A model generated the notes under the pieces. The model saw only the letters and a list, made by a program, of their open reading frames with translations, did not search any database and was not told the origin of the DNA. Positions 1 to 64,000 of a stretch of 64,000 nt of DNA are shown one piece after another. Where the stretch lies: contig CANMSO010000013.1 in the NCBI GenBank assembly GCA_947500545.1, positions 24,491 to 88,490 of the forward strand, in the 5' to 3' direction. The position numbers were made by a program, and so were the translations under genes. Each line of letters begins with the position of its first letter. The stretch's first letter is position 1. Source of the stretch: an uncultured Aquimarina sp. Its GTDB lineage: Bacteria > Bacteroidota > Bacteroidia > Flavobacteriales > Flavobacteriaceae.

Positions 1-621
1 AATTGACTGACTTGCTGCTCTAGCTCGTCTTAAATCTCTATGTGGTTGATCGTGTAAACTCTGGTCAGTAGTGTAACTGTGTATGGTAGTAATGTATGCC
101 TGTTCAATTCCGCAGAGATCATTGATTACTTTGATCATTGGTGCTGCATTATTTGTAGTGCATGAAGCATTAGATATTATAGTTTCTGAACCATCTAGAA
201 TATGATCATTTACACCTAAAACAACCGTTTTTATACTATCTTCAGTTGGAGGAGCTGAAAGAATAACTTTTCTTGCCCCCGCTTTTAGATGTTTTTCTGC
301 TAAGGCCCTAGTCTTAAATCGACCCGTTGCTTCAACTACAATATCAATATCATGCATTGACCAATTGCAATTTTCTGGATCTTCTTGGTTAATTAGGGGG
401 ATAGAATCATCATTTATAATAATATGGTTTGGATCAAAAGAAACCGTATATGGTAAGACGCCATGAATACTATCGTATTTCAAAAGATGACTTAAGGTTT
501 TGGTATCCGCAAGGTCATTAATAGCAACAACTTGGATGTCGGGGTGATTTATTAATAATCTAAAGAGGTTACGACCAATTCTTCCAAATCCGTTAATAGC
601 TATTCTTATTGGTTTATTCAT
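1..621 (-). CDS. gap: Type I glyceraldehyde-3-phosphate dehydrogenase, N-terminal part (runs off the window edge)
   Basis: Not in the ORF track. Manual translation from ATG 621 gives MNKPIRIAINGFGRIGRNLFRLL...LLKYDSIHG... and ...TTIHSYTTDQSLHDQPHRDLRRARAA at the edge, both GAPDH signatures. Confidence 0.95.
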   Translation of the reverse strand, partial: MNKPIRIAINGFGRIGRNLFRLLINHPDIQVVAINDLADTKTLSHLLKYDSIHGVLPYTVSFDPNHIIINDDSIPLINQEDPENCNWSMHDIDIVVEATGRFKTRALAEKHLKAGARKVILSAPPTEDSIKTVVLGVNDHILDGSETIISNASCTTNNAAPMIKVINDLCGIEQAYITTIHSYTTDQSLHDQPHRDLRRARAASQSI

Positions 622-647
622 TAAATCCTAATTATTCAGTTTTTGTG

Positions 648-1520
648 TTACAGTAAATGCTTTTGAGCCTTATATGATGACCGCACTAATGCACCACTTT
701 CAACATGTCTGAATCCCATTTCTAAACCTATTGTTTCGTATTTTTTGAACTGATCTGGTGTTATGAATTCTTTTACAGGAAGATGTTTTTTGCTTGGTTG
801 TAAATATTGCCCAATAGTAACTATATCTAGGTTTACCCCCCTTAGGTCTTTAAGTGTTTGTATAACTTCTTCTTGTTTTTCCCCAAGTCCAAGCATAATC
901 CCACTTTTTGTTCGATTGATCCCACTCTCTTTAAGGTAATTTAGTACTTGTAGACTTTGTTCGTATTTAGCTTGAATACGAACTTCGCGGGTTAACCTTT
1001 TTACAGTCTCCATATTATGCGAAACTACTTCGGGTTTTACGGTAATAATTCGATCTATGTTTTTGGTTTTTCCTTGAAAATCCGGAATTAAGGTTTCTAA
1101 TGTAGTTTCAGGATTCATTCTGCGAATTGCCTGAATAGTTTCCGCCCATATTATCGAACCGCCATCTAGAAGATCATCTCTATCCACAGATGTTATAACG
1201 GCATGTTTAATATTCATTATTTTTATAGAACGTGCAACTTTTTCTGGTTCTTCCCAATCAACAGTTTCTGGCCTTCCTGTTTTCACGCCGCAGAAACCAC
1301 AGGAACGTGTACATATATTACCAAGTATCATAAAAGTAGCTGTTCCTTCACTCCAGCACTCTCCCATATTAGGACAACTTCCAGATGTACAAATTGTATG
1401 TAAGTTATATTTATCTACCAAACCTCGAAGTTCAGTATATTTTTTACCCGTTGGAAGTTTGACTCTTAGCCATTTCGGTTTTCCTTTAGGAGGATTCACC
1501 GTAGCAACATCATTGTTCAT
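648..1520 (-). CDS. lipA: Lipoyl synthase
   Basis: CTSGSCPNMGECW auxiliary-cluster motif, CTRSCGFC radical SAM motif, C-terminal RSSY. ATG 1520 preferred. Confidence 0.96.
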   Translation of the reverse strand: MNNDVATVNPPKGKPKWLRVKLPTGKKYTELRGLVDKYNLHTICTSGSCPNMGECWSEGTATFMILGNICTRSCGFCGVKTGRPETVDWEEPEKVARSIKIMNIKHAVITSVDRDDLLDGGSIIWAETIQAIRRMNPETTLETLIPDFQGKTKNIDRIITVKPEVVSHNMETVKRLTREVRIQAKYEQSLQVLNYLKESGINRTKSGIMLGLGEKQEEVIQTLKDLRGVNLDIVTIGQYLQPSKKHLPVKEFITPDQFKKYETIGLEMGFRHVESGALVRSSYKAQKHLL

Positions 1521-1537
1521 ACGCACAATATTTTTAG

Positions 1538-1545
1538 CAAAAATA
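1538..1545 (-). promoter_or_regulatory. Bacteroidota sigma70 -7 box upstream of lipA
   Basis: Minus strand TATTTTTG matches TAnnTTTG, 17 nt before the ATG. Confidence 0.55.
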
Positions 1546-1790
1546 CAAAGAAAGCTTAGATTACTATAGAGTTAAAGAAAAAGTTATGATTTGTTATGTA
1601 ACCTTGTTTTAAATATAAGATTTCATATAGAGGTAGTGCTTTTGGGAAATGAAATAACTAAAGCGAAAAATGATTAATAAAACCTTAATAAACTCTTTAA
1701 CACTAGGTTAAAATTAAGTTAATCTAAAATTTTCTTCTCTTTTTGAAGTTATACATTATGTTAAAATAATCAAGACTTATAAAATTAAGG

Positions 1791-2030
1791 GTGATGTCAC
1801 AAGAATTGGTATTGGTAACTCCAAAGAAAAGACAAAACAATAGAAAGCGAGTAGAAAAGTGGTTAGTAAATAATCATAGATACATTAATATTACAGCTAT
1901 AGAGAAGGAGATATCGGCTCCAAAGGGGTTGGTTCAAAAGTTTGTCAAATATGATAAGAAGATTAATGATAAATGGATAGAGCCCCTATTTATGGTGATC
2001 AAAAGTTTTACGTCTTTCAATCTAAGATAA
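1791..2030 (+). CDS. Small basic hypothetical protein, possibly HTH-like
   Basis: 79-aa ORF filling the lipA-sigma factor gap; GTG 1791 or ATG 1794 start. Confidence 0.65.
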   Translation: MMSQELVLVTPKKRQNNRKRVEKWLVNNHRYINITAIEKEISAPKGLVQKFVKYDKKINDKWIEPLFMVIKSFTSFNLR

Positions 2031-2060
2031 TCTAATTAGTCATCTTTAAGATAAGATGAA

Positions 2061-2627
2061 TTAATTGTTAGTTATTATTTCTGATAATAATTTTTTAGCC
2101 CTTAAAAGCTTAACTTTTACGTTGTTCATAGGCTCGTTCAGGTAATCCGAAATTTCTTTATAACTAAGTTCCTGAAAATAACGAAGATTAATTACCTCTT
2201 GATAGTTTGGTTTTAGTTGTTTTATATATAGAAGTAATTGTGCTAAATTTTGTTCTGTAATTAGTTTGTCTTCAGGTGTTGGGTTGTCATCGGCTATTTT
2301 GTATACAGAATCATCTACACTCGTAGTGGTTTTAGATTGTATTGAGGCGTTTTTTTTTCTTAATAAATCTATATGAATGTTTTTGGATATCTGTATTAAC
2401 CAAGTCTTAAAATTGTATTCTTCCTTAAAAGTATTGATCTTATCAAAGGCGCGTGAAAAACTTTGTATCGTAATGTCTTCGGCTTCGTACTCATCATTAG
2501 TTCTTTTTAATTGAAAATTATAAACATCGTTCCAAAAGGTATCTAGAAGGTAATTAAAAGACGTTTGTTTTCCATCTTTAGCCTTATTTATATGATCTTC
2601 TAATGTAATAGAGTGCTCTTTTTTCAA
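2061..2627 (-). CDS. ECF (sigma-70 family) RNA polymerase sigma factor
   Basis: Region 2 AEDITIQSFSRAF...FKTWLIQISKN and region 4 LSYKEISDYLNEPMNNVKVKLLRAK. Confidence 0.92.
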   Translation of the reverse strand: MKKEHSITLEDHINKAKDGKQTSFNYLLDTFWNDVYNFQLKRTNDEYEAEDITIQSFSRAFDKINTFKEEYNFKTWLIQISKNIHIDLLRKKNASIQSKTTTSVDDSVYKIADDNPTPEDKLITEQNLAQLLLYIKQLKPNYQEVINLRYFQELSYKEISDYLNEPMNNVKVKLLRAKKLLSEIITNN

Positions 2628-2660
2628 CGAATTATTTTTGAATAGAATATCTGAAGTGGT

Positions 2661-2867
2661 TTATTTAGAATGTTCTTTCTCATTACAGTTAGCATACTGA
2701 TCAGGAGTTTTACCACACATAGAACATGATTCTCCCTCTTTATTTAGAAAAGGACTTTGACTTGCACAAGTACCCGCAAACTTCCCGTCTTTTTTTGCCC
2801 ATAGTTTAATTGCAATTCCTCCAAAGGCTAAAAGTAAAAGACCAATAGTAAGTAATAAAAGTTTCAT
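2661..2867 (-). CDS. Small single-TM Cys-rich membrane protein
   Basis: Hydrophobic N-terminus from ATG 2867, then GTCAS, CSMC and ANC (four Cys). Confidence 0.75.
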   Translation of the reverse strand: MKLLLLTIGLLLLAFGGIAIKLWAKKDGKFAGTCASQSPFLNKEGESCSMCGKTPDQYANCNEKEHSK

Positions 2868-2956
2868 AATTATTGTTATTACCAAAATTTAGGGGCAAAG
2901 ATACGAAGAATGTATGTCTATAAAGGTGCTAAACAGAAAATTATGTGTAATTATTG

Positions 2957-3970
2957 TTATAAGATGTTAACTTCTGTTTCTAATTTAATCTCGAATTTTT
3001 CAAGAATTTTTTTTTGAATTTTCTCTGACAAATCAAGTATTTCTTTACCTGTTGCATTGTCATGATTCACCAAAACCAAAGCTTGTTTTTTATGAACTCC
3101 TGCGTCGCCCCATCGTTTTCCCTTGAAACCAGTTTGCTCTATAAGCCATCCTGCCGGTACTTTAATGTTGTTTTCATCAATTTTATAAAACGGAATGTCA
3201 GCATATGAATTTTGGAGTTTAGTAAACAAATCTTTAGATATAACAGGGTTTTTAAAAAAACTACCACTGTTGCCAATTTTTGAAGGATCAGGAAGTTTAC
3301 TTTTCCTGATTTGAATAACAGCCTCAGATATATCTTTAATAGTTGGAGAAGTAATGTCTTTGTCTGCTAAAGCACTTTCTATTGCTCCGTATTTTATATT
3401 GATCTGATGGTTTTTTTTACTTAGTTTGAATGTTACTTTTGTAATTATAAATTTGCCTTTGGCTTCATTCTTAAAAATTGAATTACGATATTCAAATTTG
3501 CAATCTTGATTTGAAAAAGTGTGTTTTTTTCCTGTATTTATTGCAATTGCTTCACACGATATTAAGGTGTCTTTAAGTTCTACTCCGTAAGCACCAATAT
3601 TTTGGATGGGTGCGCTTCCAACATAACCAGGTATAAGTGACAAGTTTTCTAATCCGCCATAATCATTAGTAATGCAATACTGTACAAAATCATGCCAATT
3701 CTCTCCTGCATTTGCAGATAGAACTACAAAATTTTCGGATTCTTCAATAACAGTAATTCCTTTTATAAGAATATGTATTACTAATGCATTAATGTCTTTT
3801 GTTAATAACATATTGCTACCGCCACTAAGAATAAACAACTCTTTGTTTGCGTATTTGAAAAGTGCATCTTTTAGCTCTGATTCTGAAGTAATTTTGATAT
3901 ACTCAGTTGCAGTAACATCTATTCCGAAGGTGTTGTGTTTTTTTAAAGACTTATTGTATTCAATTTTCAT
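2957..3970 (-). CDS. murB: UDP-N-acetylmuramate dehydrogenase
   Basis: HNTFG, GGSNML, APIQNIGAYG, GNSGSFFKNP, LETEV motifs. Confidence 0.97.
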   Translation of the reverse strand: MKIEYNKSLKKHNTFGIDVTATEYIKITSESELKDALFKYANKELFILSGGSNMLLTKDINALVIHILIKGITVIEESENFVVLSANAGENWHDFVQYCITNDYGGLENLSLIPGYVGSAPIQNIGAYGVELKDTLISCEAIAINTGKKHTFSNQDCKFEYRNSIFKNEAKGKFIITKVTFKLSKKNHQINIKYGAIESALADKDITSPTIKDISEAVIQIRKSKLPDPSKIGNSGSFFKNPVISKDLFTKLQNSYADIPFYKIDENNIKVPAGWLIEQTGFKGKRWGDAGVHKKQALVLVNHDNATGKEILDLSEKIQKKILEKFEIKLETEVNIL

Positions 3971-5160
3971 TAATCTTCATATTTTTCCAAAGCCAACCTT
4001 AATATATTTATCGCTTTTTTAAGATCTCTTCGATTTATAACATATGCTATTCTTACCTGATTTGTTCCCACATTTGGGCTAGAATAGAACCCCGAAGCGG
4101 GTGCTAACATAACTGTTTCTTTATTGAAATCAAATTTATCTAAAAGCCATTGTGCAAAATCTTCTGAATCTTTAACAGGTAATTCTGCAATGCAATAAAA
4201 AGCTCCTCTCGGCATAGAAACTTTTACCCCAGGTATTTCTTTAAGTCCTGCAACTAGTGTGTCTCTTCTAGCTTTGTATTTTGCAACGGTTTCTTTATAA
4301 TAAGATTCTGGAGCTTCTAAAGCTGCTTCACTTGCAATTTGGGCAAGAGTAGGAGGGCTTAATCTTGCTTGTGCAAATTTCATTGCTGTCTCGATAACAC
4401 TTTTGTTTTTGCTAACCATGCATCCTATCCTTGCACCACACATGCTATATCTTTTTGATACTGAATCTACAACAATGGCGTGGTCATCCAGACTCTTTTC
4501 TTGAAGAATTGAGTAATGCTCTGATCCATCGTAAACAAATTCGCGATAGACCTCATCAGATATTAAAAATAGATCATACTTGATAGCCAATTTAGCTAGT
4601 TGCTTAATTTCTTCCTTGCTATACAGGTATCCAGTAGGATTTCCAGGATTGCAAATCAAAATGGCTTTGGTTTTTTTCGTGATGAGTTTTTCGAATTCAT
4701 CGATTGAAGGTAGTGCAAATCCTGTATCTATACTAGAAATAACAGGAACAACCTTAACATTAGATTGGGTAGAAAAACTATAATAATTTGCATAAAATGG
4801 CTCTGGTACTATAATCTCATCTCCAGGATCCGTTATGCTGCCCATAGTAAAAATAAGCGCTTCACTACCACCTGTTGTTATCAGAATATCATCAGAAGAA
4901 ATTGTAATATCATGTTTAGCATAATAGCTAGCCAATTTCTTTCTAAAGCTTTCAAATCCAGCAGAATGACTGTATGCAAGAACATCTAGTTTATTATTTC
5001 GGACAGCTTCAATTGCCTCTATAGGTGTTTTTATATCGGGTTGACCTATATTAAGGCGATATATATGCTTGCCTTCTTTTTCTGCTTTTTCTGCAAAGGG
5101 AACCAATTTTCGAATTGGAGATTCTGGCATTGCTTTCCCTTTGCTTGATACTACTGGCAT
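3970..5160 (-). CDS. PLP-dependent class I/II aminotransferase (aspartate aminotransferase-like)
   Basis: LNIGQPD, CNPGNPTG, DEVY and SVSKRYSMCGARIG (PLP lysine). Confidence 0.92.
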   Translation of the reverse strand: MPVVSSKGKAMPESPIRKLVPFAEKAEKEGKHIYRLNIGQPDIKTPIEAIEAVRNNKLDVLAYSHSAGFESFRKKLASYYAKHDITISSDDILITTGGSEALIFTMGSITDPGDEIIVPEPFYANYYSFSTQSNVKVVPVISSIDTGFALPSIDEFEKLITKKTKAILICNPGNPTGYLYSKEEIKQLAKLAIKYDLFLISDEVYREFVYDGSEHYSILQEKSLDDHAIVVDSVSKRYSMCGARIGCMVSKNKSVIETAMKFAQARLSPPTLAQIASEAALEAPESYYKETVAKYKARRDTLVAGLKEIPGVKVSMPRGAFYCIAELPVKDSEDFAQWLLDKFDFNKETVMLAPASGFYSSPNVGTNQVRIAYVINRRDLKKAINILRLALEKYED

Positions 5161-5265
5161 CTGTTATATGGTTTAAAAAATAAATAGGGGTAAATTTCTT
5201 AAAATATTTAAGAAATAGATATATAATTAAGATGAATTTTCAACTATTTTCCTATATTTAGTGGA

Positions 5266-6654
5266 ATGAAGATTTTATTATTAGATTTTTGCCATTTTCT
5301 TAGAAATAAGGTTCTAGTATTGTTTTTGTGTTTCAGCTTTACTGTTTTTTCTCAAGGAGCCTTCAAATTACCTTCTGGGGCAAAAGATGGGAAAATTAAG
5401 TTTGAGCTTGCAAATAACCTAATTATTATTCCTGTATTTGTTAATGGTGTTGAGCTTTCTTTTATCCTGGATTCGGGTGTTGGATCAACAATTATTTTTA
5501 GTGTTGATAATAAAAGTTCTTTAGAACTTAAAAATGCTTCAAAAATTTACCTCAGGGGATTAGGAGATGATGAGCCTGTAGAGGCTATTAAGTCTGTTAA
5601 TAATGAATTTAAAATAGGGAATGCAACTAGTTCGGATCATACAGTTTATCTGGTCTTGGATGAATCTATTAATTTCTCTCCCAGAATGGGTTTCCCAATT
5701 CATGGTATTATAGGATATGATTTTTTCAAAAACTTTATATTAGATATTAATTATACAAAAAGGGTTATAAAAATGAATGAGCCCTCGTCGTATAAATATA
5801 AGAAATGTAAAAAATGTTATGAGACTAATATTAGTTTTGAAGAGCAAAATAAAAGACCATATGTTAAGGCAAAATATAAATCAAAGAATGGCTTTATAGA
5901 TATTATATTGTTACTAGATTCTGGGTCAGGATCCTCATTATGGTTGTTTGAAAACAAAGAAAAAGGTATTCAGGTTTCAGAAAATTCATTTAGAGATTTT
6001 TTGGGGAAGGGTTTTAATGGAGATATTTATGGGCAAAGAACCAAAATCGAAGAGCTTCATCTGGGTGATTTTGTAATGAAAGAAGTTACTACTGCTTTTC
6101 CTGATTCAATCTATATACAAGGTATACCTCTTGATAGGCGACAAGGCTCTCTTGGGGGTAATGTTTTGCGTAGGTTCAATATGATTGTAGATTACCCTAG
6201 TCAAAGAATATCTTTTAAAAAGAATAGTTTTTTCGAAAAACCTTTTCATTATAATATGAGCGGACTTACCATTCAGCATAGTGGTTTTACAACAGTAAAG
6301 AATACCGATGACACTAAAATTTATAGAAGAAGAAATAAAAAGGTAATTGAAAAAGATAGATTGTATCTTGGTTTTAATAGAATAGTAACGGAAAAAACTT
6401 TTGAGTTGTCTAATAATTTTGTGTTACTACCAAAATATGAGATTTCTGATGTTAGACCTGGTTCACCAGCTGATATAGTAGGTTTAAGAAAAGGTGATAT
6501 TATACTAGAAGTAAATAGCCGAAAAGCATATAATTACCAATTATCTGAGCTTAATGATCTTTTTTATTTTGAAGAAGGAAGAAAGATTAAAATGAAAATA
6601 GATAGGTTAGGAGTAGAAATCACCTATGAATTTTACTTGAAAAAAGTCATCTAA
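5266..6654 (+). CDS. Aspartyl protease with two retropepsin-like domains and a C-terminal PDZ domain
   Basis: FILDSG...GIIG and LLLDSG...GSLG motif pairs; VRPGSPADIVGLRKGDIILEVN PDZ signature. Confidence 0.85.
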   Translation: MKILLLDFCHFLRNKVLVLFLCFSFTVFSQGAFKLPSGAKDGKIKFELANNLIIIPVFVNGVELSFILDSGVGSTIIFSVDNKSSLELKNASKIYLRGLGDDEPVEAIKSVNNEFKIGNATSSDHTVYLVLDESINFSPRMGFPIHGIIGYDFFKNFILDINYTKRVIKMNEPSSYKYKKCKKCYETNISFEEQNKRPYVKAKYKSKNGFIDIILLLDSGSGSSLWLFENKEKGIQVSENSFRDFLGKGFNGDIYGQRTKIEELHLGDFVMKEVTTAFPDSIYIQGIPLDRRQGSLGGNVLRRFNMIVDYPSQRISFKKNSFFEKPFHYNMSGLTIQHSGFTTVKNTDDTKIYRRRNKKVIEKDRLYLGFNRIVTEKTFELSNNFVLLPKYEISDVRPGSPADIVGLRKGDIILEVNSRKAYNYQLSELNDLFYFEEGRKIKMKIDRLGVEITYEFYLKKVI

Positions 6655-6692
6655 TTAAAAAAGGGTTCTACGTTAGTAAAACCCTTTTTTAA
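6655..6692. terminator. Bidirectional intrinsic terminator
   Basis: TTAAAAAAGGGTT / AACCCTTTTTTAA inverted repeat between convergent genes. Confidence 0.8.
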
Positions 6693-6713
6693 TAGTAATT
6701 TATAGGATACTGA

Positions 6714-7109
6714 TTAATTCTTTTTTTCAAGAACACTCTGATCTAAAACAGTTCCTTTAATTTTTATTGCTTTTGTAGCTTCTCCAGCATTCGAATAAAC
6801 GGTAATCGTTTTTCGAATAGGGCCAACTCTCTTAGTGTCATATTTCACCTCTATTACTCCCGTTTCTCCCGGTGCAATTGGGTTTTCTGGCTTTTTAGGA
6901 ATTGTACATCCACAGCTAGAATACACTCTTGATATTATCAATGGTGCATTTCCAGTATTTGTAAATTCAAATTTACGAACGCCATCACTACCTTTGGCGA
7001 TCTCACCATAATCGATAACTTCAGTTTTAAATTTTATTTGTGCTTGGTCTTGGGCATTTAATGTAGCTCCAAGAAATCCAATAAATAAAATCATCATCAC
7101 TTTTTTCAT
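6714..7109 (-). CDS. DUF1573-type Ig-like secreted protein
   Basis: Signal peptide, then FEFTNTGNAPLII and SCGCT motifs. Confidence 0.88.
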   Translation of the reverse strand: MKKVMMILFIGFLGATLNAQDQAQIKFKTEVIDYGEIAKGSDGVRKFEFTNTGNAPLIISRVYSSCGCTIPKKPENPIAPGETGVIEVKYDTKRVGPIRKTITVYSNAGEATKAIKIKGTVLDQSVLEKKN

Positions 7110-7197
7110 AATGTAGGTTTTTATTGTGGGTAAAAGTAGTTACTTTTTATCCAACTTCAAAATTGCAAAAGACTTTCAAGTTGTCGGATATAATAAT

Positions 7198-7205
7198 TAC
7201 TTTTG
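7198..7205 (+). promoter_or_regulatory. -7 promoter box of valS
   Basis: TACTTTTG, 30 nt before ATG 7236. Confidence 0.6.
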
Positions 7206-7235
7206 CACTCTAAATTCCAAAAATCGGACCAAAGT

Positions 7236-9866
7236 ATGGCTTTAGCTACAAAATATGATGCAAAATCGGTAGAAGAAAAATGGTATAGCTACTGGATGGA
7301 TAATAATTATTTCCATTCTGAAGTAGATGAACGGGAGGCGTATACTATCGTTATTCCCCCTCCAAACGTTACTGGGGTTTTGCATATGGGGCATATGCTT
7401 AATAATACTATTCAGGATGTGTTAATACGTAGAGCCCGTCTTAAAGGCTTTAATGCTTGCTGGGTTCCGGGTACTGATCATGCCTCAATTGCCACAGAAG
7501 CAAAAGTGGTTGCCAAATTAAAGGAGGAGGGTATTAATAAAAATGATCTTACTCGTGAAGAGTTTCTTGAACATGCCTGGGAGTGGACTCATAAGCATGG
7601 TGGGATTATTTTAGAACAGTTGAAAAAGCTAGGAGCTTCTTGTGATTGGGAGCGAACTGCTTTTACTATGGATGACAATTTGTCGGCTTCTGTAATAAAG
7701 GTCTTTGTAGATTTGTACAATAAAGGACTTGTTTATAGAGGATATAGAATGGTAAATTGGGATCCGGAAGCCAAAACCACTTTATCTGATGAAGAGGTAA
7801 TTTATGAAGAGAAACAAGGGAATCTATATTACTTAAAATATAAAGTAGAAGGAAGTGAGGATACACTTACCATAGCTACCACACGTCCCGAGACAATTAT
7901 GGGGGATACCGCCATCTGTATTAACCCAAATGATTCACGATTTACACATTTAAAAGGGAAGAAAGCGATCATTCCTATTGCAAACCGAGCTATTCCTATA
8001 ATCGAGGATGAGTATGTAGATATGGAGTTTGGTACTGGATGTCTTAAAGTTACTCCAGCTCATGACCCTAACGATAAAGTTCTTGGAGATAAACATAATT
8101 TAGAAGTTATTGATATTTTTAACGATGATGCTACACTTAATTCTTTTGGATTGCATTACGAGGGCAAAGATCGTTTTGTAGTAAGGAAAGAAATCATAAA
8201 TGAATTAGAGTCTTTAGAGGTTTTAGAAAAAACAGAAACCCATCTTAACAAAGTTGGGACCAGTGAGCGTACAAAAGCGGTGATAGAACCAAAATTAAGT
8301 GACCAATGGTTTTTGAAAATGGAGGGGCTTGCTAAACCAGCGTTAGAAGCAGTTTTAGAAAAAGATGTAAATCTAGTTCCAGAAAAATTTATTAATACCT
8401 ACCGTCATTGGATGGAGAATGTGAGAGATTGGAATGTATCACGCCAATTGTGGTGGGGACATCAAATTCCAGCTTATTTCTATGGTGATGGGAAAGAAGA
8501 TTTTGTAGTTGCAGAGAGTAGAGAAGAAGCCCTGATTCTGGCAAAGAAAAAAACAGGAAATGATTCTTTAGTAGATTCAGATCTTAAACAAGATCCAGAT
8601 GCTTTGGATACTTGGTTTTCGTCGTGGTTATGGCCAATGAGTGTGTTTAACGGTATTTTAGAACCCGATAATAAAGAAATTAATTACTACTATCCTACTA
8701 ATGATCTTGTGACTGCACCCGAAATTTTATTTTTCTGGGTCGCTCGTATGATTATTGCAGGGTATGAGTATAGAAAAGAAAAGCCTTTTACGAATGTATA
8801 TCTAACGGGTATAGTAAGAGATAAACAGAGGCGCAAGATGTCTAAATCTTTAGGTAATTCACCAGATCCAATAGATTTAATAGCTCAATACGGTGCAGAT
8901 GGTATTAGAGTTGGAATGTTACTAAGTTCTCCTGCCGGCAATGATCTAATGTTTGACGAGGATTTGTGCAAACAAGGTAGTGCATTTGTAAATAAAATAT
9001 GGAATGCCTTTAGGCTTATCAAAGGTTGGGAAGTGGATTCAAGTATTGATCAACCCGAAGCTTCGGCTATTTCAATACAATGGTATAAATCCAGGTTTCA
9101 AAATGCATTAATCGATTTAGAAGACAATTATTCAAAATATCGAATTAGTGATGCATTAATGACCACCTATAAATTGATATGGGATGACTTCTGTAGCTGG
9201 TTGCTTGAAATGATTAAGCCAGCTTATCAGAGCCCGATTGATGCTAAAACATATCAAGAAGTAATTACAATTTTAGAAGAAAACCTTAAGATTTTACACC
9301 CTTTTGTTCCTTTTATTTCAGAAGAGATATGGCAACAAATTACTGAAAGAACACCTAATGAAGCTTTGATAATTGCTGATTGGCCAAAATCTGATGCAAT
9401 TAATGAGAGTTTGATAAAAGAATTTGAAACTGCCTCAGAGGTAATTTCAGGTATTAGAACAATAAGAAAAGAAAAGAACATTTCTTTTAAAGAAACTATA
9501 GAGTTGTGTGTTTTAAATAATGAAAAAGGCGGTACTACTTTTGACTCGGTTATCAGTAAACTTGGAAATCTAACTTCCTTGAATTATGTTGATGGAAAAG
9601 TTGAAGGAGCACTTTCTTTTAGAGTTAAGTCAAATGAATATTTTATTCCGATTTCCGGAGCAATCAATGTAGAAGATGAAATTAAAAAACTCTCAGAAGA
9701 ACTAAAATATACCGAAGGGTTTTTAAAATCTGTTCAGAAGAAATTACAAAATGAGCGTTTTGTTAATAATGCGCCAGATCAAGTTATTGCTAATGAAAGA
9801 AAGAAAGAAGCTGATGCAGAAGCAAAGATAGCTACTCTAAAATCCAGCTTAGAGAGTTTGCAGTAA
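7236..9866 (+). CDS. valS: Valine--tRNA ligase
   Basis: [13 protein letters not shown] (HIGH), KMSKS, C-terminal coiled-coil arm. ATG 7236 preferred over the TTG start in the track. Confidence 0.98.
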
Positions 9867-9890
9867 TGTGGATCCTAAGTGAATTAGAAT

Positions 9891-9926
9891 AAAAAAAGCT
9901 TTGGTAATTTTACCAAAGCTTTTTTT
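9891..9926. terminator. Bidirectional intrinsic terminator
   Basis: Perfect 16-bp stem AAAAAAAGCTTTGGTA-attt-TACCAAAGCTTTTTTT between convergent valS and the ACBP gene. Confidence 0.88.
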
Positions 9927-10191
9927 ATTCTGTAAGATATTTATTTACCAATTCTATATATCTTATTTTGGCTTCTTTTTGAGTAAGATCTTTTACCTGA
10001 AATAGAGCATTAAGTTTGAAGGCATTTCTAAGTTCACTGTTTCCTGAAGGTGTATAAAAACCTTCTGCATGTGTTGCTTGTTTATAATGTGCATAAAAAT
10101 GAAGCATAACATCGGGAGGCAACTGTATTTTTGTGTTGCAAGCGCGTTCATACGCCTTGTTGAAAGCAATATTTAATTCTTCCTCGGTCAT
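9925..10191 (-). CDS. Acyl-CoA-binding protein (ACBP family)
   Basis: F.KA...LHFYAHYKQAT.G and EAKIRYIELV resemble the ACBP consensus. Confidence 0.8.
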   Translation of the reverse strand: MTEEELNIAFNKAYERACNTKIQLPPDVMLHFYAHYKQATHAEGFYTPSGNSELRNAFKLNALFQVKDLTQKEAKIRYIELVNKYLTE

Positions 10192-10193
10192 GA

Positions 10194-10841
10194 TTAAAGA
10201 TTGGCAATAACACTTTCTCCTCCTTTGACTTTTTGATTTAAAGTAACATCCACTTTGGTTCCTACAGGTAAAAATACATCTACTCTTGAGCCAAATTTTA
10301 TAAATCCACTGTCTGAGCCCTGAATAACTTTTTCACCTTCTTTTGCATAGTTTACAATTCGCTTTGCTAATGCTCCCGCAATTTGTCTATACAAAACCTC
10401 TACGATGTTGTTTTTCACCACTACGGTAGTTCTTTCGTTTTCTTCGGAAGCTTTGGGGTGCCATGCTACTAAATATTTTCCAGGATGATATTTGCTAAAA
10501 ATCACATCTCCGTTAATAGGATGCCTTGTAACATGAACATTTATTGGAGACATAAAAATAGAAACCTGAAGACGATTGTCATTAAAATGTTCCTTTTCAA
10601 ATACTTCTTCAATTACAACAACTTTACCGTCAACGGGAGCCACAACAGTATTTTCATTAACAATAGTGTTCCGTTTAGGATTCCTAAAAAATTGCAATAT
10701 CAAAATTAGAAAAGCCAGCGTAACAACAAATATGGCTATCTGCCACTCATCATTCTGAATGGCAACATATGAAGCAACATTAACTCCTAAAAATAATACT
10801 AATGCTACTGATATTATTTTGTATCCTTCTTTATGAAACAT
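10194..10841 (-). CDS. psd: Phosphatidylserine decarboxylase proenzyme
   Basis: APVDG, SIFMSPINVHV and FGSRVD self-cleavage motif. Confidence 0.95.
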   Translation of the reverse strand: MFHKEGYKIISVALVLFLGVNVASYVAIQNDEWQIAIFVVTLAFLILILQFFRNPKRNTIVNENTVVAPVDGKVVVIEEVFEKEHFNDNRLQVSIFMSPINVHVTRHPINGDVIFSKYHPGKYLVAWHPKASEENERTTVVVKNNIVEVLYRQIAGALAKRIVNYAKEGEKVIQGSDSGFIKFGSRVDVFLPVGTKVDVTLNQKVKGGESVIANL

Positions 10842-11634
10842 ATTTTAAAATTTGTAAAAATCCATATAAAAACGGGCTGGCAAATATAACACTGTCTAAC
10901 CGATCATAAATCCCTCCATGTCCTGGCATTATTGCACCACTATCTTTTACACCGGCCTGTCTTTTAAACTTAGATTGTATCAAATCACCCAGTGTACCAA
11001 AAATACTCATAATTATGCTTATAATCAACCAAATAGTAATAGATAAAGTGTGCGATAAAATTGCAATCAAGTAGCCAGCTAAAATCGAGAATATAAAACC
11101 ACCAACAAATCCTTCAATAGTTTTCTTTGGAGATATTCGTTCAAGGAGCTTGTGCTTGCCAAAGTTTTTTCCAACTAAATAGGCAAAAGTATCATTGGTC
11201 CAAGTAATTAGAAATGCTCCGGCAATAATCAAAGGCTGATATTCTCCCGAATAATTAGGAATTAGAGTTAAGAAAACGATGGCCGAGATTAGATAAAAAA
11301 TACTAGTACGGTATTTTCGTTTTTCAAACATCGGAATTATTCTAATGGTAACCAGATCCTTCACCAAAAATAACTCTGTAATAACGGTTAAAATTAGTAT
11401 TGGCAGTATAAGATAAACTTGGTCTTGAAATATGTTTAATGATACTAAAAGAACAATAAATATAGCATATAGTCTTTTATTGTTGAGGTGAATTAATTTT
11501 TGAAATTCAAAAATAGAAATCATCCCAAAAACAAGAAATACTCCAACAAAAGTATATTTTGAAACAAATATTGATACTAGTAATATTGAGACGTATAAAA
11601 ACCCCGATAAAGACCTTGTGAGCAGTTCTTTCAT
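10831..11634 (-). CDS. cdsA: Phosphatidate cytidylyltransferase
   Basis: Multi-TM; DTFAYLVG, ISPKKTIEG, KRQAGVKDSGAIMPGHGGIYDRLDS. Confidence 0.96.
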   Translation of the reverse strand: MKELLTRSLSGFLYVSILLVSIFVSKYTFVGVFLVFGMISIFEFQKLIHLNNKRLYAIFIVLLVSLNIFQDQVYLILPILILTVITELFLVKDLVTIRIIPMFEKRKYRTSIFYLISAIVFLTLIPNYSGEYQPLIIAGAFLITWTNDTFAYLVGKNFGKHKLLERISPKKTIEGFVGGFIFSILAGYLIAILSHTLSITIWLIISIIMSIFGTLGDLIQSKFKRQAGVKDSGAIMPGHGGIYDRLDSVIFASPFLYGFLQILKYVS

Positions 11635-11635
11635 A

Positions 11636-12247
11636 TTATAAATCTTCCAAGAGGAGCAAATATAGATTTTTTGAACTACTTCCGTAGCTTAAGAAATCCT
11701 TTTCTTTTTGCGGTTCAAAGTCTTTTATAGTAGTGATGTTTGAAGGAATTGAATTTTTATTTTTATTTTTTATTCCCTTTAATCCTTCGCCAATACTCTT
11801 AACCAATTGACTAGTAGCTGCTAAAATCACAAAATTATCAGGTAACTCGGTCAGTTTTTTTCCTCTAAGTTGATTTGATGAAACTAATATTGCTCCGCTA
11901 TCAGCAATTAAATATTCACAGGTTGCAAAAAAGAAGGATGCAGAAGAATTTTTAACAAAATTAAGATTGAACCCTGAAAACTTGTGTTCTAATCCAATGT
12001 CAAAAGAACAAACGTCTTTTTCATACCAATCATTTTCCAATAGAATTTTGTCAAAAGAATCCAAAACTTCATTATCAGTGTCGCAATAAAGAAATTTACC
12101 TCCATTTCTTTTGAAATTCATCATAAAGCTTTCGTCAATCGGCAGATCGATTTCAGGCATATATTTACTACGATCATCTATAAGACGTTCCTTACTCTTT
12201 TGGTCTGATTTAGATTTTGAGGAAAATATTCTTCTAAATAGACTCAT
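11636..12247 (-). CDS. LUD-domain (LutC/YkgG-like) protein
   Basis: CEYLIADSGAILV and LTELPDNFVILA match the LUD pattern. Confidence 0.75.
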   Translation of the reverse strand: MSLFRRIFSSKSKSDQKSKERLIDDRSKYMPEIDLPIDESFMMNFKRNGGKFLYCDTDNEVLDSFDKILLENDWYEKDVCSFDIGLEHKFSGFNLNFVKNSSASFFFATCEYLIADSGAILVSSNQLRGKKLTELPDNFVILAATSQLVKSIGEGLKGIKNKNKNSIPSNITTIKDFEPQKEKDFLSYGSSSKNLYLLLLEDL

Positions 12248-12296
12248 TTTTTAGATTAAGATTGGGGGATTACGGTTTTACATTACCTCCAAAGAT

Positions 12297-12337
12297 AAAA
12301 AAAATCTTAACCTAATATTCTGTTAGGTTAAGATTTT
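12297..12337 (-). terminator. Intrinsic terminator after ftsH
   Basis: 15-bp inverted repeat AAAATCTTAACCTAA / TTAGGTTAAGATTTT with a U-run on the minus strand. Confidence 0.75.
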
Positions 12338-12363
12338 TCAATTTACAAGTAAAAATATATAAA

Positions 12364-14316
12364 TTAAGATGGTTCTTTAACGATCTCTTCTTCCTTTTTA
12401 CCAAATGGTCTTTCACCAAATATTTTTTCTAAGTTATCTTTGAAGATTACTTCTTTTTCTAATAATACTTCGGCAAGTTCAGTAAGCTTATCCTTGTGCT
12501 TTTCTAATAATTGGATTGCACGTTGGTATTGCTCTTCTATAATGTTAGAGATTTCTTTGTCAATAAGTTCGCTAGTTTGCTCACTGTAAGGTTTTGCAAA
12601 ATTATATTCACTTTGTCCTGAAGAATCGTAATATGTTAGGTTTCCAATCTTGTCGTTCAAACCATAAATGGTTACCATAGCTCTGGCTTGCTTAGTTACT
12701 TTTTCCAAGTCACTAAGTGCACCCGTAGAAATTTCATTAAATATTACTTTCTCTGCAGCTCTACCTCCTAATGCAGCACACATTTCATCAAGCATTTGGT
12801 TTGGTCTTACAATAAGTCTTTCTTCTGGAAGATACCATGCGGCTCCAAGAGATTGCCCTCTAGGTACAATAGTTACTTTTACTAGTGGTGCGGCGTGTTC
12901 CAACATCCAGCTTACAGTTGCATGACCAGCTTCATGAAAAGCAATTGCACGTTTTTCTGCAGGGGTAATGATTTTATTCTTTTTCTCTAATCCTCCTACA
13001 ATTCTGTCTACAGCATCAAGGAAATCTTGTTTGCCAACCGCTTTATTACCTTTTCTGGCGGCAATTAGAGCTGCTTCATTACATACATTGGCGATATCAG
13101 CACCAGAGAATCCCGGAGTTTGCTTTGCCATGAATTCAGTATCTAGTTCACCATCAACCTTTTTTAATGGTTTTAAATGAACATCAAAAATTTCTTTACG
13201 CTCACGAATATCAGGTAAATCTACATATATCTGTCGGTCAAAACGACCAGCACGTAATAATGCTTTATCAAGAACATCAGCTCGGTTGGTAGCTGCAATT
13301 ACAATTACATTGGTATTTGTGCCAAAACCATCCATTTCTGTAAGAAGCTGATTTAATGTATTTTCTCTTTCATCATTAGATCCAGAAAAATTACTTTTTC
13401 CTCTTGCTCTACCTACAGCATCTATTTCATCAATAAAAATAATGGCAGGAGATTTTTCTTTAGCTTGTTTGAACAGGTCTCTAACTCTGGAAGCTCCTAC
13501 ACCTACAAACATTTCTACGAAATCAGATCCTGATAGAGAGAAGAAAGGTACTTTGGCTTCACCTGCAACAGCTTTAGCTAATAACGTTTTACCTGTTCCC
13601 GGAGGTCCTACTAACAAGGCTCCTTTAGGTATTTTACCACCTAAAGAAGTGTATTTTTCGGGGTTCTTCAGGAAATCAACGATTTCTTGCACTTCTTCTT
13701 TTGCTCCTTCAAGACCAGCTACATTTTCAAAAGAAACTTTTACTTCTGTATTTTGATCAAAAAGTTTTGCTTTAGACTTACCAATATTAAAGATTTGTCC
13801 TCCAGCACCACCTCCTGAGCCACCACTCATTCTGCGCATAATGAATATCCAAACTCCAATGATCAAAGCAAAGGGTAGTAGTGTAACAAAAACTTCACCC
13901 CATAAATTACTTTCGGTATCGTAATTTACCTGTGTACTTAATCCATTCTCGCTTTTTATTTGAGCAATTTTGTTTTCAAAGTTTTGTAAATCTCCAAATT
14001 CAAATTGATAATCGGGGTCATTAGGACTAGCCGGTAAAATAGAATTAGGCTTGTTCTTTTGATGTTTATCCATGGACTTAGCCTCAGGAGTAAGAAAAAC
14101 CTTTGCTTGTCTGCGGTTAATAATTACTACTTTTTCTACTTCGCCACTACTTAGATAATCTTGAAACTCTGATGGAGATGTTGTTGGAGCAGATCCTAAA
14201 CTACTTCCTCCCATAAAGTTCAATGCTAAAAAACCAATAATGATTACTGCATAAATCCAATATGCACTAAATTTTGGTTTCTTATTAGGTTCAGGTTTTT
14301 TATTTTCTTTAGCCAT
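12364..14316 (-). CDS. ftsH: ATP-dependent zinc metalloprotease FtsH
   Basis: Two TM segments, [26 protein letters not shown]. Confidence 0.98.
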
Positions 14317-14329
14317 TTACGGTTTTCTT

Positions 14330-14701
14330 TTAATAATTTGTTTCGATAGCTGTTGTTTTTGCATCTCCCCAAAGTCCTTCGATATCATAGAATTCTCTTA
14401 TGTGCTTTTGAAAAACGTGTACTACCACATTTACATAATCAATTAATACCCACTCGGCATTCTCGCTACCTTCAACATGCCAAGGTTTGTCTTTAAGTTC
14501 TTTGCTTACAGTTTTTTGGATAGAATTAACTATTGCATTTACTTGAGTATTAGAAGTTCCGTTGCAGATTACAAAGTAATTACATACCGTATTTTCGATA
14601 TCTCTTAAATCAAGAATATTAATATCATTACCTTTTACTTCTTCAATACCTTTTATAATTTGAGTTATTAATTGATCAGTACTGATTTCTTTTTTAGTCA
14701 T
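14330..14701 (-). CDS. rsfS: Ribosome silencing factor
   Basis: KGNDINILDL, YFVICNG, WVLIDY.VVHVF, FYDIEGLW. Confidence 0.95.
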   Translation of the reverse strand: MTKKEISTDQLITQIIKGIEEVKGNDINILDLRDIENTVCNYFVICNGTSNTQVNAIVNSIQKTVSKELKDKPWHVEGSENAEWVLIDYVNVVVHVFQKHIREFYDIEGLWGDAKTTAIETNY

Positions 14702-14790
14702 GCATTTTTTTAATTTGTGTAAAGTTATTACTTTTTATCATTTTAATGTCCGTATTATTCGGACATTTATGAAACTTTTACACCTTTTGC

Positions 14791-15522
14791 ATGGATATAA
14801 TCAAAGTTGATGCCATTGACTCTACAAATACTTTTCTTCGAGACCTAAATCGGGAAAAACCTTTTATTGATTCTGTTTGCGTAATAGCAAGAGAACAACT
14901 TGCAGGTAAAGGACAAATGGGGACTGTTTGGCAAAGTAATCCGGGTGAAAACCTTACTTGTAGTGTGTTTATGAAGATTTGTGGTTTAGAACTAATGGAT
15001 CAATTCTATATTTCAATAGCTGTTTCTTTAGCTGTTTATGATGCCTTGAATGATATAATGATGCCAAAATTATCTATTAAATGGCCTAACGACATTCTGT
15101 CAGATAGAAAAAAAATATGTGGAGTTTTAATAGAAAATGTTGTCAAAAATGGCAGTTTGCTTGGTGCTATTATCGGAATAGGTATGAATATTAATCAAAC
15201 CAAATTCAAGGAGCTCCCTCAGGCAGGGTCGGTAAAACAAATTTTAGGTCAAAGTTTTGAGATTGAAGAAGTTTTATCTTTGCTGATTGCAAAATTAGAA
15301 AAGCGATTCTCTGAGTTGAAAACTTCTAATTTTCAGTACTTAAAAAGAGAATATGAATCCCGTCTTTTTAGAAAAAATAAACCCTCTACATTTTTAGATG
15401 TAAAGGGTGATTCTTTTATAGGATTCATTCAGTCTGTTACTGAAGAAGGTAGATTGCAAGTTTTACTAGAAGATGAAATTATTACGGATTTCGATCTAAA
15501 AGAAATCAAGCTATTGTACTAG
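14791..15522 (+). CDS. birA: Biotin--protein ligase without an N-terminal HTH
   Basis: DSTN, QLAGKGQ, IKWPNDI, KKICGVL. Confidence 0.93.
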   Translation: MDIIKVDAIDSTNTFLRDLNREKPFIDSVCVIAREQLAGKGQMGTVWQSNPGENLTCSVFMKICGLELMDQFYISIAVSLAVYDALNDIMMPKLSIKWPNDILSDRKKICGVLIENVVKNGSLLGAIIGIGMNINQTKFKELPQAGSVKQILGQSFEIEEVLSLLIAKLEKRFSELKTSNFQYLKREYESRLFRKNKPSTFLDVKGDSFIGFIQSVTEEGRLQVLLEDEIITDFDLKEIKLLY

Positions 15523-15523
15523 A

Positions 15524-15916
15524 TTATAGTTTTCCTATATTTTCACTAAGTGTGTTTATAAAATTTTGAATTGGATTTTTGATCATCATTGCCATCATTG
15601 CATTAAATTCACCATCAAAAGTAAGTTTTGCAGTGCTTTTTCCATCCTCGGTGCTTGTAATGTCGGCTTTTAGTGTAAAAGGAAGTTTGTCGCTTGCAGC
15701 TCCCAGTACTACTTGACTAGAAGGGGTATTTTCTTTTTGATCAAGTACTAGTTCTGGCATTCCCTTTAATTGAAAAAGAAATCTTGAGTCACTTATTTTT
15801 TCAAATTTTTGCTTGCTCTCTGGCATAAGTTGCTCAAAATTTTCAACTTTTGTTAAAAATTCAAACACTTCTTCTGCAGTTTTATTTACACTTACAGTAG
15901 GGCTTTCTAGATTCAT
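15524..15916 (-). CDS. SRPBCC/START-like protein
   Basis: EEVFEFL...NFEQLMPE; CoxG-like size and pattern. Confidence 0.7.
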   Translation of the reverse strand: MNLESPTVSVNKTAEEVFEFLTKVENFEQLMPESKQKFEKISDSRFLFQLKGMPELVLDQKENTPSSQVVLGAASDKLPFTLKADITSTEDGKSTAKLTFDGEFNAMMAMMIKNPIQNFINTLSENIGKL

Positions 15917-15931
15917 AATGTTATTTAATTG

Positions 15932-16573
15932 TTATATATTCCATTCTGCCGGATTTGTCCTCCAACTTTGTAATGTTTCTTGTTGTTCCTTTGTGATATA
16001 ACCAGTATCCATGGCTTGTTCTAGAAGGTTTTCATAATTGCTTAAAGTATGCAAAGATAATGCCGCATCTTTAAAGTTTTGATCAGCAATATCAAACCCG
16101 TAATTAAAGATGGCTACCATACCTTTTACATTGGCATTAGCTTCTTTTATGGCTTTGACAGCATTAAGGCTGCTTTTTCCTGTACTAATTAGATCTTCTA
16201 CAACAACTACATTTTTATTAGTTGGCACGATACCTTCAATTTGATTTTGTCTACCATGCTTTTTTGCTTCCGGTCGAACGTAGATGAATGGAAGATCAAG
16301 AGTTTCTGCAACCAACATACCAATACCAATGGCCCCAGTGGCTACACCAGCAATTACATCTGGTTTTCCATATTCAGTTACGATGAATTTTGCAAGATTT
16401 TCTTTTAGGTACTTTCTTATCTCTGGATATGACAGCGTAATACGATTGTCACAATAGATAGGAGATTTCCATCCTGATGCCCAGGTAAACGGTTCTTGTG
16501 GTTGTAATTTAATTGCATTAATTTGCAGTAGTAGTTCAGCAGTTTTTTTTGCTGTATCTTTATCAAAAATCAT
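15932..16573 (-). CDS. pyrE: Orotate phosphoribosyltransferase
   Basis: WASGWKSPIYCD and VVVEDLISTG (PRPP site). ATG 16573 preferred. Confidence 0.96.
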   Translation of the reverse strand: MIFDKDTAKKTAELLLQINAIKLQPQEPFTWASGWKSPIYCDNRITLSYPEIRKYLKENLAKFIVTEYGKPDVIAGVATGAIGIGMLVAETLDLPFIYVRPEAKKHGRQNQIEGIVPTNKNVVVVEDLISTGKSSLNAVKAIKEANANVKGMVAIFNYGFDIADQNFKDAALSLHTLSNYENLLEQAMDTGYITKEQQETLQSWRTNPAEWNI

Positions 16574-16578
16574 AGTTG

Positions 16579-16586
16579 CAAATGTA
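16579..16586 (-). promoter_or_regulatory. -7 box of pyrE overlapping the NUDIX start codon
   Basis: Minus strand TACATTTG ends 5 nt before the pyrE ATG. Confidence 0.6.
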
Positions 16587-17190
16587 TAAAGTTTTTGTGA
16601 ATAATACACCTATTATTCTGTCTACAAAAAAGGCTATTGATGGGTATGAAACAATTCATATCAAAGAGGCTGACTTTCCAACAATTATTAGAGATGTTCT
16701 TAGTAAAGAATCAAATGACGAGGAAGCAAAATATCATCTGTATCATAAAAAGGAAGATAAACTAATTGATCACTTGTACAGAAAATTACCAGTTGTAGTT
16801 GCTGGTGGTGGAAAGGCCTATAATGGAGAAAAAGAAATTCTTTTTATTAAACGTAATGGAAAATGGGATTTGCCTAAAGGGAAGATAGAAAAGAATGAGC
16901 ATATAGAAACAGCTGCGATTAGAGAAGTGGAAGAAGAAACTGGTGTTACGGGGCTTGAAATTACCAAGTTTTTATACAAAACTTTTCATGTGTTTAAGCG
17001 TAACGGAGAGTTTCGATTGAAAGTTACGTATTGGTTCGAAATGAAAACAGAGTTTGAAGGTGAGTTAGTGCCTCAAAAAGATGAAGGAATTACCAAGGTG
17101 AAATGGAAGAATAAGAAAAAATCTAAAAAAGCGCTGATCAATTCTTACGCAAATATCAAAAAGCTTTTTTCACACGATTACTTGTCGTAG
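16582..17190 (+). CDS. NUDIX hydrolase
   Basis: Nudix box GKIEKNEHIETAAIREVEEETGV. Confidence 0.92.
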   Translation: MYKVFVNNTPIILSTKKAIDGYETIHIKEADFPTIIRDVLSKESNDEEAKYHLYHKKEDKLIDHLYRKLPVVVAGGGKAYNGEKEILFIKRNGKWDLPKGKIEKNEHIETAAIREVEEETGVTGLEITKFLYKTFHVFKRNGEFRLKVTYWFEMKTEFEGELVPQKDEGITKVKWKNKKKSKKALINSYANIKKLFSHDYLS

Positions 17191-17216
17191 TCCAATTTTG
17201 TTTTCAAATCAGGATC

Positions 17217-17801
17217 ATGAAAAAAATGTTTAAAGTATTCTTATGTATTGCTTTTGTAATCATTTATTCTCAGCAATCAAATGGTCAAGGGGGAATTCAA
17301 ACCATTACTTTTAATTATGATGGACCAGGGCATTTAGTGCAGCCAAACTATCGTGAAATCAATATCACAATAGAAAGAGTGAGAAACTATTTTGAAATTA
17401 ATGTATATACTGATAGTAAAGGTTCTCTTGATTTGGTGATGATAGAAGCGCGACGAAGAGCTCTTGAAGCAGCTCGAAATCGAGAAGACTCAATTAAGTT
17501 CTTAGAAAAGATGCCAGACGAAAAGATCGCCAAGCGGACATTTGAGATATCCAAAGAAGAGTTTGAAAACATAGTCCTATCTATTAATGAAATAAAGCCT
17601 TCAGAAATTTCTAAGGATTTTGGAAAGAAATTTATTCACGGATACTCTTGTGAAATACAGTTTGGAGATGGATATAATTATATTACGTATCATGTCCATT
17701 CCCCTGGTGTTAAAGGTAAAAAACGAGGGAATCCTAATTTTTCAAAGGCTTGCAGGTTAATCCTCGAAGCAGCCGGGATAAAACCCAGAAAAGCATTATA
17801 A
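17217..17801 (+). CDS. Hypothetical secreted protein
   Basis: Signal-peptide-like N-terminus; no family recognised. Confidence 0.7.
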   Translation: MKKMFKVFLCIAFVIIYSQQSNGQGGIQTITFNYDGPGHLVQPNYREINITIERVRNYFEINVYTDSKGSLDLVMIEARRRALEAARNREDSIKFLEKMPDEKIAKRTFEISKEEFENIVLSINEIKPSEISKDFGKKFIHGYSCEIQFGDGYNYITYHVHSPGVKGKKRGNPNFSKACRLILEAAGIKPRKAL

Positions 17802-17818
17802 GACGGATTACTTTAGAA

Positions 17819-19564
17819 TTACCTCAAAACCCTATACACAGGGTAACGCATATGAGCATTTTCGTAGTTGTCAGACTGCTTGTGAATCCAATCTAATTGT
17901 GCGTACCAATTGTTAGCAAAAACGGTGTCTTTTTTCTTTTCTTCAAATTTTGCCTTTAATTCTTTATCCTGAGTTAATAATTCAAGTGCTTTATCTTCCC
18001 AAACATATGGCGAAAACCCTTCTTTTTGTTGTAAAATAGTATCAAAAAAGTTCCAGTTGAAAAACGAATCCGGTGCCTCAGGCTCTAAAGTTTCCATAAG
18101 ATATCTAAACCCTTTTTGATCTGTAGGTATAATAATGTCTCCTTTTTTGAAAGTGATTCGCTCTCTACTTTTCTTTACAGAAGTTTTATAATGCAAGTAA
18201 TGCCCTTCATAAGGCGTTTTTCGACTTTTATATTCAGCTATATGATAAGTTTCAACGATCATGGTCGAATCTTTTTCCAAAGTGTTAAACTCGATTTGAT
18301 TCAGTTTTAATAGCTCAATCACATTCCACCACCCTTGCGGAATGATATAAGCTTTAGGAATAGTAATATCTGTTGTTGAAGTAAAATAATTTTGATATTT
18401 AACTTCTTTAGAATATGGTTTATCCTGATCATATTTGAGTCGTTTTGCTCCAGTAATTTTGCTGTCGATAAACGCTCCATCATAACCTTTGAAATTAAAC
18501 TTAGTAACTCGTGAAGTGTCAATTTTCCAATTTACGGCATACGTTCCTCGTTTGGTAATATCAGAAAATGCTTTTTCACGAAGGGATTTTATTTTCTCTC
18601 CATCTTTTTCAGTGATTTCAATCATAGATTTCATTAGTTCGTAGGTGCTTATAACTCTATCTTGATAAGGTTTTAACATGTGAGTTTCGACCATCATTCC
18701 CAGTGTATTCCAAAGGGTAGTATAGCCTGTTGAATATCTCGGTGAATCCATAAATTGTACCCAGCCTTTATCGGGTGTTGTACCCCAAACATTAACATAA
18801 GGAGTGATATCCCATTTTTTTGAGGCCAGTGAAGCTTCCAGTTGCGGATGCATTTCATTGTGTAAATAATTGCCTAAATCACTTCCCAGTTTATTATGTT
18901 GAGTAAATAAATGTGTTAAAGTGTATTGATAATCGGCACCATTGCTTACATGATTATCGATAAAAACATCTGGTTGCACCAGATGAAATACTTTGGCAAA
19001 AGCTTTGGCATTTTTGGTATCATTCTTTATAAAATCTCTATTAAGATCATAATTACGTGAATTTCCTCTAAAACCATATTCCTTTGGACCATTTTGATTA
19101 GTTCTCGTGCCAGAATTTCGGTTTAGAGCTCCGCCAATATTATATACAGGAATAGCAACAAGAACAGTGTTTTTAGGCATTTTTATTTCACCCTGAACAA
19201 GACCTCTAAACATCAACATTGTAGCATCAATACCATCGCTTTCTCCCGGATGTATACCATTATTGATAAGCAGAATTCTTTTGCTTTGTCTGATTTTGTC
19301 AAAATCAAATTCCCGATCAGGATTAAGTGTTACAATGTGTAAAGGATTTCCACTATCGGTCATTCCAATTTCCTTGATGCTTATTTCAGGATAAGCTTCT
19401 GCCAAGTTTTTATAATAAGTAATAACTTCAGGATAGGTTGGAGTTTCTGTTCCTTTGCTTTTTTCGAATGTAGTGGTGAAATCTATTTTGTTGGTGTTTT
19501 TCTTTTCAGTAGTGGTACAAGAAAAAACAGCTAGAAGGCTAAAAATGAATATAATTCTTTTCAT
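17819..19564 (-). CDS. M14-family zinc carboxypeptidase lipoprotein
   Basis: Lipobox LAVFSC; GIHPGE (HxxE), NYDLNRD, IDNH zinc ligands. Confidence 0.88.
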   Translation of the reverse strand: MKRIIFIFSLLAVFSCTTTEKKNTNKIDFTTTFEKSKGTETPTYPEVITYYKNLAEAYPEISIKEIGMTDSGNPLHIVTLNPDREFDFDKIRQSKRILLINNGIHPGESDGIDATMLMFRGLVQGEIKMPKNTVLVAIPVYNIGGALNRNSGTRTNQNGPKEYGFRGNSRNYDLNRDFIKNDTKNAKAFAKVFHLVQPDVFIDNHVSNGADYQYTLTHLFTQHNKLGSDLGNYLHNEMHPQLEASLASKKWDITPYVNVWGTTPDKGWVQFMDSPRYSTGYTTLWNTLGMMVETHMLKPYQDRVISTYELMKSMIEITEKDGEKIKSLREKAFSDITKRGTYAVNWKIDTSRVTKFNFKGYDGAFIDSKITGAKRLKYDQDKPYSKEVKYQNYFTSTTDITIPKAYIIPQGWWNVIELLKLNQIEFNTLEKDSTMIVETYHIAEYKSRKTPYEGHYLHYKTSVKKSRERITFKKGDIIIPTDQKGFRYLMETLEPEAPDSFFNWNFFDTILQQKEGFSPYVWEDKALELLTQDKELKAKFEEKKKDTVFANNWYAQLDWIHKQSDNYENAHMRYPVYRVLR

Positions 19565-19685
19565 GCATGTGCGAATAAGGTTTAAATATACTAAGTTTTA
19601 GAATTTATCGATCTTCTATAACGTTTTAGTTTGTGACTTGATTTAGATAGATATTCATTTTACTTGTCTTACTACAAAATAAACG

Positions 19686-19693
19686 TATTTTTG
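19686..19693 (+). promoter_or_regulatory. -7 box of the SulP gene
   Basis: TATTTTTG, 21 nt before ATG 19715. Confidence 0.6.
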
Positions 19694-19714
19694 CAGCCTC
19701 AAATACCATTGACT

Positions 19715-21313
19715 ATGACTGAGTTTGTAAGAAAAAGAGTGGCAAACGCCAAAAATGATATTTTATCGGGGCTAACGGTAGCGCTAGCTTTGGTGCCAGA
19801 AGCAGTTGCTTTTGCCTTTGTCGCGGGTGTTGATCCTTTGGTAGGGCTATACGCTGCATTTATGATTGGATTGATTACTTCAGTTTTTGGAGGCCGTCCA
19901 GGGATGATTTCTGGTGCTACAGGAGCATTAGCAGTGGTAATGGTAAGCTTGGTAGCCGAAGGAAATGCAATGGGAGCTCCTGGAGAAGAACTTGGCTTGT
20001 ATTATCTATTTGCAACGGTTATTCTTATGGGGATAATTCAAATGCTAGCAGGTGTTTTTAAACTTGGTAAGTTTGTTCGTTTAATTCCGCACCCGGTGAT
20101 GATGGGATTCGTAAATGGACTAGCGATTGTTATTTTTCTATCTCAATTGGGAATGTTCAAAGAATATGTGAACGGAGAAAAAGTATGGATGCAAGGAATG
20201 GGTCTATGGCTAACACTTGGATTAGTATTGCTAACAATGGCAATTATGTGGGGATTACCTAAACTAAAGGCAACTGCAAAACTCCCTGAAGCATTAATTG
20301 GGATTGCAGTAGTTTCGGCCATTGTGATTTTGGGCAAGTTAGATGTTGCCACCGTAGGTAGTTTTATTAAAGATGGAGGAGGGGAAGGTCTTAAAGGCGG
20401 ATTACCACAGTTTCAGTTTGATATTTTTAACAAAGTGCCTATGAGCTGGGAAACTTTCAAGTTTATTGGACCTTATGCTTTGATTCTGGCTGCAATTGGT
20501 TTAATTGAATCACTAATGACACTAAATCTGATTGATGAACTTACTGAAACTCGAGGGAACTCAAATAGAGAATGTTTAGCACAAGGTGGAGCTAATATTG
20601 TTACCGGTCTTTTTGGAGGAATGGGTGGTTGTGCAATGATTGGTCAATCTATAATCAATATAAAAGGAGGAGGTCGTACAAGACTTTCAGGTATTGTTGC
20701 CGCTGTAACACTACTGTTATTTATCTTATTTGCATCTGGACTGATCGAGCAAGTGCCTATTGCGGCCTTAGTTGGAGTAATGTTCATGGTAGTAATCGGA
20801 ACCTTTGCCTGGTCAAGTTTTAGAATCTTAAATAAAATACCTCTTACAGATGCTATTGTGTTAATAGCTGTATCTTCATTAACGGTGTTCTTTGATCTTG
20901 CGGTGGCGGTAATTGCAGGGGTGATTATGTCTGCATTGGCGTTTGCTTGGGAAAACGCCAAAAAAATTAGAGCAAGAAAACATATAAAAGAAGATGGAAC
21001 CAAAGTATACGAAATCTGGGGTCCATTGTTCTTTGGGAGTATACAAGCTTTTAATAGCAAGTTTGATGTTGCTAATGATCCAGAGAATGTAGAGATCGAT
21101 TTTATCGAATCTAGAGTGAGTGATCATTCTGCACTAGAAGCAATCTTTACCCTGGTTGGAAAGTATGAAGAAGCTGATAAAAAAGTTAGAATCAAGCATC
21201 TTAGCGAAGAATGCCAAGCATTAATGATAAAAGCTTCTCCTAGATTAGCGAACGTAATAGAACATGATGTAGATGATCCAAGATATCATGTAATGGCAAA
21301 AGCAATGCAATAA
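19715..21313 (+). CDS. SulP-family anion transporter with STAS domain
   Basis: LSGLTVALALVPEAVAFA, GRPGMISGATG, NRECLAQG, C-terminal GPLFFG STAS. Confidence 0.93.
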   Translation: MTEFVRKRVANAKNDILSGLTVALALVPEAVAFAFVAGVDPLVGLYAAFMIGLITSVFGGRPGMISGATGALAVVMVSLVAEGNAMGAPGEELGLYYLFATVILMGIIQMLAGVFKLGKFVRLIPHPVMMGFVNGLAIVIFLSQLGMFKEYVNGEKVWMQGMGLWLTLGLVLLTMAIMWGLPKLKATAKLPEALIGIAVVSAIVILGKLDVATVGSFIKDGGGEGLKGGLPQFQFDIFNKVPMSWETFKFIGPYALILAAIGLIESLMTLNLIDELTETRGNSNRECLAQGGANIVTGLFGGMGGCAMIGQSIINIKGGGRTRLSGIVAAVTLLLFILFASGLIEQVPIAALVGVMFMVVIGTFAWSSFRILNKIPLTDAIVLIAVSSLTVFFDLAVAVIAGVIMSALAFAWENAKKIRARKHIKEDGTKVYEIWGPLFFGSIQAFNSKFDVANDPENVEIDFIESRVSDHSALEAIFTLVGKYEEADKKVRIKHLSEECQALMIKASPRLANVIEHDVDDPRYHVMAKAMQ

Positions 21314-21354
21314 ATAAAACGTATATTTCGATTATAAATCGAATTAAATTATAA

Positions 21355-22113
21355 ATGGATATTCCTTTTGAGCCTATTGTTTTTGGTGTTAAAGTGAATA
21401 TCCATTTGGTTTTAGAGTATGCCGCTTTTTTTATCGGTTTTCGGTATTATATCTACTTAAAGAAGAATTCACAGGATGTAATATCATCATCTAATAGATT
21501 ATCAATAATTATAGGTGCAGTTTTCGGAGCCTTTTTTGGTTCTAGAATTGTTGGCTTTTTAGAGAACCCTATACTCTCATTCGGACCAGAATACCTTCTT
21601 TCTATACTTAACTCAAAAACTATTATGGGTGGACTTTTTGGTGGTTTACTTGGAGTAGAGTTGGCAAAAAAAATAATTAAAGAAAAACATTCTTCTGGGG
21701 ATTTGTTTACGTTTCCGATCATTTTGGGAATTATAGTGGGTAGATTAGGCTGCTTTTTATCAGGAATCAATGAGTTCACCTACGGAAAAGAAACTGGCTC
21801 TTTTCTTGGAATGGATTTGGGAGATGGTATAACAAGACATCCTATTGCACTTTATGAAATTATTTTCTTAATCACTTTATGGCTTTTTTTAAAACACATT
21901 CAGAAAAAGTCTATTTATAAAAGCGGGCTACTTTTTCAGTATTTTATGATTTTGTATTTTGTGTTTAGGCTTTTTATAGAATTCTTGAAACCTAATATAT
22001 TTTTGGTCTTAGGGTTAAGTAGTATTCAGTATTTATGTATCTTATGCTTGATTTATTATTGGAAAACAATTCGAGATACATTTTATGCCAACAAGAAACT
22101 ACACGTATTATGA
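21355..22113 (+). CDS. Divergent Lgt-family (prolipoprotein diacylglyceryl transferase-like) membrane protein
   Basis: About 7 TM; GRLGCFLSG, RHPIALYE and FRLFIEF correspond to Lgt motifs; KTIMGG stands where canonical Lgt has SFHGG. Confidence 0.85.
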   Translation: MDIPFEPIVFGVKVNIHLVLEYAAFFIGFRYYIYLKKNSQDVISSSNRLSIIIGAVFGAFFGSRIVGFLENPILSFGPEYLLSILNSKTIMGGLFGGLLGVELAKKIIKEKHSSGDLFTFPIILGIIVGRLGCFLSGINEFTYGKETGSFLGMDLGDGITRHPIALYEIIFLITLWLFLKHIQKKSIYKSGLLFQYFMILYFVFRLFIEFLKPNIFLVLGLSSIQYLCILCLIYYWKTIRDTFYANKKLHVL

Positions 22114-23479
22114 TTTTACATTAAGCTTATGTCCTACCTGTCTTAAAAGAATAGATGCTAAGATAGTTTTTGAAGAAGATAAAGTGTTTATGCTGAAACG
22201 TTGTCCAGAGCATGGTAGATCAAAAGTTTTGATTGCGGATGATATAGAATACTATAAGAGCATTAGAAATTATAATAAGCCTTCAGAATTTCCATATAAA
22301 TTTAATACGACTACAGATTATGGATGCCCTTATGATTGCGGACTGTGTCCAGATCATGAACAACACTCTTGTTTAACTATTATTGAAGTAACTGATCGCT
22401 GTAACTTAACTTGTCCTACTTGCTATGCTTCTTCATCTCCTCACTATGGGAGACATCGTTCTTTTGACGAGATTAAAAAGATGCTTGATACGATTGTTGA
22501 AAATGAAAAAGAACCGGATGTAGTACAAATTAGCGGAGGGGAACCAACTATACACCCCCAGTTTTTTGAAATTCTGGATTACGCCAAACAACTACCGATT
22601 CGACATCTTATGGTAAATACCAACGGAGTTCGTATTGCTAAGGATGTTAAATTCACAGAGCGATTGGCCGGATATATGCCAGATTTTGAAATTTATCTGC
22701 AATTTGATTCTTTACAAGAAGAAGTTCTAAAAAAATTAAGAGGAGAGAATTTAACACATATAAGAAAACAAGCTATACATAATCTTAATCAGTTTAACTT
22801 ATCTACAACTTTGGTGGTTACCTTGGAAAAAGGTTTGAATGATGATCAAATAGGAGAGGTTATTTCGTTTGCTACTAAACAAAAAAGTGTAAGAGGGGTT
22901 ACATTTCAACCTACACAAATTGCAGGTCGATTAGAAGATTTTGATGTGCAAACTAATAGAATAACATTAACCGAAGTAAGAAGAAAGATATTAGAGCAGT
23001 TTCCTATATTTGAATCTGATGATCTTATTCCTGTGCCCTGTAATCCAGATGCATTAGTGATGGGGTATGCGCTAAAAAATGAAGAAGGGATTTTGCCGCT
23101 TACAAGATATATCAATCCTACAGATTTATTGGATAATGGAAAAAATACTATTGTTTATGAGCAGGATGAAGAATTACACGGTAAAGTACTTGAACTTTTT
23201 AGTACGGGTAATTCTGTTGAAAGTGCCTCGGAAAACCTGAAATCCATTATGTGTTGCTTGCCAGAAATTGATGCACCCGATTTGGGTTATGATAACCTAT
23301 TTAGGATTATTATTATGCAATTTGTTGATGCCTATAACTTTGATGTTAGAGCGATCAAAAAATCTTGTGTTCATATTGTAAATAAAGATTACAAGATTAT
23401 TCCTTTTGAAACTATGAATTTGTTTTATAGAGATGATAAACAAGAATATCTAGAAAAACTAAGAAACGAAGTGATATGA
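22085..23479 (+). CDS. Radical SAM protein, tetraether synthase (Tes/MJ0619)-like architecture
   Basis: C16-x2-C19...C40-P-E-H43 N-terminal metal site, C81xxxC85xxC88xxH91 auxiliary motif, C106xxxC110xxC113 SAM cluster, SGGEPT, C-terminal SCVH...IIPF. Confidence 0.85.
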   Translation: MPTRNYTYYDFTLSLCPTCLKRIDAKIVFEEDKVFMLKRCPEHGRSKVLIADDIEYYKSIRNYNKPSEFPYKFNTTTDYGCPYDCGLCPDHEQHSCLTIIEVTDRCNLTCPTCYASSSPHYGRHRSFDEIKKMLDTIVENEKEPDVVQISGGEPTIHPQFFEILDYAKQLPIRHLMVNTNGVRIAKDVKFTERLAGYMPDFEIYLQFDSLQEEVLKKLRGENLTHIRKQAIHNLNQFNLSTTLVVTLEKGLNDDQIGEVISFATKQKSVRGVTFQPTQIAGRLEDFDVQTNRITLTEVRRKILEQFPIFESDDLIPVPCNPDALVMGYALKNEEGILPLTRYINPTDLLDNGKNTIVYEQDEELHGKVLELFSTGNSVESASENLKSIMCCLPEIDAPDLGYDNLFRIIIMQFVDAYNFDVRAIKKSCVHIVNKDYKIIPFETMNLFYRDDKQEYLEKLRNEVI

Positions 23480-23694
23480 TACTAAACACTATCTCTTTAG
23501 AAGGTGGAAATTACGATGCAATAATTTACTTAATTCTATTAATTCTTTTAGGACCACCAATATTCCTTGCTCTTATTGGAGTAATCCTATTCAAAACGCA
23601 ACATCGAAAGGCGGGTAAAGTATTTTTTATTCTCGCCGGAATATATCTTGTTGTAGGGTTAGGAATTTGCGGAGCTCTGATGGTTGGGTTTTAG
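23476..23694 (+). CDS. 72-aa two-TM membrane protein with a single C-terminal Cys
   Basis: ATGA overlap with the radical SAM stop; two hydrophobic helices separated by KTQHRKAGK. Confidence 0.75.
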   Translation: MILNTISLEGGNYDAIIYLILLILLGPPIFLALIGVILFKTQHRKAGKVFFILAGIYLVVGLGICGALMVGF

Positions 23695-24512
23695 ATTCTT
23701 TCTAAAAGGTACATAGTCTCGTTCAGGATTTCATTTTTGGTACTGATTTCAATATTTGGGGCATAAATTTTTGATAGCTCAAATTCATCTGTTTTTTCTT
23801 TTATTGTATATCCATCTATTGAAGAAAAATAAGAATGGGGTATGGTTTGATGTGAAAAAGAGTCATTAGTGTCATTATTACTGTCAAAATAATGTAATAA
23901 ACGGTGGTATACTTCTGTGTTTTCTACTTCTGGCAAGTAGGTTACACTACCCGTAATATCTCCAGGATTTTGTAATCCTTTAAAAATTTGAAATAATTTA
24001 TTCGTCGTTGAGCGGTCTAAAAAGAAGAATACACCTTCGATTAGAATAAACGTAGGTTCCTTTTTGATTAGTGGTTTCAGTGTTTTTATAATTTGATCTG
24101 CAGTATTTTGATTAAAATCCACAGCTACGTACTGAACATCTCGATAGGGTAATTCTCCTTCTTTAGTCCAATTGTCGATTTTCTCTTTTTTATAATCAAT
24201 GATATCTTTTTTATCAATCTCGATTGTAGAAACAGAATCGTTAAACGAAAATTGATACATACTAAAACCTGACCCAAAATTAATCAATGTACCACCCCCA
24301 TTAGTATCAAAAAATGATTTCATATGCTCATAGAAAAAACGATTTCTTATGCTGTGTAAAATGGCTTCATGCTTAGAGATGGTATCCAGAATAGATGGAA
24401 TTATAGCATCTGTTTGTTGATTGTTCCATAATTTTGCAAAATTATCTTTACTTATTTCTTGGTAATGAGACCTGTAAGTTGATACTACGAAGGCGGTTTC
24501 ATGAACTTTCAT
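23691..24512 (-). CDS. Class I SAM-dependent methyltransferase (LCM/TcmP-like)
   Basis: ETAFVVSTYRS, RNRFF, LINFGSGF, VAVDF, ILIEGVFFFL. Confidence 0.78.
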   Translation of the reverse strand: MKVHETAFVVSTYRSHYQEISKDNFAKLWNNQQTDAIIPSILDTISKHEAILHSIRNRFFYEHMKSFFDTNGGGTLINFGSGFSMYQFSFNDSVSTIEIDKKDIIDYKKEKIDNWTKEGELPYRDVQYVAVDFNQNTADQIIKTLKPLIKKEPTFILIEGVFFFLDRSTTNKLFQIFKGLQNPGDITGSVTYLPEVENTEVYHRLLHYFDSNNDTNDSFSHQTIPHSYFSSIDGYTIKEKTDEFELSKIYAPNIEISTKNEILNETMYLLERI

Positions 24513-24642
24513 AAATTGGTTATAGATTAATTTCTAATCTAAAGTATTAAAATAGTAGATTTTATACGCCTTATTTTTGAATCTATAAAGTAAGTTTTAA
24601 GTTAACTTTATGAGTCATTGATATTGATTAAAGACATTCTGT

Positions 24643-25101
24643 TTATGCTATAGCTACAAAAATATCTACTTCGGCATCCTTAGGGTTTAGAGCATCTTCA
24701 CCGTATACTTCGAAATCTGTAGTATAGGTTCTTTTTAAATCGGTTTCCCATATAGTTACCCATTTATCATAAATTACCCCTTTGGTGATATCCCCTTTGG
24801 CGGTAAATCGAGAATAGGTGTTTTTTTCGATATGGATGCCAGTCATACCAGTTGGTATTGTGTCTAAGTTTTTAACTTTGCAACCCAATATTGTAGTATA
24901 TCCTTCGGTATGATCACTTTCGTAATCCGTATACAAGGCATAGATAGTGTCTTCAAGCCTGTTTGGGATTTGGTCAATCATATTTTCAGACATAAAAGTA
25001 TTCCATAGAGCAGGAATATCCTTTTCAAATTGATCATTTTTTTTAGTGGTTCGTACAGAAATCCCTATTACATGAAAAGGGTGAAGCTTTATTTTTGCCA
25101 T
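24643..25101 (-). CDS. GyrI-like effector-binding protein
   Basis: VIGISVRT, YALYTDYESD, RTYTTDFEVY; no HTH. Confidence 0.85.
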   Translation of the reverse strand: MAKIKLHPFHVIGISVRTTKKNDQFEKDIPALWNTFMSENMIDQIPNRLEDTIYALYTDYESDHTEGYTTILGCKVKNLDTIPTGMTGIHIEKNTYSRFTAKGDITKGVIYDKWVTIWETDLKRTYTTDFEVYGEDALNPKDAEVDIFVAIA

Positions 25102-25200
25102 GATTATGATTGTTTGAAGATTAATATATAGACAAAAATATAAGGCTAGTGTGACAAGCGTATGTCAGGAGGGTGTCACAATATTTTTTTTCTTATTAAT

Positions 25201-26394
25201 TTATATAAACCCTAGTTTTTCAAAGTCTTTATTTAAAATCGTTTGATCATTTACATTTAACCAATTGTTTAATACCGATGCATAAACACTCCTGAAATCT
25301 ACAGAATATTTGATATCTCCGTTATTGTCTAAATCAGAAAGATTTGGTAATTCGTTATACACACCTGCTTTTTTCAAAGAACCACCTATGACAATTACGT
25401 TATTTGCTGCTCCATGATCGGTACCCCTGCTACCATTTTGTTTCACACGACGTCCAAATTCTGAAAAAGTAAGAATCAAGGTGTCCTTAAATCGATCATT
25501 CGCTTTTAAGTCTTTAACCAAGGCGCCAACAGAATCTGAGTATATTTTGAGCAATCGATCCTGGCTGTTTAATTGATTTACATGACTATCAAAACCTCCT
25601 AGTGAACTGTAAAACACTCTTGTTTTTAAGCCAGAGATTATAAAATCAGCAATTGTTTTTAGGTGCTTGGAAAATGGGTTTTGAGGGTATTCAGTATTGG
25701 TTTGATGAATCTTTGACGTTTCATAAATGTATGAAGCAGAGGAATAGGTTTCTAACATCGTTTTGTATAGATATCCCTGATTGTCTTCATCTAACATTTC
25801 TTTTTGAGTGTTCTTAATTATGTTCTTGAAAAAAGGTTCTCTTGTTGTTCGGTAGAGTTGGTTGGGATCGGAAGCAGCAATACCATTCATGGTGTTGCCT
25901 TTTAAGGCTAATGACAATGAATTATCTATTTCTATTGCTTGGTACGGGTGCTGGCAATTGGCATCCAGGTATCTGCCTACCCAACCTGTTGATAGATACT
26001 GATTGGTATCACTTGCCGTTTGCCAGATATCCGTACTTCTAAAATGTGATCTATTAGGATTAGGATACCCTACATTATTAATGATAGATACTTCTCCCAA
26101 GTCATATAGTTTTTTGATTTCTTTTAGGTTGTCATTAAAAGCTAAATCATCGGTAATTTTTAGTGTTCGAGATTCTTTTTTAGCAATAAATGGCCTTGCG
26201 CTATGATAGATATCGTTACTAATAGGGATAATACTATTTAATCCGTCATTTCCGCCAGAAAGTTGAATAATGATCACATTTCTATATCCCGATAATTGTT
26301 CTGGTGTTAGAAATTCCATTCCTTTTAAGAAAGAAGGAATCATCGTCATTCCTGATGCAAATACTGATTGTTTTAAAAAATCTCTCCGTTTCAT
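25201..26394 (-). CDS. DUF1501-family protein with Tat-like signal
   Basis: MKRRDFLK; QLSGGNDGLN, SHFRS, GGFDSH, FSEFGRR, GTDHG. Confidence 0.88.
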   Translation of the reverse strand: MKRRDFLKQSVFASGMTMIPSFLKGMEFLTPEQLSGYRNVIIIQLSGGNDGLNSIIPISNDIYHSARPFIAKKESRTLKITDDLAFNDNLKEIKKLYDLGEVSIINNVGYPNPNRSHFRSTDIWQTASDTNQYLSTGWVGRYLDANCQHPYQAIEIDNSLSLALKGNTMNGIAASDPNQLYRTTREPFFKNIIKNTQKEMLDEDNQGYLYKTMLETYSSASYIYETSKIHQTNTEYPQNPFSKHLKTIADFIISGLKTRVFYSSLGGFDSHVNQLNSQDRLLKIYSDSVGALVKDLKANDRFKDTLILTFSEFGRRVKQNGSRGTDHGAANNVIVIGGSLKKAGVYNELPNLSDLDNNGDIKYSVDFRSVYASVLNNWLNVNDQTILNKDFEKLGFI

Positions 26395-26406
26395 GGTCTT
26401 ATGGTT

Positions 26407-27810
26407 TTAGCAAAGTTGATATTCTGGTAGGCTCAATAGTTCGATAACAAAATTCTTGGTATCCTTTGCTTCTAATTTAGATACGATGACTTTGGCAGTT
26501 TCAGAAAGACTTGGTTGCAACATGAAATTTGTAAGTTCAGATTTGTTTTTTTGTTCCAAATCATCTAAAAATACTTGCCAATTGGGTATGGCTTTTACCT
26601 TCCTTTGAAGTTTTGACTTTATCTTTTTATAGACTTGTTGTCTGATAATCGTATTCTCTGGCATATCTCCTTTTTCATGCCATTCTATTACTCCGCTATT
26701 CAGCGTTAATGAAACTAATTTTAAACGAAGCATCAGTGTAGAGTTGTCTATCCATGCCCTTCCTCCTGTCCAGCCTGCTACATTTGGAGGAAAGAACAAC
26801 ATTTGATTTAGCTTTTTTTGAAGATAGAGCAATACCTTGGGGTCTTCATACTGTACTTGAAAAGACTTGCTAAGTCCTACTATTAGTTCGATAGGGGATT
26901 TAATCTTGGTTCCAATATTATTAGAAGAATAAAACCAATCACTCTTAAGAATCGCTCTTACTAGAGCTTGAAGATCGTAATTAGCATCATAAAAAATCGT
27001 TGTAAGATATTCAATGTGATTTTTATTAATGGTTTCATTCACAAAATAAGAATATATTTTCTCGGTGAGATATCGCGCAGTTTGTTTTTTTTCAAGAAGT
27101 ATTTTGATGACATCTTCCCCGGTGAAACTCCCTGTTTTATCAAAGATCGTTTTGGTACCATAATCATGATGGTTTTTTCTAAAAACAAATGTTCCATTCT
27201 TATTAAAATTCCAACCGGTAAATGCTCTGGCAGCCTCTTTGATATCATTTTCCGTATACCCATTATCTCTTCCCAGAGTAAATAACTCCATTACCTCACG
27301 GGCGAAATTTTCGTTAGGGTGGTCTTTTCTATTTTGCTTGTTGTTTAAAAATAGTAGCATTGCAGGAGATTTGGATACTTCCATAAGCATATCTCCAAAG
27401 TTCTCTAAAGCATGTTCACGAATGATGTTGTTAAGATGAATACATGCACGTGGGGTTCTAAGTCGTACGGCAAAATGATCATGAAAAAACAATGTCATTT
27501 TCTCACGTAACACTTGATCAGTGTCTATTAATTGTTTTAACCAAAGCGTATTTAACTCGGACATTTTTTTATTCCGGAGTTGTCGTAATTGTTTTCGTTC
27601 TTCTCTGGATAGCTCTTTAGAATTTTTTTCTAATGCCCCAAAACTCATAGATAATGGGGCGCTCTCCTTACTTTCTTCAAATAGTCGATCAATGATTTGA
27701 GTTTTTGAGAGGACTCTAACCGTTTCAAGTTCTGAGGCAGAAATTCCAAACCCGATTCTCCAATAGAGATGTTGAATTTGTTTGTCTGATAAAGAGGTAA
27801 TCATAATCAC
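26407..27810 (-). CDS. DUF1800-family protein
   Basis: LREKMTLFFHDHF, PAMLLFLN, PNENFAREVMELFTLG, PPNVAGW. Confidence 0.9.
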   Translation of the reverse strand: MIMITSLSDKQIQHLYWRIGFGISASELETVRVLSKTQIIDRLFEESKESAPLSMSFGALEKNSKELSREERKQLRQLRNKKMSELNTLWLKQLIDTDQVLREKMTLFFHDHFAVRLRTPRACIHLNNIIREHALENFGDMLMEVSKSPAMLLFLNNKQNRKDHPNENFAREVMELFTLGRDNGYTENDIKEAARAFTGWNFNKNGTFVFRKNHHDYGTKTIFDKTGSFTGEDVIKILLEKKQTARYLTEKIYSYFVNETINKNHIEYLTTIFYDANYDLQALVRAILKSDWFYSSNNIGTKIKSPIELIVGLSKSFQVQYEDPKVLLYLQKKLNQMLFFPPNVAGWTGGRAWIDNSTLMLRLKLVSLTLNSGVIEWHEKGDMPENTIIRQQVYKKIKSKLQRKVKAIPNWQVFLDDLEQKNKSELTNFMLQPSLSETAKVIVSKLEAKDTKNFVIELLSLPEYQLC

Positions 27811-27869
27811 AGTGTTTGTTGCTTAGACTGTGATAATTGGGAAAGGTTTAACGATAAATGATTTTAACC

Positions 27870-28196
27870 TTATTTCTTGGTTCTTACCGCGGCTTCATAA
27901 GATTTTGTGACCCAATCTTTTAGTTTGTTTTTGTCTTCAAGAATATCAGCTGGTACCTCCCAATAGGGCATTCCTTTCTTTTTCTTTTCAGAATAAAAAG
28001 GTTTCATGCCTTTGTCTTCATATTCTTTTTTGTTAAACTCATCTACCTTTAGTCTTAAGACATCACTACCGATTTTGCCAAACATAAGCCCCTGATGAAA
28101 TAAACCAATACCTCCAAACATTTTTTTGACGTCTACTTGGCCAAATTCGGACAATTGATCTGTTACATAATTTAGATATTCTTCGCTTACCGCCAT
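27870..28196 (-). CDS. TfoX N-terminal domain protein
   Basis: KKMFGGIGLF...LRLKVD...MPYWEVP. Confidence 0.85.
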   Translation of the reverse strand: MAVSEEYLNYVTDQLSEFGQVDVKKMFGGIGLFHQGLMFGKIGSDVLRLKVDEFNKKEYEDKGMKPFYSEKKKKGMPYWEVPADILEDKNKLKDWVTKSYEAAVRTKK

Positions 28197-28208
28197 AATA
28201 AAATGGTT

Positions 28209-28601
28209 TTAGTTTTTGTGTTGAATTAAATCCCACTTGTTGCCATACAGATCTTTGAAAACAACAACGGTTCCGTATACTTCCTCTCTAGGTTCTTCAA
28301 GAAAGATGACTCCTTTTGATTTCATACTGTTATAATCTCTCCAAAAATCATCTGTGTTTAGGAATAAAAAAACGCGCCCACCAGTTTGATAACCAATTGC
28401 TTTTTCTTGTTCTGGATTTGTTGCCTGAGCCAATAGGATATTAGTTTCGGTGTTGTTAGAAGGCGAGATTATGACCCATCTTTTTTCTTCGTCAAGTTTA
28501 GTGTCTTCAATAAGTTTAAAATTGAGCTTTTTGACATAAAATTGAATAGCCTCATCATAATCTTTAACTACTAAAGATATAGCTCCGATTTTGCGTTTCA
28601 T
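28209..28601 (-). CDS. VOC/glyoxalase family protein
   Basis: LVVKDYDEAIQFY and FKDLYGNKWDL. Confidence 0.88.
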   Translation of the reverse strand: MKRKIGAISLVVKDYDEAIQFYVKKLNFKLIEDTKLDEEKRWVIISPSNNTETNILLAQATNPEQEKAIGYQTGGRVFLFLNTDDFWRDYNSMKSKGVIFLEEPREEVYGTVVVFKDLYGNKWDLIQHKN

Positions 28602-29062
28602 TCGTTTTGTTTTACCTTAACAGTATCTGGTACAAGTCCAGAAACATCTCCGCCATTACGAATGACATCTCGCACAATTGAAGAAGAAATGTAGCTTTTT
28701 CCGGAAGAGGTTAATAGAAAAACAGTCTCAATTTCAGACATTTTTCGATTGGTATGAGCGATTGCTTTTTCAAATTCAAAATCTCCAGGATTACGCAACC
28801 CTCTTAAGATAAATTGAGCATTTTGTTTCTTGCAAAAATCAACAGTAAGTCCTTTATAAGTCATTACTTTGATTCTTGGTTCGCCTTTAAAAGCTTCTTC
28901 GATAAACTGTTTGCGTTCTTCTAGAGAAAACATGTATTTTTTATCGGCATTAACACCAATAGCAAGTATGACTTCATCAAAGAGTGTGAGTCCTCTTTCT
29001 ATAATATCATAGTGTCCTAAAGTAATGGGGTCAAATGATCCGGGAAAAACAGCTCTTCTCAT
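28598..29062 (-). CDS. coaD: Phosphopantetheine adenylyltransferase
   Basis: FPGSFDPITLGH, ILRGLR, ISSSIVR. Confidence 0.97.
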   Translation of the reverse strand: MRRAVFPGSFDPITLGHYDIIERGLTLFDEVILAIGVNADKKYMFSLEERKQFIEEAFKGEPRIKVMTYKGLTVDFCKKQNAQFILRGLRNPGDFEFEKAIAHTNRKMSEIETVFLLTSSGKSYISSSIVRDVIRNGGDVSGLVPDTVKVKQNE

Positions 29063-29133
29063 GTTTGATTATTGATTGGTGTGATTACAAAGATAATCGA
29101 AATTACAAATTATGTTTTTTTGATTCTGCTTCT

Positions 29134-30111
29134 TTAGGCTTTCATTGATTCTTCTACCGTATTTGTTAATAGATCTTTCAAACTAATTCCTGCCGCCAAT
29201 GCTTGTTGAGGTAAAATGCTTGCTTCACTAAAACCTGGATTAGTATTCATTTCAACAAAATGAGGTTCTCCATTGTGAAATATAAATTCACTACGTGAAA
29301 AGCCTTTCATCTTTAGTGTCTGATATATTTTTAATGCTAAATCCTGGACTTTCTTTGTATCCTTTTCTGATAATCTTGCCGGAGTAATTTCTTGCGATTT
29401 ACCTAAGTATTTAGCTTCGTAATCAAAAAACTCGTTTTCAGATACAATTTCAGTAATAGGTAAAACGGTATCTTCTCCTTTGTATGTAATAACACCAACA
29501 GATACTTCAGTACCACTTAAGAAAGATTCTATGATTATCTCATCATCTTCTTTATAGGCTACATCTATGGCCGGAGTCAATTCTGATTCCGTTTTAACCT
29601 TAGAAACACCATAGCTGCTACCTGCTTTGTTTGCTTTCACAAAACAAGGCAAGCCAACGATATCCAAAATCTCTTTAGTGTCTATTTTATCTCCTTTATT
29701 TAGGAAATAGTTGGTAGCAGTCGCTATTCCGTATGGTTTTAACGCACTAATACAATCACGTTTGTTAAATGTGAGTGCCGCTTGGTAAAAATCGCAGGCA
29801 GTTTGTGGGATTTCAATTAATTCAAAATACGCTTGTAGCAAACCATCTTCACCCGGAGTTCCATGAACAATATTAAAAGCTGCATCAAAAATAATTTTAG
29901 AATCATTTAAGGTAAGCGAAAAATCATTCTTATCAATCTGAAATTTCTGATCATTGTCATCTACATAAAACCACCCATTTTTAGTGATATGAACACGATA
30001 GGGGTTGTATAGATCCTTATCCAGGTGCTTATACACTACATTTCCGCTTTGGATAGATATGTCAAACTCGCTAGAATATCCACCCATCAAAATGGCAATG
30101 TTTTTCTTCAT
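29134..30111 (-). CDS. ddl: D-alanine--D-alanine ligase
   Basis: GGYSSE, HGTPGEDG, GSSYGV, FDYEAKY, EMNTNPG. ATG 30111 preferred. Confidence 0.95.
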   Translation of the reverse strand: MKKNIAILMGGYSSEFDISIQSGNVVYKHLDKDLYNPYRVHITKNGWFYVDDNDQKFQIDKNDFSLTLNDSKIIFDAAFNIVHGTPGEDGLLQAYFELIEIPQTACDFYQAALTFNKRDCISALKPYGIATATNYFLNKGDKIDTKEILDIVGLPCFVKANKAGSSYGVSKVKTESELTPAIDVAYKEDDEIIIESFLSGTEVSVGVITYKGEDTVLPITEIVSENEFFDYEAKYLGKSQEITPARLSEKDTKKVQDLALKIYQTLKMKGFSRSEFIFHNGEPHFVEMNTNPGFSEASILPQQALAAGISLKDLLTNTVEESMKA

Positions 30112-30178
30112 TGAAGTCACTTTTGAAAACAAAAATATCATTTATCTAATAAGAAAAGCTTAAAACTTTCCGTTTTTA

Positions 30179-30186
30179 TATATTTG
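30179..30186 (+). promoter_or_regulatory. -7 box of the PASTA gene
   Basis: TATATTTG just upstream of ATG 30195/30207. Confidence 0.55.
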
Positions 30187-30194
30187 TCCAAATT

Positions 30195-30803
30195 ATGCAT
30201 GTATTTATGAATGAAGTTGTAAAATTCTTTAAAGACCTATTTAAATTTGTTTATAGCAAGATATTCCTGATTCAGGTAGTGATTGCGATTGCAATGCTTG
30301 TGATACTTTCATATGTCTCATTGCAGTGGTTAGAAAGTACTACAAATCATCATCAACGAATTGTTGTACCTAGTTTAAGTAAAAAGACCCTTGATGAGAT
30401 TCAGAAAATCCTTGAAGAAAAGGATTTACGATATGAAGTTCAGGATTCTGCTAATTTTAATCCCGAATATCCTAGGTATTCTGTTATAGAACAAAATCCC
30501 GTTGCAGGAAGCGAAGTAAAGGAAAATCGTAAGATATATGTAACGTTAAACCCTTCTGGGTATCGAAAAATAGAAGTTCCTGATGTTGTACAGAGAACAA
30601 GAAGACAGGCTGAACCTAAATTGATTGCTTTAGGTTTTAAAATTGGTTCTGTTACTTATAAACCTAATATAGCTAGAGATATGGTTCTTGAACTTCGACA
30701 TAAAGGAAAACAATTAGATGCAGGAACCAAACTCATGAAAACTTCTGTTATTGATCTCGTTCTTGGAGACGGAAAGGGTGGAAGTATTAACCTTTCCAAT
30801 TAA
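30195..30803 (+). CDS. Membrane-anchored PASTA-domain protein
   Basis: TM helix, then VVPSL...VIEQNPVAGSEVK and VPDVV repeats. Confidence 0.88.
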   Translation: MHVFMNEVVKFFKDLFKFVYSKIFLIQVVIAIAMLVILSYVSLQWLESTTNHHQRIVVPSLSKKTLDEIQKILEEKDLRYEVQDSANFNPEYPRYSVIEQNPVAGSEVKENRKIYVTLNPSGYRKIEVPDVVQRTRRQAEPKLIALGFKIGSVTYKPNIARDMVLELRHKGKQLDAGTKLMKTSVIDLVLGDGKGGSINLSN

Positions 30804-30815
30804 TAATAATATACC

Positions 30816-31862
30816 TTGGAAGAAAACTTAGATACAGGAGATTTTGATGCCAACGAAGATGATCTTTACGAACATCATCGTTTTGTTGCAGGTGCAGGCC
30901 AAGTGCCATTGCGCGTCGATAAATTTTTAATGAATTTTGTTGAGAATGCAACTCGAAATAAAATACAGCAAGCTGCAAAGGATGGTAGTGTATTTGTTAA
31001 TGATGTTGCAGTAAAATCAAACCATAAGGTTAAACCTAATGATGTTGTACGAGTCCTATTCTCTCATCCACCATATGAGAACCTCTTAACTCCAGAGGAT
31101 ATTCCATTAGATATAGTATATGAAGATGACGCACTTCTTGTGGTTAACAAACCTGCCGGAATGGTAGTACACCCGGGACATGGTAATTACTCAGGAACTT
31201 TGATTAATGCATTAATTTATCATTTTGATAACTTACCCAATAACAGTAGTGATCGTCCTGGATTAGTGCATCGCATTGATAAAGATACTAGCGGGCTTTT
31301 AGTAATTGCTAAGACAGAAGAAGCAATGACACATCTGGCGAAACAGTTTTTTGATAAAACCAGTAAACGTGAATATGTGGCAATTGCTTGGGGTAATATT
31401 AATGAAGATGAGGGTACAATTGAAGGAAATATAGGACGACACCCAAGAAATAGATTACAGAATACCGTTTTTGAAGGTGATGAAGCAGAAAAAGGAAAAC
31501 CTGCAATTACACATTATGAAGTTATTGAACGATTGGGGTATGTGACTTTGGTGTCTTGTAAACTAGAAACAGGAAGAACTCATCAGATCAGAGTGCACAT
31601 GAAACATATAGGGCATACATTATTTAATGATGAACGTTATGGAGGAGAAAAAATATTAAAAGGAACAACTTTCACTAAATACAAACAGTTTGTAGAAAAC
31701 TGTTTCAAAATATTACCAAGACAAGCATTACATGCTAAAACTTTAGGTTTTGTCCACCCAGTAACGGGTAAAGAAATGCATTTTGAAACTCCCATCCCAG
31801 AAGATATGGAGCTATGTGTTGAACGCTGGAGGAAATATGCTAAGAATCAATTGGCTGATTAA
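30816..31862 (+). CDS. RluA-family pseudouridine synthase (RluD-like)
   Basis: S4 domain RVDKFL, VNKPAGMVVHP, HRIDKDTSG, GRTHQIRVH. Confidence 0.93.
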   Translation: MEENLDTGDFDANEDDLYEHHRFVAGAGQVPLRVDKFLMNFVENATRNKIQQAAKDGSVFVNDVAVKSNHKVKPNDVVRVLFSHPPYENLLTPEDIPLDIVYEDDALLVVNKPAGMVVHPGHGNYSGTLINALIYHFDNLPNNSSDRPGLVHRIDKDTSGLLVIAKTEEAMTHLAKQFFDKTSKREYVAIAWGNINEDEGTIEGNIGRHPRNRLQNTVFEGDEAEKGKPAITHYEVIERLGYVTLVSCKLETGRTHQIRVHMKHIGHTLFNDERYGGEKILKGTTFTKYKQFVENCFKILPRQALHAKTLGFVHPVTGKEMHFETPIPEDMELCVERWRKYAKNQLAD

Positions 31863-31978
31863 GAAATGGTTAAAGAAACTGCATGCTTTTTGCATTATTA
31901 AACCGTTTTTATAATATTAAATAAAAGTTACCAAAAACTTTATTTTGAAATTAATTGTAATTCTTTATCAAATAATAG

Positions 31979-31986
31979 TACATTTG
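31979..31986 (+). promoter_or_regulatory. -7 box of the cold-shock gene
   Basis: TACATTTG, 17 nt before the ATG. Confidence 0.6.
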
Positions 31987-32003
31987 CGTTTTAATATTTT
32001 ATA

Positions 32004-32195
32004 ATGAATAAAGGAACAGTAAAATTTTTCAATGATTCCAAAGGATTTGGTTTCATTACAGAAGAAGGATCAAACAAAGATCACTTTGTACACATCTCAG
32101 GATTAATCGACGAAGTTCGTGAAGGAGATGAAGTTGAGTTTGACCTTAAAGAAGGTAAAAAAGGATTAAACGCAGTAAATGTTAAAGTGATTTAA
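32004..32195 (+). CDS. Cold-shock protein
   Basis: RNP1 KGFGFIT and RNP2 FVHIS. Confidence 0.96.
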   Translation: MNKGTVKFFNDSKGFGFITEEGSNKDHFVHISGLIDEVREGDEVEFDLKEGKKGLNAVNVKVI

Positions 32196-32223
32196 TATAT
32201 ACGAATTAATTTTTTTAAAGCAC

Positions 32224-32252
32224 AAGCCTGTCGATTTAGATAGGCTTTTTTT
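32224..32252 (+). terminator. Intrinsic terminator after csp
   Basis: AAGCCTGTC / GATAGGCTT stem followed by a T-run. Confidence 0.75.
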
Positions 32253-32377
32253 ATACTACAAACTTGGTTTTCGAGTATAATATAACTTTTACAAATACCC
32301 GAATAGATAAGAAATACACTCATAGATTTTAAATATCGATACACAATTGTATTTTTGAAGAACAAAAAATAATCTAA

Positions 32378-33139
32378 ATGAAAATTGTAGTATCTCCTGC
32401 CAAATCTTTGGATTTTGAAACAACAATCCCAACTAAGCAATATACAGAGCCTGTTTTTCTTGAACAAGCTGAAAAGTTAAACGTGGCACTTAGGAAAAAG
32501 TCGCCAAAAAAATTGTCAGAGCTAATGAGTATTAGTGATAAGCTAGGGCAGCTAAATTGGCAACGTAATCAAGAATTTCACCTTCCTTTTACCATAGAAA
32601 ATGCAAGACAAGCTGTATATGTGTTTAATGGGGACGTGTATATTGGATTGGATGCCTATACAATTCCGGAAGAAAAATTAGATGTTTTGCAGGATAAATT
32701 AAGAATACTTTCTGGACTCTACGGAATTCTGAAACCACTTGATCTTATGCAGCCCTATCGATTAGAAATGGGTACCAAACTTAAAGTGGGCCGAAAAAAT
32801 AACCTGTATGAGTTTTGGAAAAAAGAGGTGGTTCAAAAACTCAATGAGGAGTTGCAGGACGATGAGTTGTTTGTGAACCTGGCTAGTAATGAGTATTTTA
32901 AAGTTATTGATACCAAAGTGTTAAAAGTACCTGTAATCACTCCGCAGTTTAAAGATTGGAAAGGTGATAAGCTAAAAATGATTAGTTTCTTTGCTAAAAA
33001 AGCAAGAGGTATGATGGCACGCTATATTATAGATACCGGAGCAGAGACTATAGAAGACCTCAAAGGTTTTAATTATGAAGGTTATGGCTTTAGTCAAGAG
33101 CATACAACAAAACCTAATGAACTTGTTTTTGTACGCTAA
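32378..33139 (+). CDS. yaaA: Peroxide stress protein YaaA
   Basis: [41 protein letters not shown]. Confidence 0.95.
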
Positions 33140-33294
33140 TCATCATTTTTTGATTTCCATCTATGCCGAAACGAAAATAAGAAAGTGCTTTTTCATCGTA
33201 GTGTAAGTTAGGATCTATATTTCAAGTTTCCATTCCCCAATGCATCTAATTTTAGTATCTTCAACCCAGATATTCACAGTACACAAATCATTAG

Positions 33295-33798
33295 ATGCAA
33301 AGAATTATCAATTTTCTAGACTGGATTGGTGAAAAGATAGGATCAATTGTGAGTTGGATTGCGGCTTTATTGGCTGTTGCTATTGGTCTGGATGTTATCA
33401 TTCGTTATATCTTTAAGTTTACCTATGTTTGGATGATAGAAATAGAAATTTATCTTTTCGGAATGATATTTTTATTAGCTTCGGGATATACATTTAAATA
33501 TGAAAAACATGTTCGGGTAGACATATTCTATAGTAAACTTTCTAAAAAAGGAAAAGCATGGGTTGATCTTTTAGGAGGTGCTTTTTTACTAGTACCATGG
33601 TGTTATGTGGTTATTGTTTCTTCTTGGTATTATGGTTTATCATCTTTTATAATTGGTGAAAGTTCGCCACAACCTGGCGGATTACCTGCATTATATGTGC
33701 TAAAATTTTGCATAACAATAGGGTTTGTCTTTCTTTTAATTCAGGCAATATCTCATATGCTAAAATCAATTCAAGTTATTTTTAATAGGGAGCAATAA
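33295..33798 (+). CDS. TRAP transporter small permease (DctQ)
   Basis: Four TM; HVRVDIFY motif. Confidence 0.9.
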   Translation: MQRIINFLDWIGEKIGSIVSWIAALLAVAIGLDVIIRYIFKFTYVWMIEIEIYLFGMIFLLASGYTFKYEKHVRVDIFYSKLSKKGKAWVDLLGGAFLLVPWCYVVIVSSWYYGLSSFIIGESSPQPGGLPALYVLKFCITIGFVFLLIQAISHMLKSIQVIFNREQ

Positions 33799-35144
33799 TG
33801 GAGTATTTAGCAATTATACTATTTGTGGTTATCTTCATTCTTATCCTTCGAGGATACCCCGTTGCTTTTACATTAGGAGGTATTTCGGTAGCTTTTGCCT
33901 TTGGAGTATCTATTTTCGCACCAGAGTTATTTCAAATGTCTACATTTTATTTACTACCATCTCGTATAATGGGGGTTGTAAATAATTATGTATTGATGGC
34001 TGTTCCTCTTTTCATTTTTATGGGGATAATGTTAGAAAAATCAGGTTTAGCCCAAAGTTTATTAGAAACCATGGCTATGATGTTTGGTCGCGTACGAGGG
34101 GGCTTGGCAATATCGGTTGTAATTGTTGGAGCACTACTTGCTGCATCTACAGGTATAGTAGGTGCCACCGTGGTAACTATGGGGCTAATAAGCTTACCTA
34201 CAATGCTAAAGCGTGGATATAAAACTGAATTGGCCACTGGGGTAATCGCTTCATCGGGAACCTTGGGACAGATTATTCCTCCCTCAATTGTGTTAGTTTT
34301 ACTGGCAGATACTATAAATAGTTCATCTAGAGGAGCGGCTTCAGTAGATGTAGGAGCTTTGTTTTCGGCAGCTTTGCTACCTGGGATAGTCCTTGTTGGA
34401 TTATATATACTCTATATTTTAATAAAATCGTTTGTTCATAAAGAAGATGCTCCTAGTATACCTGCAGAAGAAATCAAGGAGTTTAGAGGCACTAATTTTG
34501 CTTCTAAAATCTTGAAAGTACTGTTTTTACCTATATTATTAATTGTGCTCGTTTTGGGATCAATTTTTACAGGAGTAGCTTCACCAACAGAGGCTTCGGC
34601 TATCGGAGCGATCGGAGCAACCATATTAACAGTAGTTCAGAAGAAATTTTCGTTCAAAATCTTAAAAGAAGTGGCACAAGAGACAACTAAGCTTACCTCA
34701 ATGGTGTTTTTTATTCTTTTAGGGGCTACTACATTTACTTTGGTATTTAGAACATTAGGAGGAGATTCCTATCTTCAAGAGTTGATCATGTCTTCTGATT
34801 TAACACCCTTGATGTTTTTACTATTGGTCATGGTAGTAATTTTTATTGCAGGGTTTTTTATAGATTTTATAGAGATTGTATTTATTATAGTTCCTGTGGT
34901 AACTCCTATTTTTAATGCTTTTGGTATGGATATGCTATGGGTAGGAATATTAATAGCGTTAAATTTACAAACATCATTTTTGACGCCGCCTTTTGGATTC
35001 GCCTTATTTTATCTTAAAGGAGTAGCACCAGAAAGCGTAAAAACTAGCCATATTTATAGAGGAATTATACCTTTTATTATCATTCAATTGATTATTGTGG
35101 CAGTTGTAGTATTTTTTCCTGAAATTATTTTTATTTCAAAATAA
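33798..35144 (+). CDS. TRAP transporter large permease (DctM)
   Basis: LMAVPLFIFMG, GTLGQIIPPS, TPPFGFALF. Confidence 0.93.
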   Translation: MEYLAIILFVVIFILILRGYPVAFTLGGISVAFAFGVSIFAPELFQMSTFYLLPSRIMGVVNNYVLMAVPLFIFMGIMLEKSGLAQSLLETMAMMFGRVRGGLAISVVIVGALLAASTGIVGATVVTMGLISLPTMLKRGYKTELATGVIASSGTLGQIIPPSIVLVLLADTINSSSRGAASVDVGALFSAALLPGIVLVGLYILYILIKSFVHKEDAPSIPAEEIKEFRGTNFASKILKVLFLPILLIVLVLGSIFTGVASPTEASAIGAIGATILTVVQKKFSFKILKEVAQETTKLTSMVFFILLGATTFTLVFRTLGGDSYLQELIMSSDLTPLMFLLLVMVVIFIAGFFIDFIEIVFIIVPVVTPIFNAFGMDMLWVGILIALNLQTSFLTPPFGFALFYLKGVAPESVKTSHIYRGIIPFIIIQLIIVAVVVFFPEIIFISK

Positions 35145-35153
35145 CATATCAAT

Positions 35154-36284
35154 ATGAAGCTCTCCAGAACTCAAACATATAAGGTTAGTAAGTTTTTCAC
35201 ACTAGTCATAACAACAGTATTATTTTTTTCCTGTTTAGGAGACCCCCCTGCAAGTATGAGTACTTCTTCTTATGATGTTGCTAAGCCAAACAAAGTATTT
35301 TATTGGAAAATGACAACCACCTGGCCACCTAATTTCCCTGTTGTAGGTGAAGTGGCAGAGAAATATGCCAAATGGGTTGACGAGATGTCTAACGGGCAGA
35401 TTAAGATAAAAGTATATGGAGGTGGTGAGTTGGTACCACCGCTAGAAGCATTTGATGCGGTATCTCAAGGAAGTATCGAGATGGGATGTGGCGCAGCGTA
35501 CTATTGGGCAGGGAAAACTCCTGCAGCTCAGTTTTTTGCTGCGGTACCTTTTGGAATGAATAGTCAGCAGATTACATCTTGGTTAGAAACAGGAGGGGGA
35601 TATGAGCTATGGAAGAAGACCTATGCTAAATTCAATCTGGTACCCTTTATGGGTGGAAATACCGGAGTTCAGATGGGAGGGTGGTTTAATCGTGAAATCA
35701 ATTCTGTCGAAGACTTCAATGGGCTAAAAATGCGGTTACCGGGAATCGGCGGAAAGGTATTAGAAAAAGCTGGAGGTGCAGCGGTTTTGGTTGCGGGTAG
35801 TGAAGTCTATACAAGTTTAGAACGAGGTGTTATTGATGCTACAGAGTGGATTGGGCCTTATCACGATTATAAAATGGGATTTCATAAAATTGCAAAGTAT
35901 TATTATACTCCAGGATGGCATGAAACAGGTTCTCAATTAGAGTTCTTTATAAATAAAAACTTATTTGATGGATTACCACTACATCTTCAGGCTATACTAG
36001 AAGCAGCATCAAAGCGTGCACAAGTATGGGTACTGGCAGAGTTTGATAAACAGAATGGAATCTATTTGGATAAATTGGTGAATGAAGAAGGAGTAGAGAT
36101 TCGGGAATTTTCCAAAGAAACTTTAGATGCTTTACGTGGATATACCGATGAAGCTTTGCTAGAAATGATTGGAGATGACCCTTTATCTAAAGAGGTGTAC
36201 GAAAGCTATTCTAATTTTCAAAAGCAAATTTCTAAATGGTCCGAGGTTACCGAAAAAGCATATTATAATAAAATACAGAAGTAG
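35154..36284 (+). CDS. TRAP substrate-binding lipoprotein (DctP, TakP-like)
   Basis: Lipobox-like LFFSC; YYWAGK, QMGGWF, LKMRLPG, EWIGPYHD, YYTPGWHE. Confidence 0.9.
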   Translation: MKLSRTQTYKVSKFFTLVITTVLFFSCLGDPPASMSTSSYDVAKPNKVFYWKMTTTWPPNFPVVGEVAEKYAKWVDEMSNGQIKIKVYGGGELVPPLEAFDAVSQGSIEMGCGAAYYWAGKTPAAQFFAAVPFGMNSQQITSWLETGGGYELWKKTYAKFNLVPFMGGNTGVQMGGWFNREINSVEDFNGLKMRLPGIGGKVLEKAGGAAVLVAGSEVYTSLERGVIDATEWIGPYHDYKMGFHKIAKYYYTPGWHETGSQLEFFINKNLFDGLPLHLQAILEAASKRAQVWVLAEFDKQNGIYLDKLVNEEGVEIREFSKETLDALRGYTDEALLEMIGDDPLSKEVYESYSNFQKQISKWSEVTEKAYYNKIQK

Positions 36285-36292
36285 GAATAATA

Positions 36293-36327
36293 AAAAACCG
36301 CTCCAGCAAATATTCTGAAGCGGTTTT
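36293..36327. terminator. Bidirectional intrinsic terminator
   Basis: AAAACCGCTCCAG / CTGAAGCGGTTTT between convergent genes. Confidence 0.75.
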
Positions 36328-36358
36328 GCAAATTTTAACGTGTTTACTTGCTCGTTTG

Positions 36359-37192
36359 TTATAGTTCTAAGGTAGTCTGGTTGCCATCGCTATCAGTTTG
36401 AGTAGCTATGTTGTCACATTCTCCATTACCGTAATCAATGGTTGTAGATGCACTATTTTCTGTAGTTGTTATAACTCCGCTTACAATATAACTGCACCCT
36501 CTTTCATTACGTAAAGGAGTAGTGATTTCTACTGCATATCTGTCACCATTACTAAACTCTGTAATACTACTTCCTGAGTTTAATGTATAATACTCAAAAT
36601 CTCCTGGGGTGTCAGGATTATTTTCAAAGAAAGTTTCATTAACAAAATTTGTCTCGCTGGTTGCAGTAAGTCCATCGGCCCATGCAAAAGAAAAATTAGA
36701 GTTTGTAGTGAATGTAGTATTTCCGGTTTCACTTCTAAAGGTAAATGTGGTGGTAGCACTTCCGCTAACAGTGACATCCTTGTACGTAAAGTTCTCTAGA
36801 CTATAACTAATCTCTACTTTATTTTCTGCATCTAGCTGAACGCTAAAACTCATGCGAATAACACCCGAGATCATTTCTCCATTTACTTCACAACCATCAC
36901 CAAAATCAACCATGATAGTTCTGGTAGTATCTGTTACTTCTGAAGTTAAGGTGAAGCAGTCTGGCATTTTAGTACTAAAACTGCGAATTGGTATAAGTCC
37001 GGATTCAGTACTGAATATGTTTTCTACCAATGTATTAATTTCCTTACTAGCAGCCTCTAAATCTTTGTACTGTTTTGATGTTGTGACTTCACTAGTTGGG
37101 ATTGGGTTTTCATTATCATCATCACTACAGCTTATTAAAAAGGCACTTGATATAAATAGTATGCTTAAAAAAGCAATGACTCTGTTTTTCAT
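36359..37192 (-). CDS. Hypothetical Thr-rich lipoprotein
   Basis: Lipobox FLISC followed by acidic SDDD; four further Cys. Confidence 0.8.
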   Translation of the reverse strand: MKNRVIAFLSILFISSAFLISCSDDDNENPIPTSEVTTSKQYKDLEAASKEINTLVENIFSTESGLIPIRSFSTKMPDCFTLTSEVTDTTRTIMVDFGDGCEVNGEMISGVIRMSFSVQLDAENKVEISYSLENFTYKDVTVSGSATTTFTFRSETGNTTFTTNSNFSFAWADGLTATSETNFVNETFFENNPDTPGDFEYYTLNSGSSITEFSNGDRYAVEITTPLRNERGCSYIVSGVITTTENSASTTIDYGNGECDNIATQTDSDGNQTTLEL

Positions 37193-37460
37193 ATTAAAAG
37201 GTTTTAGATTGTGAATTAAATATTGTTTTAACTAATTGGTTGTAGTATAACAACGATAAAGTCTTTACATAGATTATGAGGGGATTCGTTAATTTATGTT
37301 AAGATTATGTTAGAATTATTTTATGATACGTAAGATTATTTTGTAAATTCTTGATGCTGTTTTGAAATGAATTTTGCTTATACTATTGCATAGCATTATT
37401 CTTATCAATATCTTCGCAGCGAATGTTCGCTAAAAGTGTTCTTAACTCAAAATATATAAT

Positions 37461-40400
37461 ATGCAAATAAAAAAGGTTTTAGTTGCCAATCGTGGTGAAA
37501 TTGCAATCAGAATTTTTCGTGCCTGTACAGAAATTGGATTAAATACAGTTGGGGTTTATACCTATGAAGATCGATATTCTTTACACAGATATAAGGCAGA
37601 TGAAGCATATCAGATTGGAGAAAATCACGAACCTCTAAAACCGTATTTGAATATAGATGCAATTATAAAGGTTGCAAAAAAGAATAATGTAGATGCCATT
37701 CATCCAGGTTACGGTTTCCTTTCAGAAAATGCAGAATTTGCTAAACAGTGCGAGGAAAACGATATTATTTTTATTGGGCCAAAAGTTTCTGTACTTCGTT
37801 CATTAGGAGATAAGATAACAGCCAAAAAGGTGGCTATTGATAATGATATTCCTATTATTCAGAGTAATAAAGAAGATCTTTTAGATGTTAAAGTAGCGAT
37901 TAAAGAAGCCAAGCGTATTGGTTTTCCTGTAATGCTTAAAGCGGCTTCTGGTGGAGGTGGAAGAGGGATGCGTGTGATTAGAAATCAGGAAGAATTAGAA
38001 AAAGCATTTCCAGAATCTCGTAGAGAGGCACTTAATGCTTTTGGTGATGATACGGTATTCCTTGAAAAATTTGTAGAAAACCCAAAGCATATCGAAATAC
38101 AGATCGTTGCCGATCATCATGGCAATATGGTTCACTTATTTGAACGTGACTGTTCTGTACAAAGACGATATCAAAAAGTAATCGAATATGCTCCCTCTTT
38201 TGGAGTTCCAGAAGAAACGAAACAAAGTTTATATAAATATGCCTTAGATATATGTAAGGCAGTAGATTATAATAATATTGGTACTGTAGAATTTTTGGTT
38301 GATGATGATGGTAGTATTTATTTTATTGAAGTTAACCCAAGGGTACAGGTTGAACATACAGTAACCGAAATTGTAACCGGTATTGATTTGATTAAAGCAC
38401 AGATTTTTATTGCCGGCGGATATAAATTATCAGATCAACAAATCAAAATCGAGAGCCAGGAAAGCTTAACTATTAATGGTTTTGCACTGCAATGTAGAAT
38501 TACAACTGAAGATCCTGAAAATGATTTTAAACCTGATTATGGAACCATAACCACATATAGAAGTGCATCTGGGTTTGGAATACGTTTAGATGCAGGTAGT
38601 GTATATCAAGGTGTTACTATTTCACCATTCTTTGATTCTATGTTAGTTAAGGTTTCTGCAAATAGTAGAACATTAGACGGAGCATGTAGAAAGATGCGTA
38701 GAGCACTGTCAGAATTTAGAATCCGTGGTGTAAAGACCAATATGCCGTTTTTGGATAATATCCTTAATCATGAGACTTTTAGAAAAGGTGAGGCTACCGT
38801 TAATTTTATACAAAACACAAAATCATTATTTGCGATAAGAGAATCTCGTAATCGAGCTACTAAATTGGTTAACTTTTTAGGAGATGTAATTATCAATGGG
38901 AATCCTGATGTAAAGAAAATCGATCCAACAAAAACACTCATTGAAGCAGGAATACCAAAGTTTGATGAGAGTATGTCATACCCCAAGGGCACCAAAGACC
39001 TTTTAACGGAACTTGGACCTGAAAAATTCGCAACTTGGCTCAAGAATGAAAAAAAGGTTCATTTTACAGATACTACAATGCGTGATGCGCATCAAAGTCT
39101 GCTTGCGACCAGAATGCGATCATATGATATGCTTAAAGTAGCCGAAGGATTTGCCAAAAACCATCCCGAAGTTTTTAGTATGGAAGTTTGGGGGGGAGCA
39201 ACTTTTGATGTTTGCCTGCGATTTTTAAGAGAAAACCCGTGGGAACGACTCCGAGAGTTACGAAAAGCAATGCCTAACCTTTTATTACAAATGCTAATTC
39301 GCGGATCAAACGGAGTAGGATATACTGCCTACCCGGATAATTTGATTGGAAAATTTGTAGAGCAATCCTGGGAGAATGGAGTAGATGTATTTCGAATCTT
39401 TGATTCACTTAATTGGATGAAATCCATTGCTCCTTGTATAGAGCATGTAAGAACAAGAACAAATGGATTAGCAGAAGGTTCTTTATGTTATACTGGGGAT
39501 ATTTTAGATCCAAAACGAACAAAATATACTCTTGAGTATTACATTCAATTAGCTAAAGATATTGAAAATGCCGGAGCACATATTTTAGGAATTAAAGATA
39601 TGGCAGGTCTACTGAAGCCATATGCAGCATATGAGCTGGTTTCAGCATTAAAATCAGAAATTAGTATTCCAATTCATTTACATACCCATGATACTTCATC
39701 GGTGCAATCTGCTACCTATCTTAAAGCTATAGAAGCGGGAGTAGATGTTGTAGATGTAGCACTAGGAGGGCTTTCGGGATTAACCGCACAGCCTAATTTT
39801 AATGCGATTGTAGAAATGCTAAGATTTCATGAACGTGAAAATGTATTAGATATTCCAAAATTGAATGAATATTCCAACTATTGGGAATCGGTTCGTGAAC
39901 ATTATTATGTCTTTGAATCTGGATTAAAAGCAGGAACAGGAGAAGTCTATCAACATGAAATTCCAGGAGGACAATATTCTAACCTAAAACCTCAAGCGGA
40001 GGCCTTAGGTTTATCAGATCGCTTTCATGAAATAACAAAAATGTATGGAGAGGTAAATGAATTATTTGGAGACGTCGTAAAGGTAACACCTAGTTCTAAA
40101 GTAGTAGGTGATATGGCACAATATCTTGTAAGTAATAATTTAACTATTGAAGATGTAAAAGAACAAGGCGAAACCATTTCTTTTCCACAATCGGTAATGA
40201 GTTTTTTTAAAGGAGAGTTAGGACAGCCAGTAGGTGGATTCCCAAAAGCGCTACAAAAATCAGTGCTTAAAGATCAAAAACCATTTACAGATAGACCCAA
40301 TGCACATCTTGAACCTGTTGATTTTGAAACAGAATTCAAAGATTTTGAGAAAGTATTCAAAAAAGGAATGGGACGCGAATTAGATATCACCGATTTTCTG

Positions 40401-40913
40401 TCCTATAAATTGTATCCAAAAGTGTTTACCGGTGCCTATAATCATCACCTGAAATATGGGAATGTAATGAATATTCCTACCAAAAACTTTTTCTACGGGA
40501 TGGATCCTGAAGAAGAAATTATTGTAAAGTTGGATCAAGGGAAAACGTTATTGGTTCAATTGATTTCTGTGGGTGATCCTAATGAAGAAGGTAAAGTTAC
40601 TGTATTCTTTAAGGTAAATGGCCAAACACGTAATGTAGAAATACAGGATAACTCAATAAAAGTAGATAAGGTTGTTCATGCAAAAGTAGATAAAGCTGAT
40701 GAAAAGCAAATTGGAGCACCATTGCAAGGTTCACTATCTTCTGTTTTAGTAAAAACTGGTCAGGAGGTGAAGAAAAATGACCCTTTATTTATTATTGAAG
40801 CCATGAAAATGGAAACGACAATTACTGCAAATGAGAGTGCTGTGATAAAGAAAATAGTTCTTAAGCCTGGTACAATGGTAGAGGCAGATGATTTGATAAT
40901 AACACTGAAATAA
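37461..40913 (+). CDS. pyc: Pyruvate carboxylase
   Basis: Biotin carboxylase (ANRGEIA, GGGGRG), carboxyltransferase (RDAHQS) and biotinyl EAMKM domains in 1150 aa. Confidence 0.98.
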   Translation: MQIKKVLVANRGEIAIRIFRACTEIGLNTVGVYTYEDRYSLHRYKADEAYQIGENHEPLKPYLNIDAIIKVAKKNNVDAIHPGYGFLSENAEFAKQCEENDIIFIGPKVSVLRSLGDKITAKKVAIDNDIPIIQSNKEDLLDVKVAIKEAKRIGFPVMLKAASGGGGRGMRVIRNQEELEKAFPESRREALNAFGDDTVFLEKFVENPKHIEIQIVADHHGNMVHLFERDCSVQRRYQKVIEYAPSFGVPEETKQSLYKYALDICKAVDYNNIGTVEFLVDDDGSIYFIEVNPRVQVEHTVTEIVTGIDLIKAQIFIAGGYKLSDQQIKIESQESLTINGFALQCRITTEDPENDFKPDYGTITTYRSASGFGIRLDAGSVYQGVTISPFFDSMLVKVSANSRTLDGACRKMRRALSEFRIRGVKTNMPFLDNILNHETFRKGEATVNFIQNTKSLFAIRESRNRATKLVNFLGDVIINGNPDVKKIDPTKTLIEAGIPKFDESMSYPKGTKDLLTELGPEKFATWLKNEKKVHFTDTTMRDAHQSLLATRMRSYDMLKVAEGFAKNHPEVFSMEVWGGATFDVCLRFLRENPWERLRELRKAMPNLLLQMLIRGSNGVGYTAYPDNLIGKFVEQSWENGVDVFRIFDSLNWMKSIAPCIEHVRTRTNGLAEGSLCYTGDILDPKRTKYTLEYYIQLAKDIENAGAHILGIKDMAGLLKPYAAYELVSALKSEISIPIHLHTHDTSSVQSATYLKAIEAGVDVVDVALGGLSGLTAQPNFNAIVEMLRFHERENVLDIPKLNEYSNYWESVREHYYVFESGLKAGTGEVYQHEIPGGQYSNLKPQAEALGLSDRFHEITKMYGEVNELFGDVVKVTPSSKVVGDMAQYLVSNNLTIEDVKEQGETISFPQSVMSFFKGELGQPVGGFPKALQKSVLKDQKPFTDRPNAHLEPVDFETEFKDFEKVFKKGMGRELDITDFLSYKLYPKVFTGAYNHHLKYGNVMNIPTKNFFYGMDPEEEIIVKLDQGKTLLVQLISVGDPNEEGKVTVFFKVNGQTRNVEIQDNSIKVDKVVHAKVDKADEKQIGAPLQGSLSSVLVKTGQEVKKNDPLFIIEAMKMETTITANESAVIKKIVLKPGTMVEADDLIITLK

Positions 40914-40927
40914 TTTTAATAGCAAAG

Positions 40928-40952
40928 AAAAGGGCTTTATGCCCCTTTTTTT
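40928..40952. terminator. Probable bidirectional terminator
   Basis: AAAAGGGC / GCCCCTTTTTTT between pyc and the convergent small ORF. Confidence 0.6.
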
Positions 40953-40968
40953 AATAGGAATTCAGATT

Positions 40969-41136
40969 CTAGCCAAAAGGACAATCAGCCGGATAAGCAT
41001 CTAAACTTTCTGGTGGACCGCAAGTACCAAGATGCGAATGGCACCCGCCAATAGTACCTCCTTTAATTGTTCTCTGTTCAAGATCTGAAATTACATTTTT
41101 GTTCAATTTCAATTTTTTTAAATTTAGCTTTTTCAT
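40969..41136 (-). CDS. Double-glycine leader peptide precursor (RiPP-like), 55 aa
   Basis: Manual translation: MKKLNLKKLKLNKNVISDLEQRTIKGG-TIGGCHSHLGTCGPPESLDAYPADCPFG*. Below the ORF-track cutoff. Confidence 0.8.
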   Translation of the reverse strand: MKKLNLKKLKLNKNVISDLEQRTIKGGTIGGCHSHLGTCGPPESLDAYPADCPFG

Positions 41137-41355
41137 GATATATATTTAAATTGATTAATACTTAAATTTATTGAATAATAGAAGTTCATTTATATAGGTA
41201 TTGTTAATTAACTTAGGGTTAACTGTCTTTATAGAAAGGTTAAAAATGATTAATCTTGAACTTGTCATAACCTAAATTCACTCCTAAACTTTATAAACTG
41301 TTAGAAACTGATGGTTTTGTGATTCTCCTTAAATAGTTTTATTACTTTTACAACT

Positions 41356-42078
41356 ATGCAATATTTTTTAATCTTAGCCTTACAAGGTTTTTGTGCTTAT
41401 CATGCATATAAAAATAAAAACCAGTACTATTGGTATCTTGTGATCATATTTTTACCAGTATTAGGAAGTATTATATACCTGCTTACGCAAGTTTTTAATA
41501 AAAGAGATATTGATGTAGTACAGAATGAGATTGTTAATGTGATTAATCCAACTAAGAAGGTTAAGGATTTGCAAAAACAATTGGATTTTGCAGATACATT
41601 TCAAAATCGGGTTAATTTGGCGGATGCTTTGTCTGAAATTGGCGATTATACTAATGCTATAGCAGAGTATGAGATTACACTTAAGAATAATTATGATAAA
41701 GATGAGGGAGTTGTTAAAAAATTAATTGAAGTATACTACCAAATCAAAGATTTTGAAAGAGTCATTTTTTGTGCTGAAGAGATCACTATGTCTACAAGCT
41801 TTATAGGATCTAGAAGTCAATTTCTGTATGGTTTAGCACTAGAGGAGATAGGGCAATCCGATAGAGCAGAAGAAAACCTGAGACCAATAGATCAAAGGTA
41901 TTCTAACTACCAGGAGAGATACGAGCTTGCTGAGTTTCTAGTAGAAAAAGGAAAAATAGGTGATGCAAAAGAAATACTATCTGAAGTTTTGACAGAATCG
42001 CAACATATGTCAAAACCCAATCAAAGTAAATATCGAGCAGTTATAAATGATGTTCAAAAGTTAGTTTCTTCTCTCTAA
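41356..42078 (+). CDS. Membrane-anchored TPR-like protein
   Basis: Two N-terminal TM (WYLVIIFLPVLGSIIY), DTFQNRVNLAD, helical repeats. Confidence 0.75.
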   Translation: MQYFLILALQGFCAYHAYKNKNQYYWYLVIIFLPVLGSIIYLLTQVFNKRDIDVVQNEIVNVINPTKKVKDLQKQLDFADTFQNRVNLADALSEIGDYTNAIAEYEITLKNNYDKDEGVVKKLIEVYYQIKDFERVIFCAEEITMSTSFIGSRSQFLYGLALEEIGQSDRAEENLRPIDQRYSNYQERYELAEFLVEKGKIGDAKEILSEVLTESQHMSKPNQSKYRAVINDVQKLVSSL

Positions 42079-42229
42079 TCATAATACAGGTTAGAATAGT
42101 TTTATCGATTTTAAAGTCCATAAAAGAACAAAACTACCGTCTAATTACGAATAACTAGAGGTTAAACCTCTTTGTAGTTTCTAAAATCTTTCTATTTTTA
42201 CTAAAAAGTAAAATTATCCCCGGGAAACC

Positions 42230-43744
42230 TTGAGAATCAGACCTATTCAAATATCATTATTTATCCTATTCGTTTTAGGAGGATTGTTTGGGCTTATGTT
42301 TTTAAGTCAAAAAGGAGAGATGCAAGAGGCTCAGCTTCAAGATGATGGGTTTTCTTATGAAGGAATTTCGGTAAAATACCCAACATATACCACTTTTTTA
42401 GGGCTAAAACAAGATGAAGATTCTACTCTTACAAGACAAGATATTCTAGAGGTTACAGAGATTGTAAAACCTTTAGAAATTGAAAGTAGCGAAATTGAGA
42501 ACGATGCTGTATTAACAGAGAAAATAAAGGAATTACCCGATTTTTCTAAAATAGATACAACTCGACTTGTTAGGATTAAATATCCTGAGAATAATCCCGA
42601 TTTCACTAAGGATTTAAGAAATAAGCTTTCTTCAAGATCTTGTAGAATAATCCATTATGGGGATTCTCAAATTGAAGGAGATAGAATAACTGCGTACCTG
42701 CGTAACAGGCTCCAGCATATGTATGGCGGTGGAGGTCCAGGGTTTATACCATTAATGCCAGTATATAGACAAATAAGTGCTATTGTTGAGCCTAGTGAAA
42801 ATTGGCAGCGTTATGCATTTTTTGACCCCACAAAAAAGAAATTTTCTCATAAAAAATATGGAGCATACCTATCCGTATCACGTTTTACAGATTATCAAAA
42901 GACATTACCGGATAGTACACTAGTTGATTCGTTACCCATAATTAAAGCAACTGTAAAAATCGGGAAATCCAAGAAAACCTACGCCAAATTTAGAAGGTTT
43001 ACTAATATTGGGTTACACTATGGTAATAGTAATTTTCCGATTAAAATATCTGTTTATAACGATGGTGTATTAATTCAACAAGACAGTTTGATTTCAGATG
43101 GGAGATACCATCAATATAAAATTAAAACGACTACTACCCCCTCTGATCTTACGATCGAATTAGAAGGTAAAATAAGTGCAGATTTTTATGGATTAACACT
43201 TGATAGTGGTTCTAGAGTGCAAATTGATAACGTGGCCATGCGTGGTGCATCAGGTACTATCTTTTCTAATTCTAACGGAGCGACTTATGGTCGGATGATG
43301 CGGCAGCTAAAACCAAAAATTGTAATAATGCAATATGGTGGTAATACCATGCCATACCTTAAAGATTCTACTGATATAGAAAAATATACAAAGCGTGTGG
43401 CTCGACAAGTAAACTGGATTAGAAAACGAGCAAAGAATACTAGCTTTATATTTATTGGTCCTACAGATATGTGTCTTCCGGTAAATGGTAAAATGGAAAC
43501 CTATCCCATGTTACCATATCTAAATGCCAAACTAATGGAAACCTGTCTTGAAAATAATGTTGCTTATTGGAGCATGTATGATGCAATGGGCGGAAAAGGA
43601 TCCATGGAGTTATGGGTAGATGAAAAACTTACTGCCAAAGATTATATGCATTTTACCTGGAAAGGAACCAAAATAATTTCAGAACTATTTTTTACAGCCC
43701 TATACCTTGACCTTAAAGACCCTGATACTAATGATGAGACGTAG
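42230..43744 (+). CDS. SGNH/GDSL hydrolase-family protein (PatB/AlgJ-like)
   Basis: TM anchor, HYGDSQ block I, YGGN block III, DYMH catalytic DxxH. Confidence 0.8.
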   Translation: MRIRPIQISLFILFVLGGLFGLMFLSQKGEMQEAQLQDDGFSYEGISVKYPTYTTFLGLKQDEDSTLTRQDILEVTEIVKPLEIESSEIENDAVLTEKIKELPDFSKIDTTRLVRIKYPENNPDFTKDLRNKLSSRSCRIIHYGDSQIEGDRITAYLRNRLQHMYGGGGPGFIPLMPVYRQISAIVEPSENWQRYAFFDPTKKKFSHKKYGAYLSVSRFTDYQKTLPDSTLVDSLPIIKATVKIGKSKKTYAKFRRFTNIGLHYGNSNFPIKISVYNDGVLIQQDSLISDGRYHQYKIKTTTTPSDLTIELEGKISADFYGLTLDSGSRVQIDNVAMRGASGTIFSNSNGATYGRMMRQLKPKIVIMQYGGNTMPYLKDSTDIEKYTKRVARQVNWIRKRAKNTSFIFIGPTDMCLPVNGKMETYPMLPYLNAKLMETCLENNVAYWSMYDAMGGKGSMELWVDEKLTAKDYMHFTWKGTKIISELFFTALYLDLKDPDTNDET

Positions 43745-45014
43745 AATATTATTTTTTAATTTATGGTTTTTGTTGACATTACCTATGATGTCACAGACCT
43801 ATGTTTTAGATACTATACAGGATAAGTATCCTTTTGTGAATTGGAAAGCCAATGCGATTAAAATGGCCGAAGATTCCCCTGCTTTTAAGAAGCTTTATTG
43901 TAAACTTGATACAATCGCAAAAGGAGGAAAAGAAGATTTACATGTTTTTCATATAGGAGGATCGCACATTCAAGCAGATATTTATTCTAATAGATTAAGA
44001 TCTTATCTTCAGACCATGAGTCCTACTGCAAAAGGGCAGCGAGGATTTATTTATCCGTTTAGTATTGCTAAAACTAACAATCCTGGTAATTATAGAGTAG
44101 AATACGATGGTGAATGGTCTGGTTATCGATGTTCTGTACGAAAAGATAGTGTTGCCTGGGGGTTGGCAGGTGTAACTGCTGTGTTTAAAGACACAATGGC
44201 AAATGTGAAAATAAAGGTAAACGGTAATAATTATCATGAAAAGATGTATGATTTTAATAAAATCAGAATCTTTTATGATGATTGGAGTAAAGACTATGAG
44301 ATATCTTTTAAAGAAGATTCTCTGGTATCAGGTATAAAAGAAAACAAGGAAGCTCATTTTATCGAGTATGCGTTTAATAAAACTGTTGAAGAAATAGAAT
44401 TTTGTATTCAAAGAACTGAAGATACTGAGGGAGCAGAATTTTTAATGATGGGTATAGAGTTAATGAATGACAATAAAGGAATTCAGTATACCTCTATAGG
44501 TGTTAATGGAGGTAGTTTCTCTTATTACGATAGATGTCGTTATTTTGAGGATCAACTATTACTTTATAAGCCTGACCTGTTTATTGTATCTGTTGGAACC
44601 AACGATGCTTATCATCCCGATTTTAACCCTCAGAGTTATAAGGAGTACTATACAGATTTAATCAAACTGATTCAAAAAGCGAACCCTGATTGTGCTGTGC
44701 TACTAACGGTGCCTAATGATTCGTATTATCAAAAGAAAATCCCTAACCCAAGAACCAGAATTGCCAGAAAAGTTATTTATGAAGTAGCAAAGGAACAAAA
44801 GATGGCAGTCTGGGATTTTTATGAAATAATGGGAGGATTCAATTCCTCTAGAGATTGGTATAATAACAAATTAATGCCGCGTGATCGAATTCATTTTACC
44901 GTAATGGGATATCGCATTAAGGCAGATCTTTTATTGCAGGCATTGGCGCATTCATGGGAGAATGAATTACAGCTACAACCTAATTCTATTTTGAATCAGA
45001 TTATTAATGAATAG
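43731..45014 (+). CDS. SGNH/GDSL hydrolase-family protein
   Basis: HIGGSH block I, GVNG, VGTND, DRIH. Confidence 0.8.
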   Translation: MMRRRILFFNLWFLLTLPMMSQTYVLDTIQDKYPFVNWKANAIKMAEDSPAFKKLYCKLDTIAKGGKEDLHVFHIGGSHIQADIYSNRLRSYLQTMSPTAKGQRGFIYPFSIAKTNNPGNYRVEYDGEWSGYRCSVRKDSVAWGLAGVTAVFKDTMANVKIKVNGNNYHEKMYDFNKIRIFYDDWSKDYEISFKEDSLVSGIKENKEAHFIEYAFNKTVEEIEFCIQRTEDTEGAEFLMMGIELMNDNKGIQYTSIGVNGGSFSYYDRCRYFEDQLLLYKPDLFIVSVGTNDAYHPDFNPQSYKEYYTDLIKLIQKANPDCAVLLTVPNDSYYQKKIPNPRTRIARKVIYEVAKEQKMAVWDFYEIMGGFNSSRDWYNNKLMPRDRIHFTVMGYRIKADLLLQALAHSWENELQLQPNSILNQIINE

Positions 45015-46665
45015 ACTCATTGACATATTTTCTTTTTCAGAGGATTTTCCTTTAATCTTTACACAAGCAAATTTCTGGATATTCTTTGCAGTTGTATATT
45101 TTATCTATTCAATTGTTTATAGGAAAAAGAGCTTACGCAGTGCGTACCTTTTTGCAATCAGCCTTCTTTTTTATTATAAAACCAGTGGACTTTTTATAGG
45201 GATTTTACTGTTTAGTACTGTTAATGATTTTTTTCTTGGTAGAGCTATTTATAACAGCAAATCTGATATAGTTAAAAAAACATTAGTAGCAGTTAGTGTG
45301 ATTATTAATTTGGGTACACTTTGCTATTTTAAGTACGCTTATTTTTTTACAGAATCCTATAATTATCTTTTTCAAAGTAACTATGAGGTTATAAATTACC
45401 TGGCACAATGGGCTAATACCTGGAGCGAAGTAGACTATTTTACAGTGGATAAAATTATTCTTCCGGTAGGGATTTCGTTTTATACATTTCAGACGATTAG
45501 TTATAGTGTAGATATTTATCGAAAACAAATCAAACCACTAGATTCAATAATAGATTTTGGGTTCTTTGTTAGTTTCTTTCCGCAGTTAGTAGCAGGTCCT
45601 ATTGTACGAGCTGCCGATTTTGTGCCACAGATTAGAAAAGACATTAATATTACCAAAGATGATTTTGGGAGAGCTTCTTTTATGATATTAAAAGGGTTGA
45701 TTAAGAAAATGTTGTTTGCAGATTATATTGCGGCTAATTTTATGGACCGCGTGTTTGATGTACCAGAGATGTTTTCTGGTTTCACCAATATCATGGCAAT
45801 GTTTGGGTACTCGTTACAGATATATGGTGATTTTTCGGGATATACGGATATCGCAATTGGATTAGCGTTACTTATGGGGTATAAACTGCCGGTAAACTTC
45901 AACTCACCCTATAAGGCAATTCATTGCGGAGATTTCTGGAGACGTTGGCATATTTCATTATCAAGTTGGTTAAAAGATTATTTGTATATACCAATCGGGG
46001 GTAACCGAAACGGAAGCATATTCTCTTATGCCTTTATATTAATTTTCACCTTTTTAGGAGTCTTTGCAATATCGGATTATTCTATAGCATTAGTAGCAGC
46101 TTCAGGTGTTGGAACTATGCTAATTATTACACTATTCTCTTCAAAACTAGCATGGCATTTTAATAGAAATGTCAATATTATGATTACGATGTTGGTAGGA
46201 GGGTTGTGGCATGGTGCATCGTGGAAATTTGTCATCTGGGGTGGACTTAATGGTATTGGTATTGTAACTTATAAATATTGGCGTTTGATTAGCCCGTATG
46301 AGAACTCTAAGGCATGGTACACGATATTATGGCGTATTGCCTTGACATTTGTATTTATCACTTTTACCAGAATATATTTTAGAGGGAACAGTATGGATCA
46401 TATTGATCGTTTCTACCAACAGGTGATGACCAATATGGATTGGCAAAATGCACTCATTGTACTTTGGGAATATCGCTTGGTTTTTATAGTTATGCTTTTA
46501 GGATATATAACACACTGGTTACCATATAAAACCAAAGATTGGGCTTTGGACTTGTTTATAAAGAGTCATATCATCATAAAAGGTATTGTTGTTATGATTG
46601 TTGCAATTATTTGTTATCAAACCTATGCGGCAGATTTTCAACCTTTTATTTATTTCCAGTTTTAG
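45007..46665 (+). CDS. MBOAT O-acyltransferase (AlgI/PatA/DltB-like)
   Basis: PVGISFYTFQ, FFPQLVAGPI, DFSGYTD, DFWRRWHISLS, GLWHGA. Confidence 0.93.
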   Translation: MNRLIDIFSFSEDFPLIFTQANFWIFFAVVYFIYSIVYRKKSLRSAYLFAISLLFYYKTSGLFIGILLFSTVNDFFLGRAIYNSKSDIVKKTLVAVSVIINLGTLCYFKYAYFFTESYNYLFQSNYEVINYLAQWANTWSEVDYFTVDKIILPVGISFYTFQTISYSVDIYRKQIKPLDSIIDFGFFVSFFPQLVAGPIVRAADFVPQIRKDINITKDDFGRASFMILKGLIKKMLFADYIAANFMDRVFDVPEMFSGFTNIMAMFGYSLQIYGDFSGYTDIAIGLALLMGYKLPVNFNSPYKAIHCGDFWRRWHISLSSWLKDYLYIPIGGNRNGSIFSYAFILIFTFLGVFAISDYSIALVAASGVGTMLIITLFSSKLAWHFNRNVNIMITMLVGGLWHGASWKFVIWGGLNGIGIVTYKYWRLISPYENSKAWYTILWRIALTFVFITFTRIYFRGNSMDHIDRFYQQVMTNMDWQNALIVLWEYRLVFIVMLLGYITHWLPYKTKDWALDLFIKSHIIIKGIVVMIVAIICYQTYAADFQPFIYFQF

Positions 46666-46677
46666 GATATAATCGTT

Positions 46678-47331
46678 ATGTTTTTACACACCCATCCATA
46701 CAAACCCTTTTTCCCCAAAGGAGCTACAAAGCTTATTGTGGGGACATTGCCACCACCGCGTTTTACATCGGGAGAGTTAAAACAAGGAGATGTTGATTTT
46801 TGTTACGGTAGTATTAGTGGATTGTTATGGCCCGTTTTGGATCGTATTTTTGACTTAAATTTAAAATTTGAAACGACACAAGAAGCTTTGAATCAACGAA
46901 AGGATTTTTTGTCTTCGCGAGGAATAGGGGTTTGTGATATTGTACACAGTTGTGAACGCGAAAAGATTGATGCATCAGATTTAGGAATGCAAAACATTAA
47001 ATTAAGAGATGTAGTATCTTACTTAAAGCAATATCCAAAAATTGAAACATTACTTTTTACTGGTGGGAATAGTAAAAATGGACCTGAATATTTCTTTAGA
47101 AAGCATTTGAAAGAATATGATAAAAAATTAGAAGTATTGTCAAACGATATTCCAAGAATACATCAATTTAATATAGGAGAAAGGGTGGTTAAGACGGTGT
47201 CTTTGATAGCTCCGTCTGGAGCGGCCAATCGATCTATAGGTAGTTTATCAGAGTATAAAACGTTAAAAAATGAAAACCCTAAATTCAACACAATTGATTT
47301 TAGGGTAATGCAGTATCGTGAGTTTTTCTGA
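46678..47331 (+). CDS. Uracil-DNA glycosylase superfamily protein (MUG-like)
   Basis: LIVGTLPP, FCYG, GIGVCD, LLFTG, APSG. Confidence 0.8.
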   Translation: MFLHTHPYKPFFPKGATKLIVGTLPPPRFTSGELKQGDVDFCYGSISGLLWPVLDRIFDLNLKFETTQEALNQRKDFLSSRGIGVCDIVHSCEREKIDASDLGMQNIKLRDVVSYLKQYPKIETLLFTGGNSKNGPEYFFRKHLKEYDKKLEVLSNDIPRIHQFNIGERVVKTVSLIAPSGAANRSIGSLSEYKTLKNENPKFNTIDFRVMQYREFF

Positions 47332-47337
47332 AATAAA

Positions 47338-47544
47338 CTATTCTTCCTCTTCTTCAGTTTTCTTTTTTGCTGGTTTCTTTGCTGCTGGCTTAGCTTTTGG
47401 AGCAGCTTTGGTTTTTGCTGCTGCTTTTGCTTTAGGCTTTGCAGTTGTACTAGTAGTTACTTTGGATTTCTTACGACGTCGCAATCGCCCAAAAGTTCCT
47501 ATGTTAATTTTACCTCGGCGAGTTTTTTTATCTCCTTTACCCAT
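47338..47544 (-). CDS. 30S ribosomal protein THX-like protein with an Ala/Lys/Pro-rich tail
   Basis: MGKGDKKTRRGKI..GTFG N-terminus; ATG 47544. Confidence 0.8.
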   Translation of the reverse strand: MGKGDKKTRRGKINIGTFGRLRRRKKSKVTTSTTAKPKAKAAAKTKAAPKAKPAAKKPAKKKTEEEEE

Positions 47545-47621
47545 ACATTGAGTGTTTTTTGTGTTAAACAATTGACTAGTTGTTGATTACTAATGTAAGG
47601 AATTGTGGAGAGAAAAGGAAA

Positions 47622-48383
47622 TTATCGTATTCCCTTTATAAAATCACCAATTCTATCTACACCATTATTTTTAATGTGCTTAATAAAAGCAGAACCAATA
47701 ATAGCGCCTTTTGCAGTTTTGGTAGCTTGGGTGAATGTTTCATTATTACTAATACCAAACCCTACAATCTGCGGGTTTTTAAGGTTTAATGATTCAATAC
47801 GTTCAAAATAAAGTTGTTGTGCATTACCAAAAGTATTTTTGGCACCAGTAGTGCTGGCAGAACTTACCATGTAGATAAACCCATTAGACACACTGTCGAT
47901 AAACTTAATTCGATCATCAGAGGTTTGTGGAGTAATTAGAAATACGTTGATCAATCCATATTTTTCAAATGTTTCTTGATACTGCTCATGATATTCTGCT
48001 ACCGGTAGATCGGGTATGATTAATCCATCAATACCTATTTCTTGGCATTTTGCGCAAAAGGCTTCTACACCATATTGCATCATTGGATTAAAATATCCCA
48101 TAATGATCAGAGGGATGCTTACAGATTGACGGATATCTTTTAATTGATCAAACAAAATGTTGGTTGTCATTCCATTCTTAAGAGCGGCAGTCGAACTTTC
48201 TTGTATAGTTGGTCCATCTGCCAAAGGGTCACTAAAGGGTAGTCCAATCTCAATCATATCAACACCGCTATTCTCTAGATCCTGTATTACTTTTACAGTA
48301 TCATTTAGCGAAGGATACCCTGCTGTAAAATATATGGATAATAGTTTTTTGTCTTCTGCTAATTTTTGATTTATTCTGTTCAT
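47622..48383 (-). CDS. trpA: Tryptophan synthase alpha chain
   Basis: YFTAGYP, IEIGLPFSDPLADGPTIQ, VGFGIS. ATG 48383 preferred. Confidence 0.97.
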   Translation of the reverse strand: MNRINQKLAEDKKLLSIYFTAGYPSLNDTVKVIQDLENSGVDMIEIGLPFSDPLADGPTIQESSTAALKNGMTTNILFDQLKDIRQSVSIPLIIMGYFNPMMQYGVEAFCAKCQEIGIDGLIIPDLPVAEYHEQYQETFEKYGLINVFLITPQTSDDRIKFIDSVSNGFIYMVSSASTTGAKNTFGNAQQLYFERIESLNLKNPQIVGFGISNNETFTQATKTAKGAIIGSAFIKHIKNNGVDRIGDFIKGIR

Positions 48384-48402
48384 TATAATAATTATAAGTT
48401 TC

Positions 48403-48531
48403 GTCATTCCTCTAAAGCGGAAATCTTTTCATTTTCTTGTTTTACTTGTCATCCCAGCGTAGGCTGGGATCCACAATCTGGTTTAAGCATTTGGTTAATA
48501 TTTTGGATTCCAGCCTACGCTGGAATGACAA
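48403..48531. repeat. REP/REPIN-like palindromic element
   Basis: Inverted 28-nt arms at 48446-48473 and 48504-48531, each a hairpin, plus a degenerate copy at 48403-48426. Confidence 0.8.
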
Positions 48532-48546
48532 AATCTTTTAGGTTGG

Positions 48547-49728
48547 TTATAATTTAAAATAATCTATGTACGTGTTCAAATCCTTATCCCCACGGCCAGA
48601 AAGGCTAATTACTACAATATCATTAGGGTTGAATTTCTTATCATTAAAAATAGCCAAGGCGTGTGAGGATTCTATGGCAGGTATAATACCTTCTAGTTGC
48701 GATAATTCTAATCCTGCAGTCATAGCATCATCATCTGTAACAGAATAAAATTCTCCACGACCAGTTTTATAAAGATGAGAATGTAGCGGTCCCACTCCTG
48801 GGTAATCAAGTCCAGCTGAAATTGAATATGGCTCAGTAATCTGACCATCTGCAGTTTGCATTAATAAAGTTTTACACCCATGAATTATTCCTTCTTTTCC
48901 TAATTGAGAAGTAGCAGCGCTCTCACCACTATGCACACCTTTTCCTGCTGCCTCAACCGCTATAATACCCACACTTGGTTCATCTAGAAAGTGATAGTAT
49001 GTTCCTGCTGCATTACTACCACCACCAATACACGCCACAACATAATCAGGATTTTCTCTTCCTTCTTTCTCTTTTAGTTGCCATTTAATTTCTTCAGAAA
49101 TAATCGACTGAAAACGCGTTACCATATCCGGGTAAGGATGAGGTCCGATGGCAGAACCAATAATGTAGTGTGTATCTACTGGGTTATTAATCCAATCACG
49201 AATCGCTTCGTTGGTTGCATCTTTTAGGGTTTTACTTCCGGATTTAGCGGGTCTAACTTCTGCGCCAAGCATTTTCATACGAGCTACATTAGGTGCCTGA
49301 CGTTTGATGTCAATTTCGCCCATATAAACGATACATTGTATCCCCATTAAAGCACATACTGTAGCAGTTGCAACACCATGCTGTCCGGCGCCAGTTTCTG
49401 CAATAATTCTGTTTTTACCTAGTTTTTTTGCAACAAGGATCTGACCAATTGTATTATTTACTTTATGCGCACCGGTATGGTTAAGGTCCTCACGTTTCAG
49501 ATATACTTTTGTGTTGTGTTTTTCTGAAAGACGTTTAGCATAATAAAGAGGAGAAGGGCGACCAACATAATCTTTTAGCAACTGATCAAACTCTTCCTTA
49601 AAAGAAGGTTCGTTCATGATATCTAAATATGTTGTGCGTAATTCTTCTACATTTGGATACAGCATTTCAGGAATATAAGCTCCACCAAAATCTCCGTAAT
49701 ATCCCTTCTCATTAACTTGATAGGTCAT
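48547..49728 (-). CDS. trpB: Tryptophan synthase beta chain
   Basis: [40 protein letters not shown]. Confidence 0.98.
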
Positions 49729-50387
49729 AATGTAATTTTTTTGTTCCCTTTTTGTGTTGGGAATAGTTGGTTTTTAAATTTTTCTAAGTCTTTTATATCT
49801 TTTAATCCAGGTTTGATCTCGAATTTACTATTTACATCAATAGCATAAATTGGCAGATCGGTTTTTAGGATTGCTTTTATTTTTTCAATTTCACCAAGTC
49901 CGATACCTCCACTTAAAATAAATGGAGTAGAGGAAGGATAATCTTTTAAAACGCTCCAATCAAAAGTATATCCATTACCGCCTTTTTCTTTTCCTTTGGT
50001 GTCAAATAAGAAATAGTCTACTATACCTTCATAGGATTTAAGTGTATCAAAGTCGAATTCGTCTTTGATAGAGAATACTTTCCACACTTCGACAAGCTCA
50101 GTATGATGTTTTAATTGCAATTTCAAATCCTGACAATATGCAGGGACCTCATTGCCATGCAATTGCACGGTTTTAAAACTATATTGTTTTACTTTTTCAA
50201 TTATAAAATCAATAGAAGCATCTACAAATACTCCCGTCTTTTTGATAGCTGGAGGAAGATCTGGAATTTCACCTTCAAAGTTTCGAGGAGATTTCTCATA
50301 GAAAATAAAGCCCAAATAGTCGGGTTGTAGGGCAGCAACTGCTTCCATATTTTCTTGATATTTCATTCCGCAAACCTTAAGCTTCAT
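49725..50387 (-). CDS. trpF: Phosphoribosylanthranilate isomerase
   Basis: [30 protein letters not shown]. Confidence 0.95.
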
Positions 50388-51169
50388 GATTCTAATTTTT
50401 TTATAAATTCTATCGCGCTATTGCCAGGGTGTTCGGTTTTCATAAAGTTTTCACCAATAAGGAAACCTTTATATCCGTATTGTTTTAGGTCTTTGATAGC
50501 TTCAATACTACTAATCCCACTTTCTGAAACTTTTACAAAATCATCTGGGATTTGTATGCTTAGTGATTTACTAATAGCTGTACTTACCTCAAAAGTCTTA
50601 AGATTTCGGTTGTTTACACCTAACATATCAAGCGATGGCATAATCGATTTTTCTAATTCCTCTTGATTATGAACTTCTAGCAATACATCTAATGACAAAC
50701 TTTTTGCAAATTGTGATAATGACTTGATTTGATCTCTAGACAATACTGCGGCAATTAATAATATCACATCTGCTCCATGAGCTTTAGCTTCTAATAATTG
50801 ATATTCATCTATAATAAATTCTTTACGAAGCAATGGTAGTTGAACAGAAGATCTAGCTAGTAAAAGATCGTCTAATGATCCTCCAAAATATTTTCCGTCA
50901 GTCAATACGGACATTCCACAAACCCCAGCTTCTTCATATCCTGTGGCTACATCTTGTACACTTACTTTCTGGTTTATGACGGCTTTAGAAGGAGATCTAC
51001 GTTTATGCTCTGCAATGATACCGGTATTGCTATTTCGTAAAGCAGTAGCTAGTGAATTTACTTCACGATCAAATAACACCGAACTCTCTAATTGGGTAAC
51101 GGGAATTAAACTTTTTTTGAGTTCAACTTCTTTGTATTTATCTGCTACTATTTTATCTAAGATATTCAT
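50384..51169 (-). CDS. trpC: Indole-3-glycerol phosphate synthase
   Basis: IAEHKRRSPSK, LLRKEFI, GVNNRNL, SESGI. Confidence 0.96.
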   Translation of the reverse strand: MNILDKIVADKYKEVELKKSLIPVTQLESSVLFDREVNSLATALRNSNTGIIAEHKRRSPSKAVINQKVSVQDVATGYEEAGVCGMSVLTDGKYFGGSLDDLLLARSSVQLPLLRKEFIIDEYQLLEAKAHGADVILLIAAVLSRDQIKSLSQFAKSLSLDVLLEVHNQEELEKSIMPSLDMLGVNNRNLKTFEVSTAISKSLSIQIPDDFVKVSESGISSIEAIKDLKQYGYKGFLIGENFMKTEHPGNSAIEFIKKLES

Positions 51170-51175
51170 TTTTAG

Positions 51176-51568
51176 TTATTTGTTAATGGTTTTTGGTTGG
51201 TTGTTTTCATTTTTATTTAATGTCTGATAATAATTTATGAACCCATTTAATAACTTTTTGCAGCTTATTATTTGATCTAATAATGCTCTATGTTCATTTG
51301 TTTGAATATAATCTTGATCTAAAGCTAGGTAAGATTGAGTTTCTAATTCATACAAAGAACCTCTAGAAATATAAAAAAAATGTATGCTCTCTTTAGAAGT
51401 TTTTCTTCCACAACCTTCGGCTATATTTGAAGGGATAGAAACAGCACATCTTCTCATTTGACTAGTTAATCCATACATTTCATCTTTTGGGAATTTCTTA
51501 GTTACATCATAAAGATTATTAACCAAAAGTCTTGTTTCTTTCCATACTTTTAATTCGGTGTATTCCAT
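51176..51568 (-). CDS. Four-helix-bundle protein (23S rRNA-IVS protein family)
   Basis: LKVWKE, FPKDEMYGLTSQMRRCAVSIPSNIAEG, SRGSLYELETQ. Confidence 0.92.
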   Translation of the reverse strand: MEYTELKVWKETRLLVNNLYDVTKKFPKDEMYGLTSQMRRCAVSIPSNIAEGCGRKTSKESIHFFYISRGSLYELETQSYLALDQDYIQTNEHRALLDQIISCKKLLNGFINYYQTLNKNENNQPKTINK

Positions 51569-51597
51569 TTTATCAATAATCAACTAACAACGATTAA

Positions 51598-52593
51598 CTA
51601 ATTTTTACTTAATTCTTGTATTTTATTTAATGCGATCAATCCTTTTCCTGAAAGTAAAGATTCTTTGGCACGTTCAAATCCTTGTTTTGGTTGTAACCCA
51701 TCTACAGTTGCAATTGCCATTCCGGCATTGGCGCAGACCACATTGTTCTGTGCTTCTGTGCCTTTTCCGCTTAGGATATTCATAAATATATTAGCTGATT
51801 CTTCTACAGAGTCTCCACCTACAATTTCTTCCTGTTTTAAAACAGATACTCCAAAGTCATTAGGTGTTAACATCCCTTCAGTATTGTTTGAAATAGTTTT
51901 GGTATTTCCGGTAAGCGAAATTTCATCATAACCATCTAATGCATGAACAATGGTAAAATTTTTATCGGTGTTTTGATATAAGTAACCATACATCCTTGCC
52001 AATTCAAGGTTGAAAACACCTACTATTTGATTTTTTGGAAATGCTGGATTTACCATTGGCCCAAGCATATTAAAAAACGTTTTTACACCTAGCTCCCTGC
52101 GAATGGGGGCTACATTTTTCATTGCGGGATGAAATAATGGAGCGTGCAATACACAAATCCCTGCTTCATCTATACTACGCTTTAGGAAATCTTTATCATT
52201 ACTGAATTTAATGCCTAGATGTTCCATCACATTAGAGCTTCCGCATTTTGAGGATACCCCGTAATTACCATGTTTCGTAACTTTTATTCCGGCTCCCGCT
52301 GAAACAAAGGATGAAAGTGTAGAGATATTAAAAGTATCTTTTCCATCGCCTCCCGTACCACAAAGATCTATAGGATTGTACTCACTAAGATCTACTGCTA
52401 CACATAATTCTAATAATGCATCTCTAAAACCTTCAAGTTCTTCAACAGTAATACTGCGCATCATGTATACAGTTAAGAATGATGCTATCTGACTTTGGTT
52501 ATATTCTCCTTTAGAAATATTGACCAAAACACCTTTGGCCTCTTCTTTAGAGATAGTTTCGTGATTGATTAATCGGTTGAGTAGATTTTTCAT
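51598..52593 (-). CDS. trpD: Anthranilate phosphoribosyltransferase
   Basis: DLCGTGGDG, TFNIST, KHGN, GYDE. Confidence 0.97.
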   Translation of the reverse strand: MKNLLNRLINHETISKEEAKGVLVNISKGEYNQSQIASFLTVYMMRSITVEELEGFRDALLELCVAVDLSEYNPIDLCGTGGDGKDTFNISTLSSFVSAGAGIKVTKHGNYGVSSKCGSSNVMEHLGIKFSNDKDFLKRSIDEAGICVLHAPLFHPAMKNVAPIRRELGVKTFFNMLGPMVNPAFPKNQIVGVFNLELARMYGYLYQNTDKNFTIVHALDGYDEISLTGNTKTISNNTEGMLTPNDFGVSVLKQEEIVGGDSVEESANIFMNILSGKGTEAQNNVVCANAGMAIATVDGLQPKQGFERAKESLLSGKGLIALNKIQELSKN

Positions 52594-52601
52594 GTTAACT
52601 T

Positions 52602-53174
52602 TTAATTATTGATCCAGTTTTCTAACATTTTTTTTCCATCAGGAGTTAACACCGATTCAGGATGAAATTGTACTCCACGAACATCTAATTCCTTATGGCG
52701 TAAGGACATGATTTGCCCGTTTTCGTCATACGATGTAACCTCTAGACAATTTGGTAAATCATTATCTGCCACTACCCATGAGTGATATCTACCTACATCA
52801 AAAGCACTATCCAATCCTTTAAACAAAAGTTCGTCAGTAACAGATAATGTTACTTTGGTAGCAACGCCGTGATATACTTCATCAAGATTGATTATGTTTC
52901 CGCCAAAAACCTCTCCTATTGCTTGCTGTCCCAGACAAACACCAAATATACTTTTGGTACTTGCGTAGGTGCTAATAATATCTTTTAGTAACCCAGCTTC
53001 GTCCGGTACTCCGGGTCCTGGTGAGAGTAATATTTTGTGGTACTGTTCTACATCTTTTAATTGTAATTGGTCATTACGCTTTACGATGACTTCGCATCCC
53101 AAGTCCTCTAGATAATGGACCAGATTATATACGAATGAATCGTAGTTGTCTATTACTAATACTTTTTTATTCAT
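52602..53174 (-). CDS. trpG: Anthranilate synthase component II
   Basis: IDNYDSF, SPGPG, GVCLG, QFHPES. Confidence 0.96.
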   Translation of the reverse strand: MNKKVLVIDNYDSFVYNLVHYLEDLGCEVIVKRNDQLQLKDVEQYHKILLSPGPGVPDEAGLLKDIISTYASTKSIFGVCLGQQAIGEVFGGNIINLDEVYHGVATKVTLSVTDELLFKGLDSAFDVGRYHSWVVADNDLPNCLEVTSYDENGQIMSLRHKELDVRGVQFHPESVLTPDGKKMLENWINN

Positions 53175-53200
53175 TACTTTGTTTCAGAGTTTCTAAGCTC

Positions 53201-54598
53201 TTATATTTCTTCAGCAAGTTTTAATGCTTTTGTTAATGCTCCTAGTTTATTATACACTTCTTGTAGTTCATTTTCTTCGTTAGATTCATTTACTAATCCT
53301 GCTCCGGCCTGCCAATGTAGAGAATGGTTTTTGCTTAGGAATGTGCGAATCATAATGGCATGATTAAAATTTCCAGAGAAATCCATAAAACCTATGGCTC
53401 CTCCATAAAAATCTCTATTTACGGTTTCGTATTTTTCAATAAGTTGCATGGCCATGTGTTTTGGAGCACCACTTAATGTCCCGGCCGGAAAAGTGTCAGC
53501 CACAACTTGCATAGTCGTAGTTTCTGGATGTTTTTTGCCAGTTACTTTACTTACCAAGTGAATTACATGAGAATAAAATTGAACTTCTCTATAGGTATCT
53601 ACGGTTACATTACTTCCGTTACGACTAAGATCATTACGAGCTAAATCTACCAACATTACGTGTTCTGCATTTTCTTTTTCGTCTACAGATAATTTTTTAG
53701 CCAATTCAGCATCTTGCTCATCGTTGCCGGTACGTTTAAAGGTTCCTGCAATAGGATGGATCTCGGCAATATCATCTTTTACCACCAATTGTGCTTCTGG
53801 AGAACTACCAAAAATTTTAAAATCACCATAATCAAAATAGAATAGATAGGGTGATGGGTTTATACTTCTTAAGGCGCGATATACATTAAATTCATCACCT
53901 TTGAATTTTTGTGAAAAACGTTTTGATAGCACAAGCTGAAAAACATCACCGCGTTGACAATGTTTTTTGGCTAGTGCTACATGTGCCTTATATTGCTCAT
54001 CATCCAGGTTAGAAGTAGTTTCACCAGTAGTTGTGAAATTATATGAAGCAAAGTTCTTTACGTTTAATAAGGATTCTATTTCGGCTACATTACTTTCAGA
54101 ATTATAGCAATGTGCAAAAATGTATGCTTCGTTATTAAAATGATTGATGGCAATTATGTTTTGATATACAGTGTATTGCATATCAGGAATATTAAGCCCT
54201 CCTTCTTTTTTAGAAATAGAAATATCCTCAAAATAACGAACTGCGTCATAAGAAATATAACCAAAAAGGCCGTTGTTTATAAATTTGAAATCACTTTTCG
54301 AAGTTTCGAATTGTTGACCAAATTGTTGGATTATTTCGGGAATATTGGTGTTACTGGTTACCTCTATTTTGGTACTGCTTTTATCAGGAAACGATTGATA
54401 AATGACTTCGTTTTCGATCTTGATATTGGCTATAGGGTTACAACAGATATACGAGAAACTGTTTTCGTTTCCTCTATAATCACTACTTTCTAGTAATAGG
54501 CTATTAGGGAAACGATCTCTAATCTTAAGATAAACACTTACCGGAGTAATAGTATCAGCAAGTATTTGTTTGTAATGTGTGGTTAATTGATAGCTCAT
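53201..54598 (-). CDS. trpE: Anthranilate synthase component I
   Basis: LLES, NPSPY, PIAGT, EHVMLVDLARND, GTLSGAPK. Confidence 0.97.
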   Translation of the reverse strand: MSYQLTTHYKQILADTITPVSVYLKIRDRFPNSLLLESSDYRGNENSFSYICCNPIANIKIENEVIYQSFPDKSSTKIEVTSNTNIPEIIQQFGQQFETSKSDFKFINNGLFGYISYDAVRYFEDISISKKEGGLNIPDMQYTVYQNIIAINHFNNEAYIFAHCYNSESNVAEIESLLNVKNFASYNFTTTGETTSNLDDEQYKAHVALAKKHCQRGDVFQLVLSKRFSQKFKGDEFNVYRALRSINPSPYLFYFDYGDFKIFGSSPEAQLVVKDDIAEIHPIAGTFKRTGNDEQDAELAKKLSVDEKENAEHVMLVDLARNDLSRNGSNVTVDTYREVQFYSHVIHLVSKVTGKKHPETTTMQVVADTFPAGTLSGAPKHMAMQLIEKYETVNRDFYGGAIGFMDFSGNFNHAIMIRTFLSKNHSLHWQAGAGLVNESNEENELQEVYNKLGALTKALKLAEEI

Positions 54599-54644
54599 TT
54601 TTTACACTATAAAATTTTAATTTTTGGCCCCGAGAGTATGTAAC

Positions 54645-54677
54645 AAAAAAAAGGCTTGTCGTGATTTGACAAGCCTT
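54645..54677 (-). terminator. trp attenuator terminator hairpin
   Basis: Minus strand AAGGCTTGTC-aaatcac-GACAAGCCTT followed by a U-run, upstream of trpE. Confidence 0.88.
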
Positions 54678-54707
54678 TGATATGTTTACTTAACACAATA
54701 ACAGGAT

Positions 54708-54770
54708 CTATCTCACGACGTTTTCGTTTTGAGAAGACCACCACCAATTATTTGTTAAGATTACTTTCAT
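54708..54770 (-). CDS. trpL: trp operon leader peptide
   Basis: Manual translation MKVILTNNWWWSSQNENVVR*, three tandem TGG codons. Confidence 0.9.
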   Translation of the reverse strand: MKVILTNNWWWSSQNENVVR

Positions 54771-54786
54771 TTTTTATTTATTGAGT

Positions 54787-54794
54787 CAAATATA
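54787..54794 (-). promoter_or_regulatory. -7 box of the trp leader
   Basis: Minus strand TATATTTG, 16 nt before the trpL ATG. Confidence 0.65.
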
Positions 54795-54825
54795 TAAATT
54801 AATTATAATTTGAGATAATAAAAAA

Positions 54826-55392
54826 TTACATTTTTAATTCTACGGCTAATTCAAATTCATCACTGATTGCTTTATCTCCTAAATTATCGAAGAAACTTCC
54901 TGATCCGTATTTGATATCGTATTTAGTTCTATCTACTTTAAGCGTAGTAGAAGCTGCATCACCATTTAATGCTAAAACGAATTCAATTGGGTTTGTTTTG
55001 CCTTTAATTGTAAGGTCACCAGCAATTTTATAACCTTCACTTGTTTTTTTAGCCTTGGTAACTACTAATTTCGCAGTTTTGTGATTTTTGATGCCAAAGA
55101 AATCATCAGAGCTAAGGTGTCCTTCTAGTTTTTCTTTTCCTTTTCCAGCTTCAAGATCAGTTACAGCAAGAGTTGTCATATCAACAGTGAATTCTCCTTT
55201 TGTGATATTTTCACCATCAAATACAAGGAAACCTTCAGAAAGATTTAATGTTCCTGTATGTGACCCTGTTACTTTGGTACCAGTCCAGTTAATTTTACTC
55301 TCTGAAGCCTTAATTTCTTTTTTCTGAGCAAAAGTAGACGCTGTTGTAATAATGGCAATGGCAACGATTAATGATTTAAGTGTTGTTTTCAT
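54826..55392 (-). CDS. YceI-family lipid/polyisoprenoid-binding protein
   Basis: Signal peptide; SKINWTG, HLSSDDFF, GDLTIKG, VDRTKY. Confidence 0.92.
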   Translation of the reverse strand: MKTTLKSLIVAIAIITTASTFAQKKEIKASESKINWTGTKVTGSHTGTLNLSEGFLVFDGENITKGEFTVDMTTLAVTDLEAGKGKEKLEGHLSSDDFFGIKNHKTAKLVVTKAKKTSEGYKIAGDLTIKGKTNPIEFVLALNGDAASTTLKVDRTKYDIKYGSGSFFDNLGDKAISDEFELAVELKM

Positions 55393-55431
55393 GATTTTTA
55401 AAAATTTAGGTATTTATGTTTATGTTAATGA

Positions 55432-55890
55432 TTAATTCGGATTTCTTAATTTATTCAAGAGGTCATTTAAGTGTATCAAATCTTCTGAGGAAAGCCCAGA
55501 CGTTAATCTGTTTTCGAAATCTGTCATCAAAGGACTTACTTTATCAAGAAAATTTAGACCTTCTTTGGTAATAGTGATTTCAACTTTTCTTCGATTGGAT
55601 TTACATGTCACTCGTTTTGCATATCTTTTATTAATAAGTTTATCTACCAATCTGGTGGTGTTGCTCATTTTGCTAACCATTCTTTCTTGAATAGTGCATA
55701 GATTAGCGGGTTTTTCTTTTTGTCCTTTTAGAATTCGTAATACATTAAATTGTTGAATAGAAATGTCGTGTGTTTTTAATTCAAGATTAATTTTTTCCAT
55801 TACCCAATTTTCTGTGTATAAAAGATTTACAATTACTTTTTTGGGTAAAGGAAGTTCAGTTTCTGTTTTTATGATCTTTTCTATATTCAA
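55432..55890 (-). CDS. MarR-family transcriptional regulator
   Basis: SIQQFNVLRIL, TRLVDKL, NRRKVEITIT.G; TTG start. Confidence 0.92.
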   Translation of the reverse strand: MNIEKIIKTETELPLPKKVIVNLLYTENWVMEKINLELKTHDISIQQFNVLRILKGQKEKPANLCTIQERMVSKMSNTTRLVDKLINKRYAKRVTCKSNRRKVEITITKEGLNFLDKVSPLMTDFENRLTSGLSSEDLIHLNDLLNKLRNPN

Positions 55891-56130
55891 TTGTATCTAC
55901 AATATTTGTATATACAAATGTATGTTGATTAATGTTTCAAAAATTATAAAATGATATTAATTCTTTGTTAAAGTTAAAATTTAGGTGGTGTTTAATAGTA
56001 TTATTGCCACAGAAAATAGAGTTCCTATGAGATTAAACATTTGTAAAGATATTCTGAAAATATTTAGATAAAACATAGAAATCTTGTTAATTTTCTTTTG
56101 GTTAGTTAACGGTTTTAATAAATTAGTAGT

Positions 56131-56652
56131 ATGTCGAGATCGATTTTATATATTATGTTAGTAATTTTTTTTACTAATTGTAAAGGGGAGCAACAAGTGG
56201 CATTAGACGCTACTGATGTTTTTAAAAGTAAAGGTGTTGAGATTCCCATGTATGATTTTGAAAATTTTGAACCATTACTAAAGGTAAATGATGGAAAAAC
56301 TCGTGTAATCAATTTTTGGGCTACCTGGTGTAAACCTTGTGTAGCAGAATTGCCTTATTTTGAATTAATTAATAGTAGGTATCCTGATAATGAGGTTGAA
56401 GTGATACTTGTTAGTTTAGATTTGCCAAAACATGTAGAATCTAAGTTAATTCCATTTGTTAAAAGGCAAAATATACAGAGTAAAGTTGTTTTATTGGATG
56501 ATCCAGATGCAAATACTTGGATCCCTAAAGTGAATAAGAATTGGTCAGGTTCTATACCGGCCACCATTATATATAAAGGAAATACTGTCAATTTTTATGA
56601 AAGATCATTTACCTATAATGAGTTGGAAAAAGAATTGAAAAAAATGCTATAA
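56131..56652 (+). CDS. TlpA-type thioredoxin-like lipoprotein
   Basis: Lipobox-like FFTNC; NFWATWCKPC. Confidence 0.9.
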   Translation: MSRSILYIMLVIFFTNCKGEQQVALDATDVFKSKGVEIPMYDFENFEPLLKVNDGKTRVINFWATWCKPCVAELPYFELINSRYPDNEVEVILVSLDLPKHVESKLIPFVKRQNIQSKVVLLDDPDANTWIPKVNKNWSGSIPATIIYKGNTVNFYERSFTYNELEKELKKML

Positions 56653-56690
56653 GGAAGAATTAATACGAATACAATACAAAATTAATACCT

Positions 56691-57317
56691 ATGAAAACTT
56701 TAAAGATTCTTGTTGGAGTGGCTTTTATAATTGCAATTAGTGCTTTTGCAATTGATAAAGTTTCTGTTTCTAAAGCAGATGATGGATATGTAATAGGGGA
56801 TACGGCTACAGATTTTAAACTAAAAAATATAGACGACTCTTTTATTTCTTTGGCGGATTATAAAGAAGCTAAAGGATTTATTGTGATTTTCACCTGTAAT
56901 CATTGTCCCTATTCTGTAGCCTATGAGGACAGAATCATAGAACTAGACAAAATGTTTAAAGTAAAAGGGTATCCTGTTATTGCTATAAACCCAAATAACC
57001 CAAAGGCCTATCCAGATGATAGCTTTGACAATATGAAGGTGCGAGCTAAGGAGAAGGGGTTCACTTTTCCGTATTTATTTGATGATGGACAAAAAATATA
57101 CCCTCAATATGGTGCAACCAAAACCCCTCATGTTTATGTTTTAGAAAAAACTTCAGAAGGTAATATGGTTAGATATATTGGGGCGATAGATAATAATTAC
57201 AAAGATGCTTCTTCTGCAAATGATAAATACGTAGAGGATGCTGTTAATGCACTTCTGAAAGGAGAAAAAGTTCCTGTCGAAATCACAAAAGCCATAGGTT
57301 GTAGTATAAAAGCCTAA
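56691..57317 (+). CDS. Secreted AhpC/TSA-like thioredoxin-fold protein
   Basis: FTCNHCPY, YGATKTPH, YIGAIDN, AIGCSIK. Confidence 0.88.
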   Translation: MKTLKILVGVAFIIAISAFAIDKVSVSKADDGYVIGDTATDFKLKNIDDSFISLADYKEAKGFIVIFTCNHCPYSVAYEDRIIELDKMFKVKGYPVIAINPNNPKAYPDDSFDNMKVRAKEKGFTFPYLFDDGQKIYPQYGATKTPHVYVLEKTSEGNMVRYIGAIDNNYKDASSANDKYVEDAVNALLKGEKVPVEITKAIGCSIKA

Positions 57318-57437
57318 TCTTTTCTCTGTTTTTTATATAAATGATATGTATAATTTATACATTTCATAAAGGACTCTTATATTTGTAAGGAATACAAATA
57401 AAGATAGTCCAAAAATTTAATAACACACGTTTTATAA

Positions 57438-57752
57438 ATGGCAGAAGATATCACACAAGAAGAATGGCAAGAACTTATCACAAAAGATGATAATGCAGTA
57501 ATTTTAGATGTTAGAACAGAAGAAGAAGTAGAAGATGGTTTTATTCCCAATATGCTTAACATAGATATTCGTTTAGGACAAGGTTTCCTAGACGAAGTAG
57601 AAAAACTGGATAAATCCAAAAATTATTATATCTATTGTCGTTCCGGAGCACGTAGCGCTCAAGCTTGTACGTTAATGAGTCAAATGGGATTCGAAACTAC
57701 CTATAATTTAATAGGTGGTTTTATGAATTGGAATGGCGAAACTGCAGAATAA
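57438..57752 (+). CDS. Rhodanese-like protein
   Basis: ILDVRT and YCRSGARS; -7 box TATATTTG at 57378-57385. Confidence 0.92.
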   Translation: MAEDITQEEWQELITKDDNAVILDVRTEEEVEDGFIPNMLNIDIRLGQGFLDEVEKLDKSKNYYIYCRSGARSAQACTLMSQMGFETTYNLIGGFMNWNGETAE

Positions 57753-57762
57753 TCATAATTAT

Positions 57763-58161
57763 ATGAAATTAAAACCACTTTTATTAATTGCTATTTTCTC
57801 CTTGGCATTGTTCAGCTGTAAGAAAGCAGAGGATTCTTCTTCTGTTATAGAACTTATTACAGTTGAAGATATGGATTCACTATTAGAAATGGGCAAAGTA
57901 CAGCTTGTTGATGTTCGTACTCCAGATGAGTATGCAGAGGGTCATATTGAAGGGGCGTTGAATATTAATTTTAACGACGATAACTTTAAAGATCTTATCT
58001 CTAAGGTGGATAAATCTAAACCGGTGGCTGTATATTGTGGTCGTGGTGGTAGAAGTGGTAAGTGTTCTGCATATATGAAAAAAGCAGGATTCACCAAAGT
58101 TTATGACCTTGATGGTGGTATTACCGAATGGAAATTTAAAGGGAAAAAATTGGTTAGATAA
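57763..58161 (+). CDS. Rhodanese-like lipoprotein
   Basis: Lipobox LFSC; LVDVRTPDEY.GHI and YCGRGGRS. Confidence 0.9.
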   Translation: MKLKPLLLIAIFSLALFSCKKAEDSSSVIELITVEDMDSLLEMGKVQLVDVRTPDEYAEGHIEGALNINFNDDNFKDLISKVDKSKPVAVYCGRGGRSGKCSAYMKKAGFTKVYDLDGGITEWKFKGKKLVR

Positions 58162-58179
58162 ATAATCAGATATAGACAA

Positions 58180-58217
58180 AAACAAAAAAGCTCCTCATTT
58201 GAGGGGCTTTTTTGTTT
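58180..58217 (+). terminator. Intrinsic terminator
   Basis: AAACAAAAAAGCTCCTC-attt-GAGGGGCTTTTTTGTTT. Confidence 0.82.
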
Positions 58218-58463
58218 TAATGATATAGTATGATTCCATTTTTATAAGTGTATAAATTTTGCACACTCAATTATCAATAGATTTACCTTAATAAGTAGAA
58301 AACGAATACCAGAGTTTATCCCAATTAAGAATATATATACCGATTCGTAGGGTAAACCTCCTAATACAAAGTCTAGCCCGCTGTATGTAAATTCTAACTA
58401 GTGCGTTGTTGATGTTTCAAGTATTTTGAATTTCAAATATTAACAATTAAAACCTAGTAAACA

Positions 58464-59219
58464 ATGAAAAACGTAATTAACCTTTTAGTAATCGCCATGC
58501 TATTATTGATGAGCTGTGAAACAGAGCCTACATCTCCAGATGAACAATTGTTTGAGAAAGAATTGAATGAGGCAGCTGTTTTTAAAGCCTTATTTTTCTA
58601 TTTGGGAGATGAGGTCAAAGCGATTTCTTCTTATGAACAACAAGTAATGTTTTTAGAAAAAAATAAGTTAGAAAACGATGGCTTCATAGAAGATTATGAA
58701 GCATATGCTAACGCATATTTAGAAAAAGTGAAAGAAAGAAACCCTGTGTTTCTGAACCAGCTAAAAAATGCGGTACAAAGTAGAGATTTTGAGCAAATCA
58801 GAGCCTCAATGGTTTATGGAGGTAATCTCATGAGGGCAATAACTAGCATTGATGCCTTAAAAACGATCAAAGATGAAGGCGTTACGAGTAAATTTGCTAA
58901 GCTTAATTTGGAGGCTTATGATTTTACAAATTCTAAAGAATTAGAATTGCTAGTTAATGACTTAAAAGTTATTATCAAAAGAGCAGATCCGACTCCTCAT
59001 CCTGATATTGCGTTTATCTATGCATATCAATGGAACAATATTTATATCTACAATAATATATTAAGTTGGACGTATGCCAATGTTTTGGTTAATGATTTTT
59101 TAGACCTGGGACTTAAGGAAATAGGTGATTATAATCCTATTGGACAGTACGGAGCTAATTCAAATTACGAAAACTACTCTGGTGAAAGACTGATTGAAGA
59201 GATTGCATTTGCTTTTTAA
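58464..59219 (+). CDS. SdpC-like antimicrobial peptide precursor with a lipoprotein signal
   Basis: LLLMSC lipobox-like site; VFKALFFYLG and KVKERNPVFLNQLKNAVQSRD resemble the B. subtilis SdpC pro-domain as recalled; lies upstream of SdpA/B-like genes. Confidence 0.7.
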   Translation: MKNVINLLVIAMLLLMSCETEPTSPDEQLFEKELNEAAVFKALFFYLGDEVKAISSYEQQVMFLEKNKLENDGFIEDYEAYANAYLEKVKERNPVFLNQLKNAVQSRDFEQIRASMVYGGNLMRAITSIDALKTIKDEGVTSKFAKLNLEAYDFTNSKELELLVNDLKVIIKRADPTPHPDIAFIYAYQWNNIYIYNNILSWTYANVLVNDFLDLGLKEIGDYNPIGQYGANSNYENYSGERLIEEIAFAF

Positions 59220-59359
59220 TCACTAATTCTTCTTGGTTTTTGAATTAAGTACAAAAAATAAGAAGAGCTTCACAGTAAATAATAGAAATAAACCTTCCAA
59301 CTTATAAAAGCTGGAAGGTTTACAGATTTCTCAATTTCTATAATCTAAATAATAGTAAC

Positions 59360-59893
59360 ATGAAACATACACTCTTATTCTTTGGGTTTGTGGTGCTAGT
59401 TGGTTTTTTACATCTTAATTTTATTACCACAGTGGGAAATAATGTTATGGATGTGTCAACAAAAGAGAAAAACGTGATTAGGTTTCTCTTTCCACAAGGT
59501 TGGGGGTTCTTCACCAGAAATCCAAGAGAACCAAAATATAAATTGTACCAAATTAAAGAAGGACAATTGCAATTGGTTACTTTTCAAATCACTTCCTCAA
59601 AGAATTATTATGGCCTTTCTAGAAAAGGAAGTCGTATGGGGATGGAAATGCATCGAATAAAAGATAATTTACCACCAACCGACAGTTGGAAATCTTCGAA
59701 GATTCAATTAAGAAACATAGATTTAGATGCGATTTCTTATTCTTGTGTAGACGTGGTATCTAGCTTGTTGTACATAGAAGAAGGAAACTATATACTCAAA
59801 GAATATCACATTACTCCTTGGTCTTGGGCCAAACATCAAAGCCGTTATTCGAAAACGTTTAAATACATTCCATTTCAATTAATAAAATCATGA
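59360..59893 (+). CDS. SdpA-family protein
   Basis: TM helix, then FPQGWGFFTRNPRE and YYGLSRKGSR; PWSWA near the end. Confidence 0.82.
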   Translation: MKHTLLFFGFVVLVGFLHLNFITTVGNNVMDVSTKEKNVIRFLFPQGWGFFTRNPREPKYKLYQIKEGQLQLVTFQITSSKNYYGLSRKGSRMGMEMHRIKDNLPPTDSWKSSKIQLRNIDLDAISYSCVDVVSSLLYIEEGNYILKEYHITPWSWAKHQSRYSKTFKYIPFQLIKS

Positions 59894-60855
59894 TAGCGCA
59901 GTACCAAAATGCTTATACAGAAATGAGCAAACAATTGTTTTCAAACAACCCATTTACCTGGGTGTATGGATTATCCAGAACTACTCTCGCTATATGTTCT
60001 TTGATAACACTCACTTTTAGTGAGACTACTGTATTATTTGATGAAGCTATTTATAATAACCGTCTAAAGGAGGAAATATTCAACCAATACAACTTATTTT
60101 ACCTATTTGGATGGGAGTATTTGAGATATGCCAAAGCTTTGGCAATTTTGTTGTTGTTATTAGTTGCTTCTGGATGGCGCCCACGATTTACAGGGGTGTT
60201 TCAATGGTGGGTCACGGCTAGTTTTTATTATTCATCGAGTATTCTTGAAGGAGGAGATCAGATTGCGATGATTCTTACTTTATTATTAATTCCAGTTACT
60301 TTGTTGGATAATAGGAAATGGCATTGGCAAACTTGTGATCGATTTTCTGAATACAAAAAATTTGTTGGCAATTTGATGTTTGTATCGGTGGCTCTTCAGA
60401 TGTCCTTACTGTATTTAAATGCTGCGATGGATAAAATCTATACTTCTGACGAGTGGAAGGTGGGTAGCGCATTTTATTACTATGTTAATGATGCATTTTT
60501 TAGTTATCCCGATTGGATGGATCCACTAATGATAAATCTGCTTAACAATTCTTTCTTTGTCTCTGCAGTTACCTGGGGTACCATTTTATTAGAACTGATG
60601 CTATTTGGTATTCTTTTTTCTAGTACTAAGAATAAGCGTTTGTTGTTTCCGTTTGCTGTAATGTTTCACTTCGCAATTGTACTGTTCTTAGGATTGTTTA
60701 GTTTCTTTTTTGCAATGTTAGGAGGATTGATATTGTATTTAGTTCCGAAAGAAACTCCAGTACCAAGATTTAAGTTTCAGAAGCCAAGTTTTATTTCGTG
60801 GATTAAGATTTCAGAATTTCTACCAATCCCTTTCCTAAAAAAGAATAGTTTATAA
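59890..60855 (+). CDS. SdpB-family HTTM-like membrane protein
   Basis: ATGA overlap with the upstream gene; NPFTWVYGLSRT, SGWRPR, EGGDQI, QMSLLYLNAA, FHFAI. Confidence 0.82.
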   Translation: MIAQYQNAYTEMSKQLFSNNPFTWVYGLSRTTLAICSLITLTFSETTVLFDEAIYNNRLKEEIFNQYNLFYLFGWEYLRYAKALAILLLLLVASGWRPRFTGVFQWWVTASFYYSSSILEGGDQIAMILTLLLIPVTLLDNRKWHWQTCDRFSEYKKFVGNLMFVSVALQMSLLYLNAAMDKIYTSDEWKVGSAFYYYVNDAFFSYPDWMDPLMINLLNNSFFVSAVTWGTILLELMLFGILFSSTKNKRLLFPFAVMFHFAIVLFLGLFSFFFAMLGGLILYLVPKETPVPRFKFQKPSFISWIKISEFLPIPFLKKNSL

Positions 60856-60911
60856 AAATTTCTAAGAGAAAAATCCTGAAGTACTACTAAATCTATATTG
60901 ACTTCGAAAAC

Positions 60912-60940
60912 AAAAAGCTCCTTATTAGAGAAGCTTTTTT
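60912..60940 (+). terminator. Probable intrinsic terminator after the sdp-like cassette
   Basis: AAAAAGCT ... AGCTTTTTT inverted repeat. Confidence 0.6.
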
Positions 60941-61221
60941 CTTTTTATTTCCAGGGTGGGTAGGAGCGTTTATTAAAGTCCGGTTAATTTTTGTATCTTT
61001 ATTAATAATCTGACCCTCAAATATTTATATAGAATCTAGGTGAATTACCTGTTTTTAAATAAAACCATCGAAAACCCCTTCACAACGAACTAAAAAAGGT
61101 GAGTATTTATTAAAAGTTATGCATAACAAGCCATAATTAGTTCTGTAAATGGAATAAAACCATCGTACTTGACCATTAAATGTGAACTATTTTTAAAGAT
61201 CTTTCTTAATGTTAATAAACC

Positions 61222-63960
61222 ATGGGGGTAAATGACGAAATAAATATTTTTATTGCATATTCTAGAAAGGATGAAAATTACCTTATAGAATTAAAAAAAT
61301 ATGTAATCCCATTAGAACGTAGAAAATCTATTAATTTCTGGTATGATGGTGAAATAAAGCCAGGAGAAGTATGGGAGGAGGAAATAAAAAAACAATTACA
61401 TAAAGCCGATATAGTAATCCTTCTTGTTAGTGCAAATTCTATTGCTTCTGAATATTTTTATGAAAAGGAAGTGGCTGACGCACTAGAGCGGCATAATAAT
61501 AATGAAACCATAGTAATTCCTATTATTTTAAAAAACTGTGCCTGGAACTTAACTCCTCTATTTGATTTACAAGCGCTTCCCAAGAATGGAAAACCCATTA
61601 GCAACTGGAAAGATGATTCAGATGCATATACCTATATAGTTCATAAATTGAATGAAAGGATTGAAACCATTCTCGATAAGAGATTAGAAGTCAAAGATAA
61701 GCAGAAACAAAAAGAGAAAGCTGAAGCAAAAAGAAAGGCTGAAGAAAAACGGAAACAAAAACAGGAAGAGGAGGCTGAAGTAAGAAGACAGGTAGAAGAA
61801 AAGCGGAAACAAAAAGAGGAGGCTGAGTCTAAAAGACAGACGGAAGAAAAACGGAAACAGGAAGAGGAAGCTGAGACGAAAAGACAAACAGAGGAAAAGC
61901 AGAAACAAAAAGAAGAAGCTGAGGTAAAAAGTTCGATTGAGCAGAAACAGTATGAAGTGTCTTGGAGAAGGGTTGAAAAATCCTTTTGGTTATATAAAGA
62001 AGGAAATTTAATTAGTGGTATCGGTAAAACCGCAAGTGCTTGGTTTGATAATGATCTTCTCGTTTTTCATAAGGAAAGTAAAATAACTTATGTTCTTGAA
62101 AATTATAAAAACTTAGCAGATAATAAATTAAGACCGGCAAAAATACTGGGACAACATGAAGTATACTGGAGAGGGCATGATAATTTATATTGGTTATATA
62201 AACAAGGAAATTTAATTAGCTCAGGTGGCAAAACGACCAGTACCTGGTCTGGAAATGATCTTATTGTTTACCATAAAGCTAGCAAAACGAAATATGTACT
62301 TAAGAATTATAGGAATTTGCAGGATAATGCTTTGAGGCCTGCAAAAATATATAATGAGACAACAAGAAATAAAGAGGTATTTGGGATTAAAAAGAAACGA
62401 TACAGAACCTCAATAATAATTGCGGCTATAATCGGAGTTATTATAGGTGTAATATGGATATCTAAAGGTATACGGGATGATTTTGCATGGAAAGACGCAA
62501 CTCGTTTTAATACAATTTATGGATATAAAGTATACCAGAAAAATTATCCAAGAGGATCACACTTTTATGAAGCTCAAAGAAGGATTACTAAAATCGAAAG
62601 TGAAAAAAATGACTGGGATAGATTGTCTTTGCTGAACACCAAAGAAGCTTATGAAGAATATTTGAAAAACCATCCTTATGGGGCTAATGCTTATAATGCT
62701 AAAAAACAAATTGAGGAGATACAAAAAAATGATTGGGAAAGAGCTCTTGCATTAAATACTGCAGATGCCTATAATGATTATTTAAAAAATTACCCAAGAG
62801 GGTCATGGGTATCTGTCGCCAAAGAGAAACTGAAAGCCCAGGTAGAAAAAGAAGCAGACGGAAATCAGGAATTAAAAAAGAAAATCAAGGCTCTACCGGT
62901 CAAGAAAAAAGTGAAAATAACAGGAAATAAGACCGTGAGTGAACAGTATGAAGTGTCTTGGAAGAAATCGGGAAATAAATATTGGTTATATAAAAGGGGA
63001 GTTTTAATTACCGGAGATGGAACTAGTACTTGGTCGGATAATGATCTTCTGGCTTATGACAAAAATAGCAAAATGACTTATCTTCTTGAAGATTATAAAA
63101 ATCTGAAAGAAAATGAGTTAAGGCCTGCAAAAATATTAGGAGACAATGAAGTATACTATAGAGGGACCAAAGATATATATTGGTTGTATAAACAAGGAAG
63201 TTTAATTAATGGAGACGGGAAAACAACATCTTCTTGGTCTGTTAATGATGAACTTGTTTATCACAAGAATAGCAAAATGACCTATCTTCTTGAAAATGCC
63301 GCTAATTTGCTAGATAATAAATTAAGACCTGCTAAAATATTAGGGAAGCATGAGGTATATTGGAGAGGAAACAAAGATACATATTGGTTATATATACAAG
63401 GAAGTCTAATTAGTGGGAAAGGAATAACAACATCTGTCTGGTCTGGTAATGATGCTCTTGTTTACAATAAGAATAGCAAAATGACATATCTTCTTGAGAA
63501 TTGTAAAATACGGAAGGGTAATAAGTTAAGGTCTGCAGAAATATTAGGAAATCATGAAGTGTATTGGAGAGGAGATAAGAATGTATATTGGTTGTATAAA
63601 CAAGGAAGTTTAATTAATGGCGGGAGTGGAAAAACAACAAATTCTTGGTTTGACAAAAACCTTGTTGTTTATCATAAGAATAGTAAAATAACCTATCTTT
63701 TTAAGAACTATACAAATTCGAAGGATAATATGTTAAGACCTGCAAAAATACTAGGCCAAAATGAAGTATACTGGAGGAATGATAAAGGTCAGTATTGTTT
63801 GTACAAGCAAGGAAATATAATTAGTGGAGTAGGGAAAACAAAAACAACTTGGTCCGGTAGTGATTTACATGTTCTTCACCAAGCTAGTGGAATAACTTAT
63901 ATTTTGGAGAACTACAAAAATTTAGCCGATAATACACTAAGGCCCACAAAGAGGCTGTAA
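61222..63960 (+). CDS. TIR-domain membrane protein with a coiled coil and seven ~68-aa repeats
   Basis: TIR motifs IFIAYSRKD, FWYD, SEYFYEKEV and VIPII; E/K-rich linker; TM IIIAAIIGVIIGVIWI; internal repeats. Confidence 0.88.
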   Translation: MGVNDEINIFIAYSRKDENYLIELKKYVIPLERRKSINFWYDGEIKPGEVWEEEIKKQLHKADIVILLVSANSIASEYFYEKEVADALERHNNNETIVIPIILKNCAWNLTPLFDLQALPKNGKPISNWKDDSDAYTYIVHKLNERIETILDKRLEVKDKQKQKEKAEAKRKAEEKRKQKQEEEAEVRRQVEEKRKQKEEAESKRQTEEKRKQEEEAETKRQTEEKQKQKEEAEVKSSIEQKQYEVSWRRVEKSFWLYKEGNLISGIGKTASAWFDNDLLVFHKESKITYVLENYKNLADNKLRPAKILGQHEVYWRGHDNLYWLYKQGNLISSGGKTTSTWSGNDLIVYHKASKTKYVLKNYRNLQDNALRPAKIYNETTRNKEVFGIKKKRYRTSIIIAAIIGVIIGVIWISKGIRDDFAWKDATRFNTIYGYKVYQKNYPRGSHFYEAQRRITKIESEKNDWDRLSLLNTKEAYEEYLKNHPYGANAYNAKKQIEEIQKNDWERALALNTADAYNDYLKNYPRGSWVSVAKEKLKAQVEKEADGNQELKKKIKALPVKKKVKITGNKTVSEQYEVSWKKSGNKYWLYKRGVLITGDGTSTWSDNDLLAYDKNSKMTYLLEDYKNLKENELRPAKILGDNEVYYRGTKDIYWLYKQGSLINGDGKTTSSWSVNDELVYHKNSKMTYLLENAANLLDNKLRPAKILGKHEVYWRGNKDTYWLYIQGSLISGKGITTSVWSGNDALVYNKNSKMTYLLENCKIRKGNKLRSAEILGNHEVYWRGDKNVYWLYKQGSLINGGSGKTTNSWFDKNLVVYHKNSKITYLFKNYTNSKDNMLRPAKILGQNEVYWRNDKGQYCLYKQGNIISGVGKTKTTWSGSDLHVLHQASGITYILENYKNLADNTLRPTKRL
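61720..61929 (+). repeat. ~48-nt imperfect tandem repeat encoding (E/K)EEAExKRQxEEKRKQ
   Basis: About four 16-aa units visible in both DNA and protein. Confidence 0.8.
61951..62352 (+). repeat. Two copies of the ~204-nt coding repeat before the TM helix
   Basis: Unit starts at 61951 and 62155. Confidence 0.85.
62947..63957 (+). repeat. Five copies of the ~204-nt coding repeat after the TM helix
   Basis: Unit starts at 62947, 63145, 63349, 63553 and 63760. Confidence 0.85.
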
Positions 63961-64000
63961 GAAAAATATAACATCTGTTAAAAATATGTTCTGTAGATAT

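Follow-up and report, generated by a model that had tools for sequence, protein, structure and literature searches.

What could be the common task of three overlapping genes, the first of which resembles the prolipoprotein diacylglyceryl transferase Lgt, the second the archaeal tetraether synthase Tes (GDGT-MAS), and the third of which encodes a tiny membrane protein with a single cysteine? The question is raised by a contig of an uncultured Aquimarina sp. (GCA_947500545.1, CANMSO010000013.1), from which a stretch of 64,000 nt, called the window below, was analysed. The three homology assignments proposed by an earlier sequence-only reading (an Lgt paralog, a Tes-like radical SAM enzyme and a Cys-bearing membrane peptide) hold by Pfam, by alignment with the solved structure 7TOL and by inspection of transmembrane (TM) helices and Cys. 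The co-oriented gene order with a 29-nt overlap followed by ATGA was confirmed from the open reading frames, located on the + strand at 21355-22113, 22085-23479 and 23476-23694, and from direct reading of their junctions. It had also been stated that no characterised pathway has such a composition, and our literature search likewise found no paper that describes the module or connects an Lgt paralog to a Tes-like radical SAM enzyme. The features of the locus are as follows.

21355..22113, + strand: Lgt-family paralog, 252 aa, 7 predicted TM helices, N-out/C-in (Pfam LGT, NCBIfam, AF2)
21739..21753, + strand: altered Lgt signature motif G129-R130-L131-G132-C133, aligned with E. coli G142-R143-L-G145-N146, with Cys for Asn146
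21955..21990, + strand: TM6 catalytic stretch Y201, R205, E209, K212, aligned with E. coli Y235, R239, E243, R246
22085..22113, + strand: overlap of the Lgt-like and radical SAM genes, 29 nt, read in the sequence
22085..23479, + strand: Tes/GDGT-MAS-like radical SAM enzyme, 464 aa, predicted by homology to be cytoplasmic and multi-cluster
22130..22213, + strand: rubredoxin-type motif C16-X2-C19-X20-C40-X2-H43, invariant in 70/70 orthologs
22325..22423, + strand: N-terminal auxiliary cluster motif C81, C85, C88, H91, H94, C96, followed by the radical SAM CX3CX2C motif (C106, C110, C113), invariant in 70/70 orthologs
23039..23374, + strand: C-terminal region with C319, C390, C391, C428 and H430, invariant in 70/70 orthologs
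23476..23479, + strand: ATGA overlap, in which the radical SAM gene stops and the small gene starts, read in the sequence
23476..23694, + strand: small membrane protein, 72 aa, 2 predicted TM helices, single Cys in the motif V-G-L-G-I-C65-G-A near the outer end of TM2
23668..23670, + strand: Cys65 codon TGC, putative modification site; Cys in 90/90 collected small-protein copies

The same 29-nt overlap was found in five other Flavobacteriaceae loci (L003, L014, L017, L018 and L031), and the same -4 (ATGA) junction in most loci of this family. Since the triad recurs in other Flavobacteriaceae, often with the same overlaps, and the gene pair recurs across phyla, the arrangement of the three genes is far beyond chance. 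Terminator and promoter scans of the stretch gave nothing exceeding shuffled expectation, and a search for RNA-seq evidence of co-transcription found no public run that covers it. Two neighbours, SulP upstream (19664-21313) and a convergent LCM-like methyltransferase (23691-24512), were considered as parts of the module and rejected, as neither is conserved with it. An anti-phage defence system was rejected as well: PADLOC models gave 0 matches for the Lgt-like and small proteins, and only a generic radical SAM core match to pVip (viperin) at 55 bits for the radical SAM enzyme.

The Lgt paralog and its small companion

The first protein is covered by Pfam LGT (PF01790) over profile positions 9-232 of 240 with 76 bits, and its AF2 model (pLDDT 84, pTM 0.82) retrieved E. 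coli Lgt (5AZB) as the sole significant Foldseek match in PDB (E 4e-5). It shares with this enzyme the 7-TM fold, the N-out/C-in topology, the G-R-x-G signature, G154, P197, E202 and the catalytic residues R143, R239, Y235 and E243 (E. coli numbering), which correspond to R130, R205, Y201 and E209 of the window protein. It differs in being about 40 residues shorter, in a reduced periplasmic head, in the absence of equivalents of W256 and Y259 and in its constant coupling or fusion to a radical SAM enzyme. Source annotations name it prolipoprotein diacylglyceryl transferase, which would speak for a housekeeping lgt placed by chance beside an unrelated radical SAM gene. The NCBIfam Lgt equivalogs TIGR00544 and NF000778, however, gave only 40.6 and 44.2 bits against cut-offs of 118.9 and 334.

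The alignment of 75 unfused paralogs with E. coli Lgt revealed a consistent pattern of retained and replaced residues. R143, R239, Y235, G142, G145, G154 and P197 are invariant in 75/75 sequences, the position of E243 is occupied by Glu or Asp, and that of R246 by Lys in all but one (74/75). His is found at the position of H103 in none of the 75 copies, 72 of which have V, M or L there (I or A in 7). Y26 is replaced by Glu in 73/75 and N146 by Cys in 75/75; the latter Cys is also present in 47/57 fusions of Lgt with radical SAM domains and absent from 10/57. E151 is variable and, together with M100 and G99, belongs to the changed residues of the first site that binds and selects phosphatidylglycerol. 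N146 of E. coli Lgt is reportedly essential according to an earlier mutagenesis study. H103, Y26 and E151 were found essential in the same enzyme, which binds phosphatidylglycerol with its tails inside a hydrophobic cavity (PMC4728403). Judged from its scores and residues, the window paralog is not the housekeeping Lgt. As residues essential in E. coli Lgt are replaced (H103, Y26, N146), it need not perform the same reaction and may not transfer diacylglyceryl at all. No canonical lgt was found within the 64-kb window; presumably it is located elsewhere in the same genome.

The third gene accompanies the module in about 75 of 83 loci, and encodes proteins of 52-150 aa matching no Pfam family; at six loci (L065, L066, L067, L073, L075 and L078) no small Cys protein is seen. 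Its place is not fixed: in these about 75 loci it lies downstream of the two larger genes, between them, upstream or divergently, and it also stands beside fusions. The small frame is under purifying selection (pN 0.20-0.41 versus pS 0.57-0.91). Since phmmer connects only the copies of Flavobacteriaceae and Lewinella, position, topology and motif served to trace the family; in Pfam searches ten diverse copies stayed below every cut-off, with faint matches to DUF4064 and the like. The small proteins are predicted to be integral membrane proteins with 2-4 TM helices and 4-14 residues after the Cys, and from Flavobacteriia to Bacillota, Cyanobacteriota and Planctomycetota the only features that they conserve are this Cys and the helix orientation. 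A K/R-rich segment, which in the 72-aa protein is the inter-helix loop, precedes a helix running from the inside to the outside, and the Cys is situated where this helix reaches the outer leaflet. On its predicted topology, such a layout is that of a lipobox-bearing signal peptide. The logo of the Cys site in 90 copies is lipobox-like and non-canonical, with [GS] at -4, [GSA] at -2 (81% of copies), [IALVST] at -1 (I, L, V, F or M in 52/90) and [GFSA] at +1; its short form is [GS]-x-[GSA]-[IALV]-C-[GFSA]. The window motif L-G-I-C, compared with the canonical [LVI][ASTVI][GAS]C behind an n-region and an h-region, deviates in letters, whereas the sequence of K/R-rich segment, hydrophobic helix and Cys fits. 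Lgt and its paralog may plausibly share this kind of acceptor, a Cys at the outward end of a helix that crosses the membrane from inside, and the paralog appears to serve a single tiny membrane protein whose motif is non-canonical. Many loci contain tandem duplicates of the small gene, and duplication of this kind is typical of substrates. The idea that the 72-aa protein is a dedicated substrate, put forward from the window alone, has obtained real support from the conservation across phyla of nothing but the Cys and the helix orientation. In one locus (L007) a copy with Phe at the position of the Cys was observed, along with a second copy that has the Cys.

Linkage and fusion of the genes across phyla

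The sequence-only reading had named a lack of co-occurrence in other genomes among the outcomes that would refute its proposal, and this refutation fails decisively. Among 83 non-redundant loci, picked by similarity of the radical SAM protein alone (54-91% identity), 73 have an Lgt paralog next to the radical SAM gene, overlapping it or fused with it, and 9 more have one within 4 kb; the paralog is encoded on the same strand in 82/83. The module is present in at least nine bacterial phyla, and the link with Lgt persists in relatives of 57%, 43% and 41% identity; sister subfamilies at about 42% identity have methyltransferases or DsbD-like proteins as neighbours, not Lgt. Natural fusions of the composition LGT+Zn-ribbon+Radical_SAM form at least 57 protein clusters (656-825 aa). 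The AF2 model of one of them matched 7TOL with TMt 0.76 and 5AZB with TMt 0.56; its domains are good, though with pTM 0.65 and a disordered linker it gives no domain packing. Distance matrices of the Lgt-like and radical SAM proteins correlate with r 0.88, a value reached by 0/999 Mantel permutations. All-against-all clustering of flanking ORFs from the survey loci revealed no further gene family common to the phyla, its clusters being composed of shadow ORFs and lineage-specific synteny only.

The chance neighbourhood of a housekeeping lgt is refuted by this linkage over at least nine phyla and by the natural fusions, and its probability is practically nil. Taken together, the sequence comparisons indicate that the three genes are one functional unit. 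Inheritance of the Lgt paralog together with the radical SAM enzyme, often as one polypeptide, argues that the two proteins work as a physical complex.

Chemistry of the radical SAM partner

The domain composition of the second protein is Zn_ribbon_HMPTM plus Radical_SAM (Pfam), and among solved structures GDGT-MAS of M. jannaschii (MJ0619, 7TOL/7TOM) matches it best, aligning with residues 11-454, practically the full length (E 4e-73). This relative binds two phospholipids and joins their terminal sp3 carbons, acting on free lipids (PMC9433317). The rubredoxin-type motif has a spacing identical to C9X2C12X20C33X2H36 of GDGT-MAS (PMC9433317), the N-terminal [4Fe-4S] motif C81/C85/C88 with the His corresponds to C73/C77/C80 with the His, and the radical SAM motif corresponds too; all these motifs are invariant in 70/70 orthologs. 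Across phyla, orthologs share 54-91% identity. The likeness weakens toward the C-terminus, where C319, C390, C391, C428 and H430 are likely ligands of an auxiliary cluster. In the alignment with 7TOL only C428 of these Cys residues coincides with a Cys of GDGT-MAS, Tyr459 aligns to Ile, and Met439 aligns to a Met that is conserved in less than 90% of the clade. As the C-terminal ligands and the Tyr459 equivalent are unlike those of GDGT-MAS, the radical chemistry may differ as well. Other differences from Tes are the bacterial host with its ester-linked acyl lipids and the two obligate partners, Lgt paralog and Cys protein, which archaeal Tes does not have.

One can imagine, then, that no C-C bond is made by the enzyme and that a lipid or lipid-linked molecule is instead methylated, thiolated or otherwise functionalised, with the two membrane thiols serving as a sulfur or redox relay. 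Along with the rearranged set C319, C390, C391, C428 and the loss of the Tyr459 conserved in archaea, this would agree with the original filing of the family as class D methyltransferases, with the partners of the sister subfamilies and with the score of the NCBIfam Tes model rSAM_GDGT_ether, which is below its cut-off (296.4 versus 450). By eye, a membrane protein upstream of the fusions in Planctomycetota and Verrucomicrobiota has a rhodanese-like N-terminus, a weak resemblance with no Pfam match. However, the Lgt-linked clade has no conserved methyltransferase or sulfur-transfer gene, and the thiols and the enzyme are on opposite membrane sides, so we regard such a chemistry as clearly improbable. 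The best NCBIfam match of the protein, TrsS (NF045646, 332.6 bits), points to a radical SAM (seleno)protein of the same Zn-ribbon plus radical SAM architecture, from which the window enzyme differs in having no selenocysteine and in scoring below the 490-bit cut-off. Another genomic context surrounds a relative that may be TrsS-like, though not scored on the TrsS model, and that has a methyltransferase and a DsbD-like protein as neighbours. In the literature TrsS figures only as a selenoprotein of unknown function.

The radical SAM gene adjoining a small gene that is often duplicated and variable outside one motif also brings to mind a lipo-RiPP, suggested earlier as one possible product: the small protein would be a precursor whose peptide is modified by the radical SAM enzyme before its lipidation and release, the end product being a bioactive lipopeptide. 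RiPP maturase models of NCBIfam do match the protein (AlbA, WgkB, SkfB), although only in the radical SAM core (residues about 95-280) and far below cut-off. The enzyme as a whole aligns with a lipid enzyme and not with a maturase, profile searches with Pfam and NCBIfam found no SPASM/twitch or RRE domain in it, and the putative precursors are integral membrane proteins with a short tail beyond the Cys. Clustering of flanking ORFs gave no conserved protease, transporter or immunity gene nearby, and the high identity of the radical SAM protein across phyla (55-80%) is unlike that of fast-evolving natural-product clusters. This product was thus poorly supported and appears very improbable.

A tentative mechanism and its meaning

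The reading that we prefer, with a probability of roughly 0.4, is a self-contained membrane module in which the Lgt paralog would lipidate the Cys of the small protein and the radical SAM enzyme would join acyl tails. Equipped with the R143/R239/Y235/E243 catalytic core, with Glu for Y26, Cys for N146 and no H103, the paralog would attach to this Cys a glyceryl-lipid, probably the diacylglyceryl group of a phospholipid. Its specificity would be orthogonal to that of the housekeeping Lgt, as suggested by the often bulky residue at -1 of the small-protein motif. The radical SAM enzyme would dock at the cytoplasmic face, beneath the hydrophobic floor of the Lgt-like cavity. Since the active site of Lgt, like the acceptor Cys, is on the outer side and the radical SAM enzyme must be cytoplasmic, the acyl tails would have to reach through this cavity. 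By analogy with Tes, hydrogen would be abstracted from terminal carbons of the held chains and a C-C bond forged between them, with storage as a C-S intermediate at the auxiliary cluster, which would yield either a macrocyclic lipid bound to protein or a membrane-spanning lipid. Diacylglyceryl transfer, coupling of tails through C-C bonds and a macrocyclic or spanning product had all been suggested at the outset, and we, too, infer lipidation of the Cys and radical coupling of acyl tails. We know of no report of membrane-spanning or macrocyclic lipids in Flavobacteriia, Paenibacillus or Nostocaceae.

Another reading is a free-lipid pathway. In this case the Lgt paralog, non-transferring or acting differently, would dock the radical SAM enzyme to the membrane and present the lipid, the enzyme would couple or modify the tails of ordinary phospholipids, giving for instance diabolic-acid-like or macrocyclic lipids, and the small protein would be an accessory or regulatory subunit with a Cys that is structural or redox-active and not lipidated. 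The loss of the essential H103, Y26 and N146 and the changes of E151, M100 and G99 are consistent with it. So are the ability of the E. coli Lgt cavity to hold phosphatidylglycerol tails (PMC4728403), the free lipids used by Tes (PMC9433317) and the proposal that bacterial Tes homologues make spanning lipids (PMC8941075). However, a mere dock would hardly be expected to retain R143, R239, Y235 and E243, whose role is to prime the C3-O bond for thiol attack, the single conserved Cys stands in exactly lipobox geometry in 90 copies, the tandem copies of its gene suggest a substrate, and archaeal Tes works without any such partner. We therefore consider the free-lipid pathway somewhat unlikely. 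[quoted passage not shown] It was described as a separate family of anaerobes, identified in genomes without Tes homologues, and differs also in that an Lgt or Cys-protein partner is unreported for it.

Returning to Cys lipidation with coupling of acyl tails, the module probably marks a new kind of membrane lipid or of protein-lipid chemistry. It is possible, though doubtful, that a new form of protein lipidation is distributed here over at least nine phyla, in which the tails of a glycerolipid on Cys are welded together, or joined to a lipid from the other leaflet, to give a macrocyclic or membrane-spanning lipid anchored on a protein. Bacterial homologues of tetraether synthase have been noted since 2022 and were invoked, without proof, as the source of brGDGT lipids, which are used as palaeoclimate proxies (PMC8941075, PMC9433317). 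One large and highly conserved clade of these Tes-like proteins turns out to be firmly tied to an Lgt paralog and a tiny Cys-bearing protein. Such linkage points away from simple tetraether synthesis on free lipids and towards a new chemistry where lipoprotein biogenesis meets radical lipid modification, with the Lgt fold recruited for a second, dedicated job. Genes of this module should be treated with caution in metagenomes and not be counted as brGDGT markers. At the same time they offer a testable three-gene system, whose natural single-chain fusions suit structural work. If protein lipidation and welding of tails are indeed combined in it, this would be the first function assigned to the widespread bacterial homologues of Tes.

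The gene unit and its neighbours

Three co-oriented overlapping genes, as claimed by the sequence-only reading, were borne out by the ORF list and by the junction sequences, in which the Lgt-like frame overlaps that of the radical SAM enzyme by 29 nt and the latter is joined to the small gene by an ATGA overlap. In the databases the first product is named prolipoprotein diacylglyceryl transferase family protein and the second radical SAM protein, with no other names.

Module genes and surroundings in the window (G+C ~33%)
upstream of the module: SulP transporter
21355-22113, +: Lgt-family protein, 252 aa
22085-23479, +: radical SAM enzyme, 464 aa
23476-23694, +: small membrane protein, 72 aa
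23691-24512, -: LCM/TIGR00027-like SAM-dependent methyltransferase, downstream, convergent
24643-25101, -: Cass2/GyrI-like effector-binding protein
25201-27810, -: DUF1501 + DUF1800 gene pair
27870-28196, -: TfoX_N protein

Stop codons of the methyltransferase and the small gene overlap by 4 nt; in other phyla this methyltransferase is not conserved beside the module.

Linkage and natural fusions of the two enzymes

Sequence search with the radical SAM protein found Aquimarina proteins of 91% identity. An alignment of this enzyme was used to scan one genome per species, so that selection was on the radical SAM protein alone. The scan registered 80 loci (54-91% identity) in Bacteroidota (five classes), Gamma- and Betaproteobacteria, Acidobacteriota, Planctomycetota, Cyanobacteriota, Myxococcota, Gemmatimonadota and Bacillota (Paenibacillus, Bacillus, Heyndrickxia, Fictibacillus, Gottfriedia), which together with five more from an exact-protein look-up made 83 non-redundant loci. 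Co-occurrence of the genes in other genomes was confirmed: a same-strand homolog of the Lgt-like protein is present in 82 of these 83 loci, which are not phylogenetically independent, being adjacent, overlapping or fused in 73 and lying within 4 kb in 9, while the single exception begins at a contig end. Since ORFs were called as the longest ones, overlaps are overstated in high-GC genomes. Pairwise distances of the two proteins in 70 loci correlate with r 0.88, a value reached in none of 999 permutations. Chance adjacency of the genes is excluded. Among clustered flanking ORFs no further family was common to several phyla. In Lewinella (L001:7623-12817) genes after the module match JetD_C (weakly) and MksE, which suggests a Wadjet/Mks-like condensin defence locus.

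The paralog still accompanies radical SAM relatives of 57%, 43% and 41% identity, while a 42%-identity relative adjoins a methyltransferase and a DsbD-like protein instead; a wider family thus exists, of which the Lgt-linked clade is one branch. The locus of the 41% relative (L088:2268-5408) has the order small protein, radical SAM, Lgt-like, followed by an ArsP_1 permease and a Sulf_transp/ICMT/PEMT membrane protein.

A metagenomic protein of 733 aa is a natural fusion of LGT, Zn-ribbon and Radical_SAM domains, and the search with it found at least 57 fusion clusters (656-825 aa), which come from Planctomycetota and Verrucomicrobiota. When one fusion was modelled with AF2, the model matched both archaeal tetraether synthase GDGT-MAS (PDB 7TOL; E 4e-31, TMt 0.76) and E. 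coli Lgt (5AZB; E 2.5e-7, TMt 0.56). Judged from sequence, the Lgt paralog and the radical SAM enzyme evidently form a complex. These fusions are preceded by a conserved multi-TM Cys-rich protein of 430-474 aa without Pfam match, the start of which overlaps the fusion (loci L092:1580-3004, L093:1703-3001, L004:3-806); its N-terminal stretch looks rhodanese-like, with CNGGIQS in L092 and Ser for Cys in L093.

The small cysteine protein

The small protein has no match among Pfam or NCBIfam families. It contains two hydrophobic helices with KTQHRKAGK between them and only one Cys, C65, in V-G-L-G-I-C-G-A near the C-terminus. Sequence search joins only small proteins of Flavobacteriaceae and Lewinella; counterparts elsewhere were recognised nearly everywhere by position and topology. 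They are present in ~75 of 83 loci, with none in L065, L066, L067, L073, L075 and L078. Most Bacteroidota, Bacillota, Cyanobacteriota and Planctomycetota have the gene immediately downstream; in Chryseobacterium and Sphingobacterium it lies between the other two; some Bacillaceae, Paenibacillus, Acidobacteriota and Betaproteobacteria have it upstream or divergent; and it also follows the Lgt-radical SAM fusions. Many loci carry two tandem copies (L007:2976-3426, L012, L013, L016, L022, L025, L028, L030, L037, L038, L041, L042, L050, L051, L070, L081); in L007 Phe replaces the Cys in the first copy but not in the second. Among Flavobacteriaceae, pN of 0.20-0.41 versus pS of 0.57-0.91 shows purifying selection on the gene.

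With 52-150 aa and 2-4 helices, these proteins are unalignable apart from the Cys motif, whose Cys is common to all 90 copies picked by eye from ORF tables. Its context is [LIVF], [ILV], [GS], [FLGN], [GSA] and [IALVST] at positions -6 to -1, and [GFSA] and [GAS] at +1 and +2. A K/R-rich segment precedes the Cys helix in every architecture, and by hydropathy and the positive-inside rule the helix probably runs from inside to outside, so that Cys would lie at its outer-leaflet end, just where lipoprotein signal peptides have theirs. With a bulky residue (I/L/V/F/M) at position -1 in 52/90, the motif departs from the canonical lipobox [LVI][ASTVI][GAS]C. The protein evidently carries one critical Cys in predicted lipobox geometry; a lipo-RiPP would be a rival product. 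An N-terminal motif L-L-E-[VG]-G-N-[LF]-[DG]-G, predicted periplasmic, is common to small proteins of Flavobacteriia, Lewinella and Sphingobacterium (window 23476-23520; L001, L009, L014, L019, L039, L052) and absent from 3-TM versions in Chitinophagia, Pedobacter and Bacillota.

Active sites and proposed chemistry

Pfam LGT covers the first protein nearly end to end (76 bits), while NCBIfam Lgt equivalogs score 40-44 bits against cut-offs of 119 and 334. Its AF2 model (pLDDT 84, pTM 0.82, seven long helices) has 5AZB as the sole significant PDB match. In E. coli Lgt, R143 and R239 activate the glycerol C3-O bond, which the lipobox Cys then attacks; H103, Y26 and E151 are likewise essential (PMC4728403). 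Alignment of 75 paralogs with this enzyme showed G142, R143, G145, G154, P197, Y235 and R239 invariant, E202 mostly retained and E243 as E or D. R246 is replaced by Lys (74/75), N146 by Cys (75/75), Y26 by Glu (73/75) and H103 by V/M/L, with His in none; the paralogs lack the W256/Y259 region as well as some of the periplasmic head. The paralog thus retains the transfer-machinery core alongside a distinct conserved set of changes. The motif Cys of the Lgt-like part is missing in 10/57 fusions and is therefore important, not indispensable. A rival to transfer is a pathway acting on free lipids, in which the Lgt paralog would be a presenting subunit.

The second protein combines Zn_ribbon_HMPTM and Radical_SAM (Pfam), and its best NCBIfam matches, TrsS (333 bits versus 490) and Tes (296 versus 450), are both below cut-off. 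Residues 11-454 align with 7TOL (E 4e-73), the tetraether/macrocyclic archaeol synthase, whose rubredoxin motif C9X2C12X20C33X2H36 (PMC9433317) has spacing identical to C16X2C19X20C40X2H43 here. This motif, C81/C85/C88 with H91/H94 of the N-terminal cluster, the radical SAM motif C106/C110/C113, and C-terminal C319, C390, C391 and C428 are invariant in 70 orthologs. Of the latter four, C428 alone aligns to a GDGT-MAS Cys, and Tyr459, reported completely conserved among archaeal homologues (PMC9433317), is Ile. Other radical chemistry, methylation or thiolation, is the rival to coupling here.

Scores below the curated cut-offs, the absence of H103/Y26/N146, and changes at Tyr459 and in the C-terminal cluster place the module outside canonical Lgt, Tes and TrsS. 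Folds and core motifs are clearly common to it and to them. Bacterial Tes homologues figure in papers on Tes and spanning lipids only as untested brGDGT candidates (e.g. PMC8941075, PMC9433317), and in full-text literature no paper was found tying them to an Lgt paralog.

The three genes do form a unit, and the earlier proposal that it lipidates the 72-aa protein and/or cross-links acyl chains is the leading hypothesis, its lipid chemistry being putative. The Lgt paralog would load a glyceryl-lipid on the small-protein Cys, and the Tes-like enzyme would dock on the cytoplasmic side, below the hydrophobic floor of the cavity in the Lgt-like protein, and there couple the acyl chains at their terminal carbons by Tes-type radical chemistry. 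The resulting lipid, macrocyclic or spanning, would be bound to the protein. The scheme's chief problem is sidedness: Lgt acts at the outer face and the radical SAM reaction takes place in the cytoplasm, which the AF2 fusion model (pTM 0.65) does not reconcile.

Sequence comparison strongly supports the module as a conserved, widespread and uncharacterised system. In the wider radical SAM family, fusions to MobA-like NTP-transferase + HD, class I methyltransferase and DUF5714 domains (proteins P0347, P0376 and P0349) indicate that the Tes-like family has diversified into several uncharacterised pathways.

Follow-up and report, generated by a model that had tools for sequence, protein, structure and literature searches.

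The window, a stretch of 64,000 nucleotides from an uncultured Aquimarina sp., contains three translationally coupled genes on the forward strand. The first gene (21355..22113, ATG to TGA) encodes LgtL, a Cys-variant paralog of prolipoprotein diacylglyceryl transferase with a length of 252 aa. The LgtL stop is overlapped by 29 nt by the start of the second gene (22085..23479), which encodes a radical SAM enzyme of 464 aa (rSAM) that is similar to the archaeal Tes/GDGT-MAS and contains the domains PF23545 (Zn_ribbon_HMPTM) and PF04055. The third gene (23476..23694), whose start overlaps the rSAM stop within an ATGA, encodes a mini-protein of 72 aa with two TM helices, GLGICGALMVGF. The single Cys of this mini-protein, Cys65 (codon at 23668..23670), is located in its C-terminal tail and is proposed as a lipid acceptor. 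No paper describing this cassette was found in the literature.

Motifs and fold of LgtL

Domain search and structure modelling indicate that LgtL has an LGT domain and the seven-TM Lgt fold. The PF01790 match covers aa 12-233 with 76.2 bits, seven TM helices are predicted, and the AF2 model has a pLDDT of 93.6. The only clear structural match of this model is E. coli Lgt (5AZB; Foldseek E 4.9e-6), with a VIA Z of 13.6 over 239 residues compared to 6.7 for the next match. The periplasmic head domain of the E. coli enzyme is missing in LgtL. Based on this homology and on a natural fusion to a cytoplasmic enzyme (see below), LgtL is predicted to have the topology of E. coli Lgt with the N-terminus outside and the C-terminus inside. 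Both equivalog models for Lgt, TIGR00544 (40.6 bits, cut-off 118.9) and NF000778 (44.2 bits, cut-off 334), score below their cut-offs.

The residue register was obtained by alignment with E. coli Lgt and both canonical Lgts of the same genome. At the start of TM3, KTIMGG (21616..21633, aa 88-93) is found in place of SFHGG/HGGL, with M91 in the column of E. coli H103. In the Lgt signature motif GRLGCF (21739..21756, aa 129-134), R130 corresponds to R143 and C133 replaces N146. The canonical motif RHPIALYE (21835..21858, aa 161-168) is retained with R161-H162-P163 and Y167-E168, and in TM6 the segment YFVFRLFIE (21955..21981) provides Y201, R205, and E209 as counterparts of Y235, R239, and E243. 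The earlier note had read KTIMGG for SFHGG, GRLGCF for GRxGNF, and a conserved RHPxxLYE together with the Arg and Glu of the last helix from the sequence, and in the alignment all of these are found at the sites claimed. A further change beyond those named there is a His residue at the outer end of TM1 (His17, codon at 21403..21405), which lies at or beside the Y26 column.

Six residues have been reported to be absolutely required in E. coli Lgt, namely Y26, H103, R143, N146, G154, and R239 (PMC13251419). In LgtL, R143, G154, and R239 are present, while H103 is replaced by Met, N146 by Cys, and Y26 by His; the register of the latter exchange is uncertain by one or two residues because the alignments disagree. 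LgtL further shares G142/G145, H196-P197, Y201-E202, Y235, and E243 with the E. coli enzyme (5AZB/5AZC), whereas an acidic residue resembling E151 is shifted by one position.

Residue pattern and position of the LgtL clade

These motif changes are not a matter of chance but define a clade. Among 119 representatives with a pairwise identity of at most 50%, the H103 column contains no His at all (97 Val, 11 Leu, 5 Ala, 4 Ile, 1 Met, 1 Thr), and His is also missing there in 21 Flavobacteriaceae orthologs. The N146 column is occupied by Cys in all 119 representatives and in all 21 orthologs. The TM1 His is found in 110 of the 119 representatives, with a gap in 8 of the remaining 9, and is invariant in alignment A1. 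Lys and Thr/Ser at the positions of K88 and T/S89 are retained in 98 and 112 representatives, respectively. Thus, the clade signature consists of G-R-[ILV]-G-C, the TM1 His, and an aliphatic residue other than His in the H103 column, all of which are present in LgtL (C133, H17, M91).

The remaining cavity residues are strongly conserved. Mao et al. (PMC4728403) assigned R143, E202, Y235, and R239 of E. coli Lgt to a second pocket for PG, close to the catalytic R143. Among the representatives, Arg is found in the R143 column in 119/119 (and in 21/21 Flavobacteriaceae orthologs) and in the R239 column in 116/119, Tyr in the Y235 column in 116/119, and Glu in the E202 column in 110/119, with Asp in the other nine. 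The RHP motif is kept to a similar degree (Arg 117/119, His 116/119, Pro 119/119), as are Tyr in the Y201 column (116/119) and an acidic residue in the E243 column (113/119). Conservation of the pocket residues in 110 to 119 of the 119 representatives, together with that of the RHP residues, argues against LgtL being a dead scaffold. LgtL is probably a specialised member of the Lgt fold that is still catalytic.

The earlier note had put weight on the missing His. While its absence was confirmed, it carries less weight than had been assumed, because genuine Lgts from Firmicutes and Actinobacteria carry Tyr or Trp instead (PMC13251419). The invariant exchanges of N146 to Cys and of Y26 to His are more telling. 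The Lgt of L. interrogans also has Cys in the N146 column and partly complements E. coli (PMC13251419), which provides at least one published example of an active Lgt with this Cys.

The earlier suggestion that LgtL is not the housekeeping Lgt is supported by several observations. Two further LGT genes are encoded elsewhere in the same genome, and their products score 154 and 150.7 bits with TIGR00544 (cut-off 118.9) and retain Y26, H103, R143, N146, E151, G154, R239, and E243. LgtL is therefore not the only lgt of this organism, which the note had named as the finding that would speak against its proposal. In a phylogenetic tree of 36 LgtL and 18 canonical sequences, a single branch with an SH-aLRT support of 100 divides the two groups, which bears out the distinct clade suggested by the motif pattern. 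A canonical Lgt is encoded in each of the 61 Bacteroidota genomes sampled, and nine of these also have LgtL. In contrast to canonical Lgt, LgtL is never the sole LGT gene in this sample, and it is tied to rSAM and Cys-containing mini-proteins. General lipoprotein biogenesis would be covered by the two canonical lgt genes, with LgtL presumably acting only within its cassette.

Partner proteins and spread of the cassette

rSAM is homologous to the archaeal Tes/GDGT-MAS (MJ0619; 7TOL/7TOM) over its full length (7TOL: E 4.4e-73, aa 11-454). In GDGT-MAS, ligands for a rubredoxin site, a [4Fe-4S]N cluster, and the RS cluster have been described (PMC9433317). The respective motifs in rSAM are C16-x2-C19-x20-C40-x2-H43 with the same spacing as in the archaeal enzyme, C81-x3-C85-x2-C88-x2-H91, and C106-x3-C110-x2-C113 (CX3CX2C). 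Judged by these motifs, all N-terminal cofactor ligands of the archaeal tetraether synthase are kept. The C-terminal region differs. While a Met aligned with Met439 is retained, Cys residues are found elsewhere (C319, C390-C391, C428), in a region in which the alignment with the archaeal sequences is uncertain. LgtL-linked rSAMs have a C-terminal Cys set of their own (PVPC, a CC dyad, and SCVH), in which the CC dyad is present in 29 of 32 sequences. With C-terminal cluster ligands unlike those of Tes, rSAM may catalyze a radical reaction other than C-C coupling. In addition, rSAM scores below the cut-off of the Tes model NF045702 (296.4 bits, cut-off 450), and the LgtL-linked enzymes, which are bacterial, form their own clade apart from archaeal Tes with a support of 100. 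The best NCBIfam match of rSAM is TrsS (NF045646; 333 bits, also below cut-off), which is listed in the literature only as a selenoprotein family without a described function.

The mini-protein matched no Pfam or NCBIfam family in profile searches. Homologs are encoded downstream of rSAM in 20 of 20 relatives in one to three tandem copies, and Cys65 is invariant in alignment A2 (25/25). This residue is placed 16 hydrophobic residues past a Lys-rich loop. In 15 of 27 LgtL-linked loci compared to 0 of 16 unlinked loci, rSAM is followed by small membrane ORFs that have a Cys within a TM helix or at its end; the other 12 linked loci had no candidate for a small Cys ORF with the crude filter applied. 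Such ORFs also accompany rSAM in other phyla. The geometry is not uniform, as the conserved Cys of the small proteins from Proteobacteria is located in the first TM helix. A complex prediction for LgtL (A1) and the mini-protein (A2) returned a score of 0.00, which gives no verdict either way.

The link between LgtL and a radical SAM enzyme, which had been proposed from the sequence of the window, is substantiated by perfect co-occurrence, overlapping genes, and a natural fusion. Of 201 Flavobacteriaceae genera, 30 encode LgtL, and rSAM is found in precisely these 30, with adjacent or overlapping genes in 28 of them. Loci in other phyla were located by a DNA pattern for the rSAM motif. LgtL was found beside a Tes-like rSAM in Bacteroidota (8/8), Pseudomonadota (14/15), Cyanobacteriota (2/2), Bacillota (3/5), and Acidobacteriota (3/4), and also in MG-II archaea, in contrast to archaeal Tes (0/4) and the Tes-like enzymes of Chloroflexota (0/7). 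In total, the trio recurs in at least eight bacterial phyla and in MG-II archaea, including aerobes such as Bacillus, Bradyrhizobium, Massilia, and cyanobacteria. In P0171 (733 aa), the LGT, Zn-ribbon, and radical SAM domains are fused in frame, and two variants of this fusion are encoded on other contigs; the fusion count comprises P0171 and these two cluster mates only. Several high-GC loci that had been considered as fusions were rejected, because they appear fused only when read from stop to stop and have LgtL in another frame.

The genes flanking the cassette in the window were not found next to it in 20 relatives. The neighbouring SulP transporter and LCM-family methyltransferase were rejected as cassette members on these grounds. 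A scan for sigma-70 promoters and terminators around the cassette, a type of scan that is not suited to Bacteroidota, returned fewer sites than shuffled sequences. From gene order and distribution, LgtL, rSAM, and the mini-protein appear to form an obligate, self-contained module.

Proposed function of the cassette

The cassette points to an undescribed mode of both attachment and remodelling of a lipid on a dedicated small protein. In the reading that we prefer, and to which we would assign slightly less than an even chance, LgtL lipidates the Cys of the mini-protein, and rSAM then remodels the lipid tails. A glycerophospholipid would be bound in the central cavity of LgtL via the R130/R205 pair, Y201, and the RHP..YE residues, and its diacylglyceryl group would be moved to Cys65. 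In this transfer, C133, H17, and K88 could substitute functionally for N146, Y26, and H103, possibly with an S-lipidated C133 as intermediate.

Lipoprotein signal peptides consist of an n-region and an h-region followed by the lipobox Cys. TM2 of the mini-protein may be an internal look-alike of such a signal peptide, with the Lys-rich loop inside, about 16 hydrophobic residues, and Cys65, preceded by Leu-Gly, at the outer leaflet. The positively charged stretch, the hydrophobic length, and the membrane geometry of the Cys are shared by both. In contrast to a signal peptide, however, the element is internal and forms the second helix of a hairpin, the -1 residue is I/V/T/Y/F instead of the G/A/S of a lipobox, and about seven hydrophobic residues follow the Cys without a mature domain. 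The bulky -1 residue and the position of the Cys inside a TM helix rather than ahead of a soluble domain speak against Cys65 as an acceptor, and cleavage of the mini-protein by Lsp appears unlikely.

The active site of Lgt faces the outer leaflet, while radical SAM chemistry is confined to the cytoplasm. The two reactions would thus need to be connected across the bilayer, a plausible arrangement if the radical reaction takes place at the tail ends. rSAM would be docked on the cytoplasmic face of LgtL, being fused to its C-terminus in some organisms, and would abstract hydrogen from lipid-tail carbons to form a C-C or C-S link. The resulting product would be a mini-protein with a macrocyclic or membrane-spanning lipid. 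In its full form, this would be a new protein-lipidation pathway of many phyla and MG-II archaea, in which LgtL puts diacylglyceryl on the mini-protein Cys and rSAM welds the acyl-chain ends together or joins them to a lipid in the opposite leaflet, so that the protein is tied to a macrocyclic or membrane-spanning lipid; we put this forward as a tentative and rather doubtful proposal.

The prevailing view of Lgt is that of an essential enzyme with a single purpose and an antibiotic target; second copies have been set aside as weak or redundant. If the proposal is true, the Lgt fold fulfils a second function in biology, represented by a large and strongly constrained clade with a Cys in the cavity that is locked to a Tes-like enzyme and its own mini-substrates. 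Furthermore, most bacterial Tes homologs in this sample would not be synthases of free lipids (brGDGTs), which would affect the use of Tes homologs for inferring the sources of lipid biomarkers. The cassette consists of only three small genes and is directly testable.

The earlier note had left open whether LgtL has an altered acceptor or mechanism or only presents lipid to its radical SAM partner. An altered acceptor and a mere lipid presenter are not separable by sequence, although the single-Cys mini-protein would favour the former. The latter option, which we consider unlikely, is that LgtL is a lipid-holding membrane subunit that anchors rSAM and has no transferase activity, with rSAM catalyzing the only chemistry, such as a thioether between a tail carbon and Cys or another tail modification. 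Each of the residues Y26, H103, and N146 is by itself essential for E. coli Lgt (PMC4728403, PMC13251419), and with all three replaced in LgtL, transferase activity could have been lost. A fusion with rSAM would also suit an anchor, and catalysis by GDGT-MAS proceeds through a C-S bond with a sulfide of a cluster (PMC9433317), which places C-S bond formation in the repertoire of the family. A mere anchor, however, would require neither a polar, PG-binding cavity with near-invariant R130, R205, Y201, H162-P163, Y167-E168, and D/E209 nor an invariant new Cys within it, and the Cys of the mini-protein at the outer leaflet would be far from the cytoplasmic active site of rSAM.

Another reading, which we regard as still less probable, is that the cassette produces a free membrane lipid, such as a membrane-spanning or macrocyclic diacyl, iso-diabolic-acid, or brGDGT-like lipid, with LgtL moving or re-esterifying the glycerol backbone and the small proteins being structural. 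Flavobacteria have a high content of iso-C15:0 fatty acids, which are presumed to be the precursor, and rSAM is a full-length Tes homolog. Bacterial Tes homologs have been proposed to make brGDGT-type lipids (Zeng et al., PMC8941075). However, the clade of the linked rSAMs includes neither archaeal Tes nor the Tes-like enzymes found in anaerobic Chloroflexota, Desulfobacterota, and Sporomusa; the latter enzymes are not accompanied by LgtL and are the better candidates for the synthesis of tetraether-type lipids. The invariant single Cys and the tandem copies of the small proteins would also be left unexplained. Moreover, the cassette is found in the aerobes named above, and we know of no membrane-spanning lipids reported from Bacillus, Bradyrhizobium, Massilia, or cyanobacteria.

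That LgtL is a redundant or low-activity second Lgt for ordinary lipobox prolipoproteins, as has been presumed for MSMEG_5408 of Mycolicibacterium smegmatis (PMC13251419; bioRxiv 10.1101/2025.01.07.631728) and as residual lipoprotein labelling in an MSMEG_3222 mutant might suggest, is highly improbable given the two canonical lgt genes of the genome, a strict linkage to rSAM and Cys mini-proteins and a patchy spread (30/201 genera) that are unexpected of a back-up enzyme, and the highly constrained residue signature of the clade. According to its published description, MSMEG_5408 resembles LgtL in carrying the exchanges Y26H and N146C, both of which are hallmarks of the LgtL clade, and in being a dispensable protein that is not the main Lgt; a radical SAM partner is not mentioned in these papers. 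With an actinobacterial LgtL (L141) as query, only Coriobacteriia-like and unnamed proteins were matched.

LgtL and the housekeeping Lgts

The gene encoding LgtL, the Cys-variant paralog of Lgt, extends on the plus strand from an ATG to a TGA (window positions 21355-22113) and codes for 252 amino acids, with residues 12-233 matching the Pfam LGT family at 76.2 bits. An AlphaFold2 model built from 36 diverse relatives (pLDDT 93.6, pTM 0.90) has seven long helices. Its sole clear structural match is E. coli Lgt (5AZB), which is found by Foldseek with an E-value of 4.9e-6 and a probability of 1.0 and by VIA-align with a Z-score of 13.6 over 239 aligned residues, the runner-up scoring 6.7. In the alignment, the periplasmic head insert of E. 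coli Lgt is missing from LgtL, which makes LgtL the shorter protein. The four motifs named in an earlier note on this DNA, KTIMGG (21616-21633), GRLGCF (21739-21756), RHPIALYE (21835-21858) and YFVFRLFIE (21955-21981), are all present on the plus strand.

The claim of the same note that LgtL is not the housekeeping Lgt is borne out by the genome search and the phylogeny which it proposed. The source assembly is 99.9% complete, resembles Aquimarina judging by what its closest proteins are called, and contains three LGT genes, two of which are canonical. These encode proteins of 275 aa (G000:C4:466400-467164; locus L001, 1471-2298) and 309 aa (minus strand, G000:C13:7197-8057; locus L002, 1471-2400), the latter about 17 kb ahead of the window start. 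With 154 and 151 bits, respectively, both exceed the lgt equivalog cut-off of 118.9 bits, and both have all canonical residues; LgtL reaches 40.6 bits and falls below this cut-off. In a maximum-likelihood tree, one long branch splits 36 LgtL from 18 canonical sequences (SH-aLRT 100). A canonical Lgt, scoring 111 bits or more against PF01790, is encoded in 61 of 61 Bacteroidota genomes and a low-scoring LgtL-type gene (70-92 bits) additionally in nine, while LgtL without a canonical Lgt was found in none of the 61. LgtL is very probably a non-housekeeping enzyme dedicated to a three-gene cassette. The longer canonical Lgt has an insert in the head-domain region, and two canonical lgt genes also occur in several other sampled Bacteroidota genomes.

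Residue conservation was analyzed in two alignments, one comprising LgtL, E. coli Lgt, the two other Lgts of the genome and 20 Flavobacteriaceae orthologs, the other 119 LgtL representatives with at most 50% pairwise identity from an exhaustive HMMER search. In E. coli Lgt, cavity residues bind the phospholipid head group (PMC4728403). These are kept in LgtL and are therefore under strong constraint: R143 is retained in 119/119 representatives, R239 and Y235 in 116/119 each. G145, G154, R195-H196-P197, Y201-E202 and E243 (as D/E) are retained as well. Y26, H103 and N146 are each alone essential in E. coli Lgt (PMC4728403, PMC13251419). In LgtL, these three are swapped for a different set that is constrained just as strongly. 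The H103 column holds V, L, A, I, M or T and never His in the representatives and the Flavobacteriaceae set, Cys fills the N146 column (119/119 representatives, 21/21 Flavobacteriaceae sequences), and at the start of TM1 a His (H17 in the window) stands in the Y26 column or beside it in 110/119, the register varying by 1-2 residues between alignments. An acid lies one residue ahead of the E151 column in 119/119, and K88, T/S89, E102, K105 and G115-D116 are near-invariant positions new to LgtL. Since Tyr, Trp or Phe occupies the H103 position in many true Lgts (mBio paper, PMC13251419), the missing His, from which the earlier note had argued, is not decisive alone. What the note observed holds true, and its interpretation is supported. 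LgtL is a genuine, strongly constrained Lgt variant inside the cassette.

The radical SAM partner and the Cys mini-protein

On the plus strand, the LgtL gene overlaps by 29 nt with a radical SAM gene (22085-23479), which in turn overlaps in an ATGA arrangement with a gene for a 72-aa mini-protein (23476-23694). LgtL occurs in 30 of 201 Flavobacteriaceae genera and the radical SAM gene in exactly the same 30, with both genes adjacent or overlapping in 28; cross-genus identities are 50-70% for LgtL and 67-80% for the radical SAM orthologs. None of the genes flanking the cassette in the window recurs in 20 fetched Flavobacteriaceae loci while the trio does, and the trio is therefore the unit that moves and persists. 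A different context, in which a dus-like gene and an FtsX-family permease resembling LolC/E lie upstream (e.g. L019, 587-1801 and 1867-2865), is shared by 14-15 of these 20 loci (L019-L038) and is probably inherited synteny. In the window, a SulP transporter takes the place of this pair. An LCM/TIGR00027-family SAM-dependent methyltransferase (23691-24512, minus strand) converges on the cassette but is not conserved beside it in the 20 relatives. In locus L027 (3771-7673), a 4-kb insert between LgtL and the radical SAM gene encodes a 387-aa protein and a tandem array of three paralogs (about 281 aa), whose N-termini all resemble signal peptides.

In three related metagenomic proteins (P0171, P0271, P0272), an LGT domain is naturally fused in frame to a Zn-ribbon and a radical SAM domain, in the gene order of the window. 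Lgt has an N-out, C-in topology, and together with the fusion order this places the radical SAM domain on the cytoplasmic side.

The partner aligns over its whole length with the archaeal tetraether synthase Tes/GDGT-MAS (7TOL; E 4.4e-73). It shares, with identical spacing, the cofactor ligands reported by Lloyd et al. (PMC9433317): the rubredoxin site C16-x2-C19-x20-C40-x2-H43, the N-terminal [4Fe-4S] cluster C81, C85, C88 and H91, and the radical SAM cluster C106-x3-C110-x2-C113. It misses the curated thresholds of both Tes (296 vs 450 bits) and TrsS (333 vs 490 bits). In apparent contrast to Tes, its C-terminal domain has the Cys set C319, C390-C391 and C428 (PVPC, CC dyad, SCVH), a pattern largely absent from archaeal Tes and unlinked bacterial homologs; the CC dyad is found in 29/32 LgtL-linked, 1-3 of 11 unlinked bacterial and 0/4 archaeal enzymes. 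This hints at a different auxiliary-cluster environment. In Tes, the cluster that forms the carbon-sulfur intermediate is bound by this domain (PMC9433317), so the chemistry of the partner may differ.

The mini-protein has no family match in Pfam or NCBIfam. Homologs follow the radical SAM gene in 20/20 relatives in one to three copies, with tandem duplication or triplication in many (L021, L023, L024, L025, L028, L029, L030, L033 and L037) and one copy in the window. All consist of two hydrophobic helices with a Lys-rich loop between them and carry one invariant Cys (25/25 aligned sequences; tail e.g. S-L-G-I-C-G). The positive-inside rule would put the loop in the cytoplasm and the Cys, 16 hydrophobic residues on, in the outer leaflet. 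Lipoprotein signal peptides consist of a charged n-region, an h-region and a Cys. The mini-protein resembles this layout in its charged stretch, hydrophobic stretch and Cys, but differs in the bulky residue before the Cys and in having only about seven residues after it. Downstream of the radical SAM gene, small membrane ORFs carrying a Cys within a TM helix or at its end occur in 15/27 linked vs 0/16 unlinked loci, by a crude filter and among loci that are not independent. The local motif varies with lineage: Bacillota, Acidobacteriota and Cyanobacteriota have LN[AGS][AS]C, several alphaproteobacterial loci LLPG[LV]C, and the Methylotenera (L143) and Azonexaceae (L132) loci GG[IFL]C.

Proposed mechanism and alternatives

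LgtL retains the Arg pair and the residues that hydrogen-bond with it, and would therefore still bind a glycerophospholipid. Its acceptor may be the mini-protein Cys, given the lipobox-like geometry and the fact that the cassette has just this one other invariant thiol. From a position at the cytoplasmic face of LgtL, the radical SAM enzyme would then act on the lipid tails in the fashion of Tes, and the invariant C133 in the LgtL cavity could either bear a lipid as a covalent intermediate or touch the acceptor. This whole chain is proposed tentatively, its probability falling somewhat short of even. That LgtL is a non-catalytic, lipid-presenting subunit is rather unlikely. A free-lipid pathway, which would leave the invariant Cys of the mini-protein unexplained, is improbable. 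A redundant Lgt, as considered possible for MSMEG_5408, the second Lgt homolog of Mycolicibacterium smegmatis, in a preprint (bioRxiv 10.1101/2025.01.07.631728), is very improbable for a protein so constrained and linked.

Distribution across phyla

The cassette is widespread, and no paper describing it was found; the literature searched held none that connects a Tes-like radical SAM enzyme to a paralog of Lgt, and Lgt is not mentioned in a 2026 review on lipid-modifying radical SAM enzymes. The pieces are known separately, MSMEG_5408 on the one hand and bacterial Tes homologs on the other, of which Zeng et al. counted 456 and guessed brGDGT synthesis (PMC8941075). A DNA pattern of the radical SAM motif GCP[YF]DCGLCP gave at least 107 stretches in 185,579 species genomes, and 80 were fetched. 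Among the matches listed, and with the count restricted to loci whose upstream flank spans 900 nt or more, LgtL neighbours the radical SAM gene in Bacteroidota (8/8), Pseudomonadota (14/15), Cyanobacteriota (2/2), Bacillota (3/5), Acidobacteriota (3/4), Verrucomicrobiota (1/1), Actinomycetota (1/2) and Planctomycetota (1/3), but in no locus of Chloroflexota (0/7) or Archaea (0/4). In the radical SAM tree, a split with support 100 separates a clade of 36 enzymes, 32 of them LgtL-linked, from archaeal Tes together with seven Tes-like enzymes from anaerobic bacteria that have no LgtL. Within the linked clade, branches cut across phyla, a pattern suggestive of horizontal spread.

Archaea were described in a 2025 paper as being without known Lgt homologs (PMC12462473). 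One LgtL representative is found in MG-II archaea, in Thalassarchaeaceae MAGs (L040-L042) on contigs of up to 296 kb. There, downstream of LgtL (5001-5765), come a Zn-ribbon radical SAM gene (5771/5807-7309) and then two genes for EF-hand-like proteins (7306-7809 and 7822-8727), whose C-terminal TM helix ends in FGFC or FGLC.

What the first reader, a model, noticed from the sequence alone, without database searches (positions are those of the whole stretch)
22085..23479. Bacterial tetraether-synthase-like radical SAM enzyme with an altered C-terminal cluster site
Seen: rubredoxin-like CxxC...CPEH, a second CxxxCxxCxxH and the SAM CxxxCxxC, in the order I recall for MJ0619/Tes. The C-terminus reads KKSCVH...IIPFE where I recall Tes having CCIH...IPFC, and there is an extra MCCLP. 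Inference: related H-abstraction chemistry on lipid, but perhaps a different product. Flavobacteria are not known GDGT producers.
Basis: partly seen in the sequence, partly recalled or inferred. Interest (0 to 1): 0.75.

Follow-up and report, generated by a model that had tools for sequence, protein, structure and literature searches.

The report
Tes-like radical SAM, Lgt-linked module
This gene encodes a bacterial look-alike of the archaeal enzyme that welds lipid tails together, but its key iron-sulfur site is rewired. It always sits with a lipoprotein-lipidating enzyme paralogue and a tiny cysteine-tailed membrane protein, which points to an undescribed way of building a modified, probably protein-linked, membrane lipid.

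Summary

**What it resembles.** It is a full-length homologue of the tetraether synthase GDGT-MAS/Tes (7TOL E=4e-73; AF2 model TM 0.83). It fails both curated models, Tes (296 bits against a cut-off of 450) and TrsS (333 against 490).

**How it differs.** It lies on a deep branch in which the three co-conserved Cys of the Tes C-terminal cluster are all replaced (A323, S427, E442). A different conserved set appears instead: C319, C390/C391 and C428. The labile Met is kept as M411.

- A divergent Lgt paralogue lies directly upstream and overlaps the gene in 80/80 Bacteroidota loci. It keeps R143, R239, Y235 and E243, but N146 is Cys and H103 is lost.
- At least 57 protein clusters in other phyla fuse the Lgt paralogue to the radical SAM enzyme.
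- A small 2-TM protein follows (23476-23694). It ends in Y-L-x-x-G-[LF]-G-[ITV]-C-G-x(4-8).
- This Cys box is found in 72-78 of 80 loci, against 1 of 3355 background ORFs. It recurs in Omnitrophota and Pacearchaeota contigs and one unassigned contig; Fibrobacterota and two more unassigned contigs carry a looser, internal form.

**Best reading.** This is a three-gene membrane module. The Lgt paralogue handles a glycerolipid and the Cys-box protein, and the cytoplasmic Tes-like enzyme does radical chemistry on the lipid tail. The product is unknown. I rate it a new variant of a known kind, not described in the literature I could search.

The parts
21355..22113 (+). Lgt paralogue (252 aa, 'GRxGC' type). 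It overlaps the radical SAM gene by 29 nt.
   Evidence: Pfam LGT 3.3e-21. TIGR00544 gives only 40.6 bits against a cut-off of 118.9. It aligns to E. coli Lgt 5AZB. It lies directly upstream in 80/80 loci. Across 86 radical-SAM-linked paralogues, R143, R239, Y235 and E202 are kept in 86/86 and E243 in 84/86. N146 is Cys in 86/86, H103 is hydrophobic in 86/86, and Y26 is Glu in 81/86.
22085..23479 (+). Tes/GDGT-MAS-like radical SAM enzyme (464 aa), the finding itself.
22130..22213 (+). Rubredoxin-like site C16, C19, C40, H43.
   Evidence: Aligns to C9, C12, C33, H36 of GDGT-MAS (PMC9433317). Invariant.
22325..22357 (+). N-terminal auxiliary [4Fe-4S] motif C81-x3-C85-x2-C88-x2-H91.
   Evidence: Aligns to C73, C77, C80 plus His of GDGT-MAS. 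Invariant.
22400..22423 (+). Radical SAM motif C106-x3-C110-x2-C113.
   Evidence: Pfam Radical_SAM covers residues 100-263. Invariant.
23039..23041 (+). C319 (PVPCNPDA). It lies four residues before the position of the lost canonical ligand (A323).
   Evidence: Invariant in 81 Bacteroidota sequences and in 123 wider-clade sequences. The canonical Cys at position 323 is absent.
23252..23257 (+). C390-C391 (MCCLP), a clade-specific Cys pair in the only low-confidence loop of the model.
   Evidence: 100% conserved in Bacteroidota and at least 90% in the wider clade. pLDDT is below 50 for residues 380-396.
23315..23317 (+). M411, the equivalent of the labile cluster ligand Met439 of GDGT-MAS.
   Evidence: Alignment, with 7TOL chain numbering equal to native numbering plus 20. 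At least 98% conserved in Bacteroidota.
23363..23410 (+). S427-C428-V-H430-I431 ... P-F-E442. This is the remodelled C-terminal cluster region.
   Evidence: Canonical relatives have C427 (66/67) and C442 (67/67). Here these positions are S and E, with C428 invariant. Tyr459 of Tes corresponds to I431.
23476..23694 (+). Small 2-TM 'Cys-box' protein (72 aa). Its start codon overlaps the radical SAM stop codon (ATGA). The conserved Cys65 is at 23668-23670, followed by a 7-residue tail.
   Evidence: The box is present in 72/80 loci by a strict rule and 78/80 by a looser rule, against 1/3355 background small ORFs. There are 1-3 tandem copies per locus. K+R counts are 2.97 in the loop, 0.13 in the N-terminus and 0.09 in the tail.

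Best explanation
The ORF is the cytoplasmic radical SAM subunit of a conserved three-gene membrane module: an Lgt paralogue, a Tes-like radical SAM enzyme and a Cys-box mini-protein.

**Shown.**
- It has the four-domain GDGT-MAS fold, with intact rubredoxin-like, N-terminal cluster and SAM-cluster sites.
- Its C-terminal cluster ligands are exchanged for a different conserved Cys set.
- It is translationally coupled to, or in other phyla fused behind, an Lgt paralogue that keeps the phospholipid-binding and catalytic Arg pair.
- The module always carries a small membrane protein with one conserved Cys at the outer end of its last helix.

**Inferred mechanism.**
1. The Lgt paralogue binds a phosphoglycerolipid and transfers its diacylglyceryl group to the Cys-box thiol on the outer face of the inner membrane.
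2. The radical SAM enzyme docks on the cytoplasmic C-terminus of the Lgt paralogue.
3. It uses 5'-deoxyadenosyl radical to abstract H from the end of an acyl chain of that lipid, either before or after transfer.
4. It then forms a new bond (C-C as in Tes, or C-S) with the help of a rebuilt C-terminal cluster ligated by C319, C428, C390 or C391, and M411.

The expected product is a tail-cross-linked lipid, either macrocyclic or membrane-spanning, that is or becomes covalently attached to the mini-protein. It is not a free GDGT-type lipid.
For: **Homology and fold.** 7TOL E=4.4e-73 over residues 11-454. AF2 model pLDDT 92.4 and pTM 0.91. TM 0.83 to 7TOM/7TOL, next best 0.41. GDGT-MAS binds bacterial phospholipids as well as archaeal ones, and its head-group site is non-specific (PMC9433317).

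**Cluster rewiring.** The Cys triad at positions 323, 427 and 442 is present in 66-67 of the 67 PFC-Cys-bearing representatives and absent in all 32 of the window's branch. C319 and C428 are invariant, and C390 and C391 are at least 90% conserved, in 123 sequences of the wider clade. M411 is retained.

**Link to Lgt.**
- Adjacent and overlapping in 80/80 Bacteroidota loci spanning at least five classes.
- Also adjacent in Fibrobacterota, Omnitrophota, Pacearchaeota and unassigned contigs.
- 57 clusters of LGT::radical SAM fusion proteins.
- E. coli Lgt has its active site on the periplasmic face (PMC4728403). Its C-terminus is cytoplasmic (established knowledge of Lgt topology), which fits a C-terminal fusion to a cytoplasmic Fe-S enzyme.

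**State of the Lgt paralogue.** The Lgt paralogue keeps R143, R239, Y235, E202 and E243.

**Cys box.** (clear C-terminal box; looser internal form). It is found nowhere else in 1.14 Mb of sequence.

**Contrast.** None of the four sampled relatives that keep the triad (P0131, P0142, P0160 and TrsS P0181) has an LGT neighbour. They carry methyltransferases or a second radical SAM enzyme instead.
Against: - There is no biochemical or genetic datum for any member.
- Topology is awkward. By the positive-inside rule the Cys lies on the outer face, while the radical SAM enzyme must be cytoplasmic. The two cannot touch directly.
- The box has I/T/V at position -1, which is atypical for a lipobox.
- H103, essential in E. 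coli Lgt, is lost in the paralogue. It may therefore not be a transferase.
- Whether a C-terminal cluster exists at all is untested. Sister lineages on the triad-lost branch (for example P0130 and P0144) have too few Cys for one.
- One triad-lost lineage (P0130) has no LGT neighbour.
- No cross-linked or diabolic-type lipid has been reported from Bacteroidota (own knowledge).
- Only four canonical loci were sampled for the contrast, and two were on short contigs.
Confidence: 0.5

Rival explanations
1. It is a genuine bacterial membrane-spanning-lipid synthase. It works as Tes does, coupling the omega-ends of two iso-branched acyl chains of free phospholipids into diabolic-acid or brGDGT-precursor type lipids through a merely re-ligated [4Fe-4S]C cluster. 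The Lgt paralogue serves only as a membrane dock or lipid presenter, and the mini-protein is a structural subunit.
For: - Full GDGT-MAS fold, with the labile Met retained.
- Four conserved C-terminal Cys could rebuild the cluster.
- Bacterial Tes homologues are the published candidates for brGDGT synthesis (PMC8941075).
- Tes binds ester phospholipids.
- Bacteroidota are rich in iso-C15:0 (own knowledge).
Against: - The whole canonical Cys triad and Tyr459 are lost.
- It does not explain the invariant Cys of the mini-protein.
- It does not explain why the catalytic Arg pair of Lgt is kept in 86/86 paralogues.
- Membrane-spanning lipids are not reported from these well-studied aerobic Bacteroidota (own knowledge).
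- The role of bacterial Tes homologues in membrane-spanning lipid synthesis is still unconfirmed (PMC11868695).
Confidence: 0.2
2. It is a RiPP-like maturase. The mini-protein itself is the radical SAM substrate, for example through a thioether or C-C cross-link or another modification near its C-terminus. The Lgt paralogue adds a lipid, giving a ribosomal lipopeptide or lipoprotein.
For: - The mini-protein occurs in tandem arrays of 1-3 copies next to a radical SAM gene, as RiPP precursors do.
- It has a conserved core motif and a variable tail.
- ICMT-family methyltransferases occur in some related loci, reminiscent of CaaX-type processing.
- The nearest non-Tes PDB hits are the peptide maturases SkfB and SuiB, matching the core domain only.
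Against: - There is no SPASM or RRE domain.
- The fold is that of a lipid enzyme over its whole length.
- The conserved Cys is predicted on the opposite side of the membrane from the enzyme.
- No protease or exporter is conserved in the neighbourhood.
Confidence: 0.15
3. The C-terminal cluster is lost and the enzyme performs a single H-abstraction chemistry on a lipid, such as desaturation, hydroxylation-type rebound, cyclisation or methylthiolation-like S insertion. C319 and C428 would act as redox or H-donor residues, with no tail-to-tail coupling.
For: - The triad is lost across the whole branch.
- C319 (24/32) and C428 (22/32) are the only broadly shared C-terminal Cys there.
- The CC loop is disordered in the model.
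Against: - M411 has a known role only as a cluster ligand, yet it is kept.
- In the window's clade four Cys are conserved.
- No specific precedent exists within this fold.
Confidence: 0.12
4. It is a 7,8-dihydro-6-hydroxymethylpterin dimethyltransferase, the legacy annotation still attached to many homologues.
For: JGI names and the Pfam name 'HMPTM'.
Against: - The founding protein MJ0619 was shown to be GDGT-MAS, and its pocket cannot take a pterin (PMC9433317).
- Bacteroidota make no methanopterin (own knowledge).
- The membrane-enzyme partners do not fit this function.
Confidence: 0.01

Closest known systems
GDGT-MAS / tetraether synthase Tes (MJ0619, PDB 7TOL/7TOM; NCBIfam NF045702)
   Same: - Same four-domain fold (TM 0.83, 31-32% identity).
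- Same rubredoxin-like 3Cys+His site, N-terminal 3Cys+His cluster motif and radical SAM motif.
- The Met439 equivalent and several of the 5'-dAH-contacting residues named for GDGT-MAS (Arg210, Gln268, Arg275 equivalents, read by eye from the alignment) are kept.
   Different: - Model score is 296 against a cut-off of 450, and only residues 12-320 match.
- The three C-terminal cluster Cys are replaced (A323, S427, E442) and Tyr459 is Ile.
- It lacks the roughly 20-residue insertion found after 'PVP' in Tes.
- It has new Cys at 319, 390 and 391.
- The host is bacterial with ester lipids.
- It is obligatorily paired or fused with an Lgt paralogue and a Cys-box protein, which Tes is not.
TrsS radical SAM (seleno)protein (NCBIfam NF045646; Haft & Tolstoy 2025, not readable here)
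   Same: Best-scoring curated model (332.6 bits, full length). It belongs to the same superfamily branch of bacterial Tes relatives.
   Different: - The score is below the cut-off of 490. True TrsS representatives score 545-583.
- True TrsS proteins keep the CC-x-H ... PFC triad and sit next to Tes proper in the tree.
- The one TrsS locus examined has a second radical SAM gene and a URO-D gene, and no LGT.
Prolipoprotein diacylglyceryl transferase Lgt (E. coli, PDB 5AZB/5AZC; TIGR00544)
   Same: The upstream gene belongs to Pfam LGT. It keeps G142, R143, G145, E202, Y235, R239 and E243, and the RHP..LYE segment.
   Different: - It scores 40.6 bits against a cut-off of 118.9.
- N146 is replaced by an invariant Cys, H103 is lost and Y26 is Glu.
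- The head domain is shortened.
- The predicted acceptor is not an N-terminal lipobox but a Cys after the last helix of a dedicated mini-protein.
Bacterial membrane-spanning lipid synthase Mss (Thermotoga, Thermoanaerobacter; Sahonero-Canavesi 2022)
   Same: A radical SAM enzyme proposed to couple acyl tails of bacterial lipids.
   Different: Mss is not a Tes homologue, since no Tes homologues were detected in those genomes. It is found in anaerobes, and no Lgt or Cys-box partners are reported for it. It was not compared by sequence here.
C-terminal Cys lipidation and sorting systems (MYXO-CTERM/myxosortase, CaaX processing, archaeal AliA/AliB)
   Same: An invariant Cys next to a terminal TM helix, predicted to be lipidated by an Lgt-like enzyme (PMC11980579). 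ICMT-family genes occur in some related loci.
   Different: - Here the Cys follows the helix rather than preceding it.
- The carrier is a dedicated mini-protein, not a tag on many cargo proteins. No large ORF carries the box in 1.14 Mb.
- No CPBP protease is conserved.
- A radical SAM enzyme is an obligatory partner.

Membership tests
Tes / GDGT-MAS (NF045702) | Whole-protein score at or above the curated cut-off (450 bits), matched over the full length. | tested here: not met
   296.4 bits, with only residues 12-320 matched. A true member, P0246, scores 610.
Tes / GDGT-MAS (NF045702) | Four-domain fold: rubredoxin-like domain, N-terminal cluster domain, radical SAM partial TIM barrel and C-terminal domain. 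| tested here: met
   AF2 model pLDDT 92.4. TM 0.83 to 7TOM/7TOL at E=2e-41.
Tes / GDGT-MAS (NF045702) | Rubredoxin-like Cx2C...Cx2H site, N-terminal cluster Cx3Cx2Cx2H motif and radical SAM Cx3Cx2C motif. | tested here: met
   C16/C19/C40/H43, C81/C85/C88/H91 and C106/C110/C113 are all invariant.
Tes / GDGT-MAS (NF045702) | Three Cys ligands of the catalytic [Fe4S4]C cluster. The positions are inferred from co-conservation and correspond to query positions 323, 427 and 442. | tested here: not met
   The query has A323, S427 and E442. In the 67 PFC-Cys-bearing representatives, including 7TOL, these are Cys in 66, 66 and 67 sequences.
Tes / GDGT-MAS (NF045702) | Labile Met439 ligand, strictly conserved in archaeal Tes. 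| tested here: met
   M411 aligns to Met439. It is at least 98% conserved in Bacteroidota and only a majority residue in the wider clade.
Tes / GDGT-MAS (NF045702) | Tyr459, strictly conserved in 1000 archaeal homologues. | tested here: not met
   The equivalent residue is I431.
Tes / GDGT-MAS (NF045702) | Catalyses biphytanyl C-C coupling of archaeal diether lipids. | not testable with these tools
   This needs an enzyme assay. The host is a flavobacterium with ester-linked acyl lipids (own knowledge).
Tes / GDGT-MAS (NF045702) | Hydrophobic two-lipid pocket leading to the 5'-dA site. | not testable with these tools
   Model coordinates are not exposed, so no cavity or distance calculation was possible.
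TrsS (NF045646) | Whole-protein score at or above the curated cut-off (490 bits). | tested here: not met
   332.6 bits. True TrsS representatives P0181 and P0228 score 545 and 583.
TrsS (NF045646) | Clade membership and genomic context. | tested here: not met
   TrsS representatives group beside Tes proper and keep the Cys triad. The TrsS locus L092 has a second radical SAM gene and a URO-D gene, and no LGT. Only one locus was sampled.
Lgt (TIGR00544), for the upstream partner | Equivalog score at or above 118.9 bits. | tested here: not met
   40.6 bits.
Lgt (TIGR00544), for the upstream partner | Catalytic and lipid-binding residues R143, R239, E243 and Y235. | tested here: met
   Conserved in 86/86, 86/86, 84/86 and 86/86 paralogues respectively.
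Lgt (TIGR00544), for the upstream partner | H103 of the HGGL motif, N146 of the signature motif, and Y26. | tested here: not met
   H103 is F/L/V/I in 86/86, N146 is Cys in 86/86, and Y26 is Glu in 81/86. H103 is essential in E. coli (PMC4728403).
SPASM/twitch peptide-modifying radical SAM maturases | C-terminal SPASM or twitch Cys-rich domain, and usually an RRE domain. | tested here: not met
   Only the core domain matches such models, at 25-60 bits and far below their cut-offs. The C-terminal half superposes on GDGT-MAS instead.
Mss (bacterial membrane-spanning lipid synthase) | Sequence similarity to Thermotoga or Thermoanaerobacter Mss. | not tested
The literature states that Mss-bearing genomes lack Tes homologues.

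The most novel reading that the evidence does not exclude
A widespread but undescribed prokaryotic pathway. It occurs in Bacteroidota, Fibrobacterota, Planctomycetota, Verrucomicrobiota, Acidobacteriota and Omnitrophota, and in a DPANN archaeal MAG.

In this reading a dedicated Lgt paralogue thioether-links a glycerolipid to the Cys of a dedicated mini-protein. A Tes-derived radical SAM enzyme, docked beneath the Lgt paralogue, then welds the lipid tail to a second tail. The result would be a protein-anchored macrocyclic or membrane-spanning (bolaform) lipid.

This would be the first protein-linked product of tetraether-synthase chemistry, and a bacterial use of that chemistry that ordinary lipid extraction would not reveal.
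Probability: 0.25. Interest if true: 0.9.

Novelty: new variant of a known kind. Interest (0 to 1): 0.72.

Why it matters
- **An open question in lipid biochemistry.** Bacterial Tes homologues are currently counted in metagenomes as markers for brGDGT or membrane-spanning-lipid potential. If a large, deep branch of them lacks the catalytic cluster triad and works with a lipoprotein-type transferase on a dedicated mini-protein, those inferences are wrong for that branch.
- **A possible new lipid-protein chemistry.** A radical-SAM-modified, Cys-linked lipid would open up a new class of modification.
- **Strong selection on an unknown function.** The enzyme is 73-97% identical across the classes of Bacteroidota. 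That implies a strongly selected function in abundant marine and soil bacteria, including fish pathogens such as Tenacibaculum.
- **Lgt biology.** Lgt is an antibiotic target. A natural paralogue with N146 changed to Cys and H103 lost, but the Arg pair kept, is informative about mechanism.
- **Archaeal Lgt.** A Pfam-LGT gene in a Pacearchaeota MAG bears on the claim that archaea have no Lgt homologues.

Tried and rejected
- **TrsS paper.** The paper that defines TrsS (PMC12013261) is not held. TrsS was therefore characterised empirically from model scores and one locus.
- **Transcript evidence.** Only one DNA-type run shared 9% of the query words, and no RNA run was found. Co-transcription rests on overlapping reading frames only.
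- **Promoter and terminator scan** of 19400-24800. Nothing rose above shuffled expectation, and Bacteroidota promoters are not covered by the tool anyway.
- **AF2 coordinates** are not exposed. Cys-Cys distances, a rebuilt cluster site and the lipid pocket could not be measured.
- **Wider neighbourhood.** SulP, the LCM methyltransferase, GyrI-like, DUF1501 and DUF1800 are syntenic only within Aquimarina. They were rejected as parts of the module.
- **P0130 lineage.** The upstream 185-aa protein is soluble and not Lgt-like. The Lgt link is therefore not universal on the triad-lost branch.
- **CaaX-like reading.** A purely C-terminal 'lipidate, clip, methylate' model was weakened. In the L081, L086 and L091 contigs a looser box, which I read by eye as the same motif, is internal and followed by another helix.
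- **Legacy pterin methyltransferase annotation.** Rejected on the published structure.
- **Literature.** Searches combining Tes or radical SAM with Lgt, lipobox or Lgt paralogues found no description of this module.
Full report
**1. The observation**

The ORF listing finds one ORF at exactly 22085-23479 on the + strand (464 aa, ATG start).
- C16-x2-C19 ... C40-P-E-H43
- C81-x3-C85-x2-C88-x2-H91
- C106-x3-C110-x2-C113
- MC390C391LP
- KKSC428VH
- IIPFE442

Pfam assigns Zn_ribbon_HMPTM (residues 8-51, 1.3e-20) and Radical_SAM (residues 100-263, 1.1e-24).

In the phmmer alignment to the GDGT-MAS chain 7TOL (E=4.4e-73, query residues 11-454), the archaeal enzyme reads ...SCMHF...RCCIHY...IIPFCTYN where the query reads ...IIMQF...KSCVHI...IIPFETMN.

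**2. What the protein is**

The organism is an Aquimarina, a member of the Flavobacteriaceae. The closest locus is 97% identical.

An AlphaFold2 model built on 99 diverse homologues is confident: mean pLDDT 92.4 and pTM 0.91. Only residues 376-396 score low, and that is the loop carrying the CC pair.

Foldseek against the PDB returns GDGT-MAS (7TOM/7TOL) at TM 0.83 and E=2e-41. The next fold is MoaA at TM 0.41. The other condition, the lack of a hydrophobic pocket, I could not test because the model coordinates are not exposed.

Membership is a different matter.
- NCBIfam's best models are TrsS (332.6 bits, cut-off 490) and Tes (296.4 bits, cut-off 450, matching residues 12-320 only).
- True TrsS representatives score 545-583 and a true Tes scores 610.
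- None of ten representatives near the window reaches either cut-off.

An exhaustive HMMER search of 1.84 billion cluster representatives found 669 relatives at E<=1e-30. In a neighbour-joining tree of 96 full-length representatives plus 7TOL, the window groups with P0121, P0122 and P0123. It sits far from the clade that holds Tes and TrsS.

**3. The C-terminal cluster site**

Lloyd et al. showed that the [Fe4S4]C cluster of GDGT-MAS has three Cys ligands and the labile Met439. The cluster captures the first lipid radical as a C-S adduct. Tyr459 is strictly conserved in archaeal homologues (PMC9433317; review PMC13459092).

The 7TOL chain numbering is the native numbering plus 20. Met439 therefore aligns to M411 and Tyr459 to I431.

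The paper's text does not name the three Cys. I inferred them from co-conservation among 100 sequences.

| Group | Position 323 | Position 427 | Position 442 |
|---|---|---|---|
| 67 sequences with the 'PFC' cysteine | Cys in 66/67 | Cys in 66/67 | Cys in 67/67 |
| 32 sequences on the window's branch | A/R/T/S/N | S/E/T | D/S/E |

On the window's branch all three are replaced together. That branch keeps C319 (24/32) and C428 (22/32).

The window's own clade adds C390-C391.
- In 81 Bacteroidota orthologues all 14 Cys are invariant, and M411 is at least 98% conserved.
- In 123 sequences of the wider clade, at 42-71% identity and including Planctomycetota, Verrucomicrobiota and Acidobacteriota, C319 and C428 are invariant. 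C390 and C391 are at least 90% conserved.

The site is therefore not degraded but rewired. My inference is that C319, C428 and one of C390/C391 rebuild a 3Cys+Met cluster at the old place, with M411 (or E442) as the fourth ligand. Positions 319 and 428 lie four residues and one residue from the old ligands. This is untested, and sister lineages with only one or two C-terminal Cys cannot do the same.

**4.

*(a) An Lgt paralogue upstream.*
- ORF 21355-22113 overlaps the radical SAM gene by 29 nt and belongs to Pfam LGT (3.3e-21). It scores only 40.6 bits against the Lgt equivalog cut-off of 118.9.
- It lies directly upstream in 80/80 loci from Flavobacteriaceae, Crocinitomicaceae, Cyclobacteriaceae, Flexithrix, Chitinophagaceae, Saprospiraceae, Sphingobacteriaceae and Riemerella.
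- Across those loci the radical SAM enzyme is 72-97% identical and the Lgt paralogue 45-97%.
- An LGT gene is also next to the radical SAM gene in a Fibrobacterota genome (L091), Omnitrophota-type contigs (L084, L085), a Pacearchaeota MAG (L093) and unassigned metagenome contigs (L081, L083, L086).
- Searching with P0123 returned 57 distinct 90%-identity clusters of single polypeptides with the architecture LGT + Zn_ribbon_HMPTM + Radical_SAM. They are 656-825 aa long, and some are labelled Tepidisphaerales or Verrucomicrobiota. This is a classical gene-fusion link.
- The four sampled relatives that keep the triad have no LGT neighbour. P0131 and P0142 carry a class I methyltransferase, P0160 an ICMT-family gene, and TrsS P0181 a second radical SAM gene plus URO-D. 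This sample is small.

*(b) The state of the Lgt paralogue.* I aligned 86 radical-SAM-linked paralogues to E. coli Lgt.

| E. coli residue | State in the paralogues |
|---|---|
| G142, R143, G145, E202, Y235, R239 | kept in 86/86 |
| E243 | kept in 84/86 |
| N146 | Cys in 86/86 |
| H103 | hydrophobic in 86/86 |
| Y26 | Glu in 81/86 |

In E. coli, R143 and R239 bind and activate phosphatidylglycerol. The HGGL motif is the proposed lipobox-binding site, and the active site opens to the periplasm. The cavity is 20 Å deep with a hydrophobic cytosolic floor (PMC4728403). The paralogue thus keeps the lipid-handling core and changes the acceptor-side residues.

*(c) A Cys-box mini-protein downstream.*
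- ORF 23476-23694 starts on the stop codon of the radical SAM gene (ATGA). It encodes 72 aa with two hydrophobic helices and ends in ...YLVVGLGIC65GALMVGF.
- A small same-strand ORF with this ending follows the radical SAM gene in 72/80 loci by a strict rule and 78/80 by a looser rule. Of the remaining two loci, one contig ends 85 bp after the gene. By comparison, 1 of 3355 other small ORFs in the same DNA matches.
- Copies occur singly or in tandem arrays of two or three.
- The consensus is Y-L-[VLI]-[VI]-G-[LF]-G-[ITV]-C-G followed by 3-13 (mostly 5-9) uncharged residues.
- Proteins too divergent for BLAST, from Mucilaginibacter, Saprospiraceae and Riemerella, keep the ending. So do the small proteins in L083 (...SFGLCAYRF), L084 (...LFGFCMFMINF) and the Pacearchaeota contig (...VGFGACFIGVAGFF).
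- In L081, L086 and L091 I read a looser box by eye. It is internal and followed by one more helix that ends in Arg/Lys.
- Mean K+R counts are 0.13 in the N-terminus, 2.97 in the loop and 0.09 in the tail. By the positive-inside rule the Cys sits at the outer end of the last helix. This is the geometry of a lipobox Cys after a signal-peptide helix.
- In 1.14 Mb of window plus loci, no large ORF carries the box. It is a dedicated partner, not a sorting tag.

**5. How it most likely works**

The following is shown:
- a GDGT-MAS-fold radical SAM enzyme with intact SAM, N-terminal cluster and rubredoxin-like sites, and a rewired C-terminal site;
- obligatory genetic coupling, including fusion, to an Lgt paralogue whose C-terminus is cytoplasmic by homology;
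- an obligatory mini-protein with a single conserved Cys on the outer face.

The following is inferred:
1. The Lgt paralogue transfers a diacylglyceryl unit to the Cys box.
2. The radical SAM enzyme, held under the Lgt paralogue, abstracts a hydrogen from an acyl-chain terminus of the lipid that the paralogue handles. This happens before or after transfer.
3. It then makes a new C-C or C-S bond.
4. The product is a tail-cross-linked, protein-anchored lipid.

I give the module-level reading about 0.5 and the specific product much less.

The main difficulties are these:
- The Cys and the radical SAM enzyme lie on opposite sides of the membrane.
- H103 is lost in the paralogue.
- The -1 residue of the box is non-canonical.
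- One triad-lost lineage (P0130) has no LGT neighbour.
- There are no experimental data at all.

The rivals are:
- a true free membrane-spanning-lipid synthase with the Lgt paralogue as a dock (0.2);
- a RiPP-like maturase acting on the mini-protein (0.15);
- a cluster-less, single-abstraction lipid modifier (0.12);
- the legacy pterin methyltransferase annotation (about 0.01, refuted for the founding protein).

**6. Comparison with what is known, and novelty**

Bacterial Tes homologues are known to exist. They have been proposed as brGDGT synthases but never confirmed (PMC8941075; PMC11868695). Lloyd et al. note bacterial homologues of unknown role. FCB-group sequences appear in a published tree without comment.

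I found no paper in the searchable library that links a Tes-like enzyme to Lgt, a lipobox or a small Cys protein. The TrsS paper could not be read.

NCBI annotates the three genes as 'radical SAM protein', 'prolipoprotein diacylglyceryl transferase (family protein)' and nothing.

I rate it a new variant of a known kind: the same fold and probably related radical chemistry, but a different cluster site and a different, previously undescribed partner set.

**7. Verdict**

- Observation: confirmed.
- Interpretation: partly supported, and substantially extended.
- Interest: 0.72.

Noticed in passing
window 23476-23694 (+): An unannotated-type 72-aa ORF whose ATG overlaps the radical SAM stop codon. 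It has two TM helices and ends in GLGIC-GALMVGF. It has no Pfam or NCBIfam hit. It became part of the main finding.
   Followed up: yes
window 23691-24512 (-): A convergent LCM-family (leucine carboxyl methyltransferase, PF04072 / TIGR00027-like) methyltransferase. Its stop codon overlaps the end of the mini-protein gene by 4 nt. It is syntenic only within Aquimarina (32/80 loci). This is intriguing because ICMT-family carboxyl methyltransferases sit in related modules elsewhere (L084, L088). No link was shown.
   Followed up: partly
L093 3268-4038 (Pacearchaeota MAG JACPXY010000056.1): A Pfam-LGT gene overlaps a Tes-like radical SAM gene and is followed by a Cys-box protein, on a contig binned as a DPANN archaeon. 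A 2025 paper states that no archaeal Lgt homologues are known. This could be horizontal transfer or a binning error.
   Followed up: partly
L084 5406-6439 and L085 3601-4634; L088 140-646: ICMT/PEMT-family membrane methyltransferases, plus DUF4395 in L084 and L085, sit between or beside the radical SAM and LGT genes in Omnitrophota-type contigs. One also sits beside a relative that keeps the triad (P0160). This suggests further lipid or Cys-carboxyl tailoring steps in some lineages.
   Followed up: no
L087 2671-3438; L094 7428-8210: Bacterial Tes-like enzymes that keep the Cys triad (P0131, P0142) are each followed, with overlapping or nearly abutting reading frames, by a class I SAM methyltransferase (CMAS/UbiE-like hits). 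This is a different conserved pairing that may mark another function.
   Followed up: no
L092 4042-5004: A true TrsS (P0181, 545 bits) is preceded by a second, overlapping 320-aa radical SAM gene. It is flanked by DUF7479 and a URO-D-family gene.
   Followed up: no
window 25201-27810 (-): An adjacent DUF1501 (397 aa, with a Tat-like N-terminus) and DUF1800 (467 aa) gene pair. This is a common but uncharacterised duo, syntenic in about 20 Aquimarina loci.
   Followed up: no
window 17819-19564 (-): A 581-aa protein with a lipoprotein-like N-terminus (…LLAVFSC) and no Pfam hit at E<=0.001, conserved in 35 loci.
   Followed up: no
window 21314-21354: The 41-nt spacer between the SulP transporter gene and the Lgt paralogue contains TATATTTCG. 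This resembles the Bacteroidota -7 promoter element TAnnTTTG (own knowledge). It was not tested.
   Followed up: no
(database names): Many homologues, including the LGT fusions, still carry the obsolete name '7,8-dihydro-6-hydroxymethylpterin dimethyltransferase'. One Aquisphaera protein is named 'subtilosin biosynthesis protein AlbA'. These are annotation errors that are propagating.
   Followed up: no

Follow-up and report, generated by a model that had tools for sequence, protein, structure and literature searches.

Is a 55-codon reading frame that stands alone beside the gene for pyruvate carboxylase a genuine peptide gene and, if so, by what machinery would its product be modified and exported? 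The question arises in the window analysed here, the whole 64,000-nucleotide stretch C13:24491-88490 of contig C13 (89.6 kb) in the 5.4-Mb Aquimarina genome G000 (33.9% G+C). Translation of window positions 40969..41136 on the minus strand gave the peptide MKKLNLKKLKLNKNVISDLEQRTIKGGTIGGCHSHLGTCGPPESLDAYPADCPFG, and no open reading frame of 30 aa or more overlapped this interval on the opposite strand. An earlier note on this DNA had described a 27-aa leader ending in Gly-Gly, followed by a 28-aa core with three Cys plus Thr/Ser, and the translation agrees with that description. Coordinates of the features at the locus, and the content of the related loci elsewhere in the genome, are collected in Table 1.

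Table 1. Features of the peptide locus (window coordinates) and related loci on other contigs (contig coordinates)
Feature	Position	Strand	Basis or content
Precursor peptide gene, 55 codons + stop	40969..41136	-	ORF listing, translation, dN/dS, syntenic orthologues
Leader, residues 1-27, MKKLNLKKLKLNKNVISDLEQRTIKGG	41056..41136	-	LxLxKx5L (L9..L19) and cleavage site G26 G27
Core, residues 28-55, TIGGCHSHLGTCGPPESLDAYPADCPFG	40972..41055	-	Alignment of family members
pyc, pyruvate carboxylase, 1150 aa	37461..40913	+	Pfam families, synteny
GC-rich hairpin between pyc and the peptide gene	40928..40948	.	Terminator scan, fold
Possible Bacteroidetes-type -7 box, TAAATTTA	41163..41170	-	Script scan
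Radical SAM protein, TrsS/Tes-like	22085..23479	+	332 bits TrsS, 296 bits Tes
C10 cluster			Four precursors, two LanC (26362-27594 and 27806-29020), LanB N-terminal domain (29043-31286, 747 aa), separate Lant_dehydr_C (31279-32172, 297 aa)
C4/C22 cluster			Split LanB, six to seven precursors, LanC, C39 ABC transporter, HlyD
C12 locus	C12:73299-74843		Stand-alone LanC, one adjoining precursor, another 6 kb off, no LanB
C16 locus	C16:44062-45441		LanC-like, lipoprotein-type N-terminus, CCG in place of the LanC zinc-ligand CHG
C1 cluster	C1:890-905k		C39 ABC transporter, HlyD, 13 precursors of the same leader type; no LanB/LanC
C6 locus			One more C39 ABC transporter

Comparison with related genomes showed that the reading frame is a true, conserved gene for a secreted-peptide precursor. 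Orthologues convergent to pyc were found in five or more further Aquimarina genomes or metagenome contigs. Those with the same core lie directly downstream of pyc in G015, in GCA_947496355, in the closed chromosome OZ246021 and in three metagenome contigs, which carry P0003. At this one syntenic site, four or more species share the core. As determined by the Nei-Gojobori method, dN/dS was 0.14 against G015, 0.16 against OZ246021 and 0.08 between G015 and OZ246021, values that are to be read with synonymous sites near saturation; the comparison value for the neighbouring pyc was 0.02. Because of this purifying selection and the synteny in other species, the frame is more than a chance occurrence. 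In the near-identical strain GCA_947496355.1 (L033), an 8-nt deletion (window 41129-41136) removes the ATG of the peptide and brings an upstream ATG into frame, giving a 70-aa product (P0002). The sequence of this strain otherwise differs by two synonymous changes and one L-to-I change, and its core is unchanged. This alternative ATG could be located 5′ of the putative -7 box.

The exact 55-aa product occurs, unnamed, in an NCBI-derived protein set. A word-index homologue search found only the peptide and one protein of 98% identity, and an exhaustive profile search produced 24 matches, mostly to the leader only. The Pfam scan of the peptide gave LRR_8 and Lactococcin, both below cut-off and noise only. 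At 90% identity, the peptide (P0001) is clustered with a 377-aa pentapeptide-repeat protein (P0027) to which it is unrelated, an artefact of the clustering.

The flanks of the gene were examined for signals and for partner genes. Of the two flanking elements described earlier, an own upstream region and a downstream hairpin, both are present, the latter being shared with the convergent pyc. The hairpin has a stem of 8 bp with four GC pairs, as identified by the terminator scan; its stronger, longer U-run faces pyc, its fold energy is ordinary (z = -0.5), and it is also kept in L033 and L022. From its position between two convergent genes, it is probably a bidirectional terminator common to pyc and the peptide gene. 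On the 5′ side, the peptide gene shares a 219-nt intergenic region with the divergent gene for a 240-aa TPR membrane protein. A script scan of this region identified TAAATTTA, with one mismatch to TAnnTTTG, 26 nt 5′ of the ATG, and a comparable -7 box lies 32 nt 5′ of the start in two orthologues. The same scan found no -33 TTG upstream of the peptide gene, and TAAATTTA, a possible, weak candidate for a promoter box, is the sole promoter-like element of the region. An Rfam scan of positions 40700-41500 gave three matches, all far under the gathering scores, so that no known RNA explains the region.

The neighbours of the peptide gene are housekeeping genes. Within about 12 kb, they comprise genes for D-Ala-D-Ala ligase (Ddl), a PASTA protein, RluD, YaaA, a TRAP transporter and a lipoprotein, together with pyc, the TPR protein gene, genes for two GDSL/SGNH proteins and an MBOAT protein, and the trp operon. 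Among the species compared, no neighbour but pyc is conserved; G015, OZ246021 and A. celericrescens lack the TPR protein gene at the pyc-adjacent position. The locus therefore encodes no functional partner, and pyc serves only to mark the position of the peptide gene. Other Gly-Gly peptides fill the same slot beside pyc in G006, G008, G014, G019 and A. celericrescens. A second, unrelated Gly-Gly family, with the core ...NLPSVKGSPIECESSLNHxCNFAC..., was found there in G015 (L022/L044), G019 (L046), G008 (L057), G014 (L048) and A. celericrescens (L035). The number of Gly-Gly peptide genes in the slot varies between species from 0 to 2.

The leader was compared with those of known precursor classes. 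Many class I LanAs of Bacteroidetes bear the motif LxLxKx5L, not FxLD, and such leaders often end in Gly-Gly and are accompanied by C39 proteases in their clusters (Walker et al. 2020, PMC7268733). The present leader contains the motif as L9-K-L11-N-K13-NVISD-L19, followed by G26 G27. By motif definition it is thus of the K/L-rich Bacteroidota class I lanthipeptide type, which is the type that had been proposed for it. On the profile for class I lanthipeptide leaders, NF038153 (lant_leader_L1a), the peptide scored 10.5 bits, below the cut-off of 22 bits and outside formal membership, and the G015 orthologue scored 21.5 bits. Paralogues C12:80638 (28.9 bits), C4:519535 (29.3 bits) and C12:73299 (25.1 bits) passed. 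The precursor C10:25012, directly beside LanC/LanB, reached only 13.4 bits; the cut-off therefore misses genuine cluster members, and a sub-threshold score is not disqualifying.

Alignment with 30 paralogues identified the leader of C12:80638, 6 kb from a LanC, as the closest in the genome (63% identity). Next were C4:511770 (59%, 4 kb from a LanB) and C1:847387 (59%), and the precursors of the C10 LanBC cluster showed leader identities of 52-56% to the peptide. The leader matches neither Nif11 nor NHLP. The classical double-glycine leader consensus is LSxxELxxIxGG, and the leader tail ISDLEQRTIKGG matches it at positions -12, -11, -8, -4, -2 and -1 (I16, S17, E20, I24, G26 and G27), with a non-hydrophobic Q at -7.

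The 28-aa core contains three Cys, two Thr and two Ser. Conserved positions are T28 (T/S28), C32, S34, T38, C39, S44 and C52, and each Cys has a conserved Ser/Thr N-terminal of it. All seven Ser/Thr/Cys positions are kept in four orthologues, compared with 12 invariant positions among the 21 others of the core, a difference that was counted by hand and is marginal (one-sided hypergeometric test, p ~0.04). The family alignment shows a C-terminal module, PESLxA(Y/F)PAxC(P/H)(F/I)G. The TARA peptide P0006 and the pyc-adjacent peptide of G006 have only this module, in the form PES(L/V)xA(Y/F/W)PAxC(P/H)(F/I)G, in common with the family. Such restricted sharing suggests a conserved Ser-to-Cys macrocycle or a binding loop at the C-terminal end of the core.

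Modification and export genes were located by genome-wide family searches. Lant_dehydr_N, LANC_like and Peptidase_C39 gave no match anywhere on the 89.6-kb contig C13, so that the absence of a modifying enzyme or C39 transporter near the gene, as reported by the earlier note, extends to the whole contig. The LanB, LanC and C39 loci for which that note had advised a search all exist on other contigs. There are two split LanB, with N-terminal domains at C10:29163 and C4:515660 and a separate Lant_dehydr_C ORF for each. Five LanC-like proteins of 397-459 aa (four LanC and one atypical) are encoded on C10 (two), C12, C16 and C22, and no LanM-sized LanC-domain protein was found in the genome. The three C39 ABC transporters (C1:896308-898440, C6:271460-273664 and C22:1807-4074; 112-133 bits) have N-termini with the catalytic Cys motif ECG or DCGPTC, and an HlyD-size ORF follows each. 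All LanB, LanC and C39 transporter frames are free of internal stops.

The C4/C22 cluster probably runs on into the start of C3. A LanC and a precursor stand without LanB on C12, which already implies cross-locus action in this genome. The C1 cluster uses the same leader type without LanB or LanC, and the leader alone is accordingly no proof of lanthionine formation. The LanC-like gene on C16 adjoins two short precursors, each with one C-terminal Cys. The closed chromosome OZ246021 carries the orthologue at 1.509 Mb and its two LanB genes at 2.694 and 3.292 Mb, so that at least 1.19 Mb lies between precursor and LanB; their separation is thus genuine and no product of the assembly. The studied gene is not clustered with LanB/LanC in either genome and is thus an orphan, as had been claimed.

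To what extent the peptide has company in the genome was determined by a regex scan for small ORFs of the form LxLxKx5L...G[GAS], which gave 36 matches in the genome and 6 in the reversed genome. Curation of these matches, with inclusion of the C4 array, left 31 LxLxK..GG peptides on 10 contigs, and leaders of other types head about 20 more Gly-Gly peptides, giving about 50 Gly-Gly peptides overall. About nine of the 31, the studied peptide included, are orphans. Mean pairwise identity was 0.53 for the leaders and 0.28, which is background level, for the cores. Cys makes up 9.2% of the library cores vs 0.7% of the proteome, and Thr, Gly and Pro are also enriched. The number of Cys is odd in 21 of the 31 cores, which is hard to reconcile with disulfides as the sole cross-links. 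Numerous and scattered over the genome, with their leader conserved and their cores hypervariable, these precursors have the features of a prochlorosin-like library, and both the paralogues that the earlier note expected and the dispersed library that it envisaged are borne out by these counts.

Sequence motifs upstream of the clustered precursor genes were also identified. The 26-nt motif ACCGAAAAnCCTTTAATAGAGTAGGT lies 22-28 nt 5′ of the ATG of precursor genes in the LanBC clusters (C10:24963-24988, C10:26020-26045 and C4:518720-518745). It also occurs 5′ of four genes on C5 (129543, 129885, 132190 and 134786), which encode an unrelated small-peptide family of the form MKKKFLIPVVGLFVCAM...ESDNIALAEG followed by Cys-rich tails. 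With eight matches in the genome vs none in the reversed genome, ACCGAAAAnCCTTTAATAGAGTAGGT may be a shared regulatory or 5′-UTR element connecting the two peptide families. The palindrome CGAAATTCnnGAATTTCG lies about 85-115 nt 5′ of most precursor genes in the C1 transporter cluster (C1:890500-905000), where three TPR + AraC-HTH proteins of 575-578 aa are each encoded just 5′ of a precursor gene; the palindrome and these proteins are likely an operator/regulator pair. A third, hairpin-like motif showed no enrichment over control. Both ACCGAAAAnCCTTTAATAGAGTAGGT and CGAAATTCnnGAATTTCG are missing 5′ of the studied peptide gene, which accordingly shows no sign of co-regulation with the clustered precursors.

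Across the genus, LanB was found in 20 of 24 genomes and C39 transporters in 23 of 24, and a C6-type transporter of about 734-739 aa occurs in most. The four LanB-less genomes (G007, G010, G011 and G017), three of which keep C39 transporters, contain no peptide-sized leader homologue: the search gave no match in G007, G010 and G017, and only a chance match inside a 617-aa frame in G011. In 10 relatives (G008, G009, G012, G016, G018, G019, G020, G022, G023 and G024), leader homologues lie 10 kb or less from LanB, as found by comparing coordinates by hand. No close pyc orthologue is present in the LanB-less genomes either, which probably form a divergent clade, and the correlation between leader and LanB is thus confounded by phylogeny.

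Taken with the library, these results can be set against other accounts of the peptide. The main rival holds that it is an unmodified or disulfide-only double-glycine peptide, of the class II bacteriocin or pheromone type, which is cleaved and exported by a C39 transporter. Peptides that use ComA/LagD/LahT-type export share with it the Gly-Gly site, hydrophobic residues at -4 and -12 and Glu at -8, and the leader tail ISDLEQRTIKGG fits LSxxELxxIxGG. Exporters would be at hand, in the form of three intact C39 ABC transporters with an N-terminal catalytic Cys motif and HlyD partners; one of them belongs to the transporter-only cluster on C1, with 13 peptides of the same leader type, and the C6-type transporter is found in most genomes of the genus. 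That the studied gene has none of the cis motifs of the clustered precursors also counts in favour of this account. The composition of the core, however, argues against this account: three Cys cannot all pair, the odd number recurs in 21 of the 31 library cores, and a conserved Ser/Thr stands upstream of every Cys. Unlike class II double-glycine peptides, moreover, this one has the LxLxKx5L block and the K-rich N-terminus that are typical of LanB-associated Bacteroidota leaders, and no immunity or transporter gene at its locus. Its nearest leaders adjoin LanC or LanB, and the leader type is missing from LanB-less genomes of the genus that retain C39 transporters. An unmodified peptide is less probable than a lanthipeptide-like one, and is the most serious of the alternatives.

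Much less probable is assignment to another RiPP class, either the rSAM-modified TIGR04149 'GG-Bacteroidales' precursors or the substrates of an unrecognised enzyme, such as the radical SAM protein encoded in the window. TIGR04149, which likewise describes a Bacteroidota Gly-Gly leader, was the best NCBIfam match of the peptide, but the match was weak (16.8 bits, E = 0.005, below the 25-bit cut-off), and the model also matched 7 of 14 control genomes, none of them over cut-off. The maturase that defines that system, the radical SAM/SPASM protein TIGR04148, is missing from the genome (best score 26.6 bits vs a cut-off of 300), and the TIGR04149 reading was rejected on these two grounds, the sub-cut-off score and the missing maturase. 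The radical SAM protein, 17.5 kb from the peptide gene, fell short of the TrsS cut-off of 490 bits, and its other match was to the tetraether lipid synthase Tes. Only pyc, and not this protein, is syntenic with the peptide in other species. As a TrsS/Tes-like protein, and not a peptide maturase, it was rejected as the maturase. Least probable of all is a non-functional remnant or a chance ORF without product. The 8-nt deletion that takes the start codon in GCA_947496355 and the lack of a clear promoter would suit a remnant, but the deletion strain keeps the frame via the upstream ATG with the core unchanged, and four or more species have the core conserved at the one syntenic site. Because of the selection signal (dN/dS 0.08-0.16, with synonymous sites saturated), a decaying gene is unlikely.

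The explanation that we favour, with modest confidence, is that the gene encodes a stand-alone LanA-type precursor of a class I lanthipeptide-like RiPP, which would be modified and exported in trans. It agrees with the reading of the earlier note, which is supported to the extent that sequence can probe it. We infer that dehydration, cyclisation and cleavage would all be carried out by proteins encoded at other loci. A LanB from C10 or C4 would bind the leader and dehydrate Ser/Thr residues of the core (T28, S34, T38 and S44). LanC would then add C32, C39 and C52 to upstream dehydro residues, producing up to three thioether rings. Since a conserved Ser/Thr precedes each Cys, the likely rings would be T28-C32, S34-C39 and S44-C52. 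Finally, a C39 ABC transporter would cut after G27 and export a peptide of about 2.7 kDa, perhaps an antimicrobial or a signal. The calculated monoisotopic mass of the core is 2801.19 Da when unmodified and 2799.17 Da in its disulfide form, and would fall to 2747.16 or 2729.15 Da on three or four dehydrations.

As a stand-alone class I precursor, the peptide can be placed beside described systems. Among the LxLxKx5L-GG class I lanthipeptides of Bacteroidota (Walker et al. 2020, PMC7268733), characterised examples are the pinensins, Ped15.1/15.2 from Pedobacter lusitanus and LanI-101 from Runella limosa. The peptide resembles the LanAs of this class in its leader motif, Gly-Gly site, short K-rich N-terminus and Cys/Ser/Thr-rich core, and the genome has the split LanB, LanC and C39 ABC transporter genes that are found in their clusters. 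It differs in that its gene is unclustered, alone by pyc and on another contig than all the machinery. Its NF038153 score is below the cut-off, and its core is unrelated to that of any characterised lanthipeptide. The peptide extends a known class by one uncharacterised member and does not represent a new system.

Precursors encoded far from their enzymes have been described in marine picocyanobacteria. The prochlorosins (ProcA/ProcM) combine a conserved leader with hypervariable cores in numerous precursors; many of these are encoded at a distance from the synthetase, and a few enzymes are presumed to process them in trans (PMC7268733). The genome studied here resembles that system in its dispersed precursors, conserved leader and hypervariable cores. 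It differs in the enzymes and the leader: prochlorosins are class II, with a single LanM and Nif11-type leaders, whereas the present genome has class I split LanB and separate LanC, with an LxLxKx5L leader. More tentatively than for the single gene, we suggest that Aquimarina, and probably Kordia, could follow a class I prochlorosin-like strategy, in which few LanB, LanC and C39 exporters would serve 30-50 precursors of a single leader type, hypervariable in their cores, many of them orphans fixed in housekeeping slots. The pyc-adjacent site may be an example of such a slot, filled by one or two unrelated cores per species, and the family of the studied peptide may be defined by PES(L/V)xA(Y/F/W)PAxC(P/H)(F/I)G as a C-terminal ring module.

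As a single locus, the gene adds one more uncharacterised precursor, of a class and leader type already described. If the model of processing in trans were true, the Aquimarina LanB and LanC would be substrate-tolerant class I enzymes that act on dozens of unrelated cores and would be useful for peptide engineering, and the conserved core would be a new ring scaffold. Genome mining based on clusters covers only about seven genes around a LanC (PMC7268733). Since mining so limited misses orphans of this kind, it arrives at too small a lanthipeptide repertoire for marine Flavobacteriia.

A second dispersed Gly-Gly leader type, M(L/S)xNILNLEGVxxLxKxxQxxINGG, was also observed at the head of Cys-rich cores in the genome. 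It occurs at C10:148462-149486, C12:81571-81756, C4:29631-29774, C5:389286-389447, C1:615783-615980 and C11:123805-124020. In G004, the slot beside pyc holds a peptide of the other leader type. In the relatives L025 and L029, the second leader type forms tandem arrays.
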